A model generated the notes under the pieces. The model was not told where the DNA came from. It saw nothing but the letters and a program-made list of their open reading frames with translations, and searched no databases. This document shows positions 1 through 64,000 of a stretch of 64,000 bases of DNA, one piece after another (positions within the stretch are counted from its first letter, which is position 1; each line of letters begins with the position of its first letter). The DNA comes from Eubacteriales bacterium. GTDB lineage: Bacteria; Bacillota; Clostridia; Oscillospirales; CAG-272. The position numbers and the translations under genes were made by a program. The stretch spans positions 3,957-67,956 of the forward strand of contig JAZQWA010000075.1 in the NCBI GenBank assembly GCA_045632065.1, in the 5' to 3' direction.

Positions 1-1
1 T

Positions 2-115
2 CTTTATTTCTATAACGAATTGATGCAAAAAATCCGCGATGCGCTCGACGAGGGCAGGTATGAAGAATTTTATCATACGTACAAAGACCTTCTGGCACAG
101 CGCCGCGAGGACTAA
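2..115 (+). CDS. tgt: C-terminal fragment of a queuine tRNA-ribosyltransferase-like protein (5' end lies outside the window)
   Basis: Frame-2 reading LYFYNELMQKIRDALDEGRYEEFYHTYKDLLAQRRED* ends at TAA 113-115. It resembles the conserved C-terminal helix of Tgt. Only 37 aa are visible. Confidence 0.5.
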   Translation, partial: LYFYNELMQKIRDALDEGRYEEFYHTYKDLLAQRRED

Positions 116-128
116 AGGAGAAAATAAT

Positions 129-1097
129 ATGGGTATCTTTAAGAAAATCGATGAATCTTATGAAAAGCTTTTATTCTCCCGTCAGGATAGAGACGGCTCT
201 ATCTTCTATTTTTCACCTGAGGATTTCCCGGGACTTGTATGCACAGAGCATTCATTTAACAACAAATACGGAAATAAGCTTGTAGGATATTTCTACAACT
301 ATGAGAAGAATCTTCGTCCGGGCAGACTTGTGATTTTTGAGCACGGAATGGGCACAGGACACAGAGCTTATATGAAGGAAATCGTTGAGCTTGCAAAGCA
401 TGGCTATATGGTTTACTCATACGACCACACAGGATGCGGTGAATCGGAGGGCGAGGGAACTCTTGGCCTTACAGGCTCTCTTTCCGACCTTGACGATTGC
501 ATAAGCGCGCTTGTAGCAGAGCCAAGCCTTCGCGGAGTAAGAATTTCGGTTGTAGGACATAGTTGGGGCGGATTCTCCACTATGAATATTCTGAAATTCC
601 ACCCCTATCTTGAAAGCGTGGTTTCAATTTCAGGCTTCCTTTCGATAAAGGATATCCATAAGACTATCATTCCCACTATTATGAAGCCTTTTGCAAAGAG
701 ATTTTATAATATTGAGAACGTTGCGAACCCTGCATATGCGCAAAGCTCGGCTATCGAGGTTTTGAAGAATACCGATAGACCCGCATTGATAATTCACTCC
801 TTTGACGATAAAACTGTTTCTGCAAAGTACAATTTAATTAAAGCAGAGTATGCTCTTGCGGACAAGAAAAACGTAACGTTTATGCTTGTTTATGGCAAGG
901 GCCACAATCCTAACTACACCAAGGAAGCGGTGAGATATAAGAATGAGTTCTTCTATGAGCTTAAAAAGCTGAAGAAGCAGAACCTTCTTTCTACCGATGA
1001 GCAGAAGGCGGAGTTTATAGCCTCTTACGACTGGGAAAAGATGACAGAGCAGGACAAGGCTGTATGGAACAAGATTTTTGAGTTCCTTGATAAATAA
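129..1097 (+). CDS. alpha/beta-fold serine hydrolase
   Basis: ORF 39..1097. The preferred ATG at 129 sits 8 nt after AAAGGAG (114-120). The nucleophile elbow GHSWGG is present, and HSFDD and GKGHN segments fit a Ser-Asp-His triad. Confidence 0.8.
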   Translation: MGIFKKIDESYEKLLFSRQDRDGSIFYFSPEDFPGLVCTEHSFNNKYGNKLVGYFYNYEKNLRPGRLVIFEHGMGTGHRAYMKEIVELAKHGYMVYSYDHTGCGESEGEGTLGLTGSLSDLDDCISALVAEPSLRGVRISVVGHSWGGFSTMNILKFHPYLESVVSISGFLSIKDIHKTIIPTIMKPFAKRFYNIENVANPAYAQSSAIEVLKNTDRPALIIHSFDDKTVSAKYNLIKAEYALADKKNVTFMLVYGKGHNPNYTKEAVRYKNEFFYELKKLKKQNLLSTDEQKAEFIASYDWEKMTEQDKAVWNKIFEFLDK

Positions 1098-1169
1098 TTT
1101 TTTCTAAGCCATAACCTTTTTGCCCGGATTTTGTCTTTTCTATATAAGCTAAAAGCAGGGAGTAAACAA

Positions 1170-2225
1170 ATGAAGCTCTTACCACTTAGCTCTCCGCGGT
1201 TAAAGCTGCTTTTTCTAACACTGATGCACTTTGCTACGGATGGTCTTTGCTCATATCTCATTTTTTCAAAGTTATATCCCCGAAATCTTGATTACGCATT
1301 GTTTGTTTTCTTGGGATATAATATATTGGCGTTTGTAACACAGTCACCTGTGGGAATGCTGATTGACAAACACAACAAGCCCAAGCTGTTTCTTGCATTC
1401 AGCATGGCGTTTATGATACTCGGATATGCCTTCGGTGATTTCTTGATTCTATCCGTCCTATTTATCGGACTTGGTAATTCGCTATTCCACGTTGCAGGCG
1501 GCAAATACGTTACCGATAAGAGCGGCAATGATATTTCGCATCTCGGTATATTTGTTTCCACAGGCGCAATCGGACTTGTGGTGGGGCAGAGATACCTTTC
1601 ACTCGTATTTTTGCCATACATATTATTTGCAGTGTTTATTCTGTGCGGTCTTTTGGTAATTGTATCAGAGGATAGCGAAACAAGGACGTATCCGGAGAAA
1701 TACGACGATTTGAAGAGAGTGGATATAGCTATTATTATCGTGCTTGCTGTCGTGTTTGTACGCTCCTTTGTGGGTAAAGCTGTTGCGCCGGGATTTACGC
1801 CTCATATTCACGAATTTCTTCTAATCGGAGTGGCAACCGCCCTTGGTAAAGCCATGGGAGGTATCGTGTCAAAGGGTGTTGGCATAAGGCTGACAACCTA
1901 CGCTTCGATGGCGGTCGCGGCGGTATGTCTTACCCTTGGCACAGGCAATATTTATATGTTTATTTTAGGCGTGTTTGCCTTCAATTTCTCGATGCCGATA
2001 ACCCTTTATTTTGCTAATATACTTATGAAAGATAAAGAAGGCTTTGCATTTGGAACGCTTGCGGCAACTCTTGCTCCGGGATATTTCCTTGCAATGCTCT
2101 TTAGCTACTCAATCGATATGCGCGCGCTTGTTGGCATAATGTGCATTTTGTCAATGCTGGCTATAATAATCATTTCGAAGAGAATAAATTATGCTGATAC
2201 TTCTTCTGCTAACGATAATTCTTGA
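1170..2225 (+). CDS. polytopic integral membrane protein (MFS-like appearance, function unknown)
   Basis: ORF 1131..2225. The ATG at 1170 is preceded by GGGAG. The protein has about 10-12 hydrophobic segments, and GMLIDKHNKPK resembles the MFS loop motif. The family was not recognised with certainty. Confidence 0.55.
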   Translation: MKLLPLSSPRLKLLFLTLMHFATDGLCSYLIFSKLYPRNLDYALFVFLGYNILAFVTQSPVGMLIDKHNKPKLFLAFSMAFMILGYAFGDFLILSVLFIGLGNSLFHVAGGKYVTDKSGNDISHLGIFVSTGAIGLVVGQRYLSLVFLPYILFAVFILCGLLVIVSEDSETRTYPEKYDDLKRVDIAIIIVLAVVFVRSFVGKAVAPGFTPHIHEFLLIGVATALGKAMGGIVSKGVGIRLTTYASMAVAAVCLTLGTGNIYMFILGVFAFNFSMPITLYFANILMKDKEGFAFGTLAATLAPGYFLAMLFSYSIDMRALVGIMCILSMLAIIIISKRINYADTSSANDNS

Positions 2226-2514
2226 GTGCCTTGCGCTTCTTGCGCTTGGTGAACGAAATCCGTTGTTTTATCTCTATTGGATAGCGGTAACAACCCTTAC
2301 CAATCTGACTTTGAATCTGATTCTCGGATTGATTGTATTTGAGCATTTTCTTGTTTATTGGATTGTTGTAATTTTATTTGAGATAGCTGTGTTTGCCTCG
2401 GAATTTTATCTTTGCTATGTATATACAAACGATAGGGCAAAGAGCATAAAATACAGCGCAGTTTGTAACGCTACAAGCTTAATTATCGGACTTTTAATTC
2501 AAATGATATTTTAA
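2191..2514 (+). CDS. small hydrophobic membrane protein (107 aa)
   Basis: ORF track entry that overlaps the end of the upstream gene by 35 nt. It has three or four predicted TM segments. The RBS is weak. Confidence 0.45.
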   Translation: MLILLLLTIILECLALLALGERNPLFYLYWIAVTTLTNLTLNLILGLIVFEHFLVYWIVVILFEIAVFASEFYLCYVYTNDRAKSIKYSAVCNATSLIIGLLIQMIF

Positions 2515-2533
2515 AATAAAGGAGAAATTTGTT

Positions 2534-2692
2534 ATGTTCTTACTCGATTTGGTTCCCGAAAGACCTGTAACTCCCGCCCCCGAAAACACAATTATGGATA
2601 TGCTTTCTCAGCCCCAGACGGTTGTTGCCATAGTTGCAATCGCACTTGCTGTGATAGCCATTTGCGTTACTATTGTAATAAAGAAAAAATAA
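2534..2692 (+). CDS. 52-aa single-TM micropeptide (MFLLD... paralogue 1)
   Basis: Absent from the ORF track (under 60 aa). AAAGGAG lies 8 nt upstream of ATG 2534. Translation: MFLLDLVPERPVTPAPENTIMDMLSQPQTVVAIVAIALAVIAICVTIVIKKK*. Confidence 0.55.
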   Translation: MFLLDLVPERPVTPAPENTIMDMLSQPQTVVAIVAIALAVIAICVTIVIKKK

Positions 2693-2710
2693 TGATTATT
2701 GGAGGAATAT

Positions 2711-2836
2711 ATGTTTTTACTTGATGTTCCGTCTCTTATACCTATGCTCTTCACAGGAGCAACGATTTTTGCGGTTGCTGGAATTTCAATAGCCATTATC
2801 GTTTTGCTTCTTATGCTTGTTTTTAAACGTAGATAA
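2711..2836 (+). CDS. 41-aa single-TM micropeptide (MFLLD... paralogue 2)
   Basis: Absent from the ORF track. GGAGG lies 5 nt upstream of ATG 2711. Translation: MFLLDVPSLIPMLFTGATIFAVAGISIAIIVLLLMLVFKRR*. It shares the MFLLD start, one TM segment and a basic tail with the upstream peptide. Confidence 0.55.
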   Translation: MFLLDVPSLIPMLFTGATIFAVAGISIAIIVLLLMLVFKRR

Positions 2837-2851
2837 TTTAGTACATAAAAA

Positions 2852-2901
2852 GAAAACCGTTAGTGATGTGCCTTTTATGACACAACGCTAACGGTTTTTT
2901 T
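2852..2901. terminator. bidirectional rho-independent terminator
   Basis: AAACCGTTAG...CTAACGGTTT stem followed by a T-run. The reverse complement is also followed by T-rich sequence. It lies between convergent genes. Confidence 0.7.
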
Positions 2902-3298
2902 ATAGTTCAACCTTATGCCCGGAGCAATGTCCGTCAAACATACCGGTCATATCGCAAAACAATTTGCCGTCTGTTTCCTTAAAACCGATTGCCCGAATAA
3001 GTCTTTCCTCGGCGGCATTTTTATCGGCATAGCAGGTATGGACTCCGCATAAGTCGATAAAATTCATAGTCTGTCTGCCCAGAATGAACATCGCCTCAAA
3101 GTCATCGGTGTTCAGGGCAGGTCGCAAATCGTATATGTATCCCTGCTCACCGATTTCAAACTGAGCAATTCCCATGATTTTCTCGGTATCAATGTCGAAC
3201 ATCTGGTATGCAAATGCTTCAGGCTTGAATTCGACGCAGCAGGCAAGGCAAACCTCGTTCTGCCTCGCTTTATCTTGTATAGGTGTAATTTTAAACAT
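2900..3298 (-). CDS. hypothetical cytoplasmic protein (132 aa)
   Basis: ORF track entry. Its start overlaps the rluB stop by one base (TAATG). No motif was recognised. Confidence 0.55.
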   Translation of the reverse strand: MFKITPIQDKARQNEVCLACCVEFKPEAFAYQMFDIDTEKIMGIAQFEIGEQGYIYDLRPALNTDDFEAMFILGRQTMNFIDLCGVHTCYADKNAAEERLIRAIGFKETDGKLFCDMTGMFDGHCSGHKVEL

Positions 3299-4029
3299 TA
3301 TTTTTGTTCCTTTGTAGCCTTGTAAAGATAGTCAACCTCGCTCTGCTCAAGGTATCTCCATTTGCCCACAGGAAGACCGTCGAGCTTGAGATTTCCAATT
3401 GAAACTCTGGAGAGCCGCTTTACAGTAAGATCGGCTTGCTCGCACATCTTTCTTATCTGTCTGTTACGTCCCTCGAAGAGCGTCATTTTTAAAACCGTGC
3501 CGCTTTCGTCCTCGCCTGTAACAACAACGTCAACAGGCTTGATTTTATATCCGTCTATTTCAAGCGGGGAAGTGAGAATGTCGTACTGCTCCTGACTTAC
3601 GCTTCCGCCAACCTTTACTCTGTATATCTTGGGAATAGTGTGGCTGGGGTGAGTCAGTCTGTTTTTTAGCTCTCCGTCATCTGTAAGAAGAATCATACCC
3701 TCGGAAATCATATCAAGTCTGCCGACGGGATAAACTCTTTTCTCAACTCCATCAAGCAGGTCGGTAACACACTTTCTGCCTCTGTCATCGGTTGTTGAAG
3801 AAAGATATCCTCGAGGCTTGTTGAGCATAATATATGTATATTCTCTTTTTTCGTATCTTACGCGCTTTCCTTTATATGCAACAACGTCAACCCTTGGGTC
3901 AATCTTTGTTCCAATCTGGGCAACGTGTCCATTTACGGATACGTTGCCTCTTTCAATTTCATCCTCTGCGGCTCTGCGTGACATAAGTCCTGCATCCGCC
4001 AAAAATTTTTGAAGTCTTATCTTTTCCAT
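3298..4029 (-). CDS. rluB: pseudouridine synthase, RsuA/RluB family
   Basis: N-terminal S4 domain (RLQKFLADAGLMSRRAAEDEI..G.V.VNG) and catalytic GRLD motif (YPVGRLDMISEGMILLTDDGE). Confidence 0.9.
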   Translation of the reverse strand: MEKIRLQKFLADAGLMSRRAAEDEIERGNVSVNGHVAQIGTKIDPRVDVVAYKGKRVRYEKREYTYIMLNKPRGYLSSTTDDRGRKCVTDLLDGVEKRVYPVGRLDMISEGMILLTDDGELKNRLTHPSHTIPKIYRVKVGGSVSQEQYDILTSPLEIDGYKIKPVDVVVTGEDESGTVLKMTLFEGRNRQIRKMCEQADLTVKRLSRVSIGNLKLDGLPVGKWRYLEQSEVDYLYKATKEQK

Positions 4030-4032
4030 TTT

Positions 4033-5172
4033 TTACTCCGTCTTATTAAATAGTGATAGAATTTTATCCCAGAATGTTTTTACTTGTCCGACCGATTCTG
4101 CGGCTATAAGATTAACCTTACCAATCGGTGAGCCGTCAAGTGTATATATAACTTCACCGAGAATTTCGCCCTTTTTTATAGGAGCGACGACGTATCTCGA
4201 TAATTTAATGTGCTGTTTAATTTCCTTGTCGTCGTTGTCTAAAATTGCGGTTAGTCTATTCTCATTTTTAACCGTAATTTTATCACTTTTGCCGTTTATT
4301 ACAGGCAATTCGTAGTGTATCTCGTTAATATCTGCAAGAGTCACCGATTTCTTTTTCTCAAATCCAAAATCAAGCATTGCAGAATGGTCCTTCCAGTCGG
4401 ATGGGGCATCAAGAGTAACCGTTATAAACGTTAATCCTTCCTTTTCAGCAGCGCCAACAAGGCATCTGCCGCTTTTTTTGGTAAACCCTGTCTTTACACC
4501 AATGCATCCGTCATAAAGCCTCAGCAGCTTGTTATGGTTTACGTAGGTTCTCGTTCTTTCCTCTGATGTGAAGGTCTTTTTATAAGTAGAAACGATTTTT
4601 TTAAACGTATCGTTTTTTAGTGCATTTGCGGAAATGATTGCAAGCTCTCTTGCGGTGGTGTAATGATTCTTATCATCAAGTCCATGCGGATTGGTAAAAT
4701 GCGTGTTACATAATCCAAGCTCACAGGCCTTATTATTCATAAGGTGAGCAAACTCCTCAACACTTCCGCCAATATGGCAGGCAATAGCCGTTGCTGCATC
4801 GTTTGCGCTTTGCAGCAGGAGAGCATAGAGCAGCTCTTCCATAGTTAGAACATCTCCATGGCGCAAATATGCCGACGATCCCTCAATGCCTATCGCCGAG
4901 TCATCGATAGCAACCTCATCGGTAAGGCTGCTGTTTTCAAGCGCCACAAGAGCAGTCATAATCTTCGTTGTGCTTGCCATCGGTAACGGCAAATCCGCAT
5001 TTTTGCAGTAAAGGAAATCCTCTGTATCTGGAAGATAAAGCACGGCAGAGCGTGCGCTGATGTTTATTCCTTTTTCTTTTGATTGTCCGAATGCATATAT
5101 TGTAAGTAATGAGAACATCAAGCTTACTAGTATAAGGCAGAGGACGTAAAAATTTATATTATTTCTTTTCAT
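4033..5172 (-). CDS. dacB: D-alanyl-D-alanine carboxypeptidase (S11 penicillin-binding protein)
   Basis: N-terminal signal/TM segment, SxxK (ASTTK), SxN (SAND) and KTG (VKTGFT) motifs. Its position next to scpAB and rluB matches Bacillus dacB. Confidence 0.85.
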   Translation of the reverse strand: MKRNNINFYVLCLILVSLMFSLLTIYAFGQSKEKGINISARSAVLYLPDTEDFLYCKNADLPLPMASTTKIMTALVALENSSLTDEVAIDDSAIGIEGSSAYLRHGDVLTMEELLYALLLQSANDAATAIACHIGGSVEEFAHLMNNKACELGLCNTHFTNPHGLDDKNHYTTARELAIISANALKNDTFKKIVSTYKKTFTSEERTRTYVNHNKLLRLYDGCIGVKTGFTKKSGRCLVGAAEKEGLTFITVTLDAPSDWKDHSAMLDFGFEKKKSVTLADINEIHYELPVINGKSDKITVKNENRLTAILDNDDKEIKQHIKLSRYVVAPIKKGEILGEVIYTLDGSPIGKVNLIAAESVGQVKTFWDKILSLFNKTE

Positions 5173-5231
5173 CGCTTTATTTCCGTTTTTTTCTTATTAT
5201 CTCACGAAAAAAGTGGAGTATGCTATGAAAA

Positions 5232-5609
5232 TTATGACAGCGCGGTTTTGATTTTTTCTATTATTTCGGGCGAACGCTCGATTAGAGAGGATATTCTGTC
5301 AACGTCGGACGAGCCTCCGTTAATATGAATCAGATTTATTTCCGCATCGCGACCTACAGTTAAAAATGCGATAGGCGTAATAGACAAGCCTGTTCCGCCT
5401 CCGCCACCGAAATTTTGCGATGGGGCAGGCTTTTTTGCTCCATAATCCACGCCGCCTGTTGCTATACCCATAGATACCTTGGAAACAGGTATAACGGTAA
5501 CTCCGCTTGGAGTGGTAATTGCATTACCGATAACCGTTTCCATATCGGTAAAGCTTTTTATGCCGTCCATAGACGCCTTAATAATATCACTCATTTTATT
5601 ATCTGACAT
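5232..5609 (-). CDS. ytfJ: sporulation protein YtfJ / GerW family
   Basis: The 125-aa protein has VIPVSKVSMG...GGGGGTGLSITPIAFL, typical of YtfJ. It overlaps the upstream DUF2953-like gene. Confidence 0.8.
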   Translation of the reverse strand: MSDNKMSDIIKASMDGIKSFTDMETVIGNAITTPSGVTVIPVSKVSMGIATGGVDYGAKKPAPSQNFGGGGGTGLSITPIAFLTVGRDAEINLIHINGGSSDVDRISSLIERSPEIIEKIKTALS

Positions 5610-6138
5610 TTGCTAATCCTTTTTTTAATTTATCCTTCACTACGCCAAATAAAATGGCGAGGGTTGCATTGATAAGCTGGTAAAGTCTTAGCTTTACGGT
5701 AAAATTAAATTGTAGGGCACTGCTGTCTGATGATAAAATGATTTGATCGTCGTATACGGTAAGTTTTTCCGCTTTTGCCTCAAGATATGCGCATAAAGCG
5801 AAAAAAGCGCTGCCGTATCTTATGGGACGTGTAAATGTGGTATTAGATATTTCACCGTGTTTTTTGGGAAATTCTATGTGTTTTATAATTATTTCGCTTT
5901 TGGTTATCAGATTGCTTAGTGGCTTCGCTATCGACTTGTAGCGAGTAGTAAACCACTTTTTTTCTTTTTTTCTTTTGGATGTTTTTGTATTTTTGCTTTT
6001 AGTAAGGTGAATGGCTATAATGGGTAAATGCAATTCCAGTCTGAATTCGTCATCCTTTACAACGTTAATCCACACAATGCGGCTTACAATAAAAAGGAAA
6101 AGCACGAAAACAAACATGAAAATAAAAATACCTGCCAT
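5599..6138 (-). CDS. YtfI-like (DUF2953-type) membrane-anchored sporulation-associated protein
   Basis: N-terminal TM segment and a basic KRKKEKK patch. It is translationally coupled to ytfJ, as in the Bacillus ytfI-ytfJ pair. The family assignment rests on context. Confidence 0.5.
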   Translation of the reverse strand: MAGIFIFMFVFVLFLFIVSRIVWINVVKDDEFRLELHLPIIAIHLTKSKNTKTSKRKKEKKWFTTRYKSIAKPLSNLITKSEIIIKHIEFPKKHGEISNTTFTRPIRYGSAFFALCAYLEAKAEKLTVYDDQIILSSDSSALQFNFTVKLRLYQLINATLAILFGVVKDKLKKGLANVR

Positions 6139-6146
6139 AATTCTCC

Positions 6147-6911
6147 TTAGTTATCGAAAATTACGTCGTCCTCTGCGGAAGGCTCGTCAGAATAAGCCTC
6201 TTCGGTCACAATTCCGTCTTCAAGCAGCGGCGCATCAGCGACTTCCGTATCTGATTGCTCCTCGAAGATTCTGATTTGCTCGAGCTCCTCGGACTTCTGC
6301 TGACCTACGTTATCAATTCGCTTGAACATTTCCTGAATTTCCTCGGCGGTGGTGGGAAGAGCCTCTATGCTGGAGAGTCCGAATGCACGCAGGAAATCAG
6401 CGGTAGTGCCGTAAAGCATAGGTCGTCCGGGCGCATCAAGACGTCCCTTGGACTCAATAAGTCCTCTGTCGATAAGATTATTCATAGCGTAAGAGGAGTC
6501 AACTCGTCTCAGAGTATCAACGAAAACTCTGGTTACAGGCTGGTTGTATGCAACGATAGCAAGAGCCTCCATAGACGAGGTGGACAGCGAACCGCTTTTC
6601 TTGATGCCGAGAGCCTCTCTGATTTCGTTAAGATAATACTTCTTGGTGCAAAGCTGGCAGGAGTCGGCGTATGTAAGAAGAATAACTCCCCTCGGAATGT
6701 CAGAGTTGTTGTAAAGTGTAGAATACTCAACAACCTGTTCCTTTACCTTTGCGGGTGTAGACTGAAAAACGTTTGCAAGGGTAGAGTAGGATATAGGATG
6801 TCCTGCGGCGAAAAGGATAGCCTCAAGCGCTTCCTCAAAAACAACGCTTCGCTCAGGTATCTCGTTGTTAAGCTCAATACTGTCGTTCTGATTTTCAATA
6901 ATATCACTCAT
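6147..6911 (-). CDS. scpB: segregation and condensation protein B
   Basis: ORF 6147..6962. The start MSDIIENQ at 6911 overlaps the scpA stop. The EAILFAAGHPISYSTLA and LAIVAYNQPVTR winged-helix segments are typical of ScpB. Confidence 0.9.
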   Translation of the reverse strand: MSDIIENQNDSIELNNEIPERSVVFEEALEAILFAAGHPISYSTLANVFQSTPAKVKEQVVEYSTLYNNSDIPRGVILLTYADSCQLCTKKYYLNEIREALGIKKSGSLSTSSMEALAIVAYNQPVTRVFVDTLRRVDSSYAMNNLIDRGLIESKGRLDAPGRPMLYGTTADFLRAFGLSSIEALPTTAEEIQEMFKRIDNVGQQKSEELEQIRIFEEQSDTEVADAPLLEDGIVTEEAYSDEPSAEDDVIFDN

Positions 6912-7746
6912 TGTCTGTTTTTTCCTTTTCATCGTCATTTTCAGCCGAGGGCAGGGAGTCAAACTCGCTCTCGGTTGCCTCTCCCGGAACGTAATCGGGA
7001 TTAAGCTTAAACATCATATCTAGTCCTCGCTCCTCGTACTCAATAACGTCATCAATGACCTTGACAGTCGTTATGATAACGCGACGAAGCTTTATAAGCT
7101 CAAGTATGCCCATAAATCTTGCAACTAATTCGGAACGCGAGTCGGAGTTTTTAAGTAAAAAGAAGAGCGAAGCCTCATTTTGCTCCTCAAGCATAAGGCA
7201 CATTTCTTCGATTTTTTCTTCAACAGAAACAACTTTGTGCTTAATGAGAGGATTAACAAGCTCGTTAGGAGTCCTTGCGGCATCAGCAACCTTCATTCTT
7301 TTTAGTACCGAGTCGAGAGCCTTCAGGAGGAGTCCTGAATCAAGGTTAAGAGGAAGTCCCTTCTCGGGTGGCACGTCATCAGTGCCCTTTGCAAATCTCC
7401 CCGAGTACTCCTCATATCTCGGGCGGAGCTCCTTTGCGGCAAGCTTTGCCTGTTGATAAAGCATAAGTGCGTCTGCAATTTCACGTCTCGGGTCATTTTC
7501 GGTGCCCTCTTCGTGAGGAAGTAGCATACGACTCTTGATAAGCATAAGCTCGCTTGCCATAACGATAAATTCGCTGGCAATATCGGGGTCCATCTTCTGC
7601 GCCTGCTCAATATACTCAACGTATTGATCGCATATTAGCGATATTGGAATATCCGTAATGCTGACCTTGTTTTTGCCGATAAGGGTCAAAAGAAGATCCA
7701 GAGGCCCTTCAAACTGGTCAAGGCGGTATGTTAATTGTTCAATCAT
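6904..7746 (-). CDS. scpA: segregation and condensation protein A
   Basis: The N-terminus L..FEGPLDLLLTLI is the ScpA hallmark. The gene sits upstream of scpB. Confidence 0.9.
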   Translation of the reverse strand: MIEQLTYRLDQFEGPLDLLLTLIGKNKVSITDIPISLICDQYVEYIEQAQKMDPDIASEFIVMASELMLIKSRMLLPHEEGTENDPRREIADALMLYQQAKLAAKELRPRYEEYSGRFAKGTDDVPPEKGLPLNLDSGLLLKALDSVLKRMKVADAARTPNELVNPLIKHKVVSVEEKIEEMCLMLEEQNEASLFFLLKNSDSRSELVARFMGILELIKLRRVIITTVKVIDDVIEYEERGLDMMFKLNPDYVPGEATESEFDSLPSAENDDEKEKTDNE

Positions 7747-7772
7747 TATAAAATCCTTTCAAATAAAAGGCG

Positions 7773-8516
7773 TTAATATCTTAAAAAGGGGATAAGCTGC
7801 CAGAAATCAAACATAAGTCCCGAAACAGCAGAAATAATGCTTCCTATAATTCCGGAAAGAGATAATATTCCTGCAAACCAATAAAGCACAGGGCTTGAAG
7901 CAATCATAGGCAGACTCCTTACTGCATAAGCAACGTAGTCACCTACGAGAAGCCATGCAAGCACTACCATATAAATTTGTCTTTCATAGCGCATAACCTT
8001 AAAATACAAATTCTGGGGGAGAATCACGTTAAGAAGCCTTGATCCGTCAAAGGGCGGAATCGGAAGCAGATTAAATAAGCCAAGACCCACGTTTACCGAA
8101 TGAAAAACAAACAAAAATATAAGCGTATTGTTTATTATGTGGTAAAGAACAGTCTTCGATGTAAAGGTCATATCTCTTACCAATGCAAAAACGAGAAGAT
8201 AAACAAAGGCAGAAATGAAACCTAATATCAAATTCGATAAGGGACCCGCTGCTGCGGATATTGCAAAATCTCTTTTGGGATTTTTGAAGTTTCTCGGGTT
8301 GATTGGAACGGGCTTTGCCCATCCAAAGTGGAAAAATACCATGCAAAGAGTGCCGATAGGGTCGAGATGCTTCAGCGGATTGAGCGAAAGTCTGCCAAAA
8401 TTCCTTGCAGTATCATCACCCAGCTTGTATGCGGCATATCCATGACAGTACTCATGTACAGTCAGGGCAATCAGCGCCGCAATAGCCGACAATAGATAAT
8501 AAAATATGTTGTTCAT
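7773..8516 (-). CDS. site-2 protease family (peptidase M50) membrane metalloprotease
   Basis: HEYCHG (HExxH) lies in the first TM region and the protein is polytopic. Confidence 0.8.
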   Translation of the reverse strand: MNNIFYYLLSAIAALIALTVHEYCHGYAAYKLGDDTARNFGRLSLNPLKHLDPIGTLCMVFFHFGWAKPVPINPRNFKNPKRDFAISAAAGPLSNLILGFISAFVYLLVFALVRDMTFTSKTVLYHIINNTLIFLFVFHSVNVGLGLFNLLPIPPFDGSRLLNVILPQNLYFKVMRYERQIYMVVLAWLLVGDYVAYAVRSLPMIASSPVLYWFAGILSLSGIIGSIISAVSGLMFDFWQLIPFLRY

Positions 8517-8534
8517 AGAAAATCCTTTCGTATT

Positions 8535-9134
8535 TTACGAAATTGCGTCGGATATTCTTCTCCAAACCTCATCCTTGCCGTCGCGAGTAACCGACGAGAA
8601 GGGAATAATCTCTATTCCCGTGCCGTCAAAATATTCCTTATGTAATTCATCAAGCGTATTTTGCAATGCTGTCTTTGAGAGCTTATCTGTCTTTGTTGCA
8701 ACGACAATAAATGGAATTTCTCGATCAAGCATCATATTGATCATCATAATATCGTCGTCTGTAGGGCCTGTACGTATGTCGATAAGCTGAATTACGAGCT
8801 TCAGGGCATCAGCCGAGGGGTTTTTAAGGAAATAATCCTCGGTAAGCGAGCTCCAGGAGCGCTTTGAATCCATAGAACGCTTTGCGTATCCGTATCCGGG
8901 AAGGTCAACGAGATAAAGCTTTTTGTCAACGTTGTAGAAATTGATTGTAATCGTTTTTCCGGGCGCGGAGGAAACTCTTGCAAGCGACTTTCTGTTAAGA
9001 AGGGTGTTAATAAGCGAGCTTTTACCTACGTTAGATCTGCCTGAGAGCGCAATCTGCGGTCTCGGGTCACGAGGAAACTGCTTTTGCGCACCAGCCGTTA
9101 AGGCTATGTCGCAATTATTGACGTTTATTTTCAT
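8535..9134 (-). CDS. engB: ribosome-biogenesis GTPase YsxC/EngB
   Basis: G1 GRSNVGKSS, G3 DLPGYG and G4 TKTDK motifs. The ORF track extends to 9305 but overlaps lon. ATG 9134 (MKINVNN) aligns best with YsxC N-termini, and ATG 9146 is an alternative. Confidence 0.9.
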   Translation of the reverse strand: MKINVNNCDIALTAGAQKQFPRDPRPQIALSGRSNVGKSSLINTLLNRKSLARVSSAPGKTITINFYNVDKKLYLVDLPGYGYAKRSMDSKRSWSSLTEDYFLKNPSADALKLVIQLIDIRTGPTDDDIMMINMMLDREIPFIVVATKTDKLSKTALQNTLDELHKEYFDGTGIEIIPFSSVTRDGKDEVWRRISDAIS

Positions 9135-9153
9135 AATTATTTTCATCCTAAAG

Positions 9154-11484
9154 TTATTTGCAAAGAGCAGCCGACAAAACGTCAGAGGCGTCCTTGCATG
9201 GAATGAAGCGGAGATTAGACCTTGCCTCCTCGTCAATATCGTCAAGGTCGCGCATGTTATCCGCAGGGATAAGAACTGTGCTGACTCCCGCGCGATATGC
9301 GGCAAGTGTCTTTTCTTTAAGTCCGCCTATGGCGAGCACCTTTCCTCTGAGTGTAATTTCGCCCGTCATAGCAACCTCGCGTTTTACAGGAATGTTGCCC
9401 AGCGCGCTAACCATAGCGGTAACCATTGTAACACCTGCAGAGGGGCCGTCCTTGGGAATTGCGCCTTCGGGGAAGTGAATATGAATATCCTTGTCCTTGA
9501 AGAAATCGGGGTCAATGCCATAATCCTTTGCGATTGTTCTTACGTAGGAGTGAGCGATTTTAGCAGACTCCTTCATAACCTCGCCAAGCGAGCCTGTAAG
9601 CTCAATTTTACCGTTGCCGTCCATAACTGCAACCTCAACCTTGAGAAGATCTCCGCCAACGCTGGTGTATGCAAGACCGTTAACAATGCCAACCGAGTTT
9701 TCTGCCTCGATTTTTTCGTGGATTACCTTGGTTTTTCCAAGGAATTCGGCAAGATTTTTCTCTGTGATTCTCACAGATTTCGCATTGCCCTCGGCAATTT
9801 TCTTGGCGCTCTTTCTGATGAGCGAAGCAATTTCACGCTCCAGGTTACGAACACCTGCTTCCTTTGTGTAACCCTTGATAAGAGCAAGGATACCGCCGTC
9901 TGTCATCTTGAACATTTTGCCCGAAATGCCGTTACGCTTCAGCTGCTTGGGAATGAGGTGGTTCTTTGCAATATTAAGCTTCTCGGAATCGGTGTAGGTT
10001 GAAAGCTCTATAATCTCCATTCTGTCAAGAAGGGGAGTAGGAATTCCGTCATAGCTGTTTGCCGTAGCGATAAAGAGCGTGTCGGACAAATCAATGGGAA
10101 TTTCCATGAAATTGTCACGGAAAGACTTGTTCTGCTCAGGGTCAAGCACCTCAAGCAGAGCAGAGGTGGGGTCGCCTCTGAAATTAGATGACATTTTATC
10201 TATCTCGTCAAGAACAATGACGGGATTTTCGGTTTTTGCATTGATAATCGCGCTGACGATTCTACCGGGCATAGCGCCAACGTAGGTCTTTCTGTGACCG
10301 CGTATTTCAGCCTCGTCGTGCATACCGCCAAGAGAAACTCTGGCGTATTTTCTGCCAAGCGCTCTTGCTATGGAAGCCGCAACCGAGGTTTTACCAACAC
10401 CGGGAGGGCCAACAAGACAAATAATCTGGTTTTTTACGTCGGGTCTGAACTGCTTAACTGCAACGAATTCGAGAATTCTGTCCTTCACCTTTGCAAGACC
10501 GTCGTGGTCTGCGTCGAGAATATCCTGCGCCTCGCTAACCGTCACAGCCTCGGTGGATTTAATTCCGAAGGGATAATCAAGGCAGGTGTCAAGGTAAGCG
10601 CGGATAACAGTGCCCTCTGCAGCGCCAAAGGGTGTTTTTGCGAGCTTGGAAAGTTCCTTATAGAGCTTTTCTCTTATCTCCTCAGGCATATTAGCCGCTG
10701 CAATTTTATCATCATATTCCTTGATTTCGTCGTCCTCATCCTCGCCGAGCTCGGACTGAAGAGCCTTTATTTGCTCTCTGAGGAAATAATCCTTCTGATT
10801 CCTATCAATCTTCTCGCGTACCTGCTTCTGAATATCGTGCTCGCACTGGAGAATCATAAACTCCTCGCCAAGAGCAACAAGCAGGCGTTCAAGCCTTGTT
10901 TTTGCGGTGATGGCTTCAAGCACAGATTGCTTATTTTTATAGTCAATAACTGCGCAGGAGGCTACAAAGTCGGCAAAGTATGCAGGATCGGCAATAGCCT
11001 CTGCGGCAATGCGCATTTCTTCCTCAAATGTGGGGTGCAGGCCCTTGATTTGACGAAGAATATTTTTAACCTCGAGCATAAGAGCCTCACAGTGATTCGT
11101 AGGCTTGAAGCTCTGCTTTTCCTGCTTTGAGGTCACGGTAGCGAGAAGGTATCCGGAATCCTCTTTGATTTCGTTAATCTTGGCTCTTGAAATGCCCTCG
11201 AAAATTACTGACAGATTGCCGTGGGGGTTTTTAACCACGTGCTTTATCTCGGCAATTACGCCAATTTTGTAAAGATCTTCGGCTCTCGGGTCCTCAGTGG
11301 CAATATCCTTTTGCGCCACAAGCAAAACACGGGCGTCATGCATTGTTGCTCCGGCGGTAAAGGCCTTGAGCGAAATGGTACGCATGATTTCTATGTTAAG
11401 CTGCACAGCAGGGAATGCGACAAGACCTCTGAGGGGAATCAGGGGCAGGGTAACTTCTTCATATATTTCAATCTTTTCAGACAT
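9154..11484 (-). CDS. lon: ATP-dependent Lon protease (LonA)
   Basis: N-terminal LON domain, Walker [10 protein letters not shown], and the proteolytic serine motif [11 protein letters not shown] 11484 (MSEKIEI) is preferred over GTG 11499. Confidence 0.95.
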
Positions 11485-11604
11485 TTTTGTTAATCTCACT
11501 TTCGTATGCGCATATAAAATCAGTATATTATAACATATTTAAAATAAAATGTCTATACCTTTCATAAAATTAACAAATTATGCAAAATCTTTTTATTATT
11601 TTGA

Positions 11605-11633
11605 TTGACTAAAACAAATGAGTGTGATATAAT
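11605..11633 (+). promoter_or_regulatory. sigma-A type promoter of ruvC
   Basis: TTGACT (11605-11610), 17-nt spacer, then TATAAT (11628-11633) with an upstream TG. Confidence 0.55.
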
Positions 11634-11682
11634 ACTTTATAATGGAATTTTATGGTCATTTTATGGAAGGGAGGCTTTCTTT

Positions 11683-12183
11683 ATGAGAATACTTGGAATT
11701 GACCCGGGACTTGCTACGGTTGGTTGGGCTGTTATTGAGAGTGAAAGAGGAAATCTCCGTCCTATTGCATTTGGCGCAATTACGACTCCAGCGCATACGG
11801 ACATAGAAGCCAGACTTCTTATGATAAAGAACGACCTTGAGACGATTATAGACAAATATTCTCCTGAGGAAATGGCGGTTGAGGAGTTGTTCTTTAACAC
11901 AAACATTACCACAGGTATTGCAGTTGCCGAAGCGCGTGGCGTTATACTGTGTACTGCTCATGCAAAGGGAGTAAAAATCAGCGAATATACGCCTTTGCAG
12001 GTAAAGCAAGCGGTGGTTGGCTATGGAAAGGCAGAGAAGCATCAGGTTATCGCAATGGTAACGTCTATTTTGCGACTCAAGAATCCTCCTAAGCCCGACG
12101 ATACGGCAGACGCGGTTGCGATAGCCATTTGCCACTCCCAGTGTCTGGGCTCAAAAATCGGTAAGTATTACAATCAGAGGTAA
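11683..12183 (+). CDS. ruvC: crossover junction endodeoxyribonuclease RuvC
   Basis: MRILGIDPGLATVGWAVIE start, preceded by GGAAGGGAGG. The C-terminal DTADAVAIAICH motif is present. Confidence 0.9.
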   Translation: MRILGIDPGLATVGWAVIESERGNLRPIAFGAITTPAHTDIEARLLMIKNDLETIIDKYSPEEMAVEELFFNTNITTGIAVAEARGVILCTAHAKGVKISEYTPLQVKQAVVGYGKAEKHQVIAMVTSILRLKNPPKPDDTADAVAIAICHSQCLGSKIGKYYNQR

Positions 12184-12189
12184 AAGAAT

Positions 12190-13059
12190 ATGTGGATTGC
12201 AGATAATTGGAAAGAATATACGGTAATAGATACATCCTCAGGCGAAAAGCTTGAAAGATGGGGAAAATACACTCTTGTACGCCCCGACCCTCAGGTAATT
12301 TGGAAAACCGAGAAGAAAAATCCTCTTTGGCGCACCGCAGATGCAAGCTATAAGCGCAGCAGATCGGGCGGTGGAGCATGGAGCGATAATAGGCTTCCTG
12401 AAAGCTGGGTTATTTCCTACGGCGACCTTTCCTTCCGCATAAAGCCTATGGGTTTTAAGCACACAGGATTGTTTCCTGAACAGGCGGCAAATTGGGATTG
12501 GTTTGGAAATCTGATAAAAAAAGCAGGCAGACCGATAAAGGTGCTTAATCTCTTTGCATATACAGGCGGCGCAACTGTTGCCGCGGCAAAGGCTGGAGCT
12601 GAGGTTGTTCACGTTGACGCGTCAAAGGGTATGGTTGCGGCAGCAAAGGAAAATGCAAGACTGTCAGGCCTTGCTGATGCGCATATCAGATACATAGTTG
12701 ATGACTGCAAGAAGTTTATCGAAAGAGAAATTCGCAGAGGCAATAAGTACGACGGTATTATTATGGACCCGCCCTCTTACGGCAGAGGACCTACAGGTGA
12801 GGTGTGGAAGATAGAGGAAAATATAGACGATTTTGTTGCCTTGACAGCAAATCTCTTGTCGGACGAGCCCTTGTTCTTCCTCTTGAATTCTTATACAACA
12901 GGTCTTTCGGCATCTACTATGAAATACATAACCTCTACACGACTGCTTAACAAAAGAGAAGGATATTCCGAGGCAGACGAGCTTGGGTTACCTGTTGAGA
13001 ATACAGGACTTGCTTTGCCTTGCGGCTCGAGTGTCCGGGTTACATTTAGCAAAAAATAA
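12190..13059 (+). CDS. class I SAM-dependent methyltransferase (RlmI/RlmK-like, Methyltrans_SAM type)
   Basis: LNLFAYTGGATVAAA (SAM pocket) and IMDPPSYGRGP motif. Confidence 0.75.
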   Translation: MWIADNWKEYTVIDTSSGEKLERWGKYTLVRPDPQVIWKTEKKNPLWRTADASYKRSRSGGGAWSDNRLPESWVISYGDLSFRIKPMGFKHTGLFPEQAANWDWFGNLIKKAGRPIKVLNLFAYTGGATVAAAKAGAEVVHVDASKGMVAAAKENARLSGLADAHIRYIVDDCKKFIEREIRRGNKYDGIIMDPPSYGRGPTGEVWKIEENIDDFVALTANLLSDEPLFFLLNSYTTGLSASTMKYITSTRLLNKREGYSEADELGLPVENTGLALPCGSSVRVTFSKK

Positions 13060-13072
13060 GATTGGAACAACA

Positions 13073-13963
13073 ATGAAGGATTATATTATAAAAACCGAAA
13101 ATCTCGGTTTTACCTATACCGAAAATGACGATAGCGATATTGTCAGAGCTGAGGATATTCCTGCTCTTGCAGATGTAAATATCAACATTGAACGCGGCGA
13201 ATACGTGGCAATACTCGGTCATAACGGCTCAGGAAAATCCACCTTTGCAAAACTGCTTAACGTCATTTTAACACCCACTGTTGGAAAGATATATATTGAC
13301 GGTATCGACATTACGTCTGATAACTTTACCGAGGATGACGTATTCAATATTCGTCGCAAGGTTGGCATGGTGTTTCAGAATCCCGATAACCAGCTTGTTG
13401 CCACCGTAGTTGAGGAGGATGTTGCGTTCGGTCCTGAAAATCTTGGACTTCCGAGAGAGGAAATTCGTAGTCGCGTTGATTCTTCACTTTCTCTTGTTGG
13501 AATGACGGAATACAAATCTCATGCTCCTCATAAGCTTTCTGGTGGACAGAAGCAGAGAGTTGCCATTGCGGGTATAATTGCTATGAAGCCAGAAATTATT
13601 ATATTTGACGAGTCTACAGCAATGCTTGACCCAAGGGGCAGAAAAGAAATCGTTGATATAATGGAGAAACTGAACAAGGACGAGGGAATTACCGTCCTCA
13701 ATATCACGCATTATATGGAAGAGGCAGTCAGAGCTGACAGAGTAATTGTCATCAATGATGGCAGAGTATGCCTTGACGGTACACCTAAGGAGGTGTTCTC
13801 AAACGTTGAGAAGTTAAGGGCTATCGGACTTGACGCACCTCAGGGCAACGAGCTTGTCCTTGCGCTTCGCGACACAGGCTGTAAAATAAAAGGAGATTGT
13901 CTTACGGAAAATGAGTGCATAGACCTTCTCTATGACTTTATTTCCAAAAACAAAGGAAATTAA
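13073..13963 (+). CDS. ecfA1: energy-coupling factor transporter ATPase EcfA1
   Basis: Walker A GHNGSGKST, signature LSGGQKQRVAIA, Walker B IIIFDEST. First gene of the ecfA1-ecfA2-ecfT cluster. Confidence 0.9.
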   Translation: MKDYIIKTENLGFTYTENDDSDIVRAEDIPALADVNINIERGEYVAILGHNGSGKSTFAKLLNVILTPTVGKIYIDGIDITSDNFTEDDVFNIRRKVGMVFQNPDNQLVATVVEEDVAFGPENLGLPREEIRSRVDSSLSLVGMTEYKSHAPHKLSGGQKQRVAIAGIIAMKPEIIIFDESTAMLDPRGRKEIVDIMEKLNKDEGITVLNITHYMEEAVRADRVIVINDGRVCLDGTPKEVFSNVEKLRAIGLDAPQGNELVLALRDTGCKIKGDCLTENECIDLLYDFISKNKGN

Positions 13964-13964
13964 A

Positions 13965-14828
13965 ATGAATGAAATATTAAAGCTTGAAAACGTTTCCTTT
14001 GTTTACGGAAAGGGAACGCCCTTTGAGAAGGTTGCGCTTGATAACGTCAGCGTAGCATTTGAAAAAGGAAAGATTACCGGTCTTATCGGTCATACCGGCT
14101 CGGGTAAATCTACTCTTGTAAATCTTCTTAACGGCTTGTACAAGCCCATGGAGGGTAGAGTTTTCCTTGACGGTAAGGACATTTGGGAAAATCCTAAGGA
14201 AATATCAAAAATAAGAGCCCGTGTCGGACTCGTTATGCAATATCCCGAGTATCAGCTTTTTGATGAAACTGTGCTTGCTGATATAGGTTTTGGCCCTCGC
14301 AACTTCGGTCTTTCCGAGGACGAGGTTAAGACAAGGGTATTTGAAGCGGCAAGATTTGTTGGACTTGCTCCCGATTTGCTTAATAAATCTCCATTCGAGC
14401 TTTCGGGTGGACAGAAGAGAAGAGTCGCTATTGCAGGTATCGTGGCTATGCGCCCCGACGTGCTTGTTCTTGATGAGCCTGCGGCAGGTCTTGACCCAAG
14501 AGGCAGACGTGAAATTCTCGGAAGCCTCAGAGAGTATGTACGTGAGTTTAATGCATCTGTAATATTAGTCAGTCACTCTATGGAGGATATGGCGCATTAC
14601 TGTGATAATCTTGTGGTTATGAATTCTGCCAAGGTTTATCTTCAGGGAACTGTAAGCGAAGTCTTCTCCCAGCCCGAAACTCTTACGGCTGTTGGACTTG
14701 ACGTTCCTGTGATTTCTCATATTGCAGCCGAGCTTCAAAAACGCGGAATAGAGCTTTCGGGTGAGCTTTATACGGTCGATGGAGTGAAAAATGCTATCCT
14801 GGATTATATGAAGGGAGGCAAAAAATGA
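13965..14828 (+). CDS. ecfA2: energy-coupling factor transporter ATPase EcfA2
   Basis: Walker A GHTGSGKST, LSGGQKRRVAIA, VLVLDEPAAGLD. ATG 13965 directly follows the ecfA1 stop. Confidence 0.9.
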   Translation: MNEILKLENVSFVYGKGTPFEKVALDNVSVAFEKGKITGLIGHTGSGKSTLVNLLNGLYKPMEGRVFLDGKDIWENPKEISKIRARVGLVMQYPEYQLFDETVLADIGFGPRNFGLSEDEVKTRVFEAARFVGLAPDLLNKSPFELSGGQKRRVAIAGIVAMRPDVLVLDEPAAGLDPRGRREILGSLREYVREFNASVILVSHSMEDMAHYCDNLVVMNSAKVYLQGTVSEVFSQPETLTAVGLDVPVISHIAAELQKRGIELSGELYTVDGVKNAILDYMKGGKK

Positions 14829-15685
14829 TTTCAGATATTACTCTCGGACAATTCTTCCCGGGCAAATCCCCGATTCATAGATTAGACCCGAGAACGAAAA
14901 TACTTTTGGCAACAATTTTTATCGTATCGGTCTTTGTTGCCAATAATCCTGTGGCTTTTTTAATTGTTTTCATCACATCAATTATCTTGGTTGCAATAAG
15001 CAAAATTTCCTTTAAGGTCGTTTTAAAAAGCATAAAGCCTATTTTAATCATCCTTTTGTTTACTGCGCTTTTAAATATCTTTATGACAAAGGGTGAGGGT
15101 GAGCCGCTTGTTCATTTTGGCTTTATTCAGATTTACACAGAGGGTATCGTAAGGGCTGTAATGATGGCTCTCAGAGTTGTTTTGCTCATTGTGGGCACAA
15201 GCATTTTGCTTACCTATACAACCTCTCCGATTTCCTTGACCGACGGTCTTGAGGCATTGCTTTCGCCTCTCAAGCGGATAAAGGTGCCTGTTCATACCTT
15301 CGCAATGATGATGTCTATCGCGCTTCGTTTTATTCCTACTCTTATTGAGGAAACAGAGAAGATTATGAATGCGCAAAAATCAAGAGGAGCCGATTTTACA
15401 TCCGGAACTCTTGTGCAGAGAGCCAAAGCGCTTATTCCTCTTCTTGTTCCGCTGTTTGTTTCGTCATTTAAAAGAGCAGAGGAGCTTGCAACGGCAATGG
15501 AATGTCGCTGTTACAGAGGTGATAAGAACAGAACCAAGCTCGTAAAGCTTGAATATAAGGCTAATGATTACCTGTATCTGACCCTATTGACCTTATTTAT
15601 GGGAGTAATTATTTGCCTTGCAATCTTGCCTTATAAGCTTAATTTTGGCGGCGCAATTTTTGATATCCTGTTTTATAAGGTTTAA
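14825..15685 (+). CDS. ecfT: energy-coupling factor transporter transmembrane protein EcfT
   Basis: ATGA overlap with ecfA2. CbiQ-type polytopic protein with the conserved AL.SRG loop (NAQKSRGADF). Confidence 0.9.
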   Translation: MISDITLGQFFPGKSPIHRLDPRTKILLATIFIVSVFVANNPVAFLIVFITSIILVAISKISFKVVLKSIKPILIILLFTALLNIFMTKGEGEPLVHFGFIQIYTEGIVRAVMMALRVVLLIVGTSILLTYTTSPISLTDGLEALLSPLKRIKVPVHTFAMMMSIALRFIPTLIEETEKIMNAQKSRGADFTSGTLVQRAKALIPLLVPLFVSSFKRAEELATAMECRCYRGDKNRTKLVKLEYKANDYLYLTLLTLFMGVIICLAILPYKLNFGGAIFDILFYKV

Positions 15686-15699
15686 TTTTGGTGAAGTTT

Positions 15700-16443
15700 A
15701 TGAAATATTTTTCTAAAATAAAATATCTCGGAACAAATTTTCATGGCTTTCAGGTTCAGCCCGAACTCAGAACTGTGCAGGGCGAGCTTAACGCGGCTCT
15801 TAATGAGGCTTTTGGTCTTCCTTGCAAGGTGACAGGCTGCAGCCGTACAGATGCAGGCGTTCACGCAAACGAGTTTTGCCTTACAGTTGAGTGCGACGGT
15901 GGCACGATTCCCGCAGACAAGCTTCCTGTAGCTGTTGCAAGGTTTCTGCCCTGGGATATCTCTCTTTTTTATGCAGAAAGATGCGATGACAATTTCCATC
16001 CAAGGTACGACGTTAAGGAAAAAGAATATCTTTACAGAATACTCAATTCGAGGGTAAACAACCCATTTGAGTTCGGACGAGCATGGTTTTTGCCACGGAC
16101 AATTACCGATGACGGCCTTGATGCTATGCGCAAGGCGGCCAGCCATTTTATTGGAAGACATGATTTTTCTTCCTTTATGGCAGAGGGCTCTGACATAGAG
16201 GATACCGTGAGAAACGTAACGTCGCTCGCTATTGACAGAAATGGCGATTTTATCGAAATTCGTATAAGTGCAGACGGTTTTCTTTACAATATGGTACGTA
16301 TTATCGTCGGTACACTTTGCGAGGTTGCTTTCGGTAGAATCTCACCATCTGACATTTCAAATATTATTGATTCAAAGGACCGTAGCAGAGCAGGCATGAC
16401 AGCTCCCGCAGACGGACTTTATCTTAACAAGGTAACCTACTGA
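15700..16443 (+). CDS. truA: tRNA pseudouridine(38-40) synthase TruA
   Basis: YLGTNFHGFQVQP and the catalytic GCSRTDAGVHA motif. The gene follows ecfT, as is usual in Firmicutes. Confidence 0.9.
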   Translation: MKYFSKIKYLGTNFHGFQVQPELRTVQGELNAALNEAFGLPCKVTGCSRTDAGVHANEFCLTVECDGGTIPADKLPVAVARFLPWDISLFYAERCDDNFHPRYDVKEKEYLYRILNSRVNNPFEFGRAWFLPRTITDDGLDAMRKAASHFIGRHDFSSFMAEGSDIEDTVRNVTSLAIDRNGDFIEIRISADGFLYNMVRIIVGTLCEVAFGRISPSDISNIIDSKDRSRAGMTAPADGLYLNKVTY

Positions 16444-16486
16444 TTTTTTCCAATAAAACCAAAGATTTAATAAAATACTTTCCATT

Positions 16487-16526
16487 TCCGTGTGACAAGA
16501 TTTAATAAATGTCACACGGATTTTTT
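16487..16526 (+). terminator. rho-independent terminator after truA
   Basis: TCCGTGTGAC / GTCACACGGA 10-bp stem followed by TTTTTT. Confidence 0.75.
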
Positions 16527-16540
16527 ATTGGAGCAGTAAA

Positions 16541-18904
16541 ATGAGTCGAACAAATAAAGTGATTAAAATAATAGGACTGACAATTTTTATTCTGACTGTT
16601 CTTGTTATATTAGCATTAGGGATTGTTGGTATATTTATTTATAAAAATGTAAATTTCGAAGCGGATGAAAGGCTTTTTGATAGCTCGCGAAGCTTTAATT
16701 CAACCTCCTTTTATGCAAATGAGGCTATTGGTGGAGAGTATAAGCCTGTACTCATTGAAACATCGGGAAGCATACGAAAAAGCCACTATTCACTTGATGA
16801 AATCAGCGGTTATGTGAAAGCAGGCTTTGTTGCGGTTGAGGATAAGATTTTCTATGAGCATGAGGGCGTTGATTTCAGGCGAACGTTGTTAGCGGCGGTA
16901 AACTATCTTCTGAAGAGAGATAAGGTGTTTGGCGCTTCAACCATAACTCAACAGGTGGTAAAGAATATAAGCGGAGATAATCAGCAAAAGCTTTCAAGAA
17001 AAATTTCGGAAATCGTAAGAGCCTTTCATATAGAACAAAAATACACTAAGGACGAGATTTTGGAGGTGTATTTAAATATAATTCCAATGAGTGAGAATAT
17101 CTACGGCATTGGCTCTGCTTCCAAGGCTTATTTTGGAAAAGAGCCAAATGAGCTTACTCCTGCCGAAGCGGCAACTCTTATTGGCATAACAAATGCCCCA
17201 AGCGCTTATAACCCATATAACAATCCGAATGCGTGTAAATCCAAGCGTAACGTTGTATTAGGTGTAATGCGCACCGACGGAATAATAACTGAAGCAGAGT
17301 ATAATAAGGCTATAAACGAGCCGCTTGAGGTAATACCGAGAGATGAGGCAGAGGACAGATTTGATTCTTGGTTTGTTGAGGTCGCAATAGATGAGGTAGT
17401 TTCAGGCCTCGCTTTAAAGTATAACATTACACCATCAGCAGCGCGAATCATGCTTTTGGGCGGAGGGTATAAAGTTTATACAACTATGGATATTGAGGCG
17501 CAGAAAATTCTTGAGGAATATTTCGAAAACGAGGCAAATTTTCCTGCAGAAACATCAAATGGGCTTAATTATGCCATGACTGTCATTGACTCAAAAACAG
17601 GAGATTTGTCAGCGGTTGTGGGTAGAGTGGGAAAAAAACGAGGAAACCGACTGCTTAACCATGCTACAACGCCTCACATTCCCGCATCAACGTTAAAGCC
17701 TATTGCGCTTTATGCTCCGCTAATTGATAATGGCTCGATAAACTGGGCAACAGTTTTTGATGATGTACCTGTGGAGTTTCACGAGTCGGACGGAGAATAC
17801 AGGGAATATCCTCTGAACTCTCCAAACGTTTACGACGGACTTGTTACAGTCAAGGATGCTTTGAAAAATTCAAAAAATACAGTCGCGGTAAGACTTGGTA
17901 AAATGCTTGGGGTAAATAACGTATTCCAAAATCTGAAAAACAATTTTGGCATTGACAGCCTTATTGATAGTGAAAATGGAGTAACAGACAAGGCGATAGC
18001 TCCCATGGCTCTTGGTCAGCTGGGACGGGGAATCAGCCTTTTGAAGCTGACTGAATGTTATTCATGCTTCGCCAGTGACGGTGTTCATAGAAATGCTCGC
18101 TCATATATTGCACTTGCAGATTATAACGACAATGTAGTTATGACGTCAAAAAGGGAAGAAAACAGAGTCTTTAAGCAGTCAACGGCAAGGATAATGAATC
18201 AGATGCTGATGACTGTTACAAAAAGCGGCACGGCATCTTCAATAAAGCTTAAAAATATTGTTGATACGGCAGGAAAGACAGGCACATCAAGCGGTAACAG
18301 GGATAAAATGTTCGTGGGATATACTCCATACTACGTAAGTGGAATATGGTGTGGGTATGACAGGGCTAACGGTGACGTGGCATCTCTTTCAAAAAGCCAT
18401 CTTGCAATCTGGGATGACGTAATGCTCAAAATCCATGAGAAAAGGCTAAAAGAAGGCGTGATAGAGTCCTTTTCAACCGATGGACTTATGTATCTGCCAT
18501 ATTGTATGGATTCGGGTGGTATATATTCAGAGGTTTGTGTATACGACCCGAGAGGAACAAGGCGCGATTTCGGCTATTTTACTCCCGATAATCAACCCAA
18601 TGGACCTTGTGGCAGGCATATTTTATGCCTTTATGATGCGCAAAGCAAGGCTGTTGCCTGTGAAAAATGCCCGAAGGAAAATCTTGTAGGTGTGTCTTTA
18701 ATTTCAGTGCCGGATAGAGCCTTCCCAAAGCAAATTTACGTCACCGACGCGGAGTACGTATACCGAGATATAGACGCATACGTGGAAAGACCGATTGATT
18801 ATACCGTGCCGTACTTTGAATATGCTCTTGATGATGGTGTGTTTGTTGGAATAAGTAAAAGAAAAAAGCAATTTAATTCAAATTGCTATATTCACTCGGA
18901 TTAG
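16541..18904 (+). CDS. class A penicillin-binding protein (glycosyltransferase + transpeptidase)
   Basis: N-terminal TM anchor; GT51 motifs EDKIFYEHEGVD and GASTITQQ; transpeptidase motifs STLKP and KTGTS. Confidence 0.9.
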   Translation: MSRTNKVIKIIGLTIFILTVLVILALGIVGIFIYKNVNFEADERLFDSSRSFNSTSFYANEAIGGEYKPVLIETSGSIRKSHYSLDEISGYVKAGFVAVEDKIFYEHEGVDFRRTLLAAVNYLLKRDKVFGASTITQQVVKNISGDNQQKLSRKISEIVRAFHIEQKYTKDEILEVYLNIIPMSENIYGIGSASKAYFGKEPNELTPAEAATLIGITNAPSAYNPYNNPNACKSKRNVVLGVMRTDGIITEAEYNKAINEPLEVIPRDEAEDRFDSWFVEVAIDEVVSGLALKYNITPSAARIMLLGGGYKVYTTMDIEAQKILEEYFENEANFPAETSNGLNYAMTVIDSKTGDLSAVVGRVGKKRGNRLLNHATTPHIPASTLKPIALYAPLIDNGSINWATVFDDVPVEFHESDGEYREYPLNSPNVYDGLVTVKDALKNSKNTVAVRLGKMLGVNNVFQNLKNNFGIDSLIDSENGVTDKAIAPMALGQLGRGISLLKLTECYSCFASDGVHRNARSYIALADYNDNVVMTSKREENRVFKQSTARIMNQMLMTVTKSGTASSIKLKNIVDTAGKTGTSSGNRDKMFVGYTPYYVSGIWCGYDRANGDVASLSKSHLAIWDDVMLKIHEKRLKEGVIESFSTDGLMYLPYCMDSGGIYSEVCVYDPRGTRRDFGYFTPDNQPNGPCGRHILCLYDAQSKAVACEKCPKENLVGVSLISVPDRAFPKQIYVTDAEYVYRDIDAYVERPIDYTVPYFEYALDDGVFVGISKRKKQFNSNCYIHSD

Positions 18905-18954
18905 TATTTACTTTTTGACTTTCTTGTGCTAAAATATAGCAAAAGGAGGGCATT

Positions 18955-19461
18955 ATGGAATACGAAATCAAATATTCAAATCGCAAAACAATAGCTTTGT
19001 GCATAAAGGACGAAAATGTAGTAGTTAAAGCCCCCTTTTTTACACCTAAAAGTAAAATTGACTCTCTTGTAAATTCTCATAGAGAGTGGATAGCTAAAAG
19101 CATCGAAAAGCAGAGAATAAAAAACGCAAGATTTGAAGGACTCACGGACGAACAAATCAAGGAATTAAAGCGTTGCGCAAGAATAATTTTAACTCATAAA
19201 ACACAGTATTACGCAAATATTATGGGGTTAAAATTCGGCAGAATTACAATAACCAGCGCAAAAACAAGATTTGGCTCCTGCTCGAGTGAGGGCAATATAT
19301 CATATTCCTACAGGCTGATGCTATATCCCGAGGAAGCCATAGATTACGTTGTAGTCCACGAGCTATCCCACCTGGTTCACATGAATCATTCTGCGGAGTT
19401 TTATAAGCTCATAGAATCTGTTTTGCCGGACTATAAAAAAAGAAGAATACTATTAAAGTAA
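18955..19461 (+). CDS. YgjP-like (DUF45 / M48-type) zinc metallopeptidase
   Basis: HELSHLVHMNH (HExxH) lies near the C-terminus of a 168-aa protein. Confidence 0.7.
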   Translation: MEYEIKYSNRKTIALCIKDENVVVKAPFFTPKSKIDSLVNSHREWIAKSIEKQRIKNARFEGLTDEQIKELKRCARIILTHKTQYYANIMGLKFGRITITSAKTRFGSCSSEGNISYSYRLMLYPEEAIDYVVVHELSHLVHMNHSAEFYKLIESVLPDYKKRRILLK

Positions 19462-19468
19462 GAAAAAT

Positions 19469-19498
19469 GGTTGCACAGAAAATCTGCGCAACCTTTTT
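19469..19498. terminator. bidirectional terminator between convergent genes
   Basis: GGTTGCACA / TGCGCAACC stem followed by TTTTT. It is flanked by an A-run on the other side. Confidence 0.6.
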
Positions 19499-19955
19499 AT
19501 ATTTCGATTGTATGACTTATAAGCCGATCGCCCTCGTAGCAGAGCTTTAAAGAGAAAAATCTATTTTCTGTTTCCAGAAGCTCGAAGAAGATTTTATCAC
19601 CCTCCCAGATAGGCAGGGAAGAAACATCCTCTTTTTTTACCCATTCAAGCTTACCCTCGTCACAGTTATAGTCGATTTTGCCTTCAAACTCGTCTGCGGT
19701 GAACAGATGCATATATTCAGTGCCGTAAAGGTCGGAAACAAAGGTTACGATACCGCGATATTGAAGCTTTTCAACATCAAGCCCTGTTTCTTCCTTTATT
19801 TCACGTCTTGCACAGTCAAATGGAGTCTCGCCATCCTCAAATTTTCCGCCAACGCCAATCCATTTATCCTTATTCATATCGTTTTGCTTCTTTATACGGT
19901 GTATCATAAGATACGCTCCGTCTTTCTCAATATAGCAAAGAGTCGTATTAAACAT
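19497..19955 (-). CDS. NUDIX hydrolase (MutT-like)
   Basis: Nudix box GVGGKFEDGETPFDCARREIKEETGL. ATG 19955 is preceded by GCGAGG. Confidence 0.85.
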   Translation of the reverse strand: MFNTTLCYIEKDGAYLMIHRIKKQNDMNKDKWIGVGGKFEDGETPFDCARREIKEETGLDVEKLQYRGIVTFVSDLYGTEYMHLFTADEFEGKIDYNCDEGKLEWVKKEDVSSLPIWEGDKIFFELLETENRFFSLKLCYEGDRLISHTIEI

Positions 19956-20038
19956 ATAATAACCTCGCTTTCTTATATATTTTATCATTTTCAGGGTAGA
20001 ATTTCAAGTAAAATAATATAATTTTTAAAGAAAATCAC

Positions 20039-20081
20039 TTGACTTTTCATACAAATAGTGTATAATGATTAAGTGCTTAAT
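20039..20081 (+). promoter_or_regulatory. marR promoter with downstream palindromic operator candidate
   Basis: TTGACT (20039-20044), 16 nt, then TATAAT (20061-20066). This is followed directly by the palindrome ATTAAGTGCTTAAT (20068-20081) and the AT palindrome TTAATTAATTAA. Confidence 0.45.
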
Positions 20082-20119
20082 TATTAATTAATTAACGATT
20101 ATTTGAGAAAGGAATGTTT

Positions 20120-20572
20120 ATGAACGAATCAAAGCTTTCGACGGCCATAAATATGATGATAAAAACCGACCATATGCATAGGGCGATGATTGATGCGAGA
20201 GTAGGTAATCTCGGGATTCACCGCACGCAGCACCGAATCCTTATGCACCTTGCAAGGCATGAAAAACTGCCATCGCAAACCGAGCTTGCAAAGCATCTTG
20301 ATATAACACCCGCTGCCGTAACAGGAGCTCTTAAAAAAATAGAGCAAGACGGCTACGTGGAGCGCACCCTTGGTCATGATAATAGATATAATGAGCTCAG
20401 AATTACCGACAAGGGCAGAGAAATCGTAAAGCAGACAAGAATGATGTTCTGTCAGGCGGATAGTTCTATGTTTGACGGATTTACGGATGAGGAGCTTGAT
20501 ACGTATATTGCCTGCCTTGAAAAATTGCAGGCAAATATGAAAAAACAGTGTGAAAGGAAGGAAAATATATGA
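20120..20572 (+). CDS. MarR family transcriptional regulator
   Basis: Winged-HTH segment LPSQTELAKHLDITPAAVTGALKKIEQDGYVER. ATGA overlap with the downstream ABC gene. Confidence 0.85.
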   Translation: MNESKLSTAINMMIKTDHMHRAMIDARVGNLGIHRTQHRILMHLARHEKLPSQTELAKHLDITPAAVTGALKKIEQDGYVERTLGHDNRYNELRITDKGREIVKQTRMMFCQADSSMFDGFTDEELDTYIACLEKLQANMKKQCERKENI

Positions 20573-22299
20573 AAAGATGGTTTAAGTACGTAAAGCCTTA
20601 CCTTTCGTCCTTTATTCTCGGACCTGTGGGAATGATAGTAGAGGTAATAGGTGAGATGTTTATGCCTTTACTTCTGCGTACGCTTATTAACGATGCTAAC
20701 AACGGTACTCTTACTGTTGGCAGAAGTATTTTTGTTGCAGGAATGCTTATTGTCGTGGTTTTGCTTATGATGGCTGGTGGCGTTGCGGGCGCGTATTTTG
20801 GCGCGAAGGCGTCGGTCAACTTTGCCGCAGACCTGAGACGTGACCTTTATGAGAAGGTACAGCAATTTTCATTTGCCAATATTGACAAATTCTCTGCAAG
20901 CTCGCTTGTTACGAGAATGACAAACGACGTTACCCAGCTTCAGAACTTTGTGAATATGCTTCTTCGTATGGCGCTTCGTTCACCGGGGATGCTTATCGGC
21001 GGTATAATTATGGCGATTTACATCAAGCCCAGCCTTTCGGTAGTGCTTGCGGTTACAATGCCTGTTATGCTTGTTGTTATCTTTGTCCTCATTATGATTG
21101 GATTCCCGAGATTTGAGAAGCTTCAGAAGAAGGTTGATAAGCTTAATTCCACCGTTCGTGAGAACGTAACTAACGTTAGAGTAGTGAAGTCCTTTGTTCG
21201 TGAGGATTATGAGATTAATAAGTTCTCTACTGATAATGCCGACCTTAAAAATTCGGGTATGAATGCAGTTAAGGTGCTCATCTGGGCTGGTCCTGTAATG
21301 AACATCTTTATGTATATTACCGTTATTGCAGTTATCTGGCTTGGTCATAATATCGTTCTTGATAATGGTATGCAGGTTGGAGACCTTTCGGCATTTATAA
21401 CCTACACAACTCAGATACTTTCCTCGCTTATGATGGTGTCAATGCTCTTTATGTTCGCATCCAGAGCTCTTGCTTCCGGCAAGAGAATTTGCGAGGTTCT
21501 TGATGAAAAAATCGACATAAACGATACAAATTCCGAGGCAGAGCATATTGTTACAAACGGAGATATAGAATTCAAGAACGTTTCGTTCCGTTATTATAAG
21601 AATAGCGAGGAGGCGGTGCTTGAAAACATAAATCTTAAAATAAATGCCGGCTCAACTGTCGGAATTATTGGTTCAACAGGCTGTGGTAAGACCACGCTTG
21701 TTTCAATGATTCCTCGTCTTTACAACGTTGACGAGGGTGAGGTGCTTGTTGACGGCGTTGACGTAAGAGAGTATTCACTTAAGTCTCTTCGAGATGGCAT
21801 CGGTATGGTGCTTCAGAAGAATCTTTTGTTCTCGGGTACAATTGGCTATAATCTCCGTTGGGGTAAGGCTGATGCAAGGGACGACGAGGTTGTAAGAGCA
21901 TCCACACACTCTGCGGCTCATAAATTCGTATCCACCTTTAACGAGGGATACGATACAGTTCTTGATAAAGGCGGTCTCAACCTTTCGGGCGGACAGAAGC
22001 AGCGACTTTGCATTGCGAGAGCGCTTCTTAAAAAGCCGAAGATACTTATTCTCGACGATTCCACAAGCGCAGTTGATACCGCTACTGAAAAGCAAATCAG
22101 AGATGCTTTCGCAACCGATTTGCAGGGCTGTACAAAAATTATTATTGCCCAGAGAATCTCATCCGTTAAGGATGCAGATTGCATTATAGTTATGAACGAG
22201 GGTAGCATCACAGGTATTGGTACGCACGACGAGCTGCTTTCTGGCAACGAGGAATACAGCGAGATTTATTACTCGCAAATGGATAAAAAGGAGGCGTAA
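20569..22299 (+). CDS. ABC exporter half-transporter (TMD-NBD), subunit carrying a degenerate Walker B
   Basis: Six-TM domain, Walker A GSTGCGKTT, LSGGQKQRLCIA. Walker B reads ILILDDSTSAVD, so Asp replaces the catalytic Glu. Confidence 0.9.
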   Translation: MKRWFKYVKPYLSSFILGPVGMIVEVIGEMFMPLLLRTLINDANNGTLTVGRSIFVAGMLIVVVLLMMAGGVAGAYFGAKASVNFAADLRRDLYEKVQQFSFANIDKFSASSLVTRMTNDVTQLQNFVNMLLRMALRSPGMLIGGIIMAIYIKPSLSVVLAVTMPVMLVVIFVLIMIGFPRFEKLQKKVDKLNSTVRENVTNVRVVKSFVREDYEINKFSTDNADLKNSGMNAVKVLIWAGPVMNIFMYITVIAVIWLGHNIVLDNGMQVGDLSAFITYTTQILSSLMMVSMLFMFASRALASGKRICEVLDEKIDINDTNSEAEHIVTNGDIEFKNVSFRYYKNSEEAVLENINLKINAGSTVGIIGSTGCGKTTLVSMIPRLYNVDEGEVLVDGVDVREYSLKSLRDGIGMVLQKNLLFSGTIGYNLRWGKADARDDEVVRASTHSAAHKFVSTFNEGYDTVLDKGGLNLSGGQKQRLCIARALLKKPKILILDDSTSAVDTATEKQIRDAFATDLQGCTKIIIAQRISSVKDADCIIVMNEGSITGIGTHDELLSGNEEYSEIYYSQMDKKEA

Positions 22300-22301
22300 G
22301 T

Positions 22302-24248
22302 ATGGCAAGACAACTAACCGAGCTTCAACAGCAATATAACAGCGCCTCTCACGGCCAGTCTCTTCGAGGCAGAGGACCTGCCGGAAGAGCAAAGGGCAAG
22401 CCCAAGAATATGGGCAAAACCGTAAAGAGAATACTTTCTTACGTTGGAAAGTACAGAATACTTCTCATTCTTGTCCTTGCGTGTATGCTTCTGACTACCG
22501 TATCATCTCTTTGCGCAGGATATCTTATCGCTCCTATTATAAACAGAATTACATTGGCAGTAAATCCCGGTGCAATTCTCGACCCCAGCCCGCTTGAAAT
22601 TGCGGCAGATTCGATAATTGAGGCATTTGTTTCAACCAAGCTTATTTCCTCTCTTATGGTGAATACCTGGGCAGAGGTCAGCGTTTACGTTTTTGCGGCA
22701 CTTATCATTCTTGCTTTGGTTTATAGCATTTCATCATTTGGAAGCTATATTCAGGGCAGACTTATGTTGGCTGTTTCCCAGAATTCCATTAAGACTATAA
22801 GAGACGACCTCTTCCGCGCACTGCAGAGGCTTCCCGTAAGATACTTCGACGGCCATCCTACAGGCGAAATAATGAGCCGTTTCACTAATGACGTGGATAA
22901 CATTGACGTTATGCTTAATAACTCGCTTACCTCTATCGTAAGCGGTGTTGTAACTCTCGTTGGAACATTCGTATTTATGCTTACAACAAACGTTTGGCTC
23001 ACCTTGATTACAGTTGTGTTTATGCCTCTTCTTATGTTTGCGGCGGGTACTATTGCAAAGAATTCAGCAAAGTACTATGGCGCTCAGCAGGCTGCAATTG
23101 GCGCTGTGAACGGCTATATTGAGGAAACTATCAGCGGTCAGAAGGTTGTAAAGGTGTTCAACCACGAGGACGAGTGTATCGACGAGATGTCACTTCTTAA
23201 CGAGGACCTTCGTGATAAGCAGCAAAAGGCGCAGTTCTGGGGCGGTGTAACAGGCCCGATAATGCATAATATCAGCCTTATTTCCTATGCGGTAACCCTT
23301 GGCGTAGGCGGTATTCTTATCGTGCTTACAGGCTTTACTCCCGGCGCGCTTACCGTCTTTGCTAACTACTCAAAGCAGTTCTCCATGCCTATAAGCCAGC
23401 TTTCTCAGCAGGTTTCCACACTTTTTGCGGCTCTTGCAGGTGCAGAGCGCGTATTTGCGGTAATGGATGAGACTCCCGAGGAGGCTGATGCCGAGGATGC
23501 AACCGATGAGAAAATCACAGGACACGTTGTGCTTGAAAACGTTACCTTTGGATACGTTCCCGAGAAGACCGTTCTTAAAAATATTTCTCTTTATGCAAAG
23601 CCAGGACAGAAGATTGCCTTTGTAGGATCTACCGGCGCAGGAAAAACTACGATTACTAATCTTCTCAATCGCTTCTACGATATCGAAGAGGGAACTATCA
23701 CCATTGACGGTAAACCTCTGAAATCTTATAAGCGTGATTTTCTTCGTCAGAATATTGCAATGGTGCTTCAGGATACCCACCTCTTTACAGGAACTGTAAG
23801 AGAAAATATCCGTTACGGTAGGCTTGACGCCACCGACGAGGAGGTTATTGTCGCAGCCAAGACCGCAAGCGCACACAGCTTCATTATGCGTCTTGAGCAC
23901 GGCTACGATACAATACTTGAGGGCGACGGAGCTAACCTTTCGCAAGGTCAGCGTCAGCTTCTCAATATTGCCAGAGCTGCTCTTTCAAAAGCTCCCATAC
24001 TCGTTCTCGACGAGGCAACCTCGTCGGTTGATACCCGTACTGAGCGTCATATTGAGCACGGAATGGATAGACTTATGAAGGATAGAACAACCTTCGTTAT
24101 TGCCCACCGCCTTTCCACCGTACGTAATGCAAATGCGATTATGGTTCTCGAGCGTGGTGAGATAATCGAGCGTGGTGACCACGACGACCTTCTTGCGCAA
24201 AAGGGCAGATACTACGAGCTTTATACAGGCTTGAAGGAATTAGACTAA
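22302..24248 (+). CDS. ABC exporter half-transporter (TMD-NBD), partner subunit with non-canonical signature
   Basis: Walker A GSTGAGKTT and Walker B LVLDEATSSVD. The signature is LSQGQRQ rather than LSGGQ. Together with the upstream gene this gives one degenerate ATP site, as in heterodimeric exporters. Confidence 0.9.
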   Translation: MARQLTELQQQYNSASHGQSLRGRGPAGRAKGKPKNMGKTVKRILSYVGKYRILLILVLACMLLTTVSSLCAGYLIAPIINRITLAVNPGAILDPSPLEIAADSIIEAFVSTKLISSLMVNTWAEVSVYVFAALIILALVYSISSFGSYIQGRLMLAVSQNSIKTIRDDLFRALQRLPVRYFDGHPTGEIMSRFTNDVDNIDVMLNNSLTSIVSGVVTLVGTFVFMLTTNVWLTLITVVFMPLLMFAAGTIAKNSAKYYGAQQAAIGAVNGYIEETISGQKVVKVFNHEDECIDEMSLLNEDLRDKQQKAQFWGGVTGPIMHNISLISYAVTLGVGGILIVLTGFTPGALTVFANYSKQFSMPISQLSQQVSTLFAALAGAERVFAVMDETPEEADAEDATDEKITGHVVLENVTFGYVPEKTVLKNISLYAKPGQKIAFVGSTGAGKTTITNLLNRFYDIEEGTITIDGKPLKSYKRDFLRQNIAMVLQDTHLFTGTVRENIRYGRLDATDEEVIVAAKTASAHSFIMRLEHGYDTILEGDGANLSQGQRQLLNIARAALSKAPILVLDEATSSVDTRTERHIEHGMDRLMKDRTTFVIAHRLSTVRNANAIMVLERGEIIERGDHDDLLAQKGRYYELYTGLKELD

Positions 24249-24253
24249 AAAAT

Positions 24254-24285
24254 ATCCGCTGAGAATTATTTCTCGGCGGATTTTC
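24254..24285 (+). terminator. rho-independent terminator after the ABC pair
   Basis: ATCCGCTGAGA / TCTCGGCGGAT stem followed by TTTT. Confidence 0.7.
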
Positions 24286-24288
24286 TTA

Positions 24289-24317
24289 TTGACACGTAGT
24301 TTTACATATGATATAAT
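24289..24317 (+). promoter_or_regulatory. sigma-A type promoter of the vWA lipoprotein gene
   Basis: TTGACA (24289-24294), 17-nt spacer, TATAAT (24312-24317). Confidence 0.55.
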
Positions 24318-24338
24318 GAAAGAAAAAGGGGCAAAATC

Positions 24339-25625
24339 ATGAATAATATTAAATCATTATTTTTACTATTAGTTGTTGCTTCTATGCTTTTATCCGTAGT
24401 ATCTTGTTCAAAAAGCGATGCAGGAGGCGATTATTACGGCGGTGGTCTTACCAGTAGCGCGCCAAAAGCTGAGGGAGGCGCATCGGATTCTGGTGAGTCT
24501 GATGAGTCTAATGATTCTAATGAAGTAACCAGTCTTCCCGCAGGAATGATTACAGCGGGCGCATGGGTTGATAACGATAACTATGAAATGTGGCTGGATT
24601 TATTCTATCAGAGTGAAAATAGCCCCGGAAAATTCTATGATTATACCAAACCGAATGCCTCTTGGGGATTTAACTCTTTAAAGCGAATTAAGGTAACGGT
24701 TAACTGCGGTGCGGTTAATGTGGCAGGAGCAACGGTTGTTGCCTCTGATGCATCTGGAAATCCGTTGTTTACCGCAGTTACTGATGCAGCAGGAAATGCT
24801 TACTTGTTTACAGATGCTGAAAGCGGTAATATTACTGTAACGAGTGGTGACGGAACTGCTACTGCTGAGTTTACAAATGAATTGCGCGATATAAAGGTTG
24901 AGTTGTCTGAAACAGGAGTCAAGCTCAATATAATTGAAATTATGTTTGTGGTTGATGTTACCGGCTCGATGGGTGATGAAATTTCCTTCCTTAAAGCAGA
25001 ACTCGCAGATGTAATTAATCAAATTTCGGCGAATAATTCCAAGGCGGTTATAAAGCTTGCGCTGCTATTCTACCGAGATACAGATGATAACGTGCCGTTC
25101 GATTATTACGAATTTACTGACGTTACAAATAGCAACGGACTTAAAGTGCAACAAGACGCTCTTAACAGTCAAAATGCTACTGGTGGTGGAGATTATCCTG
25201 AAGCAGTTGATGAAGCTTTGATGCGAGCAGTTAACCAACAGTGGAGTACAGGCGCTACCACAAAGATCATTTTCCATGTTCTTGATGCGCCTGCTCACTA
25301 TACCACAACTAATGCGCAAAGGCTTGTTAATGCTACAAAAATTGCGGCAGAAAAGGGAATAAGAATTTGTCCTATCATTTGTAGCGGAGCTGCAGGGGAA
25401 ACAGAGTATACTATGCGTGAAGCGGCGATTTATACCGGTGGAACGTTCATTTTCGTAACCGATGATTCAGGAATCGGAGGTTCTCACCATGATCCCGAAC
25501 TTCCTAATGTTACAGTAGAGCTTCTCAATTCACTGATGGTGAGACTTGTGAATGGTTATCACACAGGAACCTATGCGCCTCCAATTTATTGGAAGGATGA
25601 TCCTAATTTAGCATCAAATAAGTAA
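24339..25625 (+). CDS. secreted lipoprotein with von Willebrand factor A domain
   Basis: Signal peptide ending LSVVSC (Cys lipidation site), then an acidic Ser/Asp/Glu linker. A CarboxypepD_reg-like beta-sandwich segment (VTVNCGAVNVAGATVVASDASGNPLF) follows. The vWA domain has a MIDAS-like VVDVTGSMGDE motif. Confidence 0.75.
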   Translation: MNNIKSLFLLLVVASMLLSVVSCSKSDAGGDYYGGGLTSSAPKAEGGASDSGESDESNDSNEVTSLPAGMITAGAWVDNDNYEMWLDLFYQSENSPGKFYDYTKPNASWGFNSLKRIKVTVNCGAVNVAGATVVASDASGNPLFTAVTDAAGNAYLFTDAESGNITVTSGDGTATAEFTNELRDIKVELSETGVKLNIIEIMFVVDVTGSMGDEISFLKAELADVINQISANNSKAVIKLALLFYRDTDDNVPFDYYEFTDVTNSNGLKVQQDALNSQNATGGGDYPEAVDEALMRAVNQQWSTGATTKIIFHVLDAPAHYTTTNAQRLVNATKIAAEKGIRICPIICSGAAGETEYTMREAAIYTGGTFIFVTDDSGIGGSHHDPELPNVTVELLNSLMVRLVNGYHTGTYAPPIYWKDDPNLASNK

Positions 25626-25644
25626 ATTTTAGAAATAAAGAACA

Positions 25645-25671
25645 GGCGAGTCCATTTGGACTCGTCTTTTA
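25645..25671. terminator. bidirectional terminator
   Basis: GGCGAGTCCA / TGGACTCGTC stem followed by TTTT. It lies between convergent genes. Confidence 0.7.
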
Positions 25672-25677
25672 TAATTA

Positions 25678-26010
25678 TTAATTTCTAAAAGTCCATACTA
25701 TCTGAAGAATTAGATTTAGCGCGAAAGCAACATTCCAAACAATGATGGCCGTAGAATTTAAAGCCCCTCCAATGCAAATACAAAGAGCAAATATAGCAAG
25801 AGTGATTAAAAAACGGATGGAGCTTCCACCTGCTTTTAATGCTTTAAAAGCGCCGATTGAATAAAGTAACATTGCAATAAGAGCAAATAAAACACTTAAT
25901 GCCCAATTTTGAAATTCACTAAATGGATCGTTGGGATTGACCAAACCAAAAAGAAATACAAATGATAATATATTAAATATAATACCAAATACTTGACTAA
26001 CTTTTCCCAT
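25678..26010 (-). CDS. small four-TM membrane protein
   Basis: ORF 25678..26022. ATG 26010 is preceded by TGGAGG. The protein is entirely hydrophobic helices. Confidence 0.55.
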   Translation of the reverse strand: MGKVSQVFGIIFNILSFVFLFGLVNPNDPFSEFQNWALSVLFALIAMLLYSIGAFKALKAGGSSIRFLITLAIFALCICIGGALNSTAIIVWNVAFALNLILQIVWTFRN

Positions 26011-26044
26011 ATAAGCCTCCACAGAAATAATTTTTGATTAATTT

Positions 26045-27490
26045 TTACTCAAGCTTTGCAAGCGCCTTTTCGATTCTTGCAAGGGATTCGTCCTTACCAA
26101 TAACCTCCATAATTTCGGTTGCTCCGCCGGGAGTTGCGGTCATGCCCGAAACTGCGATTCGTACGCACCACATAAGTGTTCCGGTCTTGATCTGGAGCTT
26201 CTCTGCGATAGGCATAAGAGCCGCGAAGAGAGTATCGTTATCGTAGCTTTCAACGTTCTCAAGAATAGCCTTTGCCTCGGTTAGAACAGTATTGACAATC
26301 TCGAAATCAGCAATCTTGTTCTTCTTGTTGAGGAAAAGGTCCTTGTCATACTCGGGAAGAGTGATGAAGAATTCCATTCTCTCGTTGATTTCGGAGAGCT
26401 TTGCAATTCTGGTCTTAAGAAGACCGAGCATCTTTGCCTTGTTGATGTTCTCGGGAATTTCAACTGTAATAAATTTCTCAATAAGCTCGTTAAACTTATC
26501 GTCCTCAAGCTTGTGGATATACTCACCGTTGAACCAAAGGAGCTTCTCAAAGTCAAAAACAGAGGGGGACTTTGATACGCCGTCAATGGTGAATGCCGCT
26601 TTAAGCTCATCGAGGTTGAAGAACTCTGTTTCGCTCTCCTTGGGGCACCAGCCGAGCAGGGAAATGTAGTTAATGATAGCCTCGGGAAGATAGCCGTCAT
26701 TTACGAGATCCTGGAATGAAACTGCGCCGTGACGCTTGGAAAGCTTGGAAACGTTGCCCTCAGCATCCTTACCCATAAGCAGAGGAAGATGAACGTAAAC
26801 GGGTCTCTCCCAGCCGTATGCATCGTAGAGAAGAACGTACTTAGGAGTAGATGTGAGATACTCCGAGCCTCTTACAACGTGAGTAACGCCCATAAGATGG
26901 TCGTCGATTACGTGGCAGAAGTTATAGGTGGGGTAGCCGTCAGCCTTCATAAGAATCTGGTCCTGAAGCTCCTCGTTGTTCATGGAAATATCGCCAAATA
27001 CCTCGTCGTGATAGGTGGTAACTCCCTCGGTAGGCATCTTCTGACGGATAACGAAGGGGATACCCGCCTTGAGGTTAGCCTCAACCTCTTCCTTGGAGAG
27101 ATTACGGCAATGACGGTCATAGCCACCGGTTGCGTCAGCCTCGTGAAGCGCCTCGAGTCTTTCCTTTGTACAGAAGCAGTAGTAAGCATGTCCGAGCTCA
27201 ACGAGCTTCTTGGCATACTCCATATAAATTTCCTTACGCTCTGACTGAACGTAGGGGCCGTGCTCACCGCCAACATCGGGACCCTCGTCCCAGAGAAGTC
27301 CTGTCATATTAAGAGTGGACTTGATAACGTCAGTAGCACCCTCAACAAGTCTTTCACGGTCGGTATCCTCTATACGAAGTATGAATTTACCGCCGTCATG
27401 CTTTGAAATTAAGTATGAATAGAGCGCCGTACGAAGATTACCTATATGCATATAGCCTGTAGGACTTGGCGCAAATCTTGTTACTGTCAT
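26045..27490 (-). CDS. gltX: glutamate--tRNA ligase
   Basis: FAPSPTGYMHIGNLRTALY (HIGH-type motif) and KLSKRHG (KMSKS-type motif). Confidence 0.95.
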   Translation of the reverse strand: MTVTRFAPSPTGYMHIGNLRTALYSYLISKHDGGKFILRIEDTDRERLVEGATDVIKSTLNMTGLLWDEGPDVGGEHGPYVQSERKEIYMEYAKKLVELGHAYYCFCTKERLEALHEADATGGYDRHCRNLSKEEVEANLKAGIPFVIRQKMPTEGVTTYHDEVFGDISMNNEELQDQILMKADGYPTYNFCHVIDDHLMGVTHVVRGSEYLTSTPKYVLLYDAYGWERPVYVHLPLLMGKDAEGNVSKLSKRHGAVSFQDLVNDGYLPEAIINYISLLGWCPKESETEFFNLDELKAAFTIDGVSKSPSVFDFEKLLWFNGEYIHKLEDDKFNELIEKFITVEIPENINKAKMLGLLKTRIAKLSEINERMEFFITLPEYDKDLFLNKKNKIADFEIVNTVLTEAKAILENVESYDNDTLFAALMPIAEKLQIKTGTLMWCVRIAVSGMTATPGGATEIMEVIGKDESLARIEKALAKLE

Positions 27491-27639
27491 TTTATGAGCT
27501 CCTTATGTGTTTTCAAAAATTACTTTTAATATTTTAGCATAAAAATTATATTTAGTCAATCAAAATAGGCAAAAATATTTGACAATATGCATTTAAATAT
27601 GTTAAAATAAGTACAAAAAGTAAGAACAGGAGAAAAATA

Positions 27640-29151
27640 GTGCTTAAAACGTCATTTTCAAAATATCTTACGGCGTTTATAATCATAATTTGTGTCAGCT
27701 TCGCTATTCTAACAAGTATTATTACGTCTATGGTGCGTAATTACGTTACCGAGGAAACCGAAGGGAAGCTTGATAGAGCATGTAATATTATATACGAATA
27801 TGTCTCAGGCGAAAATCCCAATAATCTTGAGGAAGTTACCGTAGCGGCGCAAACAATCGTTCTTCCCATGGTAAATCTTGATTCGCAATATGATGTTGCT
27901 ATTGCAGATAAGGATGGCAAAATTGTTTTGACTACCTCTCACCCTAATTCGCTTACACCAGATGGGAAAAGGAAGCTTGTTACCGATATCGAAAACGGTA
28001 TTGGCAGAATTGATATTGATTCCTTGAGGGACAAGCTTGAAGACGGGCACGCAACATATTCATACGTAGGAATAATCGGAAGCGCGATGAGAGACCAGTA
28101 TATGATATGCGCCAGAGAACTATCAAGTGATGGCGATAATATTGGTTATATACTTACCTTTGCATCTACAACCAGAGAAACCAATCTTGTTTTGGCGACC
28201 AGAAGAGCGGTTATCAACGGCTCGATATGGGTAATGGTGGCTGCGGTTATCGCCGCATATTTCATTACGGCGCGCCTTGTGCATCCGCTCAGAAGCATGA
28301 CCAACGCTGCCAAAAAGTTTGCAAAAGGTGATTTCTCGGTGCGCGTTGACGTCAGTGGAAAGCATCACGATGAGGTCACAGAGCTTGGAATGGCATTTAA
28401 TAACATGGCAGAATCGCTTGATAGCCTTGAAAAGATGCGAAACTCATTCCTCGCTAATATCTCTCACGACCTCCGAACACCGATGACAACTATCGCGGGT
28501 TTTATTGACGGAATAAATTCGGGCGCAATCCCGCCAGAAAAGCACGAGTATTATCTCGGAGTGATTTCTGCTGAGGTGCATAGGCTTTCAAGACTTGTCT
28601 CGCAGCTGCTTGACGTTTCCAAGCTTGAGTCGGGCGAGCGTAAGTTCAATTACACCGACTTTGATATTGCAGAGGTCGCTCGATTGATTCTCATTTCCTT
28701 TGAAAAGAAGATTGATGAGAAAAGACTTGACGTTGAGTTTGATTCAGAGTTTGACGAAATGTATGCTTTTGCGGATAAGGATGCAATTTATCAGGTGCTT
28801 TATAACCTTTGTCATAACGCAGTTAAATTTGCCAGGGAAGAGGGCAAATTAAGAATCAAGCTTTCGCGCATTACAGACACAAAGCTCAAGGTGGCGGTTT
28901 ACGACCAGGGCGTCAGCTTAACCGATGAGGATCAAAAGATGGTCTTCGAAAGGTTCTATAAATCCGACGAGAGTCGCGGCCTTGATAAGACAGGTGTTGG
29001 TCTTGGACTATATATTTCCAAAACAATTATTGACGCTCACGGTGAAACCATAGGTGTTGAATGTGTTGAGGATGATGGATGCGAGTTCTGGTTTACCTTA
29101 ACCGAGGGCTCGGGACAGCAAAAGAGAAAACGATCTCAAGAGCTAACTTAA
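27640..29151 (+). CDS. sensor histidine kinase (two TM segments, HAMP, HisKA, HATPase_c)
   Basis: GTG start 8 nt after AGGAG. H-box SHDLRTPMT, N-box LYNLCHNAVKF and G-box GVGLGLYISK. No response regulator lies adjacent. Confidence 0.9.
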   Translation: MLKTSFSKYLTAFIIIICVSFAILTSIITSMVRNYVTEETEGKLDRACNIIYEYVSGENPNNLEEVTVAAQTIVLPMVNLDSQYDVAIADKDGKIVLTTSHPNSLTPDGKRKLVTDIENGIGRIDIDSLRDKLEDGHATYSYVGIIGSAMRDQYMICARELSSDGDNIGYILTFASTTRETNLVLATRRAVINGSIWVMVAAVIAAYFITARLVHPLRSMTNAAKKFAKGDFSVRVDVSGKHHDEVTELGMAFNNMAESLDSLEKMRNSFLANISHDLRTPMTTIAGFIDGINSGAIPPEKHEYYLGVISAEVHRLSRLVSQLLDVSKLESGERKFNYTDFDIAEVARLILISFEKKIDEKRLDVEFDSEFDEMYAFADKDAIYQVLYNLCHNAVKFAREEGKLRIKLSRITDTKLKVAVYDQGVSLTDEDQKMVFERFYKSDESRGLDKTGVGLGLYISKTIIDAHGETIGVECVEDDGCEFWFTLTEGSGQQKRKRSQELT

Positions 29152-29159
29152 AAACAAAA

Positions 29160-29187
29160 ACGGCAGGAAGAATTCTCTTTCTGCCGT
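29160..29187. terminator. terminator hairpin between convergent genes
   Basis: ACGGCAGGAAGA / TCTTTCTGCCGT stem. There is a long T-run on the minus-strand side and a weaker one on the plus side. Confidence 0.6.
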
Positions 29188-29203
29188 AAAATATTTTCTG
29201 ATT

Positions 29204-30061
29204 TTAGATAGTTCCTGTGACTGTCAATACTGCAACACCGGGGGTGGTTGTAACAACACCTGTATCAGTATCTCTGATATAGGTTGCAGCAGGTACGCTG
29301 ATTGCGCCGTTTAGAGTAGTAAACTGACCGGTTTCCTCGTCGTATGTGTAGCCTGTTCCAAGCACGAGAGGCTGACTGTTGAGGTTAACCGTAATATTGC
29401 TGAGAGTGGGATTAAAAATATCAGTAACTATCAGATTGTCTGTTGCTACTACGGGAATATTACCTGCATTCTGAATTATAAAGGTATAGGTTACCTCGCT
29501 ACCGCAGGTAACAGTTTCAGGACAAACTGCTTTTGCGATAGAAAGCAAGGGCTCATCTCTTGTGGGAACCTGTGCGCTATCACCAAGCTCGTCACAAATA
29601 TCGTCGGCATTAGCAGTCACGTAATTATATATTGCGGAACCCGCAGAGAGAGGTGCAAATTCGTTTGCCCTTACTTCGTAGAGCAGAGTTGCGACTCCAC
29701 CGGCAGGTACGTCAATGCCCGAAATTACAAGAGGAGGACCTGCATTTACTACCGGAGCAGGCTGCAAAACACCGTTCAGATAATAAATTATAGAGCCGTT
29801 AACGTAGGTTAAAGGAACTACGTTAATTCCTCCGTCAAGAGCGTAGATGCCGAGATCGTCAGTAAGCGTAATGTTATTTTTATCTACGGTATCACTATTT
29901 ACCAAAGTGACTGCATAAACTATATTGTCACCGGGACCGTAGTCTGTTGTTACAGCGGTTTTTGTTAAACTTACGCGTGTAATAACCTCTCCTTCCGTAA
30001 CGTTTGAGTTGGTAACTCTGCCGCCAAAGGAAAGAGAAGCCTGATTGTAAAAGGTTGCCAT
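29204..30061 (-). CDS. tandem DUF11-like (conserved repeat domain) beta-sandwich protein, no signal peptide
   Basis: ORF 29204..30148. ATG 30061 (MATFYNQASLSF) is preceded by AAGGAG. There are two repeats of the pattern L.K.A.....GD.V.Y...V.N.G. The Thr/Val/Asn-rich composition suggests beta structure. Confidence 0.55.
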   Translation of the reverse strand: MATFYNQASLSFGGRVTNSNVTEGEVITRVSLTKTAVTTDYGPGDNIVYAVTLVNSDTVDKNNITLTDDLGIYALDGGINVVPLTYVNGSIIYYLNGVLQPAPVVNAGPPLVISGIDVPAGGVATLLYEVRANEFAPLSAGSAIYNYVTANADDICDELGDSAQVPTRDEPLLSIAKAVCPETVTCGSEVTYTFIIQNAGNIPVVATDNLIVTDIFNPTLSNITVNLNSQPLVLGTGYTYDEETGQFTTLNGAISVPAATYIRDTDTGVVTTTPGVAVLTVTGTI

Positions 30062-30141
30062 TTTAATCTCCTTGTTTTTTGGGGGAATAATCCCCTCGCT
30101 ACAGTTTATGCAAAAAACAGAATAGTTGACATATTTAGATA

Positions 30142-30170
30142 TTGACAATTTTGCTTTTGTGTGGTAGAAT
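30142..30170 (+). promoter_or_regulatory. promoter of tRNA-Leu
   Basis: TTGACA (30142-30147), 17-nt spacer, then TAGAAT (30165-30170) with a TGG extended -10. The tRNA 5' end lies 13 nt downstream. Confidence 0.6.
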
Positions 30171-30182
30171 ATAAAAAGTTAT

Positions 30183-30266
30183 GCGGGCGTGGCGGAATTG
30201 GCAGACGCGCCAGACTTAGGATCTGGTGGTTACCCCGTGCAGGTTCAAGTCCTGTCGCCCGCACCA
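30183..30266 (+). tRNA. tRNA-Leu, anticodon UAG (class II, long variable arm, encoded CCA)
   Basis: Acceptor GCGGGCG/CGCCCGC; D-arm GCG-GAATTGGCAGA-CGC; anticodon stem CCAGA/TCTGG with loop CTTAGGA; T-arm GCAGG-TTCAAGT-CCTGT; terminal ACCA. Confidence 0.9.
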
Positions 30267-30308
30267 AGCAAGGAGATGGAGTCTTTTGATTCCATCTCCT
30301 TGCTTTTT
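30267..30308 (+). terminator. rho-independent terminator directly after the tRNA
   Basis: AGCAAGGAGATGGA / TCCATCTCCTTGCT 14-bp stem followed by TTTTT. Confidence 0.8.
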
Positions 30309-30405
30309 AGAAGCGAAAGGACTTGAAGTAGGAGCCGTGTAGAAAACTCTTCCGGTGGACGAGTTTTCCCGGCGAATGACTGACGAGCGCAGTTCGCGAG
30401 GAGAA

Positions 30406-30427
30406 TCAAGTCCTGTCGCCCGCACCA
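30406..30427 (+). repeat. direct repeat copy 2 of the tRNA-Leu 3' end (att-like)
   Basis: TCAAGTCCTGTCGCCCGCACCA is identical over 22 nt to 30245-30266. No matching 5' acceptor strand lies upstream, so this is not a second tRNA. Confidence 0.85.
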
Positions 30428-30433
30428 AAAAGC

Positions 30434-30456
30434 AGTTCCCCAAAGGGAACTTTTTT
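30434..30456 (+). terminator. terminator hairpin following repeat copy 2
   Basis: AGTTCCC-CAAA-GGGAACT followed by TTTTT. Confidence 0.65.
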
Positions 30457-30621
30457 GTTTGGGGACGGACTTGAACACTGTTAATTGCTGTGCAATTACG
30501 GGTTCGCCGACGACTCGCAAGCATAGTCGTCTCGGGCGTTAGGCAAGCCTTACTTCCGATACTCCTTGTTTTGCTCGGGCACTTCGGTAAAAACAGTTAT
30601 CAACTATTTTTACCTCGCTTA

Positions 30622-30637
30622 CCTGTCGCCCGCACCA
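30622..30637 (+). repeat. direct repeat copy 3 of the tRNA-Leu 3' end (att-like, 16 nt)
   Basis: CCTGTCGCCCGCACCA is identical to 30251-30266. Confidence 0.8.
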
Positions 30638-30644
30638 AAAAAAT

Positions 30645-30680
30645 GACTGTAATTTTGATACAAAATTGCAGTCTTTTTTT
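30645..30680 (+). terminator. terminator hairpin following repeat copy 3
   Basis: GACTGTAATTTT / AAAATTGCAGTC stem (one G-T pair) followed by TTTTTTT. Confidence 0.65.
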
Positions 30681-30682
30681 AT

Positions 30683-30866
30683 CCAAACCGCAGGTTTGGT
30701 ATATCATCACCGCACGAAGTGTGGTGGATATCATCAGCCCATTGAGCTGTATATCATCACTCATCAGAGTGTATTCTCCTGCGGTTTAATGATATACAAT
30801 GCTTCGCATTGATGATATACTCGTCCAAAAGCGAGATATACTCGTTTTCGGACGGATGATATACAC
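30683..30866. repeat. phased array of the 9-12 nt motif (GT)ATATCATCA(C): three forward copies then three to four inverted copies
   Basis: Forward cores lie at 30701-30709, 30728-30736 and 30751-30759. Reverse cores (TGATGATAT) lie at 30787-30795 (1 mismatch), 30810-30818 (perfect) and 30854-30862 (1 mismatch), with a partial GATATAC at 30833-30841. Spacings are 21-27 bp. Small unrelated hairpins fill the spacers. Confidence 0.8.
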
Positions 30867-30993
30867 TTTCTACGAAAGTGATAAATTTGCATGCCTTTTT
30901 ATTTTTATCAGCAAAAAGCCAATAGTTCATTTTATCCCCTTATCGTTCAATTTATGGGATATCGTTCAGTTTTTGCTTTTCGTAAGGTTGTTA

Positions 30994-31022
30994 TTGATTT
31001 TGGTTAAGGTATGTGATATAAT
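30994..31022 (+). promoter_or_regulatory. sigma-A type promoter of the GNAT gene
   Basis: TTGATT (30994-30999), 17-nt spacer, then TATAAT (31017-31022) with an upstream TGTG. Confidence 0.55.
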
Positions 31023-31063
31023 AAACTCAATTATAAATAAGAATTTAATGAGGTCATTTATAT

Positions 31064-31669
31064 ATGAACGCAAACTTTGAAATTAGTGAATTGGTCATTG
31101 AAACAGAAAGATTGGTATTACGTCCGTTTAGGCAATCCGACCTACACGATTTCAATGAATACGCATCTGTCCCGGGTGTAGGCGAGATGGCAGGTTGGAA
31201 ACATCACGAAACAATTGAAAAAACGCAGGAAATCTTGGATATGTTTATTAAAGAAGATAAAACCTTTGCAATTGTTTTCAAAAAGAATAACAAAGTAATC
31301 GGTTCTCTCGGTGTTGAAAAATATGGGCTTGAAGACAAATTGACCGAATTTAATGGCTATTATGGCCGTGAGATTGGTTACGTATTATCGAAGGATTACT
31401 GGGGCAAAGGCATTATGCCTGAAGCAGTGGGGGGCGTAATTGACTATCTGTTCAACGATTTGAATCTGGACTTTTTAACATGCGGATACTATGATTTTAA
31501 CGATCAATCTAAAAGAGTTCAGGAAAAGTGTGGCTTTAAACCTTACCGAAAGCTTGTTATGGATACTCGGTTGGGAACAAAAGAACCCGGCGTCCTAAAT
31601 ATGCTTATCAATCCTAACAAGAATATTTCGCTTGTGTTCTCCCATCCCGAAACGTTGATTTACAAATAA
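31064..31669 (+). CDS. GNAT family N-acetyltransferase (RimJ/RimL-like)
   Basis: The N-terminus TERLVLRPFRQSD is typical of the RimJ/L subgroup. The acetyl-CoA loop is YWGKGIMPEA. Confidence 0.85.
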   Translation: MNANFEISELVIETERLVLRPFRQSDLHDFNEYASVPGVGEMAGWKHHETIEKTQEILDMFIKEDKTFAIVFKKNNKVIGSLGVEKYGLEDKLTEFNGYYGREIGYVLSKDYWGKGIMPEAVGGVIDYLFNDLNLDFLTCGYYDFNDQSKRVQEKCGFKPYRKLVMDTRLGTKEPGVLNMLINPNKNISLVFSHPETLIYK

Positions 31670-31803
31670 CCGTAAATCCCAATTTATCGGTGAACTTGGT
31701 TAAAATAAAAAATGTATCCATTTAATTGTTTTGCACCTATAACGCTAAAACTTGCACCCACTCGAAAATGGTATCAAAATTTTAGATCACTCACAAATAA
31801 AAC

Positions 31804-31832
31804 AACCCCGACTCGATCGGGGTTATTTTATT
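31804..31832 (+). terminator. rho-independent terminator downstream of the GNAT gene
   Basis: AACCCCGA-CTCGA-TCGGGGTT followed by ATTTTATTT. Confidence 0.65.
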
Positions 31833-31855
31833 TGATATGGACTACGCAGCGCAAA

Positions 31856-31876
31856 TCAAGTTTTTTGCCCGCACCA
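31856..31876 (+). repeat. degenerate fourth copy of the tRNA-Leu 3' end
   Basis: TCAAGTTTTTTGCCCGCACCA compared with TCAAGTCCTGTCGCCCGCACCA. The outer TCAAGT and GCCCGCACCA blocks are conserved and the middle is diverged. Confidence 0.4.
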
Positions 31877-32046
31877 TAGCCTTGATTTTAGCTGTAAAAA
31901 GTGGTATAATCTAAACGATAAGTAGTGTGATTTTAAAAAACGAAAAAATACTTAAATCAACACATTATGCAATTGTTGTTGTTCAATTTTTCTCTTGAGG
32001 TTGGTAAAATATAGACACAATAAAACAACCGAAAAGGAGAAACAAA

Positions 32047-32400
32047 ATGAACACAGACAAAATTTATGCAGAATCCATCGCAAAGGAATACGCGCCCAAG
32101 GATAACTCCAAAATCGTAGCACTTCGCAAGCTTGACAAAAAGGCAAAGATGCCCGCAACTATTTTCACCTACACCTTCGGCATCTTTTCATCGCTCGTGT
32201 TGGGCACGGGAATGTGCTTTGCAATGAAGGTTATCGGCAGCGGTATCATTGATATGATAATAGGAATAGTCGTTGGCATTGTTGGTATGGTTGGATGCGG
32301 TGTTAACTATCCTATCTATAAAAAGATGCTTGAGAACGGCAAAAAGAAGTATGCTTATCAGATCGTAGAGCTTGCAAGAGAAATAAGCGACGGCAAATAA
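32047..32400 (+). CDS. small two-TM membrane protein (117 aa)
   Basis: AAAGGAG RBS, a cytoplasmic basic N-terminus, then two Gly-rich TM helices. First gene of a three-gene unit with a TetR regulator. Confidence 0.6.
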   Translation: MNTDKIYAESIAKEYAPKDNSKIVALRKLDKKAKMPATIFTYTFGIFSSLVLGTGMCFAMKVIGSGIIDMIIGIVVGIVGMVGCGVNYPIYKKMLENGKKKYAYQIVELAREISDGK

Positions 32401-32421
32401 TCATTCGCGGAGGTGTGTATT

Positions 32422-33018
32422 ATGAATAGAAATGAAAGTAAATATTTCAATACGGCAATCAAAATGGACGAAGCCCTCATCACCCTCCTTGAAAAGAAAG
32501 ATTTTGAATTTATTACCATTAAAGAAATATGTGATACAGCAGGTGTAAACCGCTCTACCTTTTACTTGCATTACGATAACACCTCTGATTTGCTTCAGGA
32601 AACGGTGCGGTATATTGTTGGTAAGCATCTAAAATATTACGGAATAGATAATCAACACTTATCCTTGCAATTCGAAAATTGCAGGCAAGAAGAGCTACTG
32701 TTTATAACCGATGAGTATCTTGCTCCATATCTGACGTTTATCAAGGAAAATAAGCGCTTGTTTAAGGTGTCTATAAAGCGTTTTCATTCAATGCATATGG
32801 ATGATGTATACAGCGAAATGTTTGAGCGTATCTTTTGTCCTATACTTGCTAGATTTCGCGTTCCCGAGCTCGAGCGTTCCTACGTAATAAAATTCTATTT
32901 AACAGTTGTATTTGCTGTTATTAACGAATGGCTTGAAAGGGATTGCTCGGACGACAAGGAAACAATTGTTAAGGTAATATTGGATTGCGTGTTGGGGGAG
33001 AGAAAGGTAAATGGATAG
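32422..33018 (+). CDS. TetR/AcrR family transcriptional regulator
   Basis: HTH segment ITIKEICDTAGVNRSTFYLHYDN. ATG 32422 lies 9 nt after GGAGG. Confidence 0.85.
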   Translation: MNRNESKYFNTAIKMDEALITLLEKKDFEFITIKEICDTAGVNRSTFYLHYDNTSDLLQETVRYIVGKHLKYYGIDNQHLSLQFENCRQEELLFITDEYLAPYLTFIKENKRLFKVSIKRFHSMHMDDVYSEMFERIFCPILARFRVPELERSYVIKFYLTVVFAVINEWLERDCSDDKETIVKVILDCVLGERKVNG

Positions 33019-33595
33019 AACGTTTAAGCTCGCCCTTACGAGCTTGGCATTCAACGTAATTTTTGCAATCTATCATCTCGTATTAGGATTGGTAACACGC
33101 TCGTGGTGGCTTCTGACACTCGGCACATATTACCTCGTTTTAAGTGTTGTTCGTTTTATGGTGTTACGCTTCAAATCAAACGAGCGCTTTATTACTAAAC
33201 TAACCGGTTGGATGCTCATAACAATGTCCGTTCCTCTTGCAGGAACAGTCATACTCTCTGTAGTTAAGGACAGGGGACATGAGCTTCATATGATAGTAAT
33301 GATAGCAATGGCTGCCTATGCATTTACCAAGATTACGCTAGCAGTAATGAGATTTATACAAGCTCGTAACAGCGATTCGGCGACGCTTATCACGCTAAGA
33401 AACATATCATTAGCCCATGCTTTCGTTTCAATATTTGCATTACAGCGCTCAATGCTCGTGTCCTTTGATGGAATGATGGATACCGAAATAGTGATTATGA
33501 ACGCCGCGCTTGGTTCTGTTGTATATGTGATTGTCCTTCTTCTCGGAATAAATCTTATTAAAAACAGAAGGATACTGTTCAAGAGCATAGAATAA
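33011..33595 (+). CDS. polytopic membrane protein (194 aa)
   Basis: 8-nt overlap with the TetR gene. About six hydrophobic helices. No motif recognised. Confidence 0.6.
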   Translation: MDRTFKLALTSLAFNVIFAIYHLVLGLVTRSWWLLTLGTYYLVLSVVRFMVLRFKSNERFITKLTGWMLITMSVPLAGTVILSVVKDRGHELHMIVMIAMAAYAFTKITLAVMRFIQARNSDSATLITLRNISLAHAFVSIFALQRSMLVSFDGMMDTEIVIMNAALGSVVYVIVLLLGINLIKNRRILFKSIE

Positions 33596-33631
33596 TTTGC
33601 TTCGAAAAAACTGATTATCATGAGTGTTTAG

Positions 33632-33660
33632 TTGACAGAAGAAAAAATTTGTGATATAAT
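33632..33660 (+). promoter_or_regulatory. sigma-A type promoter of the membrane-bound XRE regulator gene
   Basis: TTGACA (33632-33637), 17-nt spacer, then TATAAT (33655-33660) with an upstream TGTG. Confidence 0.55.
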
Positions 33661-33710
33661 AGCACAAGATTATAATACAGCGATGAGCTGTTTGAATTTG
33701 GAGAACTTTT

Positions 33711-34310
33711 ATGAAGGATATAAAAGGCATAGTTGCCAAAAATATATGCGAACTTCGTCAATTAAACAATATGACGCAGCTTGAATTAGCTGAAAAATTA
33801 AACTATTCGGATAAAGCGATATCCAAGTGGGAAAGGGCTGAATCCTGTCCCGATATTTCCGTGCTTGTTCAAATTGCCGAGATGTTCGGAGTAACGGTAG
33901 ACTATCTTGTTAATGAAGATAATAAAAAGCCCGATTTAAATAAGGGCACATCGGATGAGGGCAGGTATAATCGCAGAGCGATTGCATATATTTCGGAAAG
34001 CTGCGCTTGGATAATTGCTATTGTTGCATTTATTATTACGACCTTGATTTTAAAACAAACGACTTTTCAATTCCTTTATTTTGCCTACGCATTGCCCGTG
34101 GCGATGATTGTTAAGCTCGTGTTTAACTCTGTATGGTTTAATCCAAGACATAATTATCTCATCATATCCATTTTGATGTGGTCGCTTCATGCAGCGATAC
34201 ATATTACGTTTTTGTATTTTGGAATTGACGTCGCCCTTATCTATATAATAGGTGTTGCAGGGCAGATCGTTATAGTTCTTTGGTCTTTCATCTCAAAACC
34301 TAAAAAGTAA
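33711..34310 (+). CDS. XRE-family HTH regulator fused to a C-terminal four-TM domain
   Basis: HTH_3 segment LRQLNNMTQLELAEKLNYSDKAISKWERAESCPDISVLVQIAEMFGVTVDYL, followed by hydrophobic helices. Confidence 0.8.
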   Translation: MKDIKGIVAKNICELRQLNNMTQLELAEKLNYSDKAISKWERAESCPDISVLVQIAEMFGVTVDYLVNEDNKKPDLNKGTSDEGRYNRRAIAYISESCAWIIAIVAFIITTLILKQTTFQFLYFAYALPVAMIVKLVFNSVWFNPRHNYLIISILMWSLHAAIHITFLYFGIDVALIYIIGVAGQIVIVLWSFISKPKK

Positions 34311-34323
34311 ATAATAGTTAGAA

Positions 34324-34361
34324 AAAATCCTCGTTTTCATTGGAAAAACGAGGATTTTTTG
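34324..34361 (+). terminator. rho-independent terminator
   Basis: AAAATCCTCGTTTTC / GAAAAACGAGGATTTT stem followed by a T-run. Confidence 0.75.
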
Positions 34362-34506
34362 TTGCTTTCTACGGGCGGTAGAGCGGTAGAGCTAAAACTC
34401 TACTGCTCGAAAACAAGATATAGACCTGCATGGAAGAACAGTCGATTGACTTTCTTTGACAAATTAAGATATAATTGAGACAATGATTTAAAAAAGGAGT
34501 AAAAAA

Positions 34507-35433
34507 ATGACCAAAGAGATACCGATTTTCTTTTCAACCGATGATAACTATATACCGTTTTTGGATGTCGCAATTTCGTCTTTGATTTTAAATGCGTCAA
34601 AGGAATTTGAATATAGAATTGTTGTTTTGAACACAGGACTTAATGCGGAGAACGTTAGTAAGGTTAAGCAAAACGAAAAGCCAGGCTTTAAAATTGATTT
34701 TGTTGATATTTCCGAGGACGTTGAGAGGATAAAGACGAGATTGAAGAACGTTTATCACTTCTCAGTTGTTACGTACTATCGACTTTTTATCGCATCGCTT
34801 TTCCCTGAGTATGACAAGGTAATATATTTGGATTGCGACCTGGTGATTTTAGGCGATATATCCAAGCTTTATCATACCGAGCTTGCTGATAATATCTTAG
34901 CAGCGGCGCCCGAGCAGTTCGTTCAGAATACAAAAGAGTTCAGATTATATGCAAAAAATGCGCTTGGCGTTGATCCCGATGGATATGTTAACGCTGGAGT
35001 GCTTCTTATGAATCTTAAGGAATTCAGAAAAAATGAGATAGAAGAAAAATTCGTTCATCTTATAACCGAGTATGATTTCGATTTGCTTGATCCTGACCAG
35101 GCATATTTAAATTATCTATGCTTGGGCAAGATTCACGTTCTTCCAAATGGATGGAATAAGGAGCCTATGCCCCTTGCCTGCGAGGGTGAAAAGAACATAG
35201 TGCATTATGCTTTGTATAAGAAGCCTTGGCAGTATGACGACGTAATGGATGGCGAATATTTTTGGAGTTATGCAAAAAAATCGCCATTTTACGATGAAAT
35301 ATGTCAAAGAAAAGATAATTTCAGTGAGTCTGAAAGGGCGCAGAAGGAAGCCACAGCCCACGAAATTCTTGAGCACGCCTTGAGGATTATTGACTCAGAG
35401 GATACCTTCTCAAAACAACTGTGTAATAAATGA
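34507..35433 (+). CDS. glycosyltransferase family 8
   Basis: AAAGGAG RBS. IFFSTDDNYIPFL N-terminal motif, DxD in YLDCDLV, and NAGVLLMNL. Confidence 0.85.
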   Translation: MTKEIPIFFSTDDNYIPFLDVAISSLILNASKEFEYRIVVLNTGLNAENVSKVKQNEKPGFKIDFVDISEDVERIKTRLKNVYHFSVVTYYRLFIASLFPEYDKVIYLDCDLVILGDISKLYHTELADNILAAAPEQFVQNTKEFRLYAKNALGVDPDGYVNAGVLLMNLKEFRKNEIEEKFVHLITEYDFDLLDPDQAYLNYLCLGKIHVLPNGWNKEPMPLACEGEKNIVHYALYKKPWQYDDVMDGEYFWSYAKKSPFYDEICQRKDNFSESERAQKEATAHEILEHALRIIDSEDTFSKQLCNK

Positions 35434-35443
35434 GGATCGTGGT

Positions 35444-36274
35444 ATGGAAAAATCAGAGCATAAGTTAGAGCTTCTAAAGCGAATTGAAGAGCTTGAAAAA
35501 CAACAGCTTTGGCATCTCGACGTAGAGGATGACCCTGAAACCTATCCGCTTATGCCGGATCGGGTTGATTATCTGAATGAAAAGCTCTCAAGCAAAATAA
35601 AAAATCGAATCGCAAATTTCCTTGGCACGAGATTCTTCGAGGGAATGATTGCCAAGCGTCAGTTAATTATAAAGGAAGTCCGCGGAATTGAAAACTTTAC
35701 CGCGGTAAGCGGTGGCAAGATTGTTACCTGCAATCATTTCAGTATAAGTGATAATTACGCTGTCTGGAGATCGTTGCGCGATCATATGGGCGGTAAAATG
35801 TTATACAAAATTATCCGTGAGGGAAATTATACAAATCCTCCGAAGCCTTTTGGCATGATGATGCGACATTGTAACACACTGCCTCTTTCCAGCCAGACGT
35901 CTACTATGAAGAAATTTCTTCGAGCTGTTAAGGTGCTGCTTGAGCGCGGAGAAACTATTTTGATCTATCCAGAGCAGGGAATGTGGTGGAATTATCGCAA
36001 GCCTAAGCCCATGCAGGACGGGGCGTTTACACTTGCCATCAGAAATAAAACTCCCATAATACCTATTTTTATAACCATGGAGGACAGCGACTTCCTTGAT
36101 GATGACGGATTTTTTGTACAGGAGTATACGGTACATATTTTACCTGCTATATATCCTGACGAAACGCTGACAAACGTGGAGGCAAGAGACAAAATGAAAA
36201 GGGAGAACTACGGGGCTTGGGTAAAGGTTTACGAGGACTTTTATAAAACGCCTCTTGTTTATTCAGAACAATGA
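35444..36274 (+). CDS. lysophospholipid (PlsC-like) acyltransferase family protein
   Basis: HX4D motif NHFSISD and YPEQG (PEG-type) motif. The gene starts 10 nt after the GT8 stop. Confidence 0.7.
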   Translation: MEKSEHKLELLKRIEELEKQQLWHLDVEDDPETYPLMPDRVDYLNEKLSSKIKNRIANFLGTRFFEGMIAKRQLIIKEVRGIENFTAVSGGKIVTCNHFSISDNYAVWRSLRDHMGGKMLYKIIREGNYTNPPKPFGMMMRHCNTLPLSSQTSTMKKFLRAVKVLLERGETILIYPEQGMWWNYRKPKPMQDGAFTLAIRNKTPIIPIFITMEDSDFLDDDGFFVQEYTVHILPAIYPDETLTNVEARDKMKRENYGAWVKVYEDFYKTPLVYSEQ

Positions 36275-36843
36275 AGCTGTATCTTTCAATCATAGGCATT
36301 TCAATGGCGATAATATCCGCTGTGAATATACTGCTTGAGACTGCCTCGTGGTATTATATAATTATAGCGGTGGTTTGGTGTACTGCGCTTCAATTTGCTC
36401 TTGACGGCGCTATTGCTATTATCATAAACAAAATGCCTGACAGGTGGTTTGGCATAGATAATCCGTTTTATGAGGTTTCAGATAGAGAAAGAGAGTTATA
36501 CAAGATACTGAAGGTAAGGCTGTGGAAGGATAAGGTGTGGGAACTTGGTGGTCTTGGTGGATTCAGTAAGAGAAAACTCAACGAGCCGAACAATCCTGAA
36601 TACATTGAAAAGTTCATTATTGAATGTAACAAGGGCGTGCTTACGCACAGACTTGCATATCCTATCGGCTTTTTGGCGATGCTCACATTGCCAAATGCTT
36701 GCGCGATTACAATAGCGCTCCCTGTTGCCATTGTAAATTTGTTTTTATGTATCCTGCCGACACTTGCTCTTCGATATAACACTCCTATGCTTAAGTCAGT
36801 GCTAAAAAGACTAAAAAAACGAAAATTAAGTGAAATTTCATAG
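36271..36843 (+). CDS. membrane protein, possibly glycosyl-4,4'-diaponeurosporenoate acyltransferase-like
   Basis: ATGA overlap with the upstream acyltransferase. It has two N-terminal and two C-terminal TM helices flanking RLWKDKVWELGG.. and HRLAYP segments. The family resemblance is from memory only. Confidence 0.4.
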   Translation: MKLYLSIIGISMAIISAVNILLETASWYYIIIAVVWCTALQFALDGAIAIIINKMPDRWFGIDNPFYEVSDRERELYKILKVRLWKDKVWELGGLGGFSKRKLNEPNNPEYIEKFIIECNKGVLTHRLAYPIGFLAMLTLPNACAITIALPVAIVNLFLCILPTLALRYNTPMLKSVLKRLKKRKLSEIS

Positions 36844-36908
36844 CAGAATTCTAAAAGGCGACGCAATGAGTGTTGCCTTTTATGTTTTGCTATCTGGAAA
36901 ATAAAAAA

Positions 36909-36971
36909 ATGACAAGTATACTTGGCAGTAATATAATATGGCTTTGACAAGAAAACTTGTCATGATATAAA
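36909..36971 (+). promoter_or_regulatory. tandem promoters overlapped by two TGACAAG/CTTGTCA inverted repeats (operator candidates)
   Basis: IR1 is TGACAAGTATACTTGGCA (36910-36927), overlapping a -35-like ATGACA, with TATAAT at 36932-36937. IR2 is TGACAAGAAAACTTGTCA (36945-36962), overlapping TTGACA (36944-36949), with TATAAA at 36966-36971. Confidence 0.45.
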
Positions 36972-36987
36972 ACATACGAGGTTACTT

Positions 36988-37308
36988 ATGGAAAAAGAAA
37001 TCGTTTTAGAATTGAGCCGAAAGGAAAACGAAGGCAGACATGACGAAATGGAAAAGAATGCGTATGGCGGCGCTTCAAAGGTCGGAATGCTAGTAGGCGG
37101 CATTGTTTGCGTGGCGTTAGTTCTTTTGTCGGAATTTCTCTTTAAAATTCCTGAAATAGGACTTGCCGCATGGCTTGTTTATTTTGCTATGCAGGGGAGT
37201 CATTCTATTAGCCTGTATGCGCAGTTGAAAAAACATAGCAGGCTTATATATGGAATAGTTTATATTGCTTTTTCGTTCCTTTTTCTTGTTGCTTTATGTA
37301 TGATGTAG
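36988..37308 (+). CDS. small three-TM membrane protein (106 aa)
   Basis: GAGG RBS. Charged N-terminus followed by hydrophobic helices. Paired with the downstream 68-aa HTH protein. Confidence 0.6.
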   Translation: MEKEIVLELSRKENEGRHDEMEKNAYGGASKVGMLVGGIVCVALVLLSEFLFKIPEIGLAAWLVYFAMQGSHSISLYAQLKKHSRLIYGIVYIAFSFLFLVALCMM

Positions 37309-37321
37309 TTGGTGGAAGAAA

Positions 37322-37528
37322 ATGGATGAAAAGCTTGTGTTAAAAAACAATTTAAAGGCTATAAGATCAGAGAAAAACATCTCTCAGCACCAGCTTGCAG
37401 ATATGGTCGGCGTGTCAAGAAACACCATCAGCTCTATAGAAACAGGACAGTTTAATCCAACTGCAAAATTAGCTCTGATTTTGTGTATTGCGCTTGATAA
37501 AAGGTTTGAGGATGTGTTTTATTTTTAA
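37322..37528 (+). CDS. small XRE/Cro-type HTH transcriptional regulator (68 aa)
   Basis: NLKAIRSEKNISQHQLADMVGVSRNTISSIETGQFNPT is a canonical HTH_3 segment. Confidence 0.85.
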   Translation: MDEKLVLKNNLKAIRSEKNISQHQLADMVGVSRNTISSIETGQFNPTAKLALILCIALDKRFEDVFYF

Positions 37529-37563
37529 TTTGTGGCTTAAGAGAAAATTTAAAATGAATAATC

Positions 37564-37592
37564 TTGCACTTTATAAAACTATGTGATATAAT
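37564..37592 (+). promoter_or_regulatory. sigma-A type promoter of pepO
   Basis: TTGCAC (37564-37569), 17-nt spacer, then TATAAT (37587-37592) with an upstream TGTG. Confidence 0.5.
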
Positions 37593-37643
37593 GTTGTTTG
37601 ATCGAAAATCTTGCTTAGATATTAAGCATTTAAGGAGATAATT

Positions 37644-39542
37644 ATGGAAAATATTAGAATTCAAGACGATCTTTATATGTTCGTTAACCAGCAAAAACTT
37701 GAGGAGCTTGTTATTCCCGATGATAAGCCCGTTGCAGGCGGTTTTTCTGAGCTTGCAGACGGAGTAGAGAAGATTATGATGGACGAGTTTTCCACCATGT
37801 CCGAGAACAAGTCATATCCCAACGACTATCTTGCAAGAGCTTGCCAGCTTTATGCTATTGCAAAGGATGCTGACAGAAAGGGGGAGCAGGGCATCTCGCC
37901 CGCGCTTAAACGTCTTGCGCTTCTCAATGACATCAACGGTGTTGAGGATTTCGGCCGTCTTTACAAGACACTTTCATTGAATGGAATTCCTACTCCTATC
38001 AATATCGGCGTTGACACTGATATGAAGAACACAAAACAGCGTCTCGTATATATCCAGGGCGCAAGCGTGATTCTTCCCGACGCTTCCTATTACAAGCCTG
38101 AAATGGCTGCGCAGAAGGAGCAGATTATCGGCATCTGGACAAACGTTGCCAAGGCAGTTATGGCAAAGACTGATCTTACGCCCGAGCAGCAGGAGCAGTA
38201 CGTTAACGACGCGCTTGCATTCGACGAGATTCTCGGTGGACTTGTTAAGACAAGTGAGGAATGGTCGAGATACGTTGAAATGTACAATCCCATGGACGAA
38301 AAGGCTGTTGCAGAAATGCTTAAGCCTCTTGATTTTGATGTGGTGCTTAACGATTTGTTCGGCAAGCTTCCTGCTACTATTGTTGTAACAGAGCCTCGCT
38401 TCTTCGGTGAATTTGGTAAGGTGCTTAACGCTGAGACTCTTGAGCTTTACAAGCACTGGGTATACGTAACAGGTCTTCTTCACTCCTGCTCCTATCTTTC
38501 CGAGGAGCTTCGTGATCTCGGTGGCGCATATCACCGCGCTCTTACCGGCGTTGCTGTTATGCAGCCTATTGATAAATTTGCTTATAACCTTGCATCCGGT
38601 ATGTTCTCCGAGCCCGTAGGTATTTACTACGGTGAGAAGTACTTCGGCGAGGAAGCAAAGAAGGATATTACCGAGATCGTATATCAGATTATTGATACAT
38701 ACAAGTCCCGTATTAAGACTAACGAGATTCTTGGTGAGGAAACCAAGGAGAAGGCTATTCTTAAGCTCTCTAAGATGGGCGTAAAGATGGGCTATCCCGA
38801 CAAGTCAAGAGCAATTTACGAGAAGCTCGTATTTAATCCCGAGGATTCGCTCTTTGATATCGTTCTTTCTCTTAAGGCAATCAAGGAGCTCGACTCTCTT
38901 TCTAAGCTTGATATGCCTACTGAGCCCGAAAACTGGGCAATGCCCGGTCATATGGTAAATGCATGCTACGATCCCTTCGTAAATGACATTACATTCCCTG
39001 CGGCAATTCTTCAGGCACCCTTCTACTCCTTGAAGCAGACCAGAAGCGAGAACCTTGGTGGTATCGGTGCGGTTATCGGTCACGAGATTTCTCACGCATT
39101 CGACTCTAATGGTGCAAAGTGTGATGAAAACGGTAATATTAACAACTGGTGGACAGAGGATGACTTTAATAGATTTGAAGCAAAGGTTAACCAGATGATA
39201 GAGCAGTTTGACGGCATTGAGCTTCCTTGGGGTAAGGTTAACGGCGCATTCATCGTTAGCGAGAATATGGCTGACAACGGTGGAGTTGCAGTAACTCTCG
39301 ATATTATGTCGAGAACAGAGGGCGCATCCTACGAGGAGTACTTCTCCAACTGGGCAAGAGTTTGGTGTCAGAAGGCAAGACCTGAGTATTCTCAGCTTCT
39401 TCTTTCGGTTGACGTTCACGGTCCTTGTATGCTTCGTGCAAACATTACCCCCAGAAACTTCAGTGAGTGGTATTCAACCTTCGGTGTAGTTGATACCGAT
39501 AAGATGTATATTGCTCCCGAAAAGCGTATAGTTATTTGGTAA
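37644..39542 (+). CDS. pepO: M13 family metalloendopeptidase (PepO/neprilysin-like)
   Basis: Zinc motif VIGHEISHAFD, second ligand motif ENMADNGG, and C-terminal CxxW-like VVIW tail. Confidence 0.9.
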   Translation: MENIRIQDDLYMFVNQQKLEELVIPDDKPVAGGFSELADGVEKIMMDEFSTMSENKSYPNDYLARACQLYAIAKDADRKGEQGISPALKRLALLNDINGVEDFGRLYKTLSLNGIPTPINIGVDTDMKNTKQRLVYIQGASVILPDASYYKPEMAAQKEQIIGIWTNVAKAVMAKTDLTPEQQEQYVNDALAFDEILGGLVKTSEEWSRYVEMYNPMDEKAVAEMLKPLDFDVVLNDLFGKLPATIVVTEPRFFGEFGKVLNAETLELYKHWVYVTGLLHSCSYLSEELRDLGGAYHRALTGVAVMQPIDKFAYNLASGMFSEPVGIYYGEKYFGEEAKKDITEIVYQIIDTYKSRIKTNEILGEETKEKAILKLSKMGVKMGYPDKSRAIYEKLVFNPEDSLFDIVLSLKAIKELDSLSKLDMPTEPENWAMPGHMVNACYDPFVNDITFPAAILQAPFYSLKQTRSENLGGIGAVIGHEISHAFDSNGAKCDENGNINNWWTEDDFNRFEAKVNQMIEQFDGIELPWGKVNGAFIVSENMADNGGVAVTLDIMSRTEGASYEEYFSNWARVWCQKARPEYSQLLLSVDVHGPCMLRANITPRNFSEWYSTFGVVDTDKMYIAPEKRIVIW

Positions 39543-39572
39543 TAAAATATTTAATAAAATTTAAAAAAGTAC

Positions 39573-39601
39573 TTGATTTTTGCAAACAAGTATGATATAA
39601 T
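39573..39601 (+). promoter_or_regulatory. sigma-A type promoter of rpsT (about 100-nt leader)
   Basis: TTGATT (39573-39578), 17-nt spacer, TATAAT (39596-39601). Confidence 0.5.
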
Positions 39602-39704
39602 ACATCAGGTAAAAATGTGATTGTATGTAATGTTGTGTCGAAGGACCCTCTCAGCCTGAGATTTTGACAGAGCATAGGTCGCTTAAATTTAAAGGAGAAA
39701 TAAA

Positions 39705-39968
39705 ATGGCTAATATTAAGTCCGCAAAGAAGCGTATTCTTGTTAACCGTACCAAGGCACTCCAGAACCAGATGGTTAAGAGCCAGCTTAAGACTGTAATC
39801 AAGAAGTTCAGCGCTGCTGTTGAGGCAGGCGATAAGACCGCTGCTTCTGAACTTTACAGACTTGCTGTTAAGAAGGTAGACCAGGCAGTTGCTCACGGTA
39901 TCCTTCACAAGAACAACGCGGCTCACAAGAAGTCCGAGTTCACCAAGAAGTTCAACGCAATGGCATAA
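39705..39968 (+). CDS. rpsT: 30S ribosomal protein S20
   Basis: The MANIKSAKKRILVNRTKALQNQ start is typical of S20. AAAGGAG RBS. Confidence 0.95.
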   Translation: MANIKSAKKRILVNRTKALQNQMVKSQLKTVIKKFSAAVEAGDKTAASELYRLAVKKVDQAVAHGILHKNNAAHKKSEFTKKFNAMA

Positions 39969-39982
39969 TTGCAATATAATTA

Positions 39983-40011
39983 AGTCCGCCTTAACCCAGC
40001 GGACTTTTTTA
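39983..40011 (+). terminator. rho-independent terminator after rpsT
   Basis: AGTCCGC / GCGGACT stem followed by TTTTTT. Confidence 0.7.
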
Positions 40012-40114
40012 TTTTTGTGACTTGGTCACACTCGCCGAAATAAACTCTTGACTATTCTTTATTTATATGGTAATATTATTATAGAAATAAAAACTCCACG
40101 AAAGGAGAAAAAAT

Positions 40115-41341
40115 ATGTCAAATAGAAATTATGAGCATCTCAGCAAGGAAGTGTCTGATCGCATTAAGTATGATAGGGAAAACGGCACACGTCCTAATTT
40201 TGCTGCTGACGGCAGTAAAGCGCAGAGAAGAAATATGAGCTCAGACAAGGAGTCGGCTTGGCGTCCTGCGTATCTTCGTGACGTTGATAAGATTTTGCAC
40301 AGTCCTTATTACAATAGATATACCGATAAAACTCAGGTATTTTCATTCTACAAGAATGACGATATAACACGTCGTGCGCTTCACGTGCAGCTTGTTTCAC
40401 GTACCGCACGTACTCTTGGCGCAGTGCTTGGTCTTAATCTTGATCTTATTGAGGCGATAGCGCTTGGACACGATATTGGTCACACTCCCTTCGGTCACGC
40501 AGGCGAGAGATTTATCAGCGAGGTTTATCACGCTGAGACAGGCAGATATTTCAACCACAACGTTCACTCGGTAAGAGTGCTTGACGGCATTTTCGATCAT
40601 AACATCACCCTCGATACACTTGACGGTATTATCGGCCATAACGGTGAGTTCGAGATGGATGAGTACCGTCCCGCATTTTTGGATGGCTTCGATGCCTTTG
40701 ATAAGATGGTTGAGGGATGCTACGTTGATGAGGCTAATATTATTAAGATAATTCCTTCCACCCTTGAGGGATGCGTTGTGCGTGTATCCGATATTATTGC
40801 ATATCTTGGCAAGGACCGTCAGGATGCAGAGAGAGCAGGGCTTATCGACTCATCCCACGAGATCGGTGATGCAGGTATTGGTACTATCAACTCTGATATT
40901 ATGAATAACCTTATGGTTAATATTATCGAGAATAGCTACGGCAAGCCCTATATTAAGCTTGATGAGGAGCATTATCAGAGTCTCAGCAAGGCAAAACGCG
41001 ATAATTACGAACAGATTTACAAGAAGGATCACGTATCCCGCGTGCTTGACGATAGCGTAAAGCCTATGATGCAGAGAATGTATTATCAGTTACTTCACGA
41101 CCTTAAGACAGGGAAGAAGAGCTCGCCTATTTTCAAGCATCACGTTGATTTCGTAACCGCTAACCATTATGCGCACAGTATGCCTTATATGGAAAACGAG
41201 CCTAATCAGATTGTTGTTGACTATATCGCGTCAATGACAGACGATTATTGCACAGAGCTCTTTAAATTCTTGTTCCCCAAGAGCCCCATTGATATTCAAT
41301 ATCACGGATACTTTGAGGAGCTTGAGCCTCCGAAGCTTTAA
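40115..41341 (+). CDS. HD-domain dNTP triphosphohydrolase-like protein (dGTPase family)
   Basis: RALHVQLVSR..., HDIGHTPFGHAGE and DRQDA motifs are typical of dGTPase-like HD proteins. Confidence 0.8.
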   Translation: MSNRNYEHLSKEVSDRIKYDRENGTRPNFAADGSKAQRRNMSSDKESAWRPAYLRDVDKILHSPYYNRYTDKTQVFSFYKNDDITRRALHVQLVSRTARTLGAVLGLNLDLIEAIALGHDIGHTPFGHAGERFISEVYHAETGRYFNHNVHSVRVLDGIFDHNITLDTLDGIIGHNGEFEMDEYRPAFLDGFDAFDKMVEGCYVDEANIIKIIPSTLEGCVVRVSDIIAYLGKDRQDAERAGLIDSSHEIGDAGIGTINSDIMNNLMVNIIENSYGKPYIKLDEEHYQSLSKAKRDNYEQIYKKDHVSRVLDDSVKPMMQRMYYQLLHDLKTGKKSSPIFKHHVDFVTANHYAHSMPYMENEPNQIVVDYIASMTDDYCTELFKFLFPKSPIDIQYHGYFEELEPPKL

Positions 41342-41348
41342 TATAAAA

Positions 41349-41374
41349 AGGCGGATTTTGAATCCGCCTTTTTA
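41349..41374 (+). terminator. rho-independent terminator after the HD-domain gene
   Basis: AAGGCGGATT / AATCCGCCTT stem followed by TTT. Confidence 0.7.
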
Positions 41375-41383
41375 CTAATAATG

Positions 41384-41412
41384 AAAAAAGCAGTCCCAAA
41401 AGGACTGCTTTT
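41384..41412. terminator. bidirectional terminator (serves rpsR on the minus strand)
   Basis: AGCAGTCC-CAAAA-GGACTGCT flanked by an A-run and a T-run. Confidence 0.7.
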
Positions 41413-41417
41413 TATCA

Positions 41418-41663
41418 TTAGTTGGATATATAAGGAAGAAGCGCCATCTGACGTGCTCTCTTAATAGCAACGGTAAGCTGTCTCTGGTGAAGAGCGCAGT
41501 TGCCGCTAACACGTCTGGGGAGAATCTTTGCTCTCTCAGAGGTGAACTTTCTGAGCTTAGCTATATCCTTGTAATCAATCTCAGTAACCTTATCCTGACA
41601 GAAGATGCAAACCTTCTTTCTTCTGTGGTTCTGGTGGAATGCGGGACGCTGATTGTTTTCCAT
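41418..41663 (-). CDS. rpsR: 30S ribosomal protein S18
   Basis: CIFCQDK..IDYKD...[33 protein letters not shown]. Confidence 0.95.
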
Positions 41664-41752
41664 TATAGTTTATCAACCTTTCCGACTCACGATTTCTATG
41701 TTTCAACCGCCACAGTGAGCCAAGTGACAGTCGGACGATTCTGCTAACCTAA

Positions 41753-42211
41753 TTAGAAGGGAAGGCTCTCGTCTGTGGGAATTTCCTCAAAATCAGCACT
41801 TGCAGTGCTGTCAAACGAAGGATTGCCGTATGCTGCAGGAGTATAACCCTGAGTCTTAGGCTCACCGGAGTTCTGTGCAGAAGCAGCAGGAGCGCCGAAG
41901 CTAACCTCGTCAGCTACAACCTCAGTAACGTATCTCTTCTGTCCCTGATTGTCGGTCCAGTTTCTTGTCTGAAGGCTACCGCATACGATGATGCTGCTAC
42001 CTTTCTTGAAATAACGAGAAACAAATTCAGCCTGCTGTCTCCAGGAGACAATATTGATAAAATCTACAGACTGCTGACCTTGATCAGCCTTGGAATAACG
42101 ACGGTTTACACCGATAGAGAAGCTACAAACCGAAATACCACTTGTAGTTTGCTTAAGCTCAGGATCTGCCGTCATGTGGCCCATAAGAATGACCTTATTT
42201 AAATCTGCCAT
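41753..42211 (-). CDS. ssb: single-stranded DNA-binding protein
   Basis: OB-fold N-terminus MADLNKVILMGHMTADPELK, Gly/Pro/Gln-rich linker, and acidic tip DESLPF. Confidence 0.95.
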   Translation of the reverse strand: MADLNKVILMGHMTADPELKQTTSGISVCSFSIGVNRRYSKADQGQQSVDFINIVSWRQQAEFVSRYFKKGSSIIVCGSLQTRNWTDNQGQKRYVTEVVADEVSFGAPAASAQNSGEPKTQGYTPAAYGNPSFDSTASADFEEIPTDESLPF

Positions 42212-42273
42212 AGCTATATGACCATCCTTTCCTTTTTAATCTATGCAATTAAAAACTGCGAAAATTGCGAGAA

Positions 42274-42642
42274 TTATGCCTCAGTTGCTTCTGCAACTTC
42301 AGCGGACTCTGCAGGAACTACAACTTCCTCAGCTGCGGGAGCCTTCTTTGCAACCTTAATGGTTGTCATGTAACGGATAACACCTTCGGTGATACCGAAT
42401 ACACGGTCAAGCTCTACAGGGAAGCTGGGTTCGCTCTTGTAAGAAACAAGCACATAGTATCCCTCGGTTACATAGTTGATAGGATACGCAAGTTTGCGCT
42501 TGCCCCACTCGTTAACCTCAACGTCAGTGCCGTTGTCGTTAATGAGCTTTACGAACTTCTCAACGGTAGCCTTGGTATCTTCCTCAGAAGCATTACCACT
42601 AACAACAAAGAGAGTCTCGTAAGAACAAATCTTCTTTTCCAT
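42274..42642 (-). CDS. rpsF: 30S ribosomal protein S6
   Basis: YETLFVV......EE....VEKF..LI...G......WGKRKLAYPI pattern. First gene of rpsF-ssb-rpsR. Confidence 0.95.
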   Translation of the reverse strand: MEKKICSYETLFVVSGNASEEDTKATVEKFVKLINDNGTDVEVNEWGKRKLAYPINYVTEGYYVLVSYKSEPSFPVELDRVFGITEGVIRYMTTIKVAKKAPAAEEVVVPAESAEVAEATEA

Positions 42643-42721
42643 CTGAATTTTACCTCCTTTTGGTCTTTTGGCTGCCTTACGGCAACAAGGGGTTGGACAT
42701 ATTTGCCCAAACTACCAGAGT

Positions 42722-42750
42722 ATTATATCACAAGCATTTTCATTTGTCAA
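42722..42750 (-). promoter_or_regulatory. sigma-A type promoter of rpsF-ssb-rpsR
   Basis: On the minus strand: TTGACA (42750-42745), 17-nt spacer, TATAAT (42727-42722), with an upstream TGTG. It leaves a leader of about 70 nt. Confidence 0.55.
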
Positions 42751-42829
42751 TGCTTTTTTTTATAAAATATATATTTTATATTGATTTTTTTATAATCTTA
42801 TTGTATAATACTTGTTGGAGGTATGGCTC

Positions 42830-43672
42830 ATGGTAACAGAATTTGCAGATGCAAAAATAAATCTGTATCTCGACGTCGTTGGCGTCAGAGAAGACGGATT
42901 TCATAATATTAAAAGCGTTATGCATTCTATTTCGCTTTGTGATAAGCTTACCATCGAGGCTTTCTTATCCGATAAGACAGAGATAGAGATCGTACATGAT
43001 TCATCAGAGCTTTCTAATGATAAGGATAACCTTATTTATAAGTCTGCCTTGAAATATCTTGCCAAATATGGCTTGAATGCTCGCATTAAGATAACCTTGG
43101 AGAAGAATATTCCCATTGGCGCAGGACTTGGTGGCGGCTCCTCTGATGCCGCTGCAACGTTCCGCGGTCTTAACCGTATATTCAAATGCGCTGATAGAGA
43201 GGCATTACTCAAATTATCGGCCGAAATAGGCAGCGACGTTCCTTTTTGCCTTATTGGTGGAACAGCTATGTGCGAGGGTAGAGGAGAAATTCTAACTCCA
43301 TTGAATACCGACTTATATCATCATTTTGTTGTAGCTATTGGGGATAGCAGGGTTTCTACGCCTAAGGCATACCGAGACCTTGATGAAAGGTTTGATTACA
43401 ATTTCGCAAACAGAAGCAATAATGAACCCTATTTCAAAACATTGTACAATATTTTTGAAGAGGTAATAACTATACCTGAAATTGATGAAATAAAGGAAAT
43501 TATGATAAAAAGCGGGGCAGAAAAGACTCTTATGAGCGGAAGCGGCCCTTCTGTTTTTGGAATTTATGAAAACGAGGAGTCGGCTCGCTTTGCGGTCGAG
43601 TCTTTGCAAAAGCTTGGTTTTAGGGCTTATTACGCAACCTCTGTAGAAGTATCAAAGGTGGATTCTATATGA
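42830..43672 (+). CDS. ispE: 4-(cytidine 5'-diphospho)-2-C-methyl-D-erythritol kinase
   Basis: AKINLYLDV..R.DGFH and the GHMP kinase loop PIGAGLGGGSSDAAA. ATG 42830 lies 8 nt after GGAGG. Confidence 0.9.
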   Translation: MVTEFADAKINLYLDVVGVREDGFHNIKSVMHSISLCDKLTIEAFLSDKTEIEIVHDSSELSNDKDNLIYKSALKYLAKYGLNARIKITLEKNIPIGAGLGGGSSDAAATFRGLNRIFKCADREALLKLSAEIGSDVPFCLIGGTAMCEGRGEILTPLNTDLYHHFVVAIGDSRVSTPKAYRDLDERFDYNFANRSNNEPYFKTLYNIFEEVITIPEIDEIKEIMIKSGAEKTLMSGSGPSVFGIYENEESARFAVESLQKLGFRAYYATSVEVSKVDSI

Positions 43673-44418
43673 TTTATGACCTTATTGCGCCCTTTTATGA
43701 TTCGGTCAATTCACATATTGACTATAAGTCCTGGGCGGATTTTATTGAAAAAATATTTCAAAAAGAAATGAAGCAAAAGCCTGAGTTGGTGCTTGATTTA
43801 GGATGCGGAACAGGTAGAATGACTGTCGAGCTTTCAAGACGCGGCTATGACATGACGGGTATTGATTACTCTACCGAAATGCTTGGAATCGCCCGAGATG
43901 CAGCCGACGAGGAAGGGCAGGATATTTTATGGTTATGCCAGGATATGCGCGAATTTGAGCTTTATGGCACAGTTGATGCAGCGGTTTGCTGCCTTGATTG
44001 TATAAATCACCTTGAAAGTGAAGAAGACCTTCAAAAATGCTTCTCGCTTATTCACAATTATCTTATTCCTGACGGAATTTTTGTTTTTGATATAAATGCC
44101 AAGCACAAATTCGAAAATTATTACGGAAATAACACATACGTAATGGAAGAAAATGACGTATTTTGTGTTTGGGAAAACGAATACGATAAAAATGAAGAAA
44201 TTTGTGATTTCTATATAACCCTTTTTGAACAGGTTAATGGCGGAAAGTACGTCAGACATGAGGAAAATCAGCAAGAGCGTATGTTTACGCTTGAAAACGT
44301 AAAAAAATCCTTGGAAAAATGTAATTTAGAGTTTATCGGGGCTTATGATGACTTCGATTTTAATCCGGGAGACGACTCCTCGGACAGAATATATATTGTA
44401 GCAAAATGTAGAAAGTGA
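43669..44418 (+). CDS. class I SAM-dependent methyltransferase
   Basis: Motif I VLDLGCGTGRMT. ATGA overlap with ispE. Confidence 0.75.
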   Translation: MIYDLIAPFYDSVNSHIDYKSWADFIEKIFQKEMKQKPELVLDLGCGTGRMTVELSRRGYDMTGIDYSTEMLGIARDAADEEGQDILWLCQDMREFELYGTVDAAVCCLDCINHLESEEDLQKCFSLIHNYLIPDGIFVFDINAKHKFENYYGNNTYVMEENDVFCVWENEYDKNEEICDFYITLFEQVNGGKYVRHEENQQERMFTLENVKKSLEKCNLEFIGAYDDFDFNPGDDSSDRIYIVAKCRK

Positions 44419-44425
44419 AAATGTA

Positions 44426-45322
44426 ATGGCAGAAAATAAAACAGTAAAATCAACTATACTCAGAGCGATGACCACTGACGGCTCTGCTCGAATTTTAGTT
44501 ATTAATTCTAAAGAAATTGTTAATGATGTAGTAAAATATCATAAGACGACTCCTACTGCAACAGCAGCGCTTGGCAGACTTGTAACCGCCACCTCTATGA
44601 TAGGAACTATGCTTCCCGAAAACGGTGATACTGTAACAATTAGCATTGACGGTGATGGCGAGGCAGGCAGACTTCTCGCTGTTGGAGATTATTTTGGAAA
44701 CGTTAAGGGATATATTCAAAATCCAGGTGTTAATCCGCCTAAAAAGCCTAACGGAAAGCTTGACGTTGGCGCAGCGGTTGGCGCAGGTACAATTTCATTC
44801 GTTAAATCGGTTGGCGCAATAGAGCCTCAAATTGGTACGATTGAGCTTGTTTCGGGTGAAATTGCAGAGGATATTGCTACGTATTTTGCTCGCAGCGAGC
44901 AGGTGCCTACCGTTCTTTCGCTTGGAGTGCTTGTTGACACCGATTACAGCTGTCTTGCGGCTGGCGGTGTGCTTATTCAGCTTATGCCTTTCCCGGATGA
45001 AGCAACCGTTGATTTAATTGAGCGCAATGCTGCTGATTTGGTGAATATTTCAAGATATTTCGAAAGAGGACTTGATAACAAGGCGATTGCTGATATTGCT
45101 TTGAGGGATATTCCTTTTGACGTGTTCGATAATATTGAGGTTTCTTACAAGTGCGATTGCTCGGGCAAGCGTATGAAGGAGAAAATCCGTAGTCTTGGCA
45201 AGGGTGAAATCGAAAAAATGCTCGATGAGCAAGAGGCGGAGGGCAAGGCGCGTGAGCTAACTGCTATTTGCCGCTTCTGCAATACCGAATATACCTTTGA
45301 TGAAAAAGAGCTTCTAAAATAA
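44426..45322 (+). CDS. hslO: redox-regulated chaperone Hsp33
   Basis: C-terminal zinc centre CDCSGKR ... CRFCNTEY (CxC...CxxC) and an Hsp33-like N-terminal domain. Confidence 0.9.
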   Translation: MAENKTVKSTILRAMTTDGSARILVINSKEIVNDVVKYHKTTPTATAALGRLVTATSMIGTMLPENGDTVTISIDGDGEAGRLLAVGDYFGNVKGYIQNPGVNPPKKPNGKLDVGAAVGAGTISFVKSVGAIEPQIGTIELVSGEIAEDIATYFARSEQVPTVLSLGVLVDTDYSCLAAGGVLIQLMPFPDEATVDLIERNAADLVNISRYFERGLDNKAIADIALRDIPFDVFDNIEVSYKCDCSGKRMKEKIRSLGKGEIEKMLDEQEAEGKARELTAICRFCNTEYTFDEKELLK

Positions 45323-45330
45323 CAAAAAAA

Positions 45331-45363
45331 ATCTCGGTTCATATACTGAACCGAGATTTTTTT
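45331..45363 (+). terminator. rho-independent terminator after hslO
   Basis: ATCTCGGTTCA / TGAACCGAGAT stem followed by TTTTTTT. Confidence 0.8.
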
Positions 45364-45375
45364 GTAGGAGGGGCT

Positions 45376-45930
45376 ATGGATTATTCTACAATGCGGCTTT
45401 TTTTAAGCGAGGAAAATATAAAAATGCATCTTGAATATTTGAATAAACAACGTCTTGTTTATTCTATACTTCAAAAGAGCAATCCTCAAATAGTTGGAGA
45501 TAATATAAAGGATATTTTCAATAAGAATTTATTCCAAAAAGATAAATTCGATGCAATAAATCTTCTTTGTGATATTAAATCACACGAGATTTTTTTTAAT
45601 TCCTTCGCAAGCAGCGTGCCCGTATGTAAAAGAATAAAGAAGTATTATGGCTCGGTGGAAAAATTGATATATGACGTGTATGTATTGGCGAAAAATAATA
45701 GCACCGGTTTCGTCTATCTTTGCATGGATAAAAAGGGAAATCCAAGAATAGAATATCGACGTGAGCCGTCAGATATATTTATAAAATATGAACCTGTTTT
45801 AGCTTTGGATTTGTGTGAACATGCTTATTTTAAAGATTACGGCTTTAATAAGGATAGATATCTCAAGAATTCCCTTGGCTATTTTGATTTGAAATTACTT
45901 GATGATAGATTAATATCTCTTGACAATTAA
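45376..45930 (+). CDS. divergent Fe/Mn superoxide dismutase-fold protein (activity uncertain)
   Basis: GGAGG RBS. IKMHLEYLNK aligns with the IEYHYGKHH helix, SHEIFFNSF with NHTFYW, and LDLCEHAYFKDYGFNKDRYL with [20 protein letters not shown]. Confidence 0.5.
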   Translation: MDYSTMRLFLSEENIKMHLEYLNKQRLVYSILQKSNPQIVGDNIKDIFNKNLFQKDKFDAINLLCDIKSHEIFFNSFASSVPVCKRIKKYYGSVEKLIYDVYVLAKNNSTGFVYLCMDKKGNPRIEYRREPSDIFIKYEPVLALDLCEHAYFKDYGFNKDRYLKNSLGYFDLKLLDDRLISLDN

Positions 45931-45981
45931 GGCAAAAAAATGTATAATCAAAGAGTAAATAAAAATAAGGATGGAAGAAAA

Positions 45982-47220
45982 ATGAGTGTATTGTATGGAA
46001 ATGTTGTAATTGGACAGTCGGGTGGTCCTACCGCAGCAATCAATGCAACGCTTTCTGGCGTTATCCGAGGAGCGCTTGAAGCAAGGAAACAGGGAATTGT
46101 GGAAACTGTTTACGGCATGCGTAACGGAATTGAGGGCTTTCTTGACGAAAAACTCGTTGATTTATCGGCTCGTTTTGCAGATGAGGCGGATTTGAAGGCT
46201 CTTGAGCTGACACCTGCCGCAGCTCTCGGCTCTTGCAGAAAAAAGATGAAGAGCCCCGAGGAAGATGTTGCAACCTATGAGAAGCTTTTTGAGATGTTCA
46301 AAAAATACAATATAAGATATTTCTTCTATATCGGCGGTAATGACTCCATGGATACGGTTTTGAAGCTTTCCGCTTATGCTGAGAGTCATGATTATGAGAT
46401 GCGTGTTATCGGTGTTCCTAAAACCATAGATAACGACCTTATGGCAACCGACCATACTCCCGGATTCGGTTCTGCCGCGAAATATGTTGCGGTTACTGTA
46501 AAAGAAATTCTACGCGATATTTCTGTTTATTCCATGAGGGCGGTTACCATTGTTGAAATTATGGGCAGAGATGCAGGCTGGCTGACTGCATCCGCGGCTC
46601 TTGCGGGCGCTTGCGATGGTGCTGGTCCCGATCTTGTATATCTTCCCGAGAGATCCTTTGACGTCGACGAATTTATCGCTTCTATTGAGAAGAAATTTGA
46701 CCAGCACCCTGCAATACTTGTTGCGGTTTCAGAGGGAATAAGATTTTCCGACGGAAGATACGTTGGAGAAGGTCTTGGCGGAAGAAAGGTTGATGCTTTC
46801 GGTCACGTTGCGCTTTCAGGCGCTGGTAAGGTGCTTGAAAATCTTGTGAAGGAAAGACTTGGATGCAAGGTTCGTTCAATTGAACTGAATCTTCCTCAGC
46901 GTTGCGCAGCGCATCTTGCATCTGCTACAGATATTAGCGAGTCTGTTGCGGTTGGCGCTTCGGCAATGATGGCGGCGTTGGATGGCAAAACAGGCGTTAT
47001 GATGACTATACAGCGTAATGATGACGGAGATTACAAGGCTTCTTACGGATGCGAGGACATCAGGAATATAGCTAACGGCGTAAGAGGTGTTCCTCTCTCG
47101 TATATAAATGAAGAGGGAAATGGAATTACAGACGAATGCAAGGCATATCTTCTTCCGCTTATACAAGGCGAATGCATGCCTGAATATGAAAATGGACTCC
47201 CAAAGCATGTTATTATATAA
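45982..47220 (+). CDS. pfp: phosphofructokinase, predicted pyrophosphate-dependent type
   Basis: GQSGGPTAAINA. GGNDS has Asp where ATP-PFKs have Gly, and PKTIDND has Lys in place of Gly. Both substitutions are known PPi-specificity markers. Confidence 0.8.
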   Translation: MSVLYGNVVIGQSGGPTAAINATLSGVIRGALEARKQGIVETVYGMRNGIEGFLDEKLVDLSARFADEADLKALELTPAAALGSCRKKMKSPEEDVATYEKLFEMFKKYNIRYFFYIGGNDSMDTVLKLSAYAESHDYEMRVIGVPKTIDNDLMATDHTPGFGSAAKYVAVTVKEILRDISVYSMRAVTIVEIMGRDAGWLTASAALAGACDGAGPDLVYLPERSFDVDEFIASIEKKFDQHPAILVAVSEGIRFSDGRYVGEGLGGRKVDAFGHVALSGAGKVLENLVKERLGCKVRSIELNLPQRCAAHLASATDISESVAVGASAMMAALDGKTGVMMTIQRNDDGDYKASYGCEDIRNIANGVRGVPLSYINEEGNGITDECKAYLLPLIQGECMPEYENGLPKHVII

Positions 47221-47223
47221 TAA

Positions 47224-47262
47224 AAATGGTAACCTACAATGATGCAGGTTACCATTTTTATT
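47224..47262. terminator. bidirectional terminator between pfp and the convergent operon
   Basis: AATGGTAACCT / AGGTTACCATT 11-bp stem flanked by A- and T-runs. Confidence 0.75.
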
Positions 47263-47266
47263 TATA

Positions 47267-49468
47267 TTAGTGGAAGAATTCTGCAACGATAGATATACCA
47301 CCCATAGTGAGTGTAATCGATGTTGCATTATTAAATGCCTTGTGTATTGCCGAGTTGGGATCGGCATTGTAAGGCTTCATACTTAAATCATAGAGGGTAG
47401 AGCCGTCATACCATAACGTTGTATGATTTCCTTTGGCATCATTTGCTGTAATGAACAGAGGTGACATACCTACTGTTGCAACTCCTGCAGTGCCTAAGGT
47501 GTAAATCGATTTCCAATGGGAGTTAGCCGACGACCTCTCTATTCCGTCCATATCGAAGAAGATAGTGCCCTTGGCGTCTATGCCCTTTATGACATCGTCT
47601 GCGTTCTCACCGTGGGATGACAGAATACCCTTGGCATTCATTTGTCCTTTGTCGTTTGTAATGCTGCCAAGTCCTGCTGCGTTAATCTTATTGTTCAAGT
47701 CGAAGAGCTGTGGCATGAATGCCGAAATACCCATTTGGCTAAACCAAAGCTCCTGACCTGTAAGTGCGGTTTCGCAAATAGAATCCATAACCTTTATTGA
47801 GGGGGATTTGTCAGCACCTTCGCTGTTAATCGCTAGTATCGCAGGTCCACCGCTTCCGTTGAAGTACGAATCTGTAACGTTTAGTGTAGAAGAGTCCATT
47901 ACTGTTATAAAGCAAAGGTAGGAGTCGTAGTTTTTCAGATTGGTGGAAACCATTCCGGCGCTGCCACTCAAACGATAGGTGACGAAGAAGGAGTTTTCTA
48001 TAACATTGTCTAATTTGGACTGCATATAATTATCTATGCCCATAAACATAAGTCCACCACCAGACACCAGGTTGCCGGTGCTGTCGATAAGATTGTTTCT
48101 GCTTGCATTACCAATGACAGACAAATTGTTTACTGATGCAACACCGATGTTAGCAGGCTTTGGATCGTCCGCATATTCGGTGCCTTCAAATTTAAATATA
48201 AAGCAAAAGGCATATCCAAAGCCGTAATGAAGCTCTGCATCAGGGCCAAAAACGCCGGGCGAGGGAACAATGGGGAACTTTGAAAAATCAAGAGTAAACA
48301 TGTTGCCCTGGATGGTCAGTGAATCCGTGCTTCTTCTGTGGAACAGATAGCTGTAATCCTTCAGATACTTGGTTCCTGCGGGAATTACAGTTTTTTCGCC
48401 AGAGAATGCATTAGTATATACAACCTCGGATGTCGTGGTGTGGAAGAAGCTATCTGGCACGTCCTTTGCGGTGAACTTAATGTCGTTATGAAGAACGATT
48501 CCGGATACGTTTAATCCAGAAATGCCGCGAGCAGCCTTCAAGGCTTCCCAATGGTTGTTTCCTTCAGGATTGTTATCAATAACGCTAAGCTGCCACGCCT
48601 CGTAAACGTTGTACGCTTTGATAATTTTAGCCTCGAGAACTATGGGCTTGAAGCCCTCATAAATATAATACTCTTGTTTTGGAATAACGGAAATTTTGAT
48701 TTCCTTTCCAACTGCTGAATCGCTGAAATAATAAAGTCCCTTATAGGTATCAACCTTTACGATTTCGGTGCCCTGATACTTGTATGATACAACATTGTTA
48801 CCAAGGTCCGACGTTTTAAGCGTGATATACTTAGAGTCGAAGAGCATGCTGATTTCAATGTCAGCGTAGAAGGTGTTGAGCAGTCTGATTTCACCGTCAT
48901 TGTCCAAAATGGCAAACTCGGGGTTTAATCTGAATTCATTCTCATTACCGATTACATACTTCTGACCGCCTACGGCAAATTCACCGGAGAAGGAGGGGTC
49001 ACCGTAATTGGATTTACCAGCCTGATTGTTCTTTGCAATAAACGACACTAGACTTGTGGGTCTGTCAAATCCTATTGCAATAACAGGGTATTCAAGGCCT
49101 CCCGCAAGGTCGGTAAGAACCTTGATAGGCAGTATAATTTCCTGCTTAATCTCAAGGTGGGGATCCATAAAGGAAATTTTAACCTGCTTTTCTCCGGGAG
49201 TCGCTGTGATGTCATCATCGTATTCAAATGTAAGGTCATCGTATGTGAAAACCTTGTTCAGTGACTCGTCGGTGTATATAGCGGTAGCTTGAATTCCTGT
49301 GAAGTCGACCTCTTCGCCTACGATATAGGTGGTTGTGATGGTAGAGTAGTCAATTGAAAAGGATTCAAGCTTCAAGGAACCCTTACCGCAGGATGCAAGG
49401 CTAAGCATTAAAGCGATTATTGCGATAGTAGCAATAACGTATTTTTTCAATGCGCAATTTTTTATCAT
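47267..49468 (-). CDS. large lipoprotein with an N-terminal Ig-like domain and a beta-helix-like body
   Basis: Signal peptide with lipobox LSLASC. The Ig-like segment is YIVGEEVDFTGIQATAIYTDESL..V. Later segments (NLSVIGNASRNNL, SGGGLMF, STLNVTDSYFNGSGGPAIL) suggest parallel beta-helix turns. Confidence 0.65.
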   Translation of the reverse strand: MIKNCALKKYVIATIAIIALMLSLASCGKGSLKLESFSIDYSTITTTYIVGEEVDFTGIQATAIYTDESLNKVFTYDDLTFEYDDDITATPGEKQVKISFMDPHLEIKQEIILPIKVLTDLAGGLEYPVIAIGFDRPTSLVSFIAKNNQAGKSNYGDPSFSGEFAVGGQKYVIGNENEFRLNPEFAILDNDGEIRLLNTFYADIEISMLFDSKYITLKTSDLGNNVVSYKYQGTEIVKVDTYKGLYYFSDSAVGKEIKISVIPKQEYYIYEGFKPIVLEAKIIKAYNVYEAWQLSVIDNNPEGNNHWEALKAARGISGLNVSGIVLHNDIKFTAKDVPDSFFHTTTSEVVYTNAFSGEKTVIPAGTKYLKDYSYLFHRRSTDSLTIQGNMFTLDFSKFPIVPSPGVFGPDAELHYGFGYAFCFIFKFEGTEYADDPKPANIGVASVNNLSVIGNASRNNLIDSTGNLVSGGGLMFMGIDNYMQSKLDNVIENSFFVTYRLSGSAGMVSTNLKNYDSYLCFITVMDSSTLNVTDSYFNGSGGPAILAINSEGADKSPSIKVMDSICETALTGQELWFSQMGISAFMPQLFDLNNKINAAGLGSITNDKGQMNAKGILSSHGENADDVIKGIDAKGTIFFDMDGIERSSANSHWKSIYTLGTAGVATVGMSPLFITANDAKGNHTTLWYDGSTLYDLSMKPYNADPNSAIHKAFNNATSITLTMGGISIVAEFFH

Positions 49469-49497
49469 TTTATAAGCCTCATTTTTAAATAAATTGG

Positions 49498-49992
49498 TTA
49501 ATCAGTCACTCTGCCGAGAATTTTCACCGTAGTTGTAATATTTGATCCGTCAGTAGAAGCGACTGTGACAGTGATAATTCTGTTTGGAACGAGGAACACA
49601 AAGGCGTTTATATCATCTCTGAAGACAATAGCATCCTCGTAAGCCTCCTCGTCAAATTCAAAATTAAATGATGATACGTCAGCGTTGTGAGGAAGCACGT
49701 CAAGATTGAGCTGTATAACGTTTGGATTGCTCATAATACTGCTTTCTTCCTTTGTATAACCACCCTCGGTGGTAGCAGGCGTAAAATCAAATATGAAAAT
49801 AGGCACACCGCTCCAATAGGTAGCAGCCTCTATTTTCTCGTTCTCACCGTCAAGAAGAGTAATAGAATCACATTTAATGCTCTGAACGTACACTATGCCA
49901 TCGTGAACCTTAACCTCAAGTCCGAAGAAGTTAACAACGGCAATAGACGCGATATAAACTACAAGGATTAGTATAATAATTGTTTTCTTCAT
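49498..49992 (-). CDS. membrane-anchored extracytoplasmic beta-rich protein (164 aa)
   Basis: N-terminal TM anchor MKKTIIILILVVYIASIAVV. The start shares one base with the upstream stop (TAATG). Confidence 0.55.
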   Translation of the reverse strand: MKKTIIILILVVYIASIAVVNFFGLEVKVHDGIVYVQSIKCDSITLLDGENEKIEAATYWSGVPIFIFDFTPATTEGGYTKEESSIMSNPNVIQLNLDVLPHNADVSSFNFEFDEEAYEDAIVFRDDINAFVFLVPNRIITVTVASTDGSNITTTVKILGRVTD

Positions 49993-51698
49993 TATTGTTT
50001 CTCCCTGTAAAATGCTTTAATTTTAGATGAGAAGGTAATAATCTTCAGCACCGCAAACAGAGCTGAGCCGATGCCAATCTTTACCCATGTTGTCTGGTCC
50101 ATGCGGTAGGACAGGAACAGTGCAAGGATAAATACTATGAAAGCAAGTACTATAAGAGTAACGCCTGCCTTCGATTCGTTGGGGTTATTTGCCTGCTCGT
50201 TGAATGTGGCGTATTGTTCATACTGAGGATTCATAATATCGCTCTCCACGCTTGCAAAAAGATGTCCGAGATAAATACAGTAAACCGTTACGCCAATCAT
50301 AATGGCATCAACAGGCTTCAAGGACGATTCAATTGCAAAAATATTCACGGTGAGCACAGTTCCGATAAGCGACATAACCATCGGGAAGAACAGCTTCGAG
50401 AAAAGCAGGATGATAGGCGGGGTAGGCTGAATCTTGTTAAGGTATGAGCTGGAGCCGTCTCTGCTGTAAATCGAGGCCATATCAATGTTATTCATCATAA
50501 GAATCAACAGAATAATCAGAACGTTAAAGCAGGTAGCCATCTGCGCGCCAAGAAGCTTGGTGTTCATTGCGGAATATATTTTATTGATAAGATATATCGC
50601 AATCGGCATCACGACGATAACTACTCCGCCAAACTTGATAAAGAAGTTGGATCGAAGTCCGATGGTAAACTCTTTCTTTACAGCTGAAATAAATGGGGAA
50701 CGCTTAACGTTTCTTTTTGCCTTGATGTTATTCTTTTTCTTGAACTCAAAGGGAGTTGATGCCATGCGGCAGAACAAGGGCTTTGAGCAAAGGAAGCAAA
50801 GCGCAAGCATTACTCCTGCAAGCACAAGCACCCAAATCAGTGTAGGAAGCGTGCGGGCGTGGAGAACGTGATTTGTAACTCCGATTGCTCTGCCTACAAT
50901 AAGCTCGGTAAATGCGTAAAGAGGGGCTGCGGCTACCTTATAGTTTTCAAAGAATGTCTTTACGTCGTCGAATATTGTGCTCTTGCTTTCTACAAAGTTA
51001 ATATCAGCTGGAATAAGTCCAATCAGATACCATACAAAAACGACAGAACCAATGCCGATCGCAGCATACAGAATATATTGGAGAATCTTCACTCTGTTCA
51101 AAAATACGTAAACGAACATAGAGGGAATAGAGAGAAGGGCCGCGAGAAGAACCGGCAGGAAGGATATTAACGCAAACATAATAAGCAACCAAGGATAGAA
51201 AATAATACTATACGACTTGATTATTCCGAATGCGATAAACATCGGCAGGGTGAACATAAAGCTCTTACGAAGCTCGTAAATATAGTAGGTTATCAGCTTG
51301 GAAAGAAATACGAGCGACGGAGTAGCCGGTAAAGTAAGAAGGACCGTGTTGTCTTTGGAAAAATAAAGCGATTTCATAAGTCCGATGGTATCGGTTACCA
51401 ATGAAAGAATAAGCATTATTCCAAACACAAAGGAAATAAGCGAAACGGGAAGTCCGCCGTCATTCATTGAGAATACCTGCAACAGCTTGATGTAATGGAA
51501 TATTACGGATACAACGGCTGTTACTGCAGCAAATTCAACGAGCATCCAAAAAAGCTTGGTGATAAGCTTCTTGGGAGAACGAAGGAATCCCATATCCATC
51601 TTTTCCTTAAGCTGCATTTTTACTAAGGTAACAAGCGCCCTCCATCCCTCACGGAAGGATTCCGCAAAGCTACCTTTTTTCTTTTCTGCTTTTATCAT
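49992..51698 (-). CDS. polytopic permease resembling the 'putative ABC exporter' family
   Basis: 568 aa with about 12 TM helices. ATGA overlap with the upstream ATPase fusion. The family resemblance is from size, topology and context only. Confidence 0.55.
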   Translation of the reverse strand: MIKAEKKKGSFAESFREGWRALVTLVKMQLKEKMDMGFLRSPKKLITKLFWMLVEFAAVTAVVSVIFHYIKLLQVFSMNDGGLPVSLISFVFGIMLILSLVTDTIGLMKSLYFSKDNTVLLTLPATPSLVFLSKLITYYIYELRKSFMFTLPMFIAFGIIKSYSIIFYPWLLIMFALISFLPVLLAALLSIPSMFVYVFLNRVKILQYILYAAIGIGSVVFVWYLIGLIPADINFVESKSTIFDDVKTFFENYKVAAAPLYAFTELIVGRAIGVTNHVLHARTLPTLIWVLVLAGVMLALCFLCSKPLFCRMASTPFEFKKKNNIKAKRNVKRSPFISAVKKEFTIGLRSNFFIKFGGVVIVVMPIAIYLINKIYSAMNTKLLGAQMATCFNVLIILLILMMNNIDMASIYSRDGSSSYLNKIQPTPPIILLFSKLFFPMVMSLIGTVLTVNIFAIESSLKPVDAIMIGVTVYCIYLGHLFASVESDIMNPQYEQYATFNEQANNPNESKAGVTLIVLAFIVFILALFLSYRMDQTTWVKIGIGSALFAVLKIITFSSKIKAFYREKQ

Positions 51699-53950
51699 AC
51701 GGTCGCCTTTTCGAGAGCTGCCTCGCTCTCTGCCTCCTTTACAGAAACGGGGGGCTGGGTGTTGCCGTCAATCATATTCATATAGAAGTTTTCAAGGGGA
51801 ATGCCGCTCTCCTTGATTTCCGCAACAGTCTTGGTGCAAAGAATCTGGCCCTTACGGATTATGGCGATTCTGTCGCAAATGTTCTCAACAACGTCAATAA
51901 TATGGCTTGAGAAGAATACAATATTACCTTTAGCGGCATGCTCTTTCATACATTCTTTTACCTGGAAAATAGATTCGGGGTCAAGGCCTGTAAGAGGCTC
52001 GTCAAGAATCCAAACCTTAGGATTATGCACAAGGGCAGACATAATGGTAATCTTCTGCTTCATACCGTGAGAGTAGGTCTTCATAGGATTGTCAATTGCT
52101 GCTTCAAGACGGAATCTTTCAATGTACTCAGCCATGCGCTCGTCTCGGTCAGCCTTAGATACGTTATAAAGATCGGCAATGTAGTTGATATACTCTCTGC
52201 CTGTAAGGTTCTCATAAAGAGCATAGTGGTCGGGAACGAAGCCAATCTGAAGCTTTGCCTCAACACCCTGCTTTTCAACATCGTAGCCTGAAACCTCAAT
52301 TTCACCAGATGTTATTGTCTGTATACCAACGATTGTTTTGATAATCGAGGACTTGCCTGCGCCGTTAGGGCCAAGGAAGCCGAATATCTGGCCGCCGTCA
52401 ATTTCAAGGTTAGCCTTGTAAACGGCGTAAACGTCACTTGTTGAGTATCTCTTGCAGAAATTACGAAGAATAAGCTTACCTTCGTTCTGGGGATTCATAG
52501 GCTCCTGCATATCTCTACCTGCAAGATGCGCTTCAAGAGCAAGTCTGTCAGCCTTAATCTTGCGATTCCTTTCAGTAAGAATTTCATGGGTGTCGGTAAT
52601 ATCAAATAACTGCTCAAATACAAACCACATAGCCAGCGCGAACAGGGCATATGCCAAACAATAAACAGTCTGATATACGGGGTAAAAAGTAAATGTTAAA
52701 TCTTTGATTGTAAACGTAGTAACTACGTCGCGAAGGTCGTCTGCCCAGCTTCCGAGGTTGGAAGCGATAAAGTTGGAATTCATAAAGAAGAAGTCGATGG
52801 TTGAATCGTAATTGACAAGCCAAGCATTTGCTGCAAGTACAATTATGAAATATCCAACGAACGCTCCAAGACATATAGCAAAATCTTTGAATTTAGGTCT
52901 TGGGAAAATCTTGAGAGTAAGGGTGAGAAGCGGAACGAGAGCAACTGTGTAGTGGTTAAGCCAGAACTGGATTGCTCCGCTTGACAAAAGGTTTGCCTTT
53001 TCTGTATTCGGCATCATCATTGCAAGTGCTGCTCCGAATATGCAGAAATAAACGGTGAAATAATGTAGTTTTTTAAGATTGAATATCAAGGATATAGGAA
53101 TAATGAACATTGCCGCTGCGCATAAGTGCAATGGCAATAAAGCAGGCTCCTTGATTGTAGAGAAATCATAGTTATAACAGAACGAAATCAAGGTTGCAAG
53201 ACTCATATAAATGAGGGCGTATCGTTTCTGTTGATAATCAAATCCCTTAAACAAAATAAAGGAAACAATAACAAGAACTACAAATCCAGCAAGACAGGCC
53301 TGGTGAGCTGTTGAAAGATTTTCTGCAACCAATCTATTGCTCAAGCCAAAAAGAACCTGAGGCGCCCAGCAAGGAATGGAGATAAGCGTCATTCCAATGA
53401 GACAGAAGAGTGATTTTACATATTGACTTGCTTTAAGCTTTATCGAGCGAAGCCTTATAAGCTGGAAGAGCGAGAGGCCGAGTCCGACACCAAGCTCAAT
53501 AGCAAGGATGAGATGTCTGTAATAGAAGGAGTTCGCAAGCTCGCCGTCAAAACCTCGGTTAAGGGTGGGCAGGGCAATGATGCCGAGTGCGCAAACCAAA
53601 GGGGAAATAAACCTTACAATAGGAACAACTGCGGGCGCTTTATCTTCAAAGAATGAGAACAGGCAGCTTGCAAGCATTACGGTGGGGATAAGCCACAGAA
53701 GCAGTGTGGTGATATATGCCTCTGTAATACCTAACGGTCCAAACGGGGAATAAATATTAAGTCCCACTGTGTCATATATCAACCCTCTACCTGCCAATGA
53801 ACGAACAGCAAACAGACATGCATAAATTATTGAAACAAGTCTTGTATTTGTTATAAACTTACCAAAAATATGCTTGTCCTTAAGAAAGAATAAGAATGAA
53901 GCTGTTATTCCACAGGCAATAACGGCTGAAAGATAGTAAATGAATGACAA
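51695..53950 (-). CDS. fusion of a large (~450 aa) polytopic membrane domain with a C-terminal ABC ATPase
   Basis: TTG start 6 nt after GGAGGAG. NBD motifs: Walker A GPNGAGKSS, signature YSHGMKQK, Walker B VWILDEPLTGLD, and H-loop SSHII. The membrane domain contains LPLHLC, reminiscent of YwaF/TIGR02206 (TMEM164-like) proteins. Confidence 0.75.
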   Translation of the reverse strand: MSFIYYLSAVIACGITASFLFFLKDKHIFGKFITNTRLVSIIYACLFAVRSLAGRGLIYDTVGLNIYSPFGPLGITEAYITTLLLWLIPTVMLASCLFSFFEDKAPAVVPIVRFISPLVCALGIIALPTLNRGFDGELANSFYYRHLILAIELGVGLGLSLFQLIRLRSIKLKASQYVKSLFCLIGMTLISIPCWAPQVLFGLSNRLVAENLSTAHQACLAGFVVLVIVSFILFKGFDYQQKRYALIYMSLATLISFCYNYDFSTIKEPALLPLHLCAAAMFIIPISLIFNLKKLHYFTVYFCIFGAALAMMMPNTEKANLLSSGAIQFWLNHYTVALVPLLTLTLKIFPRPKFKDFAICLGAFVGYFIIVLAANAWLVNYDSTIDFFFMNSNFIASNLGSWADDLRDVVTTFTIKDLTFTFYPVYQTVYCLAYALFALAMWFVFEQLFDITDTHEILTERNRKIKADRLALEAHLAGRDMQEPMNPQNEGKLILRNFCKRYSTSDVYAVYKANLEIDGGQIFGFLGPNGAGKSSIIKTIVGIQTITSGEIEVSGYDVEKQGVEAKLQIGFVPDHYALYENLTGREYINYIADLYNVSKADRDERMAEYIERFRLEAAIDNPMKTYSHGMKQKITIMSALVHNPKVWILDEPLTGLDPESIFQVKECMKEHAAKGNIVFFSSHIIDVVENICDRIAIIRKGQILCTKTVAEIKESGIPLENFYMNMIDGNTQPPVSVKEAESEAALEKATV

Positions 53951-54129
53951 AATCTGCTCCTCCTACCAAGGTGATGTAATGAATAGACATTTTTTAAATA
54001 AAATAACGCCTAAATATATTATCTGACTTTAACATTTTATCATATAAATATATAAAAGTAAATAATACTTAATAAATTTAATAAAATTTCATAATTTAAT
54101 GCCGAATAATGAGCTGTTTTGAAGAAAAA

Positions 54130-54174
54130 AGCGAGATTTACGTTTACCATGATAGATAAAACGCAAATCTCGCT
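54130..54174. terminator. terminator hairpin
   Basis: AGCGAGATTTACGT / ACGCAAATCTCGCT 14-bp stem (one wobble pair) with a large loop, flanked by A- and T-rich runs. Confidence 0.55.
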
Positions 54175-54180
54175 ATTTAT

Positions 54181-55002
54181 TTACCAGCTTGTGCTGTCAT
54201 CCTTGTTATTTTTGTCTTTTTTCTGTCTTTGCTCGCCGTAGCTTGAGCTGTCATTACTTGCTCCGGATGCGTTATTTGTTCCTGTCTCGTTAACAAGAGG
54301 TTTTCTGTTCTTATACATCTTAATTATAAGATAAACAGCAAATCCTATAAGGACAGCAGCAAAAATTATTGTAAAGATGTCGGATGCATCGATTTTCTTA
54401 TCAAGCACGTCATCCTCATCCTCGATGACAATTACAATAGGAATGTCAGTTGCTTCGGTAAAATCTTCAAGGGCAGAGTTTATGGTCGCTTCGGTGATAG
54501 AAATCGAAGTGAGATTGGTAACGTGGGAGTCAACTCCGCTTGGTGTCTGTGATGGATTGATAAATGATGAGTCGAGATTCATATTTTCGATCTTTTCTCT
54601 CATTTTGTCAACAACGATTGCAAGGTCCTTGTCAAGCGAGTACTCGTAGTATTCCTCGTTAACGTTGTTAAGCATTGTTTCTTCAAAGGAATCTCTTCCG
54701 CCACCAAATTTTAAATTAATATTATTATGAATATTATCACCAACCCAAGCGATAGAATAATATCCATCTCGTGCCTCATTAACAAGGAACACGATGAGTA
54801 TATTATCTTCCTCTGCACCAGAGACAGCGAACTCTTTTTCATACTGCTGGTTAGCAAATTCCTGCATAACCTTCTCTTCATAGACGGTTAAGCCGCCATT
54901 TGCAACGTTGGAAATTGAGCTGCCGAGAGAGCCGAATACATTTATAATCAGGAAGACTGCAAATATGAGTATGATGATAGGAATCATCATTACACCGAAC
55001 AA
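54181..55002 (-). CDS. two-TM membrane protein with an extracytoplasmic domain; same frame as the upstream Gly/His-rich ORF
   Basis: ORF track entry with a TTG start. The nearest ATGs (54990/54987) lack a well-placed SD. The reading frame continues upstream through RPYYGYGYGGGCLGS to a single TGA at 55048-55050. Confidence 0.6.
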   Translation of the reverse strand: MFGVMMIPIIILIFAVFLIINVFGSLGSSISNVANGGLTVYEEKVMQEFANQQYEKEFAVSGAEEDNILIVFLVNEARDGYYSIAWVGDNIHNNINLKFGGGRDSFEETMLNNVNEEYYEYSLDKDLAIVVDKMREKIENMNLDSSFINPSQTPSGVDSHVTNLTSISITEATINSALEDFTEATDIPIVIVIEDEDDVLDKKIDASDIFTIIFAAVLIGFAVYLIIKMYKNRKPLVNETGTNNASGASNDSSSYGEQRQKKDKNNKDDSTSW

Positions 55003-55047
55003 ACTTCCAAGACAACCTCCGCCATATCCGTATCCATAATAAGGTCT

Positions 55048-55248
55048 TCAGAAACCAAAGAAGAAGGGCATACCGTAATGTCTGTGATGATGGTGATGAC
55101 CGTGGTGTCCGTAATGACCGCCACCAAATCCGCCACCGCGATAAGAACCACCGCCGAAGCCGCCTCCGCGACTACCGCCAAATCCGCCACTGCGGTGAGA
55201 GCCGCCGCCGAAGCCGCCACCTCTTGAGCCTCCTCCGGGTCCTGCCAT
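55048..55248 (-). CDS. 66-aa Gly/His-rich low-complexity protein, or the N-terminus of a longer interrupted gene
   Basis: AGAGAGGA RBS upstream of ATG 55248. Translation: MAGPGGGSRGGGFGGGSHRSGGFGGSRGGGFGGGSYRGGGFGGGHYGHHGHHHHHRHYGMPFFFGF*. Confidence 0.55.
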   Translation of the reverse strand: MAGPGGGSRGGGFGGGSHRSGGFGGSRGGGFGGGSYRGGGFGGGHYGHHGHHHHHRHYGMPFFFGF

Positions 55249-55353
55249 AACAATTCCTCTCTTTCGTACATTTTAATATATATTATTCTAACATAAATAT
55301 CAGGTGTTTTCAAGTATTTTCTAATTTTGTCATATATTTTTTTGAAAAGGGGG

Positions 55354-55382
55354 TTGATTTTTGTCGTTTATTATGCTATAAT
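55354..55382 (+). promoter_or_regulatory. sigma-A type promoter of the S-box/metK transcript
   Basis: TTGATT (55354-55359), 17-nt spacer, TATAAT (55377-55382). Confidence 0.6.
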
Positions 55383-55401
55383 CTTACAGAAAATTAAATA
55401 T

Positions 55402-55530
55402 TACTTATCAAGAGTGGCGGAGGGACTGGCCCTGTGAAGCCCGGCAACCTGTATTTTATATAAGGTGCTAATTCCCGATAGATGAGTTACGCTCGAGGCT
55501 CGGGAATAAGACTCCCGAGCCTTCGCTTTT
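55402..55530 (+). promoter_or_regulatory. SAM-I (S-box) riboswitch with terminator-type expression platform
   Basis: CTTATCAAGAGTGGCGGAGGGACTGGCCCTGTGAAGCCCGGCAACC...GGTGCTAATTCC matches the S-box core. It is followed by a GAGGCTCGGGA / TCCCGAGCCTT hairpin and CTTTT, directly upstream of metK. Confidence 0.9.
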
Positions 55531-55550
55531 GATAACGAAAGGACAAAAAA

Positions 55551-56732
55551 ATGAAAAAAATACTTTTTACATCTGAATCGGTAACAGAGGGACATCCCGA
55601 CAAAATCTGTGATAAAATTTCCGATGCTATTCTTGACGAAATGCTCGCTCAGGATCCCGAAAGCCGTGTTGCTTGCGAAACTTTTGCTACCACAGGTATT
55701 ATTACCGTTATGGGAGAGATTACAACAAAGGCGCGCGTTGATATTCAAAAAATAGTTCGTGACACTGTTGCTGAAATCGGTTACGACAGAGCAAAATACG
55801 GCTTTGATGCTACAACCTGCGCGGTTTTAAGCTCTATTCACGAGCAGAGCGCAGATATTGCACTCGGTGTTGACAAGTGTCTTGAGGCAAAAGAGGGCGA
55901 GCTTGGTGATGATCTTGACACAGGAGCAGGCGACCAGGGCCTTATGTTTGGATATGCTTGTGACGAAACTCCCGAGCTTATGCCGCTTCCTATTTCATTG
56001 GCGCATAAGCTTGCAAAAAGACTCACCGAGGTTAGAAAGGATGGAACACTCAGCTATCTTCGTCCTGATGGAAAGACTCAGGTTACTATCGAGTACGTTG
56101 ACGGAAAACCTGTGAGAGTTGATACGATCGTTGTATCCTCTCAGCACGCTCCCGAGATTGATTCTGCAACGATTCGTAAGGATATTATTGATAAGGTAAT
56201 TCTTCCTACAATTCCCAGTGAGCTTATCGACGGAAAGGTTAATATTTACGTTAATCCCACCGGAAGATTCGTTATTGGCGGACCTCAGGGTGATACCGGT
56301 CTTACAGGTAGAAAAATTATCGTTGATACCTACGGCGGATATTCTAGACATGGTGGCGGCGCATTCTCGGGAAAGGATCCTACAAAGGTTGACCGTAGCG
56401 CATCCTATGCAGCAAGATACGTTGCAAAGAATATTGTAAAGGCAGGTCTTGCATCAAAGTGTGAAGTGCAGATTGCTTACGCAATCGGTATTGCTAAGCC
56501 TGTATCCGTAATGGTTGATACATTTGGCACAGCAACAGTTGCAGAGGAGAAAATTGTAGATGCTGTAAATCAGCTTGTAGATCTTCGTCCCGCTGCTATT
56601 ATTAAGAAATTTGAGCTTCGCAAGCCCATCTACAAGCAGCTTTCTGCTTATGGACACATGGGTAGAGAAGAGCTTGGAGTTAAGTGGGAAGAATGCGATA
56701 TTGCAGATAAACTCGCGGAACTTTGCAAATAA
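55551..56732 (+). CDS. metK: S-adenosylmethionine synthase
   Basis: [28 protein letters not shown] and [16 protein letters not shown] motifs. Confidence 0.95.
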
Positions 56733-56758
56733 TATTAAAATTGAAAAAAGCTAAAAAA

Positions 56759-56793
56759 AGCAAGGCAGAAAACTGATTCTGCCTTGCTTTTTA
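56759..56793. terminator. bidirectional terminator between metK and ruvB
   Basis: AGCAAGGCAGA / TCTGCCTTGCT stem flanked by A- and T-runs. Confidence 0.8.
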
Positions 56794-57873
56794 ATTATCC
56801 AAGTCAATAATCTTTTGTCCTAAAACCTGCGCTGTGCCTGATGTGGTTGTACCGAAAGGAATACCGAGATGGTCGTATGCAAGCTTGGTTACACAACGGC
56901 CTCTGGGAGTTCTGGCAAGGAAGCCAATCTGCATAAGATAGGGCTCGTAAACGTCCTCTATGGTAACAGTTTCTTCGCCAATCGTAGCAGCCAATGTGTC
57001 AAGTCCAACAGGACCGCCGGAATAGTATTTTATAATTGCTTCAAGCAATCTTCTGTCGATATTATCAAGTCCAAGCTCGTCAATTTCAAGTGCTTCAAGC
57101 GCATATTTTGCAATCTCGGACGTTACAGTTCCGTTACCTTTGACAAGCGCAAAGTCACGCACTCGCTTCAAAAGCCTGTTGGCGATACGGGGAGTTCCTC
57201 TTGAACGTGAAGCGATACTGTAAGCGCCCTCTTCTGTGATGGCAATGTCGAGAATGCTTGCAGAGCGTTTAACGATTGTTGCAAGCTCCTCGGGACTGTA
57301 AAGCTCAAGCTTTAATAGTACGCCGAATCTGTCACGCAAAGGAGTAGTAAGCTGACCTGCGCGTGTAGTTGCTCCGATAAGCGTAAACTTTGGAATAGGC
57401 ATGTGGATTGTTCTTGCGCTGGGGCCTTTACCTATGATGATATCAATTGCATAGTCCTCCATTGCAGGGTAGAGAATTTCTTCTGCAACCTTTGAAAGAC
57501 GGTGTATTTCGTCAATAAAAAGAACGTCTCCGGGGCCAAGATTTGTTAATATTGCAGCCAAATCTCCAGCCTTCTCAATAGCAGGACCTGAGGTTGTTCT
57601 GATATTAACGCCCATCTCGTTGGCGATTATTGCGGAAAGGGTAGTTTTACCGAGTCCGGGGGGGCCGTAGAGCAAAACATGGTCAAGCGCTTCAGAGCGA
57701 AGCTTGGCGCTCTCGATATATACCTTCAAATTGGATTTTGCTTTTTCCTGGCCTATGTATTCGTCGAGAGTTTTAGGACGCAGACAGTTCTCAACCTCTC
57801 CGTCCTCGATAGAGTCGTATTCGTTTGAAACAATTCGATTTTCAAAGTCGAATTCGTTGATTTCTTCCATCAT
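56791..57873 (-). CDS. ruvB: Holliday junction branch migration helicase RuvB
   Basis: [12 protein letters not shown], Walker [10 protein letters not shown], Walker B FIDEIHR, and sensor ATTRAG. Confidence 0.95.
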
Positions 57874-57897
57874 AATATATATGAGTTCCTTTCAAGC

Positions 57898-58512
57898 TTA
57901 TCTTGCAAGCTTCTTCAGCGCTAACTTGATGATTTCACCAACATCCTGTACAGAAGGGTCAATTCCTTTAAGCGCATTTAATACGGTATTTTTGTCATAG
58001 CCGAGAACGGTAAGCGCTTCTGCAGCCTCGGAAAGTGAAGAATTGGAAACAAAAGTCGGGGCAGAATCCTGTGATACCTTTGATAATGTTGTATCTGCAA
58101 AGAATTCCTTTGACATCTTATCCTTCAGCTCGAGAACGATTCTTGCAGCTGACTTTGCTCCTATACCGGGTGATTTTGCGATTGCCTTGGTGTCCTCTGT
58201 GCATATTGCAACGGCAAGCTTTTCGGGGGTAAGGGTTGATAAAATGCTCATGGCAGCTTTGGGACCTACACCGCTGACGGAAATAAGCTTGTTAAAGCAC
58301 TCCTTTTCTTCGTAAGAACCGAATCCAAACAGCTCGATGCCGTCCTCTCTTACTGCAAGATGAGTAAATAATTTTACCTGCTTGCCAAGCTTGGACAAAA
58401 GCGCCTCGGAGGTTATAAAGCTAATCGTTAATTTGTAACCGACACCTCCGCAGTCTATAACTGCCGTGGATAAGTCTCTATATGCAAGCTCGCCTGATAA
58501 ATAGTAAAACAT
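57898..58512 (-). CDS. ruvA: Holliday junction DNA-binding protein RuvA
   Basis: MFYYLSGEL...V.DCGGVGY.L OB-fold start and HhH motifs (SVSGVGPKAAMSIL, KSPGIGAKSAARI). Confidence 0.9.
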   Translation of the reverse strand: MFYYLSGELAYRDLSTAVIDCGGVGYKLTISFITSEALLSKLGKQVKLFTHLAVREDGIELFGFGSYEEKECFNKLISVSGVGPKAAMSILSTLTPEKLAVAICTEDTKAIAKSPGIGAKSAARIVLELKDKMSKEFFADTTLSKVSQDSAPTFVSNSSLSEAAEALTVLGYDKNTVLNALKGIDPSVQDVGEIIKLALKKLAR

Positions 58513-58538
58513 AGGGGCTCCTTTTTAAACGTAATTTA

Positions 58539-58997
58539 TTATTTGTAAATTGATTTGTACTCTTGTTTTTGCTTTTTTTGTGAATTGTTTTTATTGCTTC
58601 TTGACTCAATAAAATAGTCACCTTTTTGGGTCAATTTCTTTAAAATGTAAACAATAGCAAACATTACCGCGTAAAATAGCGTGAAAATTATGATTGATGA
58701 GAATACAGCGCCTGCGCTTTTTAACGAAATTTTACCCATTATAACAAACACAATGCAGAAGACTGTGAGAAGAACAGAGTAATGAATTCCAATACGGAAT
58801 ATAAAACGCAATTTTTCCACAGATAAGACAAGGTCGGTTAATGAAATTATCAATCCAAACAAGTAAAATACGGCAAACGTACCAAAATCTATGTATGCTG
58901 CGGTAAACTTGCCAACAAGCGCAAAGGTATAAAACAGAGCGAGTGTAAGCACTGTATAAGAGCAGGATTTCAGTAGTATTTTTTCTAATTTTCTCAT
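58539..58997 (-). CDS. four-TM membrane protein (152 aa)
   Basis: ORF 58539..59123. ATG 58997 (MRKLEKILLK) lies 9 nt after AAAGGAG. Lys/Gln-rich C-terminal tail. Confidence 0.55.
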   Translation of the reverse strand: MRKLEKILLKSCSYTVLTLALFYTFALVGKFTAAYIDFGTFAVFYLFGLIISLTDLVLSVEKLRFIFRIGIHYSVLLTVFCIVFVIMGKISLKSAGAVFSSIIIFTLFYAVMFAIVYILKKLTQKGDYFIESRSNKNNSQKKQKQEYKSIYK

Positions 58998-59148
58998 AGA
59001 ATAATGCTCCTTTTTGAGCTTTTTATATTCGTTCATTATATCATACCATAAAAAACTGCTTTTTTCAAGTCGTAATTTCAAAATAACAGATTTTTTGAAT
59101 AGGAATGAATAAAAATTCATCAATATACAAAATATTCATATAAACCGC

Positions 59149-59177
59149 TTGACTTTTAAATTATTAAATAGTATAAT
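59149..59177 (+). promoter_or_regulatory. sigma-A type promoter of nusB
   Basis: TTGACT (59149-59154), 17-nt spacer, TATAAT (59172-59177). Confidence 0.55.
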
Positions 59178-59211
59178 TATAATAATTTATTTACAATGCG
59201 AGGGTTTTATA

Positions 59212-59616
59212 ATGCAAAGAAAAATTGCCAGAGAAAATGCATTTATTCTTATTTACGAGAGCGTTTTCAAAAAGGATGATGAGCCACAGGAAATTTTTGA
59301 TTTGGCTACTGCATATCGTGAGCTTGAGTCTGATGATTACGTAAGAGCTGTATTCTTCGGTTCTTGTGAAAATTTCGCTGCAATCGATGAGGCTGTAGAA
59401 AAGAACTCAACAGGCTGGAAAAAGGAGAGAATTTCTCCTGTTTCCATGGCTATACTGCGACTTGCTTGCTATGAAATTATGTTTATGGATGATATTCCTG
59501 CAAGAGTTACTATCAATGAGGCTATTGAGCTCTCAAAGAAGTATGACGATGAAAAGTCATACAGCTTTGTTAACGGTGTTCTTAACGCAGTAGCTGACGA
59601 AAACGGCAGAAAATGA
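59212..59616 (+). CDS. nusB: transcription antitermination factor NusB
   Basis: MQRKIARENAFILIYE start and the FVNGVLN C-terminal motif. ATG 59212 is preceded by GCGAGGG. Confidence 0.9.
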   Translation: MQRKIARENAFILIYESVFKKDDEPQEIFDLATAYRELESDDYVRAVFFGSCENFAAIDEAVEKNSTGWKKERISPVSMAILRLACYEIMFMDDIPARVTINEAIELSKKYDDEKSYSFVNGVLNAVADENGRK

Positions 59617-60569
59617 TAAAGGAAAAGATAGTTATCGGCATAGATACAAGTAATTATACCACCTCGGTGGCGCTGATGGCGCTGGATGGCGGTTTAATAG
59701 CCAACGAGAAGCATCTTTTGACTGTAAAGCCAGGCGAACGCGGTTTGCGTCAATCTGATGCGCTCTTTAGTCACACTGTAAATCTGCCGATGACAATGAA
59801 GAGTATTGAGCCTTTAATCAAGGATAGGGAAATTGTTGCGGTGGGCGTAAGCTCTCGTCCCAGAAATCAAGATGGGTCATATATGCCGTGCTTTTTAGCA
59901 GGAATGTCTGTTGCGCAGGGCATTTCGACGGCGCTTGGAGCTCCTTTGTATCAATTTTCTCACCAATGTGGTCATATTATGGCTGTGGTGTATTCAAGCG
60001 GAAGCTGGGAGCTTCTTGACGGTGAGTTTGCCGCATTTCATATTTCCGGAGGCACTACCGAGCTTGTAAAGGTAAAAAAATCCGGTAATGGCTTTATTGC
60101 CGATATTATCGGTGAAACGGCTGACCTTAACGCAGGACAGGTGATTGATCGTGTCGGCGTATATTTGGGATTGCCGTTTCCTGCAGGCCCCTCGGTTGAG
60201 AGAGAGGCGCTGAAAAACACAAAGCCTGTTCCCCAAAAGAAGATTTCCATTAAGGATATGCGCCTTAATCTTTCCGGGCTTGAAAATATGGCAGTCAAGC
60301 TTTATGATGAGACTGGGGATAAGCCGCTTGTTTGCGCCTTTGTTCTTGATTATATAGGCAGAGCAATTGCAAAATTGATGGAAGAATACGAGAATATTTA
60401 TGGAAAAAGCCGTTTTGTATGCGCAGGCGGCGTAATGAGTAATTTAATTATTAAAAAAATGCTTTCGGAAAGCTATGACGTATGCTTTGCAGAGCCTGCA
60501 TTGTCCTCGGATAATGCGGTAGGCATTGCAGCGTTAGCCCTGAGAGAGTATAAATCGGAGATAAAATGA
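59613..60569 (+). CDS. Kae1/TsaD-like (peptidase M22 / ASKHA fold) protein
   Basis: GIDTSNYTTSVAL start, HxxxH pair in SHQCGHI, and FHISGGTTEL. ATGA overlaps with both nusB and xseA. Confidence 0.7.
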   Translation: MIKEKIVIGIDTSNYTTSVALMALDGGLIANEKHLLTVKPGERGLRQSDALFSHTVNLPMTMKSIEPLIKDREIVAVGVSSRPRNQDGSYMPCFLAGMSVAQGISTALGAPLYQFSHQCGHIMAVVYSSGSWELLDGEFAAFHISGGTTELVKVKKSGNGFIADIIGETADLNAGQVIDRVGVYLGLPFPAGPSVEREALKNTKPVPQKKISIKDMRLNLSGLENMAVKLYDETGDKPLVCAFVLDYIGRAIAKLMEEYENIYGKSRFVCAGGVMSNLIIKKMLSESYDVCFAEPALSSDNAVGIAALALREYKSEIK

Positions 60570-61795
60570 TAGATATCAGCTCGCTTCGTGAACGTGAAAA
60601 TGCCAATGCATTTACGGTTTCGGACTTGAATAATTTTATAAAAAATATTTTTGAGACAAACCGTACCTTGTCATCGGTAACGGTTCGGGGTGAGATTTCT
60701 AATTTCACAAATCACAGAAGCGGTCATCTGTATTTTTCGCTAAAGGATGAGGACGGGCAGATAAGAGCCGTCATGTTCCGTTCCAAAGCGCAAACGCTGA
60801 AATTTATGCCTGAATCGGGTATGAAGGTTGTTGTTCACGGGTCGGTGACCGTATATCCGCGTGATGGCTCATATCAGATTTACGTTTCGTCAATGCAGCC
60901 CGATGGAATAGGCGCGCTATATCTTGCTTATGAGCAATTAAAGGAGCGGCTTGCTAATGAAGGTCTTTTTGATGCAGAGCATAAGCTTCCTTTGCCTGCC
61001 TATCCGAGAAGAATCGGAGTTATAACCTCACCGACAGGCGCGGCGATACGTGACATAATCAACGTAAGCGGCAGAAGATACCCCAATGCTGACCTTTATA
61101 TTTATCCTGCATTAGTTCAGGGAGCAGGAGCAGAGGAGAGCTTGATTTCTGCCTTGGATTATCTTGACAAAAGTCGGATCTGCGATGTTATTATCATCGG
61201 CAGAGGAGGCGGCTCTATTGAGGATTTATGGGCGTTTAACAGCGAGGCGCTTGCCAGACGTATTTATTCTGCAACAACACCTGTTATTTCTGCGGTTGGA
61301 CATGAAACCGACTTTACAATATGCGATTTTGTTGCCGACATGAGGGCGCCAACACCCTCTGCTGCTGCCGAGATTGCCGTTCCAGATAAGCGTGACTTGT
61401 TGATGCGGATTGATTCGTATAACGAGAGATTGGTAAAGGGACTTGAAAGAAAGGTTGAGCGTGCCTCTGAGAAGCTTCGTCATCTTGAGCAAAGAGTTGA
61501 TAAGCGGGTACTGATTGAACGCATAAATGCTTTGCGTGAGAGCGCTCGAGTATACGTAGATAAATCATCTGTTTTAGTTAATAATAAAATTGCAATTTTG
61601 CGTGAGAATCTTGGTAAAAATGCAGGTAAAGCGAATGCTTTGAGTCCGCTTGCAACCCTTGACAGAGGATATTCTATTGCGCAAAATCAATCAGGCAAAA
61701 TTATTAAAAGCGCATCCAAGCTAAAGCCTGGCGACAGCTTCAAATTAACCCTGTCAGACGGAATAGTAGAGGGAAGCGTTACTCATGTTAATTAA
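60566..61795 (+). CDS. xseA: exodeoxyribonuclease VII large subunit
   Basis: FTVSDLNNFIKNIFE...VRGEISNF..HRSGHLYFSLKD OB-fold start and GRGGGSIEDLW.FN motif. Confidence 0.9.
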   Translation: MIDISSLRERENANAFTVSDLNNFIKNIFETNRTLSSVTVRGEISNFTNHRSGHLYFSLKDEDGQIRAVMFRSKAQTLKFMPESGMKVVVHGSVTVYPRDGSYQIYVSSMQPDGIGALYLAYEQLKERLANEGLFDAEHKLPLPAYPRRIGVITSPTGAAIRDIINVSGRRYPNADLYIYPALVQGAGAEESLISALDYLDKSRICDVIIIGRGGGSIEDLWAFNSEALARRIYSATTPVISAVGHETDFTICDFVADMRAPTPSAAAEIAVPDKRDLLMRIDSYNERLVKGLERKVERASEKLRHLEQRVDKRVLIERINALRESARVYVDKSSVLVNNKIAILRENLGKNAGKANALSPLATLDRGYSIAQNQSGKIIKSASKLKPGDSFKLTLSDGIVEGSVTHVN

Positions 61796-61807
61796 GGAGA
61801 TTTAACC

Positions 61808-62041
61808 TTGGAAAAGATAAATTTTGAAGAAGCAATTTGCAAGCTTGAGGACGAGGTAAGAAAGCTTGAGAGCGGCAACATGTCGCTTGAGGATTCGATA
61901 AAGTCCTTTGAAGAGTCAGTAAAGCTTGTAAGAACCTGCAACGAGATACTCGACAGCGCCGAAAGACGTGTTCGTATTCTTGTTGAGGCAGAGGACGGTA
62001 CAATCAGCGATGCTCCCTTTGGTGAGATAGATGAGGCTTGA
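61808..62041 (+). CDS. xseB: exodeoxyribonuclease VII small subunit
   Basis: TTG start 8 nt after AAGGAG. FEEAI.KLE..V.KLESG..SLE.S...FE.. is the XseB pattern. Confidence 0.85.
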   Translation: MEKINFEEAICKLEDEVRKLESGNMSLEDSIKSFEESVKLVRTCNEILDSAERRVRILVEAEDGTISDAPFGEIDEA

Positions 62042-62768
62042 CGTTTTTTTAAGCGATAACGGCTTAGTTGAGAGTAGAACAGATGCGAAAAAGTTTATTC
62101 TCGGCGGTTTTGTCAGCGTAAATGGCAAAGTTATATCCAAGCCTGCCTTTGAGGTTGTCGGAGACGAGGATATTTTCGTTGATAAAAGCTCGAAAAAATA
62201 CGTTAGCCGCGGCGGTCTCAAGCTTGAGGCTGCGCTTGATGAGTTTTCTGTTGACCCTTCGGGTAGAGTAGCCATTGATATCGGAGCATCAAGCGGCGGT
62301 TTTACCGATTGCTTGCTTAAGCGTGGCGCTGACAAGGTGTATGCGGTTGATTCGGGAGTCGGACAAATTGCAGCTCATCTTCGCTCTGATGCACGAGTTC
62401 ATGTTTTTGAAAATTATAATGCAAGATATATGGAGTCATCTCACTTTGAAATCCAGCCAACTCTTGCGGTTATGGACGTATCGTTTATTTCCGCTACGTT
62501 GATTATTCCTGCGATTAAAAGCGTATTGGCGAGTGGCGGAGATTTTATATGTCTTATCAAGCCTCAGTTTGAGGTAGGAAAATGCGGTCTAGGCAAGGGC
62601 GGAATCGTAAAAGACGTTTCTCTGAGAAAAAAGGCGGTAGAGAAGGTTTTGGAGTCTGCATCAGCCTGTGGGTTTGACGTCGTTAAGGTTATTGAATCGC
62701 CTATTGTCGGAGGCTCGGGTAACATAGAATACTTAGCTCATTTCGTTAGTAAGGATGATAGCTTATGA
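62031..62768 (+). CDS. tlyA: TlyA family rRNA 2'-O-methyltransferase
   Basis: S4-like N-terminus MRLDVFL...G...SR..AK..I..G.V.VNG, FtsJ-type DIGASSGGFTDCLL, and YVSRGG.KL. Confidence 0.85.
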   Translation: MRLDVFLSDNGLVESRTDAKKFILGGFVSVNGKVISKPAFEVVGDEDIFVDKSSKKYVSRGGLKLEAALDEFSVDPSGRVAIDIGASSGGFTDCLLKRGADKVYAVDSGVGQIAAHLRSDARVHVFENYNARYMESSHFEIQPTLAVMDVSFISATLIIPAIKSVLASGGDFICLIKPQFEVGKCGLGKGGIVKDVSLRKKAVEKVLESASACGFDVVKVIESPIVGGSGNIEYLAHFVSKDDSL

Positions 62769-63622
62769 AAAAGGCAATATTGCTCCCAAATCCAATAAAA
62801 GATATAGAATTTAATGTCACCAATTCGGTTGCTCAAAAGCTTGTTTTGCTTGGTATTATTCCTTACATAGATTCTGAATACAGAGCTTGTACCGTTGAAG
62901 GCGTAATTTTTTATAACGAGCTTCCAACTGATGCGGAATTGATTATTGTAATTGGCGGTGATGGATCTATGATTGAGGCATCTCGTGTGTCGTTGATGCT
63001 TGATTTGCCTCTTCTTGGTATAAATATGGGAAAGGTCGGATATCTTGCCGAGGTGGAGCCCGATAATCTGGACGCTCTGGCGGCTCTTGTTAGCGGAGAA
63101 TATAAAATTGATGAAAAAATGCTTCTCTCTACCGAAAAAATTGATGCCGACGGCAATATAAGTCCACTTGAGCACCTCGCGGTAAACGATGTTGTATTGT
63201 CTCATGAAGGTTTTCTTGGTATATGCGATTTTAAGGTTATGAGCGATAAAGGGGACCACGTTCATTATCGCGCAGACGCAGTTATAATTTCAACTCCGGC
63301 AGGCTCAACAGCCTATTCGCTTTCAGCAGGAGGACCGATTATTTCTCATGACCTTGACGCGATTATGGTTAACCCTGTTTGCCCACATTCCTTCTTTAAT
63401 AGGGCAATCGTATATAATCCTGATGCGCGCATCACAATCACAAACACGGGTGAGGGTGCTCTGAATTTGAGCATCGACGGCAGATTTTACGATAGAATTT
63501 TTGCTGGCGAGACCTGTGTTGTTTACCGTAGCGATAGCAGAATTAAAATAATGAGTCTGTCTTCGAGTAATTTGTTTTCAACTCTCTCGAAGAAAATCAG
63601 ACTTCTTCGAGATTTTGAATAA
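62765..63622 (+). CDS. nadK: NAD kinase
   Basis: GGDGSMI motif, NDVV and STPAGSTAYSLSAGGP segments. ATGA overlap with tlyA. Confidence 0.9.
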   Translation: MKKAILLPNPIKDIEFNVTNSVAQKLVLLGIIPYIDSEYRACTVEGVIFYNELPTDAELIIVIGGDGSMIEASRVSLMLDLPLLGINMGKVGYLAEVEPDNLDALAALVSGEYKIDEKMLLSTEKIDADGNISPLEHLAVNDVVLSHEGFLGICDFKVMSDKGDHVHYRADAVIISTPAGSTAYSLSAGGPIISHDLDAIMVNPVCPHSFFNRAIVYNPDARITITNTGEGALNLSIDGRFYDRIFAGETCVVYRSDSRIKIMSLSSSNLFSTLSKKIRLLRDFE

Positions 63623-63640
63623 AAGATAAGGGGATATGAA

Positions 63641-64000
63641 ATGAAGAATTCCAGACAAAAGAAAATTCTTGAAATAATCGAGAAATACGATATAGATACT
63701 CAGGATGCTTTGATTAAAAAGCTTGCGGATGAGGGGTATATTGTAACCCAGACTACCGCATCAAGAGATATAAGGCAGCTTAATTTAATAAAGGGAATCG
63801 GACAGAATGGATGCTATAAGTACATTTTGCCCGGCGCCGTTGCAAAGCAGGAAAACAGAGCGCCTGTGCTTAATTCCGCAATCACGGATTCCGTTATCAG
63901 AATTGAGCCGGCAGGCAACATAGTTGTGGTTAAGACGTACGCAGGTATGGCAAATGCAATTGCGGTATGTTTTGACTCGTTGCCGGGCGAGCGCATAGTT
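63641..64000 (+). CDS. argR: arginine repressor, N-terminal 120 aa (3' end outside the window)
   Basis: Absent from the ORF track because there is no stop in the window. ATG 63641. The translation MKNSRQKKILEIIEKYDIDTQDALIKKLADEGYIVTQTTASRDIRQLNLIK is the ArgR winged-helix. Confidence 0.85.
   Translation, partial: MKNSRQKKILEIIEKYDIDTQDALIKKLADEGYIVTQTTASRDIRQLNLIKGIGQNGCYKYILPGAVAKQENRAPVLNSAITDSVIRIEPAGNIVVVKTYAGMANAIAVCFDSLPGERIV

Follow-up and report, generated by a model that had tools for sequence, protein, structure and literature searches.

The tRNA-Leu(UAG) gene and the stacked copies of its tail

The locus described here belongs to a stretch of 64,000 nucleotides that was analyzed as a whole (hereinafter, the window), and all its features are located on the plus strand. 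The tRNA-Leu(UAG) gene (30183..30266), with an encoded CCA end, is called by both ARAGORN and Rfam and is preceded by a sigma-70-type promoter (30142..30170; TTGACA-17-TAGAAT with TG, 11 of 12 matches). Further upstream are genes for a DUF11 protein, a histidine kinase and GltX. The last 22 nt of the tRNA gene (TCAAGTCCTGTCGCCCGCACCA; copy 1, 30245-30266) recur exactly at 30406-30427 (copy 2, 22/22), a 16-nt portion (CCTGTCGCCCGCACCA) recurs exactly at 30622-30637 (copy 3, 16/16), and a degenerate copy of the tail, TCAAGTTTTTTGCCCGCACCA, is found at 31856-31876 (copy 4). These repeats exceed chance expectation by far: the 16-mer has three matches against 0.18 expected, even with three mismatches allowed, and three matches were obtained in none of 100 shuffles; GCCCGCACCA occurs four times in 64 kb, always in this locus (0.03 expected). 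Neither ARAGORN nor Rfam, even at E<=10, calls a tRNA gene at copies 2-4. Comparison of the region 30100-32050 with the Rfam covariance models at E<=10 retrieved only the true tRNA, with nothing else near any gathering score, and eight related loci gave no Rfam match.

Each of the first three copies is followed by its own terminator. Terminator Ta (30267..30308), an 18-bp hairpin with a T-run, is absent from the terminator scan listing and was recognized by folding of 30266-30305 together with the T-run. It tops a 41-bp interrupted palindrome (z = -9.6) formed by the tRNA tail and the inverted tail copy of the first module, denoted unit 1. Terminator Tb (30428..30456; hairpin 30434-30451 followed by a T-run) was found by the scan and is homologous to the terminator that precedes the counterpart of the second module (unit 2) in the related locus L010. 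Terminator Tc (30638..30680, GACTGTAATTTTGATACAAAATTGCAGTC; scan hairpin 30645-30673) is the left end of the first expression cassette (cassette A), is identical to the L010 sequence at 35 of 35 positions, and contains AATTTTGATAC, the inverted partner of the cassette A 3' end. A fourth terminator, Td (31796..31834; hairpin 31804-31824), was detected by the terminator scan and as an inverted repeat. The inverted complement of the T-arm core, GGACTTGAA, is located at 30319-30327 and 30467-30475 (5 matches in the window vs 0.64 expected), within longer inverted complements of 15-22 nt (GCGAAAGGACTTGAA and GGG-GAC-GGACTTGAACACTG). What a preliminary description of this locus had reported from the sequence is confirmed. 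The recurrence of the tail at three further sites is reproduced by the repeat search and the shuffles, copies 2 and 3 (and likewise copy 4) are not called as tRNA genes, and the terminators behind the first three copies are recovered, two by the scan and the first by folding. The inverted complements are indeed present at both sites, but their length had been understated.

Gene-less units

Two modules in the array contain no genes. Unit 1 (30309..30427, 119 nt), delineated by repeat search and folding, consists of an inverted tail copy (30313-30327), a body that folds into a three-way junction, and direct copy 2. The inverted repeat extends over 14 nt at 93% identity and the fold has z = -2.65; this unit is found only in the window and in a 99%-identical strain (L001). 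Unit 2 (30457..30637, 181 nt), delineated by folding and alignment with L010, includes an inverted copy (30461-30480), four hairpins, and direct copy 3. An invariant, unpaired 17-nt sequence, ACTTCCGATACTCCTTG (30552-30568), contains an anti-Shine-Dalgarno core. The window and L010 versions of unit 2 are 82% identical between species, the hairpins show five compensatory pairs compared to none in slid controls, and both ends of the unit co-vary with the tRNA of L010 itself; the covariation alignments are small, with 3 to 5 sequences each.

Comparable units accompany tRNA-Tyr, tRNA-Val, and a different tRNA-Leu; their folds have z scores of -5.3 to -6.4. In the folds of the units, the closing stem is formed by pairing of the inverted and direct tail copies, and the 5' segment of every unit best complements its own local tRNA (Leu, Leu', Tyr, or Val). 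Homologous unit bodies can carry different tRNA ends (e.g., the unit in L125). The stems are almost entirely Watson-Crick, with very few G-U pairs, and both strands fold equally well; this symmetry provides no positive support for a function in RNA. The closing stem of the Tyr unit leaves a free ACCA, the CCA of the Val unit is paired, and units 1 and 2 leave a tail of 6-8 nt beyond the closing stem.

Several candidate identities of the units were rejected. A hammerhead ribozyme in unit 1 was considered because of the presence of CUGACGAG, but no other part of the core is there, CUGACGC or CUGGACG takes its place in homologous units, and Rfam detects nothing. A retroviral-type primer-binding site does not fit either: a TGG start is present only in the Val and Tyr units, and the units in the window complement the tRNA from the T-loop to the mid-acceptor, not its CCA end. 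An 11-nt sequence of unit 2, CTCCTTGTTTT, is antisense to the ribosome-binding site of the neighboring DUF11 gene, but a role as an antisense regulator was dismissed given that L010 lacks a matching site upstream of its own DUF11 gene. The units also differ from MITEs, non-autonomous DDE transposons whose terminal inverted repeats are specific to the element and whose target-site duplication has a constant length: the inverted ends of the units copy the local tRNA tail and vary with the tRNA, and the flanking direct copies range from 13 to 22 nt.

Expression cassettes

Downstream of Tc, cassette A continues with an ORF-free array (30681..30885) in which a 9-11-nt motif occurs seven times, three times as GTATATCATCA and four times in reverse as TGATGATATAC, interleaved with small hairpins; the same layout, with another motif (GATGAAATC), is present in L010 and L104. 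The repeat search then identified three direct boxes, ATAGTTCA, ATCGTTCA, and ATCGTTCA, approximately 19-20 nt apart (30922..30968). These boxes, upstream of the promoter, are the signature of a cassette family and are kept in L010, L090, L091, and 40 metagenome loci. The promoter (30994..31022; TTGATT-17-TATAAT with TG) is followed by a conserved leader, a ribosome-binding site, and the cargo gene (31064..31669), which encodes a GNAT acetyltransferase of 201 aa (PF13302, 2.4e-26). The conserved 3' module (31670..31795) contains TGCACC repeats and GGTATCAAAATTTT (31770-31783) and ends at 31795 with ...GATCACTCACA; in sequence, this end looks like a decayed copy of the tRNA T-arm and acceptor.

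The segment 31835..31876, which includes copy 4, is probably the tail of a degraded unit, judging from its likeness to the unit 1 3' end. It is abutted by a second cassette, cassette B (31877..32400), which was identified by promoter search and homology and is truncated at the 5' side: the cassette-type promoter (31882-31910) immediately adjoins copy 4, without boxes. The cassette B gene (32047-32400) encodes a 117-aa membrane protein homologous to the cargo of L116, and the order of the GNAT, 117-aa protein, and TetR genes is shared with L247 and L248. Both the second, truncated cassette and the membership of the 1.2-kb segment in a widespread promoter-plus-cargo family had been passed over in the earlier account.

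Distribution and polymorphism of the modules

The comparison set included about 50 related loci, all from metagenome assemblies that are prone to break or to be mis-joined at repeats. An upstream tRNA gene is visible in 14 of the box-bearing loci (12 of the 40 metagenome loci, the window, and L010), and in each of them the boxes are located 188-678 nt downstream of that gene, on the same strand. The tRNA genes involved are Leu(UAG), Leu(GAG), two different Val(GAC), Pro(CGG), and Tyr(GUA). In L099, L119, and L104, the cassette begins directly after the CCA, without any unit. A 94%-identical copy of the GNAT gene of the window, followed by the same genes, belongs to an array behind tRNA-Glu(UUC), and more than 100 homologs share >=90% identity with it, most of them on isolated contigs of about 1 kb (0.7-3 kb). 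Cassettes with this operator and promoter occur behind six tRNA genes besides that of the window, with about 20 different cargos. Altogether, at least seven different tRNA genes are followed by modules, and the tails of these genes share little beyond a C-rich stretch and ACCA. The joints in the cassette family read either ...ACTCACA|TAAAG... or ...CCA|terminator. The flanks of the cassettes are conserved over approximately 250-400 nt on the 5' side and approximately 125 nt on the 3' side, and the cargo is swapped exactly between them. The 39 first ORFs of cassettes fall into 22 clusters, although a small number of these ORF calls are probably spurious; the cargo includes ANT(2'')-like, APH, GDSL, ChrA, NUDIX, and GNAT genes as well as an LlaJI restriction-modification system. 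No description of this cassette family was found in the literature.

Occupied, empty, and rearranged states are all represented among the relatives. In L012 and L020, from related species, the same tRNA gene has nothing behind it but a terminator and ordinary genes; likewise, L011 is empty, and L128 contains a cassette before the same native terminator. In L010, unit 2 is present and unit 1 is missing; the same cassette ends enclose an unrelated cargo gene. The site between tRNA-Tyr and RNase Y contains, depending on the assembly, module X only, Y only, X' and Y, or a partial Y and X, with three alternative cargos. In L100, Tyr-type units and a cassette are located behind a tRNA-Val, and deletions that end in partial copies are seen in L129, in L247, and at copy 4 of the window. 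Judged from these comparisons, the locus is a modular, polymorphic array, not a static scar.

Search for a recombinase and an autonomous element

Among the 40 ORFs of the window that were scanned against Pfam, there is no site-specific recombinase, and none was found next to any of the cassettes. There is no fragment of an integrase or any other element gene between the tail copies, and no gene for an IS110-type DEDD/Piv recombinase in the window. In viral contigs, the 22-nt core is present only within complete tRNA-Leu genes, and no autonomous element with this att was detected; the unit 2 and Tc patterns have no matches, and the cassette 3'-end pattern retrieves L091 alone. The 116 matches to the three-box pattern in these contigs are unrelated coding repeats or phage iterons. 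A BLAST search of plasmids for an autonomous element gave no match, and the single phage match is a mislabelled bacterial fragment. Neither a circular form nor a read spanning an empty-site junction was observed. There is no convincing right-end hairpin of the IS200/IS605 type. The joint between cassettes shows a loose dyad symmetry (16/24) that is not diagnostic of a Xer/dif- or large-serine-recombinase-type site.

The interpretation given in the preliminary description is supported in part. The site has been used many times, as proposed: it is empty in L012 and L020, differs in L010, and has counterparts behind other tRNA genes; the suggested comparison with related genomes yields both occupied and empty states. 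The lack of an integrase also stands. Small, non-autonomous elements mobilized in trans, the second option in that description, fit better than plain scars because no integrase adjoins the modules.

Origin of the array

The anatomy of the modules, their polymorphism, their spread to other tRNA genes, and the lack of a recombinase nearby are directly apparent from the compared loci. We consider it moderately likely that the array grew by repeated site-specific insertion, or by accretion, at the 3' end of the tRNA gene, with the enzyme provided in trans; that the modules are joined by site-specific recombination and that the enzyme acts in trans are both inferred. Insertion would occur right behind the ...CCA of the tRNA-Leu(UAG) gene or behind the tail copy of the previous module. 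All modules share one layout. Immediately downstream of a ...CCA is the module's own terminator, which would end the transcript of the tRNA or of the preceding module, together with a decayed inverted copy of the last 15-30 nt of the local tRNA; the terminal direct copy of the tRNA tail, or a tail-like sequence, would provide a new target for further insertion. The modules are of two kinds. Gene-less, hairpin-rich units of approximately 110-260 nt are represented in the window by units 1 and 2. Self-contained expression cassettes, represented by cassette A and the truncated cassette B, comprise terminators, the three boxes, a promoter, a conserved 3' end, and one or two genes as cargo. None of the modules encodes a recombinase; most likely, the enzyme that moves them is encoded at another site of the genome or by a visiting element, and homologous recombination between cassette flanks and between direct tRNA copies would shuffle or delete them. 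Some features sit uneasily with this scheme. A single fixed att core of a conventional integrase would be unusual given the many dissimilar tRNA tails, a classical attP lacks a 15-30-nt inverted tail copy separated from the direct copy by a terminator, and compensatory changes in hairpins are not expected of double-stranded protein-binding arms. The replacement of cargo could also be due solely to homologous recombination between the conserved flanks.

That the unit ends track the local tRNA, together with the compensatory changes in the hairpins, suggests a minor but appreciable possibility that the units are folded-DNA or guide-like substrates, which would refine the mechanism without denying mobility. 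The direct and inverted copies would pair in single-stranded DNA (or RNA), rebuilding a duplex image of the tRNA-gene tail that a host or trans-acting recombinase would join to the real tRNA gene; the unit would then be a recombination substrate or a specificity module, re-templated for each tRNA. Integron attC sites and CTX phage attP recombine as folded single-stranded DNA, and IS110 uses a bridge RNA, a non-coding RNA whose loops bind target and donor. The complementarity of each 5' segment to its own tRNA, co-varying between the window and L010, is consistent with such a mechanism, as are the joining of tail, terminator, and inverted copy into one 41-bp hairpin with internal loops, the folds closed by both copies, the pairing kept through double changes, and the homologous bodies with different tRNA ends. 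The Watson-Crick, strand-symmetric stems are as expected for DNA hairpins, and both the missing dedicated integrase and the many tRNA targets would be accounted for. However, no candidate enzyme was found in the scanned ORFs, the attC consensus GTTRRRY is absent, and there is no IntI, Xer-site, or IS110 signature. Furthermore, cassettes follow tRNA genes without a unit in three loci (L099, L119, and L104), so the unit is not required for every insertion, and the compensatory changes, besides coming from 3 to 5 sequences per alignment, could arise by template-switch mutation at palindromes without selection. Taken further, and equally tentatively, the system might be an undescribed, integron-like one in gut Clostridia that uses tRNA 3' ends as entry sites. 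Its modules would lack a recombinase, every joint would be a long, imperfect palindrome of tail copy, terminator, and inverted tail copy, and the units would serve as re-templatable specificity elements, in the form of a folded-DNA image of the target or of a guide-like RNA, with which a single trans-acting enzyme could address many tRNA genes.

The remaining explanations are less probable still. The units could be structured small RNAs that are read through from the strong promoter before the tRNA and trimmed by tRNA-processing enzymes, because the closing stem with ACCA imitates an acceptor end; the RNA itself would be functional, as a regulator, a sponge, or a tRNA mimic, and the tail copies would serve processing, not recombination. 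Small RNAs derived from tRNA-operon spacers are a precedent in Escherichia coli, every unit ends with ...CCA followed by its own terminator, the Tyr unit exposes a free ACCA, the unpaired ACTTCCGATACTCCTTG with its anti-Shine-Dalgarno core is invariant, and the covariation counts favor structure. Nevertheless, this explanation appears unlikely: no unit has its own promoter and each is preceded by a strong terminator, the plus strand has no folding advantage and G-U pairs are very few, Rfam gives no match, and the acceptor mimicry is inconsistent because the CCA of the Val unit is paired and the window units leave a 6-8-nt tail. The presence/absence polymorphism, the shuffling, and the Tyr-type units behind tRNA-Val would be left unexplained as well. 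It is similarly improbable that general processes alone, without a dedicated recombinase, produced the array. In this case, incoming DNA would recombine with the homologous tRNA and cassette flanks, the direct copies would be subject to slippage, and the inverted copies would be created and maintained by template switching at terminator palindromes. The conserved flanks are long enough for RecA-dependent replacement, the cargo swaps are exact, deletions end in partial copies (L129, L247, and copy 4 of the window), and quasi-palindrome correction can mimic compensatory change. Homologous recombination cannot, however, first place the same cassette precisely after the CCA of unrelated tRNA genes, nor does it explain the identical end architecture of every module. 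Finally, the main reading of the preliminary description, inert scars left by large integrase-bearing elements with deleted interiors, seems highly improbable. The classic partial-tRNA repeat pattern is present (PMC4383910), and copy 4 with its surroundings is clearly decayed. Decay of the short segments is not borne out, given that unit 2 is 82% conserved between species with compensatory changes and has counterparts elsewhere; the units are built alike in different tRNA families, modules reappear in various combinations, and no remnant of an element gene lies between the copies.

Implications

If serial insertion by a trans-acting enzyme is correct, the tRNA genes of abundant gut Firmicutes would be docking sites for tiny, self-expressed accessory-gene cassettes, which would move drug-modifying enzymes, restriction-modification systems, and transporters without a recombinase of their own and could explain some of the gene flux among gut strains. 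Such cassettes would be invisible to standard tools because the programs that find islands rely on integrases and because contigs tend to end at these loci. Since the unit ends follow the local tRNA, they might offer a handle on how the insertion system changes its targets, which is relevant to the biology of mobile elements and to programmable insertion tools.

Comparison with known systems

It is established that repeated integration at the 3' ends of tRNA genes leaves partial-tRNA repeats, and att-flanked elements without a recombinase are also established (PMC4383910; 10.1101/2020.12.28.424599; PMC5704250). Similarly to Islander-type islands and prophages inserted by tyrosine integrases, the array starts with an intact tRNA gene followed by direct repeats of its 3' segment, from the T-loop/T-stem to the CCA, the inserted DNA brings a new terminator, and serial insertion stacks partial tRNAs (PMC4383910). 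Occupied and empty states are found here as well, but the integrase, which in these islands is located inside and usually beside the att, is lacking in and near all modules. The modules are 0.12-1.2 kb long, compared to 5-100 kb for the islands, a long inverted tail copy lies behind each terminator, and the same cassette family is present behind at least seven different tRNA genes.

Integron cassettes are small, one-gene modules with diverse cargo that form head-to-tail arrays, mostly lack promoters, and recombine via folded attC sites. The modules described here are likewise arranged head-to-tail at a single entry site, with imperfect palindromes containing internal loops at the joints and, as in CTX attP, paired inverted copies that imitate the target duplex. 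Unlike in integrons, there is no IntI/attI by the entry site, which is the end of a tRNA gene, and no R''/R' core (RYYYAAC ... GTTRRRY) at the joints, and the cassettes have their own promoter and upstream terminators. The pdif modules of Acinetobacter plasmids are moved by the host XerC/XerD. They share with the present modules the short, one- or two-gene organization, the inverted bounding sites, the lack of their own recombinase, and the mosaic distribution; the present modules are chromosomal, adjoin tRNA genes, are in direct rather than alternating orientation, and have no dif-like 11-6-11 site. A gene-less, structured small module without its own recombinase is also known for ISPpu9/ssr9 of Pseudomonas putida (IS110 family), where ssr9 propagates as a separate circle and the modules occur alone or joined at palindromic targets (PMC12288879). 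The ISPpu9 target is a REP sequence, and a known transposase is adjacent in most copies, in contrast to the tRNA tails, with no DEDD transposase seen, in the present case.

The streptococcal cis-mobilizable elements (CIMEs) and the accretion arrays of ICEs and IMEs show the same tandem pile-up at one att site of att-flanked elements that carry no recombination or transfer genes and are presumed to be moved by the integrase of a related element (PMC5704250, PMC6323972). The modules in the window, too, are att-flanked and devoid of recombination and conjugation modules; they are far smaller, have cassette ends conserved across different tRNA targets, and have no parental ICE or IME with this att in viral contigs or by plasmid and phage BLAST. 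The tycheposons of Prochlorococcus carry their own tyrosine (or serine) recombinase and replication hallmark genes, none of which is present here, and the arrays described in this work come from gut Clostridia and have a standard operator and promoter in each cassette. In both cases, the islands adjoin tRNA genes, only partial tRNA copies separate the elements, newer arrivals push older ones inward, and the cargo is adaptive (10.1101/2020.12.28.424599). If read as the product of serial insertion in trans, the tRNA-Leu(UAG) array resembles CIMEs and tycheposon arrays.

Repeats of the tRNA-Leu(UAG) tail and their setting

The sole tRNA gene of the window, tRNA-Leu(UAG) (30183-30266), has a strong promoter at 30142-30170 and is followed by genuine repeats of its own tail: 22 nt recur exactly at 30406-30427 (copy 2) and 16 nt at 30622-30637 (copy 3), and the 10-mer GCCCGCACCA occurs for the fourth time at 31867-31876, within the degenerate copy 4. 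In shuffled sequences, the 10-mer is expected 0.03 times and the 16-mer, with at most 3 mismatches, 0.18 times. The stacking of tRNA 3' ends noted in the preliminary description is confirmed, as are the points that copies 2 and 3 are not tRNA genes (neither they nor copy 4 drew a tRNA call) and that a terminator hairpin follows each of copies 1-3; the first hairpin is absent from the terminator scan but folds as an 18-bp stem. The inverted T-arm complement described there is present as well but spans 15-22 nt, longer than originally given. The tRNA tail, the first terminator and the first inverted copy together fold into one interrupted hairpin of 41 bp (z = -9.6).

The host is an uncultured gut organism of the Eubacteriales/Oscillospiraceae type, and the array is surrounded by ordinary chromosomal genes, namely those for a DUF11 surface protein, a histidine kinase and GltX upstream, and for a GNAT, a small membrane protein, TetR and glycosyltransferases downstream. 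The reported absence of an integrase agrees with a Pfam scan of 40 ORFs of the window, none of which is a site-specific recombinase. A strain 99.06% identical has the same array. Farther along, a SAM riboswitch (76.6 bits, 55402-55488) lies upstream of an S-adenosylmethionine synthetase gene (55551-56732), an ordinary arrangement.

A cassette family behind many tRNA genes

The 1.2-kb segment of the window belongs to a cassette family, which was reached through a BLAST match to L090 (GenBank MT836745.1). This entry is titled 'Bacteriophage sp.' but is actually a bacterial chromosomal fragment, one end of which is occupied by a tRNA-Tyr cassette array. It encodes FtsK, a MiaB-like protein, PgsA, CinA, RecA and RNase Y, and its layout matches that of the window behind another tRNA tail, afterwards assigned to tRNA-Tyr(GUA). 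The tRNA and its terminator are followed by a unit rich in hairpins, in which the tail of that tRNA is copied in both inverted and direct orientation, and then by a terminator with TTGATAC, three ATCGTTCA boxes, a promoter, a further GNAT and, last, a conserved 3' end. In the window, the three direct boxes are at 30922-30968, spaced by about 19-20 nt as in the 40 metagenome loci recovered with the box signature (box/3'-end signature of the family: CGTTCAATTTATGGGNTATCGTTCA; GGTATCAAAATTTTRGATYACTCAC). Just downstream of the boxes are a conserved TTGATT-17-TATAAT promoter and then a conserved leader with a ribosome-binding site.

Wherever the upstream tRNA of a box-bearing locus is visible (14/14 loci: 12 from metagenomes, the window and its relative L010), the boxes lie 188-678 nt downstream of it on the same strand. 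The tRNA genes are Leu(UAG), Leu(GAG), two different Val(GAC), Pro(CGG) and Tyr(GUA). In three loci (L099, L119 and L104) the cassette starts immediately 3' of CCA, and in L119 a tRNA-Leu(CAG) begins 7 nt past the cassette end ...ACTCACA. The right end, ...GGTATCAAAATTTTAGATTACTCACA, is found in 13 distinct contexts, and in L091 cassettes are in tandem, since one cassette end abuts the start of the next.

Unrelated ORFs start exactly behind the conserved leader. In 39 loci, the first ORFs after the family promoter form 22 clusters, a few of the called ORFs being probably spurious. The cargo includes an ANT(2'')-like enzyme, APH, a GDSL hydrolase, a chromate transporter, NUDIX, DUF5714, a kinase, two GNAT types and a complete LlaJI-type restriction-modification system; at the site between tRNA-Tyr and RNase Y, three alternative cargos occur across assemblies. 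The LlaJI-type system (L091, 1-5930) consists of an HTH regulator, two C5 methylases, an AAA_5 ATPase and an endonuclease; it is preceded by the family's box region and by a similar promoter, comes right after the end of the preceding cassette, and has prophage genes adjoining.

Ahead of the boxes, in an ORF-free stretch at 30681-30885, a 9-11-nt motif occurs seven times, three times forward (GTATATCATCA) and four times in reverse (TGATGATATAC), with small hairpins in between. Two other loci (L010 and L104) have the same layout with a different motif (GATGAAATC). This array resembles co-evolving putative protein-binding sites of the arm-type, partition-like or iteron-like kind. In two viral contigs (L003 and L004), the terminators right after tRNA-Leu(UAG) have the TTGATACAA core seen in the leading terminators of the cassettes, which hints that the family may be wider than the box signature recovers. 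The comparators are metagenome or MAG assemblies throughout, and the scans were single-shot and signature-specific, so that the breadth of the family and any autonomous relatives are under-sampled. Many contigs (among L092-L131 and P0002-P0120) have an end no more than a few hundred bases away from the cassette signature; assemblies systematically break at the arrays, and such loci are therefore under-represented in MAGs.

The tRNA-Leu site in related species

A GltX scan with one genome per species revealed the polymorphism between occupied and empty states implied by the preliminary description of the locus as an integration hotspot: modules are present, absent or re-ordered among relatives. 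In L012 and L020 the same tRNA is followed just by a terminator and ordinary genes. The site is likewise empty in L011, the native terminator of which is found again right after a cassette end in L128; in L038 the tRNA is absent from the corresponding position.

In L010 (GltX 92% identical), the order is tRNA, terminator, a homologue of unit 2 (the second, 181-nt gene-less module of the window), terminator Tc (35/35 identical), hairpin array, three boxes and promoter. In contrast to the window, L010 is devoid of unit 1, and unrelated cargo replaces the GNAT. Its tRNA has the T-loop TTCGACT and the acceptor strand TTACCC, compared to TTCAAGT and TCGCCC in the window, and both the direct and the inverted copies in its unit 2 match its own tRNA version. 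L010 (1-7435, against 30150-39968 of the window) also differs by an inversion: compared with the window, L011 and L012, it has the tRNA-Leu array and the DNA that follows, up to about 39.5 kb in window coordinates, in the opposite orientation. One breakpoint separates the DUF11 gene from the tRNA promoter.

Gene-less units with tRNA-derived ends

Such units occur for Leu(UAG) (two tRNA variants), a further tRNA-Leu type (L125), Tyr (X, X' and Y) and Val. All follow a common plan: behind a terminator, the final 15-30 nt of the local tRNA are present as a slightly decayed inverted copy; several hairpins come next, and the tail is then repeated in direct orientation, ending in CCA. In cross-comparison, the 5' segment of each unit complements its own tRNA best of all. 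Tyr-type and Leu-type bodies have in common CTGACGCTCC and, immediately before the direct copy, CGCTNTTA; therefore, homologous scaffolds bear different tRNA ends. Across strains, the units at tRNA-Tyr are shuffled (X only, Y only, X' with Y, or partial Y with X), and in L100 Tyr-type units, together with their cassette, are located behind a tRNA-Val.

The units fold far better than shuffled sequences (z of -5.3 to -6.4 for Tyr and Val units, about -2.7 for those of the window), and their closing stem is the pairing of the two tRNA-derived ends. Two-sided pair changes number 6 among five Tyr-family sequences and 5 in unit 2 between the window and L010, both small samples; slid control alignments give 0-1, and the observed values are reached by 0-2 of 500 shuffles. 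The stems are nearly all Watson-Crick and folding is equal on both strands. Given this symmetry and the sample sizes, the data support either a folded nucleic acid or DNA palindromes maintained by template switching, and do not single out RNA. The invariant unpaired ACTTCCGATACTCCTTG of unit 2 (30552-30568) contains CTCCTTGTTTT, which is antisense to the ribosome-binding region of the DUF11 gene (30068-30078); this is probably a coincidence because no matching site exists upstream of the L010 DUF11 gene.

The cassette seems to be built likewise. At its 3' end, GGTATCAAAATTTTAGATTACTCACA looks like a T-arm and acceptor strand in decayed form, to which we infer it to be homologous, and the inverted partner of this end (AATTTTGATAC) lies within the leading terminator.

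The GNAT cargo and the order of the array

For the GNAT of cassette A, the complete cassette of the window, over 100 homologues are at least 90% identical. Nearly all are on contigs of 0.7-3 kb, mostly of about 1 kb, as expected for a sequence that is present in several contexts and at the flanks of which assemblies break. A copy 94% identical is part of an array behind tRNA-Ser(GCU)-tRNA-Glu(UUC). Before it comes another small cassette, ending ...ACTCACA followed directly by TAAAG, and after it come the 117-aa and TetR genes that also follow the GNAT in the window. This distribution suggests that the cargo GNAT moves between sites. In L247 (5370-5400), an inverted tRNA 3' half (TGGAGACTGACCACGGATTCGAACC) that mismatches the local tRNA-Glu lies within the first cassette behind that tRNA, as if brought along from an earlier site.

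In the window, copy 4 (31856-31876) directly adjoins a cassette-type promoter (31882-31910) of the 117-aa gene, a homologue of which in L116 has the full box region; the array therefore ends in a truncated cassette B. The complete order is tRNA; terminator Ta, unit 1, copy 2; terminator Tb, unit 2, copy 3; terminator Tc and cassette A with the GNAT, ending ...ACTCACA; terminator Td, a degraded unit tail and copy 4; truncated cassette B.

Possible mechanism and relation to known systems

Insertions are positioned exactly 3' of a ...CCA, and every module provides a terminator for the preceding sequence and restores a tRNA-tail-like end; no module was found to encode a recombinase. The simplest account, which we somewhat favor, is serial site-specific insertion: modules would have accreted one after another through an enzyme supplied in trans, with much subsequent reshuffling by homologous recombination between the conserved flanks and between the direct copies. 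Such behavior is established for tRNA-targeting islands, CIMEs and tycheposon arrays (PMC4383910, PMC5704250, 10.1101/2020.12.28.424599). Three features, however, do not agree with a conventional integrase: the tRNA targets are so varied, a long inverted copy lies behind every terminator, and the hairpins show compensatory changes. These same three features keep in play a recombination substrate that is folded DNA, similar to attC or CTX, or guide-like, although we regard such a substrate as rather improbable. That the mechanism is of a new kind likewise appears rather unlikely.

Neither stacked partial tRNAs nor att-flanked elements that lack a recombinase are new as kinds. We found no literature description of a family that combines an operator/promoter and a 3' end of standard form, about 20 cargos at no fewer than 7 tRNA genes, tRNA-templated palindromic units and the lack of a cis-encoded recombinase. 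By their defining tests, integrons, tycheposons, MITEs and ordinary integrase islands do not accommodate these arrays, which agree with the descriptive half of the CIME definition and nothing beyond it. The three features at odds with a conventional integrase also bring to mind ssr9, a gene-less module that depends on an IS110 transposase (PMC12288879).

Follow-up and report, generated by a model that had tools for sequence, protein, structure and literature searches.

PF05635/TIGR02436 four-helix-bundle proteins are common in bacterial genomes; S23p of the 23S rRNA intervening sequences belongs to this family, and DGR Avd is related to it. To our knowledge, no function outside DGR Avd has been assigned to the family since its discovery in 23S rRNA intervening sequences, and we know of no record of these proteins as sequence-specific DNA binders. 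The intervening sequences that encode S23p/PF05635, for example in Coxiella burnetii, lie inside 23S rRNA helix 45, carry the ORF between inverted repeats and are removed from the RNA (PMC4990558). The DNA module described here resembles them in its protein family, its association with stable RNA, its pairable inverted repeats and its patchy “selfish element” distribution (PMC4990558). However, it lies past the terminator, downstream of the gene, its inverted repeat does not enclose the ORF, and that repeat is itself a multi-site array.

In the parC/ParR system of plasmid R1 and in the omega-repressor heptads (Inc18), as in the module, iterons in direct and inverted blocks are placed on or by the promoter of a gene for a small protein, their reader (a putative one in the module), which acts in cis and also in trans on other copies. 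The likeness to the omega-repressor heptads extends to contiguous 7-bp repeats, which we found at the distant PF05635 loci L197 and L212. In contrast to these systems, whose readers are ribbon-helix-helix proteins, the reader proposed here is a four-helix bundle; the module has no partition ATPase, is chromosomal and located behind stable-RNA genes, and its iterons are split by covarying hairpins of variable length.

Three groups of recombination-related or repetitive elements are also comparable. Lambda-like attP arms similarly occupy about 200 bp by a tRNA-linked junction and have two opposed repeat sets around a centre, but the module has no integrase gene, flanking direct repeats are missing at most loci, and its centre is no crossover point, given a junction some 45 bp beyond the module's edge; we also know of no hairpin spacers in attP arms. 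With integron attC sites it shares a cassette-linked imperfect inverted repeat, a fold kept over sequence, a possible reading as folded DNA and tandem single-gene cassettes, whereas it has neither R/L core boxes (GTTRRRY) nor IntI, its cassettes carry their own promoter and terminator, and its pairing is local, with hairpins within each half and not half-to-half. REP elements occur as hundreds of dispersed sites with a conserved stem sequence. The REP/BIME/REPIN mosaics associated with RAYT resemble the module in being palindromes of alternating orientation with conserved flanks near gene 3' ends, and in having a dedicated protein gene flanked by copies; in the module, however, a linear 11-mer is conserved while the stems vary freely, the copies examined are confined to stable-RNA 3' flanks, and there is no HUH transposase. 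We know of no described element with this design: conserved linear sites, freely varying but compensated DNA hairpins, two strand-mirrored halves, and a position fixed to the nucleotide between a stable-RNA terminator and the promoter of an accessory gene.

The window, i.e., the whole 64-kb stretch of DNA analysed here, contains at 30681-30884 a repeat array, in our reading a double-stranded DNA element and not a gene, which comprises three forward and three to four reverse copies of GTATATCATCA with small hairpins between them (Table 1). The forward sites are GTATATCATCAC at 30699-30710 and, in identical form, at 30749-30760, and GGATATCATCAG at 30726-30737; the reverse sites match TATATCATCA with at most one mismatch at 30787-30796, 30810-30819 and 30854-30863. 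Every full motif copy reported in the first-pass annotation of this DNA is present at its place, while the partial copy GATATAC at 30833 exists but lies inside the loop of the long hairpin 30820-30855 and is no free-standing site. The 10-bp inverted repeat reported around the forward block, AAACCGCAGG (30685-30694) and CCTGCGGTTT (30778-30787), is exact. Its left copy represents the 5' arm and loop of the Y hairpin and can also pair with the right copy, Y'; the Y and Y' pairing encloses the F half.

The motif density exceeds that of shuffled sequences. The 10-mer, with at most one mismatch, has six matches inside 164 bp of the module, and in shuffles 6.3 matches are expected per whole 64 kb; the observed window total of 23 was reached in 0 of 100 shuffles. 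The spacer hairpins described at the outset were borne out as well. Spacer minimum free energies are −4.6 to −10.2 kcal/mol, against −0.7 to −2.4 in shuffles. The 200-nt module folded as single-stranded DNA gives −45.6 kcal/mol (z = −7.8) for the + strand and −42.9 kcal/mol (z = −8.2) for the − strand, and no shuffle equals either value. The window copy has the full family layout (T-run-ATCC, Y, at least three forward sites, Y', at least three reverse sites, (T/G)TGAT) and scores E = 1.6e-36 with the nhmmer profile from alignment A1, in which the window itself is row 1. It is the only copy in the window and is located at the sole tRNA gene there.

Table 1. Features of the module and its cassette in the window (positions of the window).
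Feature	Position	Strand	Description
tRNA-Leu, anticodon TAG	30183..30266	+	ARAGORN; Rfam tRNA 58.6 bits; stable-RNA gene anchoring the locus
Second tRNA-Leu 3'-end copy	30397..30428	+	~23 nt identical; own terminator 30434-30451
Third tRNA 3'-end copy	30622..30638	+	CCTGTCGCCCGCACCA+A; left cassette junction, by comparison with L362
Bidirectional intrinsic terminator	30639..30680	.	A-run, 13-bp stem GACTGTAATTTTG/CAAAATTGCAGTC (30645-30673), T7
Y hairpin	30681..30699	+	conserved ATCC, then CCAAACC-GCA-GGTTTGG
F half	30699..30771	+	three forward 11-mers and hairpin spacers
F1 GTATATCATCA	30699-30709	+	then hairpin CACCGCAC-GAA-GTGTGGTG
F2 GGATATCATCA	30726-30736	+	then hairpin CAGCCC..GAGCTG
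F3 GTATATCATCA	30749-30759	+	then hairpin CACTC-ATCA-GAGTG
Centre TATTCT and Y' CCTGCGGTTT	30772..30787	+	Y' is the partner of the Y 5' arm
R half	30787..30880	-	motifs read GTATATCAT.. on the - strand
R1	30787-30797	-	then hairpin CAATGC-TTC-GCATTG
R2	30810-30820	-	then long hairpin 30820-30855 with GAGATATAC in the loop
R3	30854-30864	-	then hairpin CACTTTC-TAC-GAAAGTG 30864-30880
GATAAA (preceded by GT: GTGATA)	30880..30885	+	place of the conserved TTGATT/GTGATT box; degenerate here
Cassette promoter block	30930..31063	+	WATCGTTCA repeats 30941-30975; -35 TTGATT 30994-30999
GNAT acetyltransferase	31064..31669	+	cassette cargo; Pfam PF13302, E = 2.4e-26
Conserved cassette 3' region	31670..31795	+	ends ..TTTTAGATCACTCACA, the right junction; same right end in L142

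The module heads a GNAT cassette of about 1.2 kb, with junctions set by alignment A2, which is absent in three close relatives: their orthologous tRNA-Leu loci (histidine kinase 90%, 82% and 71% identical) have no module. At the position of the right junction, L362 has a tRNA fragment ..CCCGCACCA directly ahead of the same AATAAAA terminator. The tRNA-Leu gene and two more copies of its 3' end were confirmed, and the second copy marks the boundary of an earlier small insertion. The proposed link between the array and an att-like tRNA fragment is real but indirect, the module being the tRNA-proximal head of a small inserted cassette. The same terminator accompanies the module in L142 and L159, and the cassette promoter block, with an extended −10 TGTGATATAAT at 31012-31022 and a leader containing ..AAATAAGAATTTA.., is common to cassettes in L001, L142, L186 and L366. 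An exact-protein look-up returned no record for the GNAT, GltX and XRE proteins, and a PADLOC anti-phage search gave no match for PF05635 or the window cassette proteins.

The array is one copy of an undescribed DNA module of about 185 bp, present in more than 100 gut and rumen Clostridia. A scan with a three-copy pattern matched at least 120 genome loci, nearly all from Clostridia (MAGs), and in more than 100 other genomes, the motif, its order, the hairpins and the long-range inverted repeat are found again and covary. The +++--- layout occurs in 62 of the 111 motif clusters, with spacings of about 25, 23, 38, 23 and 27 bp. Because hairpin length varies, the site spacing across the family ranges from 19 to 40 bp, and the phasing of about two helical turns suggested for the window is not conserved. 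The number of units per half varies from 3 to 5, and the hairpin units form a shuffled mosaic; they reassort by recombination between the repeats themselves (L139 compared with L187), and the reassorted halves are therefore uninformative on the position of a breakpoint.

The surroundings of the module follow a fixed order: a stable-RNA gene ending in ...CCA, an A-run, the terminator, T7-ATCC, the module, TTGATT (−35) and an accessory gene, the first downstream ORF, which is co-directional. The upstream part of this order (...CCA, A5-6, terminator, T7, ATCC) is found in essentially all copies, and all examined copies stand behind stable-RNA genes or cassette ends. About 55 bp ahead of the module is a tmRNA or a tRNA (more than 15 identities); the host stable RNAs are tRNA, tmRNA and 5S rRNA, the latter two confirmed by Rfam. 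The accessory genes include those for GNAT, MazG, XRE, sigma factors and PF05635. On the promoter side, the last hairpin is followed by TTGATT, with a perfect TATAAT 16-17 nt further on in 19 of 66 loci. In the subfamily of the window, the module ends in GTGATA without a −10 box and the GNAT promoter is located 110 bp further downstream, and direct promoter control is therefore doubtful here.

Half-modules were found as well: the R half occurs on its own in L396, behind a 5S rRNA gene, and in phage L027 (IMGVR_UViG_3300018494_004896), shortly before terS, and R-half-only copies lie directly on promoters. The phage half-module has five copies, is placed between replication genes (PriCT-2/AAA_25 primase-helicase, RusA) and terS-terL-portal, and, relative to the genes on either side, runs antisense to the G..A-loop strand. 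Viral sequences scanned exhaustively for three exact copies yielded this phage only, plus prophage-flank copies. A two-copy pattern in viral contigs was dropped, as it was swamped by chance and tandem-repeat matches; a three-copy pattern yielded mostly giant-virus tandem repeats, and the one real phage case emerged only with a stricter pattern. When 30600-31060 was compared with phages by distant blastn, the sole match was the GNAT promoter block, in a bacterial fragment that is mislabelled, the plasmid search (PLSDB) with the same segment gave no match, and a literature search on the motif returned only primers and unrelated sequences.

Compensatory changes, sought across homologues in an alignment of 49 modules (A1), are abundant and maintain every spacer as a hairpin. 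In this alignment, 91.0% of cells are paired against 74.8% in shuffles (0 of 500 shuffles reach the observed value) and 33-41% in slid controls. Two-sided change is seen at 33 of 50 pairs, and double changes (320 cells) are about 12-fold more frequent than one-sided, wobble-type ones (27 cells). Helix 1, the Y hairpin, is paired in 98.5% and includes three covarying pairs. The module is thus under clear purifying and compensatory selection, and is therefore not the relic that had been considered. Read on the tRNA-sense strand, 72 F-half loops are of the G..A type and one is T..C, while in the R half 64 are T..C and none is G..A. Variants of the forward motif are not matched by covarying ones in the reverse motif (column 79:205 has U-G 29, U-A 8, C-G 3), and for this reason a rod model, in which RNAalifold pairs F1:R3, F2:R2 and F3:R1, was rejected as a selected feature. 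A box C/D or K-turn reading of UGAUGA was also rejected, as the D box is absent. As to an invertible promoter acting via Y/Y', the F half was clearly inverted in no module among the examples viewed by eye.

The commonest neighbour family of the module is the PF05635/TIGR02436 four-helix-bundle gene, with 12 blastp hits from 11 of the 79 modules and starts about 60 nt past the module; in L186, a single such gene is located downstream of both modules. Conversely, at least three motif copies lie within 330 nt upstream of 67 of the 69 PF05635 genes, and all 67 of 67 show agreement between motif class and protein cluster (ATATCATCA in 37, ATGTAATCA/ATGGAATCA in 30), the 6-8 motif copies of a module all changing together. 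Behind tRNA terminators there are also two more distant PF05635 genes, whose arrays consist of other heptads, likewise set in two inverted blocks. Since the 11-mer changes together with the neighbouring PF05635 protein, this protein is its likely binding partner. The concordance between class and clade could stem from physical linkage and common descent alone: there was essentially one major switch of motif class (class 1 versus class 2/3) in addition to the two distant clades. The class-specific residues (N49Q, G51P, E62K, L65R, G73S, I104T and K111E) are inseparable from phylogeny. The match of clade and motif suggests a possible function, putative class-specific iteron binding, for an orphan family. 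No PF05635 gene was found in the 64-kb window by tblastn or hmmsearch, so that in the window the module stands solo, with GNAT as its cargo, and about 67 of the 79 class-1 modules of the genome set have no adjacent PF05635 gene. Of the earlier proposals, the general idea that opposed phased repeats represent a putative protein-binding array of iteron type is best supported, and the array is read as used in trans because a partner gene is absent nearby. The partners then named (Rep, ParR, Int/Xis) did not emerge, as no replication, partition or recombinase family recurs within 4 kb of the 79 modules.

We tentatively favour, at a little short of an even chance, the explanation that the module is a multi-site docking or operator array for the PF05635 four-helix-bundle protein, acting in the window in trans. 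The 11-mers, at least three per half, would serve as docking sites, and the palindromic spacers would fold out as DNA hairpins, so that their variable length is removed and the 11-mers are brought side by side. The R half, which in many copies ends exactly at the TTGATT −35 box, may control the promoter behind it as an operator. A 10-bp stem of its own, Y:Y', closes the F half, which directly adjoins the bidirectional terminator of the stable-RNA gene and may provide the other side of a symmetric nucleoprotein boundary, separating the highly transcribed tRNA operon from the accessory genes that follow. The head of the small cassettes that accumulate directly 3' of tRNA, tmRNA and 5S rRNA genes consists of terminator, module and promoter. 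In this scheme, we infer the binding of the 11-mer by PF05635, the hairpin extrusion in DNA, and promoter control and insulation as the outcome, whereas the supply of the protein to the window copy in trans is assumed. At 5-9 bp, the stems are short for a cruciform to extrude spontaneously, which is a point against hairpin folding in duplex DNA, and the docking model does not explain the restriction of the element to stable-RNA 3' flanks.

In a rather unlikely but substantial alternative, non-autonomous cassettes that insert at a CCA|A junction behind tRNA genes would have the module as their arm-type or end-recognition region, possibly used as folded single-stranded DNA in the manner of integron attC sites or IS200/IS605 ends, with a recombinase supplied in trans and PF05635 perhaps as an accessory factor. 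The distance from the module start to the junction of a cassette missing in close relatives is about 45 bp, repeats of the tRNA 3' end flank the cassettes of the window (10 nt) and L161 (16 nt), tandem cassettes, each with its own terminator and module, occur in L142, L186, L190 and L197, and many modules are preceded by a mere tRNA 3' fragment or by conserved pseudo-ends in ..CA or are located at contig ends. With its inverted 3+3 layout, the module is similar to attP arms or multi-site transposon ends, and C-GNA-G loops are typical of stable DNA hairpins. However, the window encodes no tyrosine integrase or Xis, no integrase or transposase recurs within 4 kb of the 79 modules, the module edges (ATCC, TGATT) have no target-site duplication, and the R-half-only copies on promoters do not suit a mobility site. 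Few loci have downstream tRNA-core repeats (5 of 57 genome loci, 1 of 32 PF05635 loci), for which reason an att-flanked integrative element was rejected as a general rule. A broader version, according to which module and protein would form an unrecognised mobile cassette system homing to stable-RNA 3' flanks, with PF05635 reading folded “hairpin-iteron” ends for cassette capture and exchange without a conventional integrase, appears doubtful.

The strong hairpin covariation, the very negative folding z-scores and the many GNRA-like F-half loops in tRNA sense would also suit a structured ncRNA or two convergent RNAs, such as a read-through tRNA 3' trailer binding a protein or sRNA at the UAUAUCAUCA linkers; tRNA 3' trailers act as sponges in E. 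coli. We consider the RNA reading, also raised at the outset as a multi-hairpin ncRNA, improbable: the module sits after a strong intrinsic terminator and ahead of a promoter, the loop bias is mirrored so that no single transcript would have favourable loops throughout, one-sided changes are scarce, the phage array is antisense to the G..A-loop strand, and Rfam 15 cmscan of 29500-32000 (E ≤ 1) gave only the tRNA and chance miRNA matches on the terminator. Mirrored loops, rare wobble, variable spacing and the lack of forward-reverse covariation argue for putatively folded or extruded DNA over one RNA. A selfish structured repeat of REP/BIME or MITE type, kept without function by spread and gene conversion, would account for the many copies, the mosaic of hairpin units with 3 to 5 units per half and the patchy presence among relatives, but seems quite improbable, as position and orientation to the terminator and −35 box are fixed to the nucleotide, hairpin compensation and concerted motif-protein change imply a reader and selection, and the 64-kb window has only one copy, at its sole tRNA gene. 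Least probable of all, in our estimate, is an iteron origin, plasmid-type centromere or phage pac/cos site kept in the chromosome or mimicked for a helper element. Two opposed iteron blocks surround a centre, the half-module of L027 occupies the usual pac/cos place between replication genes and terS, and at the left edge, beside a T7 run, TTATCCA agrees with 7 of 9 DnaA-box positions; the module centre is not AT-rich. Against it, Rep, Par (parM/parR or parA/parB-like) and terminase genes are absent near chromosomal copies (Pfam on 20 window ORFs; 79 modules, 4 kb), only the one phage and prophage-flank copies emerged from the viral scan, the context is chromosomal with no plasmid match, and the placement behind many different tRNA operons would make an active origin or pac site a hazard.

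Regardless of its function, the module flags a hot spot of small accessory genes behind tRNA genes and can serve as a marker for variable cassettes in MAGs; such hot spots may account for assembly breaks there. If the mobile-system reading is true, it would explain why, throughout bacteria, PF05635 genes are found within or next to genes for rRNA and tRNA, and if the cassettes excise, the circular junction would read ..ACTCACA|AAAAAATGACTG..

Scanning one genome per species with three phased copies of ATATCATC as the query retrieved at least 120 loci, so the motif clusters for which the first-pass annotation proposed looking in other genomes do exist. The matches listed are nearly all from Clostridia MAGs (Acutalibacteraceae, Oscillospiraceae, "Eubacteriales", and Christensenellaceae) obtained from rumen, gut, and faecal samples. 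Among them, 62 of 111 motif clusters have exactly three forward (F1–F3) and then three reverse (R1–R3) copies, spaced by about 25, 23, 38, 23, and 27 bp, and most of the remaining clusters differ from this layout by one unit. No Rfam family corresponds to the array, a plasmid search returned no match to it, and a literature search found the motif in no paper; to our knowledge, this type of conserved cis element is previously undescribed. Another tandem array, with a 24-nt period (GGATGATATCC + gcccctacagc..; L141 1537-1645, L167 7-92, and L195 from MAG RUG14839), has the motif partly in common without any of the module architecture.

In the window, a profile built from 49 aligned modules detects a single copy, situated at the only tRNA gene. 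The motif copies reported in the first pass are present: the 10-mer (up to one mismatch) occurs six times within 164 bp, compared with about six expected per whole 64 kb, and no shuffle reached the observed window total. The enclosing inverted repeat (Y/Y') is likewise exact, and the array does follow the third copy of the tRNA-Leu 3' end, beginning directly past the bidirectional terminator that lies between them; each 3'-end copy has a terminator-like hairpin behind it. A partial reverse copy noted at 30833 exists, but within the loop of one long hairpin (30820-30855). Folded as DNA, the 200-nt segment gives z = -7.8 and -8.2 against shuffles on the two strands.

Coordinates of the array and its surroundings in the window
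Feature	Position	Remarks
tRNA-Leu	30183-30266	
Further copies of the tRNA-Leu 3' end (two)	30397-30428; 30622-30638	
Bidirectional terminator after the third copy of the tRNA-Leu 3' end	30645-30673 (stem)	A-run, 13-bp stem, T7
Forward motif copies	30699; 30749; 30726	GTATATCATCA at 30699 and 30749; variant GGATATCATCA at 30726
Reverse motif copies	30797; 30820; 30864	ends of copies
Y/Y' inverted repeat	30685-30694 / 30778-30787	exact
Module-bearing segment	30639-31795	from alignment to L362

Written in the orientation of the window's forward strand, the consensus starts from a stable-RNA gene ending in CCA, followed by A5-6, a terminator hairpin, T7, and ATCC. Next come the Y hairpin (e.g., CCAAGCC-GNA-GGCTTGG) and the F half, in which F1, F2, and F3 are each followed by a hairpin; the centre is (T/C)AT plus a few bases, and after Y' the R half repeats the scheme with R1, R2, and R3, ending in (T/G)TGATT. 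All spacers are hairpins whose sequence varies by locus, with folding energies of -4.6 to -10.2 kcal/mol versus -0.7 to -2.4 when shuffled. Across the 49 modules, standard pairs fill 91.0% of the alignment cells versus 74.8% in shuffled sequences and 33-41% with the partner slid. Covariation in the spacer hairpins, for which the first pass proposed a test, is present: 33 of 50 pairs have changed on both sides, and none of five measures was reached by any of 500 shuffles. The Y 5' arm and loop also pair with Y', immediately before R1, and this pairing, which encloses the F half, is 98.5% intact with three covarying pairs. Hairpin-plus-motif units are reordered between the closely related modules of L139 and L187, and the tandem modules of L186 (65-226 and 881-1031) have identical R halves and different F halves; therefore, the arrays evolve as units are shuffled or as the repeated 11-mers undergo unequal exchange.

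Four observations all argue for a module of folded DNA rather than a single RNA. On the tRNA-sense strand, F-half loops are G..A in 72 cases and T..C in one, while R-half loops are T..C in 64 cases and never G..A; the favourable C-GNA-G/GNNA loops of each half therefore fall on the strand reading GTATATCATCA, and no single transcript of the module has favourable loops throughout. Double compensatory changes outnumber one-sided ones about 12-fold (320 versus 27 cells), and G-U pairs make up only about 1-2%, a scarcity unusual for RNA; a need for both DNA strands to pair, or a bias against G-T, would predict it. RNAalifold does pair the motifs themselves (F1:R3, F2:R2, and F3:R1), with no covariation at the variable positions of forward versus reverse motifs: F2 is usually GT.. 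opposite ..GC in R2, and F3 often GTATCTC opposite GATAT in R1. Finally, the inter-motif distance ranges from 19 to 40 bp across the family because hairpin length varies, which does not fit the two-turn phasing of about 22 bp first proposed; the linear duplex has no conserved helical phasing, but with the hairpins extruded the geometry does not vary. Given the mirrored loops, the rare wobble pairs, and the placement between an intrinsic terminator and a promoter, the multi-hairpin ncRNA offered in the first pass is very improbable, for all its well-supported stems.

Most modules in the 60 loci scanned lie about 55 bp behind the final tRNA of their operon (His, Glu, Tyr, Leu, Pro, Arg, Ser, Thr, Gln, Trp, Val, Asn, and Cys are among those preceding), two follow a tmRNA of confirmed identity, and the orientation relative to the stable-RNA gene is constant. 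The element occurs also at an rRNA operon end (L396, 1241-1500), where 5S rRNA, a terminator, T-run-ATCC, and a short hairpin precede an R half only, with a class-2 motif, and a PF05635 gene. Many other copies, including that of the window, are preceded by nothing but a tRNA 3' fragment or a conserved pseudo-end, ..CA plus an A-run. The first ORF past the module is almost always co-directional, starting 60-250 nt on. As cargo, the modules have varied genes, for GNAT, MazG-like, XRE, sigma factor, and membrane proteins. The last hairpin continues into TTGATT; 16-17 nt beyond this, 19 of 66 loci have a perfect TATAAT, so that the module end there supplies the -35 box of a consensus promoter.

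Of the neighbour families, the largest is a protein of 114-119 aa that starts about 60 nt past the module (12 blastp hits, which come from 11 modules since both L186 modules have one gene downstream in common). It belongs to PF05635 ("23S rRNA-intervening sequence protein") and TIGR02436 ("four helix bundle protein"), and its closest solved structure is the uncharacterised protein 2RLD. One module (L127) has GTATGTAATCA at all six sites, and its neighbour protein is an outlier with 55-62% identity, the others being mutually 79-95% identical. When the protein alignment was used to scan metagenomes, 80 loci were retrieved; of 69 usable genes, 67 are preceded by three or more motif copies in the 330 nt upstream. 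Protein cluster 1 goes with ATATCATCA (37/37), and the array-bearing proteins of the other clusters with ATGTAATCA or ATGGAATCA (30/30), with zero exceptions and an otherwise identical architecture. This concordance could arise from linkage and common descent. All copies in a module change in concert, however, and therefore need a common reader, for which the adjoining gene is the obvious and likely candidate. Two more distant PF05635 genes lie directly behind tRNA operon terminators and have different, contiguous heptads upstream, each set in two inverted blocks without hairpin spacers: ATTCATT x5 / AATGAAT x4 at L197 3850-4086, and TTCACTN x4 / AGTGAA x2 at L212 (minus strand, ahead of the gene whose start is at strand coordinate 5179).

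Three orthologous loci (L362, L366, and L367), located through homologues of the adjacent histidine kinase with 90%, 82%, and 71% identity, have the same gltX - kinase - DUF11 - tRNA-Leu backbone, running on in L362 and L366 to M13 peptidase - S20, with an HD gene too in L362. The module is absent from all three, L367 stopping at a contig edge soon after the tRNA. The variable region lies between tRNA-Leu and the peptidase gene, and the extra window segments in the alignment to L362 are each bounded by tRNA 3'-end copies. The module-bearing segment comprises an A-run, terminator, T7, ATCC, module, WATCGTTCA-repeat promoter, GNAT gene, and a stretch of about 110 nt that ends in ..TTTTAGATCACTCACA; its place is precisely between a ..CCA end and the AATAAAA terminator that in L362 comes after a tRNA fragment. 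From this alignment, the window module heads an inserted cassette. At a tRNA-Leu(CAG) locus of another genome (L142), two tandem cassettes, MazG-like then GNAT, have the same terminator, module, promoter block, and right end.

The best-supported mechanism, which we hold tentatively and at somewhat less than even chances, is that PF05635 four-helix-bundle proteins would dock on the module as an operator platform, with the spacers folded out as DNA hairpins while it is read, and that the module would form the boundary between a stable-RNA operon and an accessory-cassette promoter. The main rival, a recombination or end-recognition site for cassette mobility, would suit the inserted and tandem cassettes; classical direct repeats of the tRNA core surround cassettes in a minority of cases (5/57 and 1/32), and no integrase, transposase, Rep, or Par family recurs among the module neighbours. 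We consider this rival rather unlikely, and it is not mutually exclusive with the docking mechanism. The first-pass suggestion of a cis site used in trans was right in spirit, but its partners (Rep, ParR, and Int/Xis) are unsupported, as no such family recurs near modules.

Viral sequences, scanned exhaustively, yielded a single phage, which is represented by three contigs (L027, L351, and L352). At L027 8609-8760, a five-copy one-directional half-module of R type (GCATATCATCA), with GCA-loop hairpins on the strand opposite the phage genes, is followed by TTGATTT and a terminator; replication genes (primase-helicase and RusA) and a small Cys-rich ORF flank it on one side and terS-terL-portal on the other, and no PF05635 gene was found in the roughly 19 kb of this phage that the search covered. 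The promoter-side half is thus able to occur by itself, and the phage copy leaves some small probability to a packaging site or an origin; an origin, centromere, or pac function for the module has at best a slight chance. A purely selfish repeat is hardly more credible beside the motif-protein concordance. The window has no PF05635 gene, and its module is therefore a solo copy.

Another conserved block stands at the head of several cassettes irrespective of the hairpin module (window 30930-31063, L001 500-650, L142, L186, and L366 13160-13300). It comprises WATCGTTCA repeats (two or three, spaced by about 19 bp), a promoter TTGATT-17-TGTGATATAAT, and a conserved leader ..AAATAAGAATTTR.., and has 78% identity to MT836745, in which the gene under its control is a different small GNAT gene. 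That record (L001, MT836745.1, "Bacteriophage sp.", unverified) has genes for RNase Y, RecA, and an FtsK-like protein; evidently it is no phage but a piece of bacterial chromosome that carries a tRNA-linked mini-cassette.

The variable region of the window contains a second insertion (33600-37450; XRE-HTH, GT8 glycosyltransferase, acyltransferase, CrtO-like acyltransferase, and DUF6442) of lower GC (0.36-0.41) that is not in L362, where the M13 peptidase gene comes immediately after the 194-aa gene. Gene-less segments of 100-200 bp lie between successive tRNA-Leu 3'-end copies (window 30304-30400 and 30452-30621; L366 12780-12880; L161 downstream of the PF05635 cassette). They have a common block, GGACTTGAAGTAGGAGC...CCGGTGGAC...GCGCAGTTCGCG...GAA, then a tRNA T-arm/acceptor copy to whose T-arm GGACTTGAA is complementary, and look like arm remnants of a separate tRNA-integrating element family or a small structured element.

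Follow-up and report, generated by a model that had tools for sequence, protein, structure and literature searches.

The ATGY superfamily, to which TMEM164, YwaF and LhaT (YpjA) belong, consists of integral-membrane acyl hydrolases and transferases, and its enzymes characterised so far take lipids or the N-termini of lipoproteins, rather than glycans, as substrates. LhaT acylates the N-termini of lipoproteins at the external side of the membrane, with a lipid-carried donor for which no flippase has been identified (PMC12345273), and the model of TMEM164 has a portal that opens to the cytosol. Among ABC systems, two-gene loci such as those of Bacillus rhizoplanae and Halobacillus (L023 and L030) encode a nucleotide-binding domain (NBD) and, directly downstream, a single-polypeptide permease of about 550 aa from the PF16949 ('ABC_tran_2') family; they are themselves uncharacterised. 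The B. subtilis YthPQ (YthP2Q) may be of this type; YthPQ is a type V exporter with a single-polypeptide TMD, of unknown function, and is part of the sigma-W regulon (PMC11466899, PMC3498285). The type VII systems MacB, LolCDE and FtsEX couple an ABC ATPase to outer-face events with lipoproteins or surface proteins. In NosDFYL, which serves nitrous-oxide reductase maturation, the extracytoplasmic accessory protein is a beta-helix protein. Alongside its periplasmic accessory protein, this machinery has an ABC ATPase, a permease with 6 TM segments and a lipoprotein (PMC8457098).

The gene set studied here lies in a window of 64,000 nucleotides, the whole stretch of DNA that was analysed, and comprises four ORFs, all on the minus strand, from 53950 to 47267. 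Gene 1 (51695-53950, 751 aa, TTG start) encodes a fusion of an acyltransferase and an ABC ATPase; gene 2 (49992-51698) encodes a 568-aa polytopic PF16949 permease with about 12-13 TM segments; gene 3 (49498-49992, 164 aa) encodes one N-terminal TM anchor followed by an extracytoplasmic Ig-like (Big_2-like) beta domain; and gene 4 (47267-49468) encodes a 733-aa lipoprotein with the lipobox LASC, the codon of Cys27 being at 49388-49390. Reading the sequence bore out the coordinates and the tight coupling described in the original prediction: an ATGA overlap at 51695-51698 joins the stop of gene 1 to the start of gene 2, a TAATG overlap at 49992 joins genes 2 and 3, and a 29-nt gap with GAGG ahead of the ATG at 49468 separates genes 3 and 4. 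The predicted TTG start codon of gene 1 (53948-53950) was likewise read 6 nt after a GGAGGAG ribosome-binding site (53957-53963, minus strand) and is supported because the aligned N-termini of 29 homologues coincide with its position. A promoter-like site, TTTACT, 17 nt and TG-TAAAAT (54034..54062, minus strand), found by a consensus scan, lies ~85 nt upstream of the start and matches the consensus at 9/12 positions in addition to the TG extension. The set had been placed between two bidirectional terminators. Strong hairpins do occupy both flanks, with loops and stems beyond the limits of a simple terminator scan, which missed them. The downstream one (47222..47259), which separates the convergent pfk and gene 4, is bidirectional on the grounds of this setting, of U-runs on both sides and of folding on both strands, at -27.1 kcal/mol (z -9.4) on the minus and -21 kcal/mol (z -7.4) on the plus strand. 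The upstream one (54125..54174, hairpin 54130-54174; -25 kcal/mol, z -7.8, then T6) is a minus-strand terminator that ends the preceding same-strand gene (54181-55002) and marks the upstream operon boundary, and bidirectionality is not evident in its sequence.

No characterised system of this composition was found in the HMM libraries, the PDB or the literature searched, and the original prediction could name none either. The four-gene operon is conserved in gut Clostridia and relatives, yet unstudied. Gene-neighbourhood comparison upheld the view of the four genes as one conserved unit whose partners are exposed at the surface: the order of fusion, permease, anchored protein of ~150 aa and large lipoprotein was present at each of the 13 loci whose length allowed a judgement (in Clostridia, Christensenella, Bacilli and Acholeplasmatales), persisted down to 24% identity (range 24-100%) in differing flanking contexts, and was followed as far as the sequence extends on three shorter contigs (L002, L005 and L085). 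Architecture and order thus recur in many independent genomes beyond chance. Our leading reading, which we hold tentatively, is that the four proteins would form one envelope complex, an ABC exporter serving tethered outer-leaflet acyl transfer on surface proteins.

The fusion in gene 1 is genuine and conserved. The same two-domain architecture of ~750 aa was found in >200 sequence clusters from several sources, and fused proteins make up 54 of the best 150 representatives. An assembly or annotation artefact joining two genes might be suspected from two of the 13 loci, L010 and L083, where a TMEM164-family gene is followed directly by a separate NBD gene and then by the same downstream genes, as in Rosetta-stone cases. 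That suspicion is vanishingly improbable and was rejected, since these >200 independent clusters share length and domain pair, the reading frame is unbroken within the window and the linker between the domains is near-invariant within the close clade, while variable across the wider family.

The N-terminal 211 residues (53318..53950) form a family-specific extension of six predicted TM helices, modelled by AF2 with pLDDT 76-98; the extension had no Pfam match, and no duplication relating it to the catalytic core was detectable with hhalign (probability 2.8%). Residues 212-446 (52613..53317) are a Cys/His acyltransferase core of the TMEM164/YwaF type. The motif LPLHLC had been taken as a hallmark of YwaF/TIGR02206, related to TMEM164, and the HMM check upheld this: PF14808 (TMEM164) matched residues 212-442 with 73.9 bits (cutoff 25), whereas TIGR02206 reached 52.3 bits, under its curated cutoff of 75. 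A phmmer search of 1.84 billion representatives with gene 1 did not reach the canonical short YwaF proteins, and no DUF1405/LhaT match was found in gene 1. As in TMEM164, a Cys nucleophile and a His are kept: the predicted catalytic Cys277 (codon 53120-53122) and His333 (codon 52952-52954) are each retained in 94 of 97 divergent relatives, and P273 in 97/97; Cys277 and His333 are spaced by 56 residues, against 58 for C123/H181 of human TMEM164. Unlike other ATGY members, gene 1 adds both the six-helix extension and the C-terminal ATPase. The acyltransferase has no intrinsic need for an ABC partner, because a more distant stand-alone member of the extended family (at L087) has no ABC genes nearby; such members count against our leading reading.

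The AF2 model of the membrane domain is confident and has 13 helices, and the NBD part is modelled poorly. With the NBD set as cytoplasmic, K+R is 8.8 versus 1.9 for D+E in the short inside loops, and D+E is 15.5 in the outside loops. In the topology that we infer from this, TM9 has Cys277 at its outer end and His333 lies nine residues into TM11, so that the predicted pair would belong to the outer-leaflet half of the bilayer; by analogy with the cytosolic portal in the TMEM164 model, the side of action could differ. A long cytoplasmic helix (residues 424-476 in the model) leads from the last TM helix, with the linker, into the ATPase (linker region residues 447-492, 52475..52612).

Residues 493-751 (51695..52474) form the ordinary ABC-2-class NBD that had been predicted (PF00005, 96.5 bits), with Walker A/B, signature, D-loop and H-loop all intact (GPNGAGKS at 527, YSHGMKQ at 626, VWILDEP at 646, TGLD at 654 and SSH at 681). 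Its best NCBIfam models are DrrA and GldA, both under cutoff. About 70 of the best 80 genome loci matched gene 1 only over residues ~490-730, so that NBDs of this clade are usually stand-alone, again as predicted. The nearest relatives are those of the two-gene PF16949 systems, which have 45-52% identity and belong to the same NBD clade, where the Q-loop Gln is replaced by Asp ('VPD') throughout. Gene 2, described beforehand as a separate permease of roughly 12 TM segments, matched the permease family of these systems (PF16949; 31.9 bits with the full-length sequence and 43.3 bits with its N-terminal half, cutoff 25.7) and showed about 13 hydrophobic segments; neither sequence nor profile searches found a relative in the PDB. 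Its assignment to type V is putative.

These kinships, with plain NBD-permease pairs in Bacillus, Halobacillus and others as the closest relatives and with a possible member of the type, YthPQ, under sigma-W control, fit an ordinary ABC-2 pump for resistance or export under envelope stress (PF16949- or YthPQ-type), to which the acyltransferase and surface proteins would be unrelated passengers. We consider this very unlikely, given that the domains are covalently fused in dozens of lineages and adjacent where unfused, that the genes are translationally coupled and that genes 3 and 4 co-occur strictly from 24 to 100% identity. The two-gene systems have neither an acyltransferase domain nor the two surface-protein genes, and that they work without them counts against the single-complex reading.

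No Pfam match was found in gene 3 itself, and its counterpart at L010 bears Big_2 domains; homologues share a V-x-P-x-N-A ... T-D-G-S pattern (alignment A4). Between distant pairs the anchor helix is 48% identical and the ectodomain 18%, and this far better conservation of the anchor suggests an intramembrane contact. In gene 4, the lipobox prediction held, Cys27 being invariant in 40 homologues, and behind the N-terminal Ig-like modules comes a body that resembles a beta-helix, while the His at the C-terminus is invariant. The AF2 model (mean pLDDT 86.4) had no close structural relative in the fold search, only weak matches to Fn3/Ig and pectin-lyase-fold proteins (TM-score <=0.31), and Big_3 and Pectate_lyase_5 were sub-threshold, the latter within a bit of its cutoff.

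Such resemblances, which extend weakly to the beta-helices of pectin lyase, GH87, AlgG and capsule lyases, could point to export of a lipid-linked glycan in the manner of Wzm/Wzt or TarGH, in which the YwaF-like domain would O-acylate the glycopolymer or its anchor and the gene 4 lipoprotein would bind or trim the polymer. The NBD class fits glycan exporters, with Wzt, TagH and DrrA/GldA among its fold and HMM matches. This is nevertheless quite unlikely: at the loci examined no glycosyltransferase, polymerase or sugar-nucleotide genes accompany the cassette, whose flanks are housekeeping genes that differ between genomes, the gene 4 fold matches are as weak as stated, and glycans are not substrates of the characterised ATGY enzymes.

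By architecture, NosDFYL is the nearest analogue that we would name, closer than MacB/FtsEX/Lol, since an ABC-2-class ATPase, permease, accessory protein and lipoprotein are encoded together in both, and NosF chains of NosDFY(L) entries appear among the fold matches of the gene 1 NBD. The differences are that gene 4 has no NosD match and gene 2 no NosY match, that the present cassette has no copper or N2O context and is carried by a monoderm anaerobe, and that the Nos machinery has no acyltransferase. The analogy to MacB/FtsEX/Lol in the original prediction failed at the family level: no FtsX-type domain was found in gene 2 by HMM search and no large extracytoplasmic domain is visible in its hydropathy, and the NBD belongs with DrrA/GldA in the ABC-2 class, not with MacB/LolD/FtsE. 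Mechanotransmission therefore stands as a functional idea for the cassette. It would have the ATP cycle of gene 1 drive conformational changes by way of gene 2 and the helix of gene 3, so that gene 4 is switched or loaded, much as NosFY may act on NosD/NosL or FtsEX on hydrolase activators, with the acyltransferase acting locally and no lipid translocated. In every case the partners are extracytoplasmic proteins, of which one has a beta-helix body and the other a conserved TM anchor, and this, the composition of NosDFYL, the NosF matches and the hint of unusual coupling in the clade-wide Q-loop change speak for it. We regard it as rather unlikely, because gene 4 matched no NosD, Beta_helix or FtsX-partner family, gene 2 has the features just described, and an acyltransferase catalytically intact by sequence would be left fused to a motor for no evident reason.

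In the single-complex reading that we prefer, two gene 1 copies would form the ATPase dimer and power the gene 2 permease, following the pattern of the related two-gene exporters of the ABC-2 type, and the long helix would tether each ATPase covalently to a 13-helix membrane domain with its TMEM164/YwaF-type core and its predicted outer-leaflet catalytic pair. As transported species and acceptor, we infer that the ABC unit may translocate a lipid, either acyl donor or lyso/acceptor lipid, or draw it out of the bilayer, and that the tethered enzyme would then carry out an acyl transfer at the outer face by way of an acylated Cys. Genes 3 and 4 would be the client or a substrate-presenting partner, with the conserved helix of gene 3 probably docking that protein in the complex. 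In favour of this reading count the domains matched in genes 1 and 2, the kept catalytic residues and ATPase motifs, the fusion together with its split forms at L010 and L083, the loop charges, the conserved gene order, the conserved gene 3 anchor, the NBD clade shared with the two-gene PF16949 systems and the precedent of LhaT, a bacterial superfamily member active on lipoprotein N-termini at the outer face. The cassette may accordingly encode an ATP-driven machine for modifying lipids or lipoproteins at the external side of the membrane, with ATP-coupled lipid modification as its putative function.

A further comparison concerns LptB2FGC. No LptC, LptF or LptG family match was found in the cassette, the gene 3 ectodomain is Ig-like by sequence whereas that of LptC is a beta-jellyroll, and the host has, as far as known, no outer membrane. 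The Lpt ABC unit likewise handles lipid, LptB is among the matches of the gene 1 NBD, and LptC, like gene 3, is a small bitopic partner in which a TM helix at the N-terminus precedes a beta-rich outer domain.

The four open reading frames of the cassette were recovered on the minus strand: gene 1, the acyltransferase-ABC ATPase fusion (51695-53950, 751 aa, TTG start); gene 2, the permease (49992-51698, 568 aa); gene 3, the anchored Ig-like protein (49498-49992, 164 aa); and gene 4, the lipoprotein (47267-49468, 733 aa). An ORF check of the window sequence gave the same coordinates as the original prediction, and the junctions also agree with it: genes 1 and 2 share an ATGA overlap, genes 2 and 3 a TAATG overlap, and a 29-nt spacer with GAGG lies 5′ of gene 4. 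GGAGGAG is found 6 nt 5′ of the TTG codon of gene 1, which occupies the same aligned start position in homologues, and a consensus scan detected a promoter-like site with an extended -10 in the AT-rich spacer 5′ of this gene. The cassette had been described as flanked by two bidirectional terminators. This is clear for the hairpin between gene 4 and the convergent pfk gene (-27.1 kcal/mol, z -9.4), where the other strand folds too and U-runs are present on both sides, but not for the hairpin located ~180 nt upstream of gene 1 (-25 kcal/mol, then T6), which is the terminator of the preceding same-strand gene.

The membrane domain of gene 1 falls within ATGY, the superfamily of integral-membrane acyl hydrolases and transferases that includes TMEM164, YwaF and LhaT (YpjA), as judged by HMM score and a catalytic dyad. 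Residues 212-442 matched positions 2-213 of the 217 in the PF14808 (TMEM164) profile with 73.9 bits (cutoff 25). TIGR02206 ("TMEM164-related integral membrane acyltransferase") gave 52.3 bits over residues 212-381 only, with the membrane part scanned alone; this is below its cutoff of 75 and places gene 1 outside the YwaF subfamily, though related to canonical YwaF. The YwaF affiliation proposed earlier from an LPLHLC motif is thus correct at the superfamily and Pfam level but does not extend to canonical YwaF. DUF1405, the LhaT/YpjA family, was not matched at E up to 0.1, nor in NCBIfam at E up to 1, and the relationship to LhaT is at superfamily level only. The N-terminal extension of gene 1 was considered as a degenerate second ATGY domain, which was unsupported (hhalign probability 2.8%).

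According to the TMEM164 study, the superfamily combines a variable nucleophile (Cys, Ser or Thr) in core TM2 with an invariant His in core TM4, and the human TMEM164 dyad, C123/H181, is 58 residues apart. The corresponding pair in gene 1 is Cys277 and His333, assigned by spacing and conservation and not by direct alignment to TMEM164; 56 residues separate the two, which lie on the equivalent helices of the AF2 model. Across 97 divergent family members, P273 is kept in all 97, Cys277, His333 and P340 in 94 each, and G306 in 93. At the Cys277 position, the three exceptions carry S, T or Y; within the "PLHLC" motif, Gln frequently replaces His275.

The AF2 model of this domain is confident (block pLDDT mostly 75-98) and contains 13 TM helices, with helices at the places expected for a six-TM core and a long helix (424-476) extending into the linker; the nucleotide-binding domain (NBD) part was modelled poorly. 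With the NBD set as cytoplasmic, the short inside loops have K+R of 8.8 vs D+E of 1.9, and the outside loops have D+E of 15.5. These charges fit an N-out, C-in topology that agrees with the positive-inside rule. Cys277 would then lie at the external end of TM9 and His333 in TM11, nine residues in from the outside, both in the outer-leaflet half, and a family-wide D/N-Y/F-F-F/Y motif (386-389) would be located in a 44-residue external loop. In a PDB fold search, the gene 1 model overwhelmingly retrieved matches to the NBD, which left the search uninformative on the membrane domain. Conservation of the linker, like that of the GLNxYSPFGP loop, is confined to the close clade and does not extend family-wide, and was discarded as a sign of coupling.

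The ATPase part of gene 1 matched ABC_tran (PF00005) with 96.5 bits at residues 513-653, and Walker A, signature, Walker B with the catalytic Glu, D-loop and H-loop are all present (residues 527-683). The best subfamily models, DrrA (207.8 bits) and GldA (194.2 bits), are of the ABC-2 class and scored below their equivalog cutoffs; therefore, the NBD has no named equivalog. The Q-loop Gln is replaced by Asp574 ('VPD'; codon 52229-52231, minus strand). Since Asp is also found at this position in 7 out of 7 inspected NBDs paired with PF16949 permeases (loci L010, L011, L013, L019, L023, L024 and L030, with 'VTD' in L024), it represents a clade trait rather than decay. By these residues, gene 1 appears to combine a catalytically intact ATGY acyltransferase domain with an intact ABC-2-class ATPase.

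Gene 2, encoded directly after its ATPase through the start/stop overlap, belongs to PF16949 (ABC_tran_2), scoring 31.9 bits over its full length and 43.3 bits when the N-half is taken alone (cutoff 25.7). Hydropathy indicates about 13 hydrophobic segments, and no PDB relative was found by sequence or profile. An internal duplication was not significant (hhalign E 0.23), only a short motif being common to the halves: S-L/I-Y-x-S-K/R-D ... P-x-x-P ... SKL occurs at residues 109-136 and 408-437 (about 51291-51374 and 50388-50477, minus strand), which hints at an ancient internal duplication.

Searching with the membrane domain only returned 216 clusters. Those listed (120) originate from NCBI, ENA, JGI and Logan assemblies, and nearly all have a length of 720-800 aa and contain PF14808 together with PF00005; PF14808 is present in all listed homologues, and the names given to them include "YwaF family protein [Clostridia bacterium]". 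The possibility that the fusion is an assembly artefact was ruled out by the reading frame in the window, by the recurrence of the same domain pair in clusters from several assembly sources and by the homologue alignment, so the fusion reported earlier is genuine. Exhaustive HMMER over 1.84 billion representatives detected 191 relatives of the extended membrane domain and did not reach the canonical YwaF proteins of ~230 aa; the best 150 of the 191 divide into 54 complete fusions, some 35 proteins of 450-510 aa that stand alone, and fragments. In reference genomes, the full fusion is present in Clostridia MAGs (rumen, caecum and rectum), a Christensenella, Bacillales/Bacilli MAGs, Acholeplasmataceae and Anaeroplasmataceae. 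A distant stand-alone extended TMEM164-like member of 481 aa, about 25% identical, was observed at 7001-8446 of locus L087, next to genes for an aldo-keto reductase and methionyl-tRNA synthetase and with no ABC genes nearby; it occurs on 17 contigs, and therefore the long enzyme form also exists alone.

Wherever the contig is long enough, the order is fusion, PF16949-type permease (~540-575 aa), N-anchored protein (~130-175 aa) and large lipoprotein, which bears out the prediction that the four genes form an operon unit. This order was found in the window and in loci L001, L003, L004, L006, L007, L008, L009, L081, L084 and L086, with membrane-domain identity down to 24%, and the partial contigs L002, L005 and L085 are consistent with it as far as they reach. 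In L010 (Anaeroplasmataceae; TMEM164 at 82 bits) and L083, the acyltransferase and the ATPase are encoded by separate adjacent genes, with the same genes downstream. The flanks differ between genomes, and a 53%-identical relative carries the cassette between ruvAB and metK, within a stretch of housekeeping genes whose synteny is otherwise preserved. The cassette is therefore a self-contained chromosomal unit of four genes, belonging neither to a larger biosynthetic cluster nor to a mobile element. In one alternative, a lipid-linked glycan would be exported and O-acylated by the cassette, gene 4 being a beta-helix protein that acts on glycans. No genes for glycan synthesis accompany the cassette, which weakens this alternative, and we regard it as quite unlikely.

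A genome scan with the fusion alignment was seeded on the NBD motifs, and 70 of its 80 loci are NBD-only relatives that provide an outgroup rather than a fusion count. The nearest of the NBD-only relatives (45-52% identity) are two-gene NBD and PF16949 pairs without genes 3 and 4, found in Bacillus rhizoplanae, Halobacillus and various Clostridia. These uncharacterised ABC systems share the NBD clade and the permease family of the cassette, and the cassette probably arose from a PF16949-type ABC pair that acquired an extended enzyme of the YwaF-like type as well as two surface proteins.

Gene 3 matched no Pfam family. Alignment with the genes at the same position in other loci revealed an anchor helix at its N-terminus and, after it, a Big_2-like pattern (V-x-P-x-N-A ... 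T-D-G-S); the L010 counterpart, anchored and 967 aa long, has bona fide Big_2 domains. The anchor helix, with consensus MKKSxIxxIxxVYIASIxxVxFFG, retains 48% identity in distant pairs vs 18% for the ectodomain; because this is the reverse of the conservation of a passive signal anchor, it suggests that the helix makes a specific intramembrane contact. In L006, a Bacillales MAG, two small gene-3-like genes are arranged in tandem (12919-13380 and 13492-13947), one TM-anchored and the other with a lipobox. Both products contain 'YVEEIKIILPE', which suggests duplication and a switch in the type of anchor.

Gene 4 is a lipoprotein; its lipobox Cys27 does not vary across 40 homologues. AF2 modelled the protein confidently (mean pLDDT 86.4, pTM 0.79), and no PDB relative was found by sequence or profile. 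Foldseek gave weak matches to Fn3/Ig modules, pectin lyase A, GH87, AlgG and a capsule lyase in the PDB, and to pectin-lyase-fold and tail proteins in a viral library, with TM-scores of at most about 0.3 in both. Sub-threshold Big_3 and Pectate_lyase_5 matches agree with this fold picture, and an Ig-like N-terminus with a beta-helix-like body is a reasonable reading of the model. No enzyme family could be assigned, the fold matches in both libraries being weak and generic. Across loci, the Ig-type modules of the large downstream proteins are variable (Big_2, Big_3 and Flg_new), but the lipobox is kept. In L008, an Acholeplasmataceae MAG, the gene 4 position is occupied by a giant ORF that extends from 12803 past the end of the locus, with more than 2306 codons and at least 13 Listeria-Bacteroides (Flg_new) repeats. 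The C-terminus of gene 4 is also conserved in the 40 homologues: His733, the very last residue, is invariant and Tyr732 is at least 90% conserved (47270-47275, minus strand).

The original prediction had drawn an analogy with MacB, FtsEX and Lol, which fails at the family level: gene 2 gave no FtsX-family match, whole or in halves, even at E up to 10, and thus the FtsX-fold permease that defines type VII mechanotransmission (MacB/LolCDE/FtsEX/BceAB) was not found there, while the NBD is closest to DrrA/GldA. Mechanotransmission could also take the form seen in NosDFYL, with ATP hydrolysis driving a beta-helix lipoprotein without transport. The cassette resembles NosDFYL in architecture, and NosF chains are among the NBD fold matches, but no family match accompanies this likeness (no NosD or Beta_helix match in gene 4, and no NosY or ABC2_membrane match in gene 2); we consider such a mechanism unlikely. 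PADLOC returned generic ABC/AAA cross-matches on the NBD only and nothing for genes 2-4, and the cassette was rejected as a known anti-phage defence system. B. subtilis YthQ may be a PF16949 member. YthP2Q is described as a type V exporter of unknown function that has a single-polypeptide TMD and belongs to the sigma-W regulon (PMC11466899, PMC3498285). The literature searched contained no description of a YwaF/TMEM164-ABC fusion, of what PF16949 proteins do or of this cassette, and assigned no function to bacterial YwaF-type members. HMM, PDB, PADLOC and literature searches yielded no characterised counterpart for the four-gene set, as originally proposed; the cassette resembles several systems in part and belongs to none of those named here. 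Both enzymatic parts are of known kinds, and the architecture and the four-gene module are undescribed.

The permease is dedicated, and co-occurrence with the two extracytoplasmic proteins is obligatory. An ordinary ABC-2 resistance pump with passenger neighbours is contradicted by the fusion and by this strict co-occurrence, and appears improbable. We tentatively favour an ABC-fed, tethered acyl transfer at the outer leaflet that serves surface proteins. The complex would consist of two copies of gene 1 and one of gene 2, (gene 1)2·gene 2, with genes 3 and 4 attached. Its ABC unit would move a lipid, either an acyl donor or a lyso/acceptor lipid, to or out of the outer leaflet, where the tethered enzyme would transfer the acyl group via a Cys-acyl intermediate, and the co-encoded lipoprotein and anchored Ig-like protein would act as client or substrate-presenting partner. 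LhaT (YpjA), a lipoprotein N-acetyltransferase from another ATGY branch, is a precedent for the proposed outer-leaflet acyl transfer, and the flippase of its pathway is still unidentified (PMC12345273). In Bacillota and Mollicutes-like bacteria, N-acylation has been seen to occur where no lnt-like gene is present (PMC3850990). In a narrower form of the proposal, the donor or lyso-acceptor lipid would be flopped or extracted by the ABC unit and passed straight to the tethered enzyme, which would N-acylate or otherwise remodel the anchor of the dedicated surface lipoprotein; this form is doubtful. More broadly, the cassette may function in ATP-coupled lipid modification.

ATGY enzymes (TMEM164, AIG1, GPC1, YwaF and LhaT) have only recently been recognised as membrane acyl transferases or hydrolases. 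If the narrower form of the proposal is correct, gene 1 would be the first ABC-coupled member of the superfamily, and the cassette would give Bacillota and Mollicutes-like bacteria a new way to modify lipoproteins or lipid anchors. The fusion to an ABC motor, together with the constant surface partners, provides a concrete hypothesis for how acyl donors or acceptors are supplied to an outer-leaflet active site, the question left open by the LhaT work. It also gives a first functional clue for the unstudied PF16949 permease family and for the surface beta-helix lipoprotein family of uncultured gut and rumen Clostridia, Christensenella, Bacilli and Acholeplasmatales. TLR2 recognition is controlled by the acylation state of lipoproteins, so any role in anchor remodelling would matter in host-microbe interaction. 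For specialists in envelope lipids, lipoproteins and ABC transporters, a hard-wired pairing of acyltransferase and motor would be unexpected, and it offers a direct way into the supply of outer-leaflet acyl transfers; its hosts are mostly uncultured.

Some neighbours of the cassette deserve mention. Just upstream of the operon, with a strong terminator in between, a gene at 54181-55002 (minus strand) encodes an acidic protein of 273 aa that has TM segments at its two ends and belongs to no Pfam family; it is overlapped by an ORF at 54990-55313 (minus strand). This gene is absent from the syntenic locus L081, where ruvB adjoins the cassette and metK, too, lies on the other side, and hence a small local rearrangement has occurred. 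L084 carries a gene of the KwaA (Kiwa defence) family at 264-836, some 6 kb upstream of the cassette; its proximity is probably coincidental. In the window, a SAM riboswitch (RF00162, 76.6 bits) at 55402-55523 on the plus strand, followed by a terminator-like hairpin and located directly upstream of metK (55551-56732), is an ordinary S-box leader.
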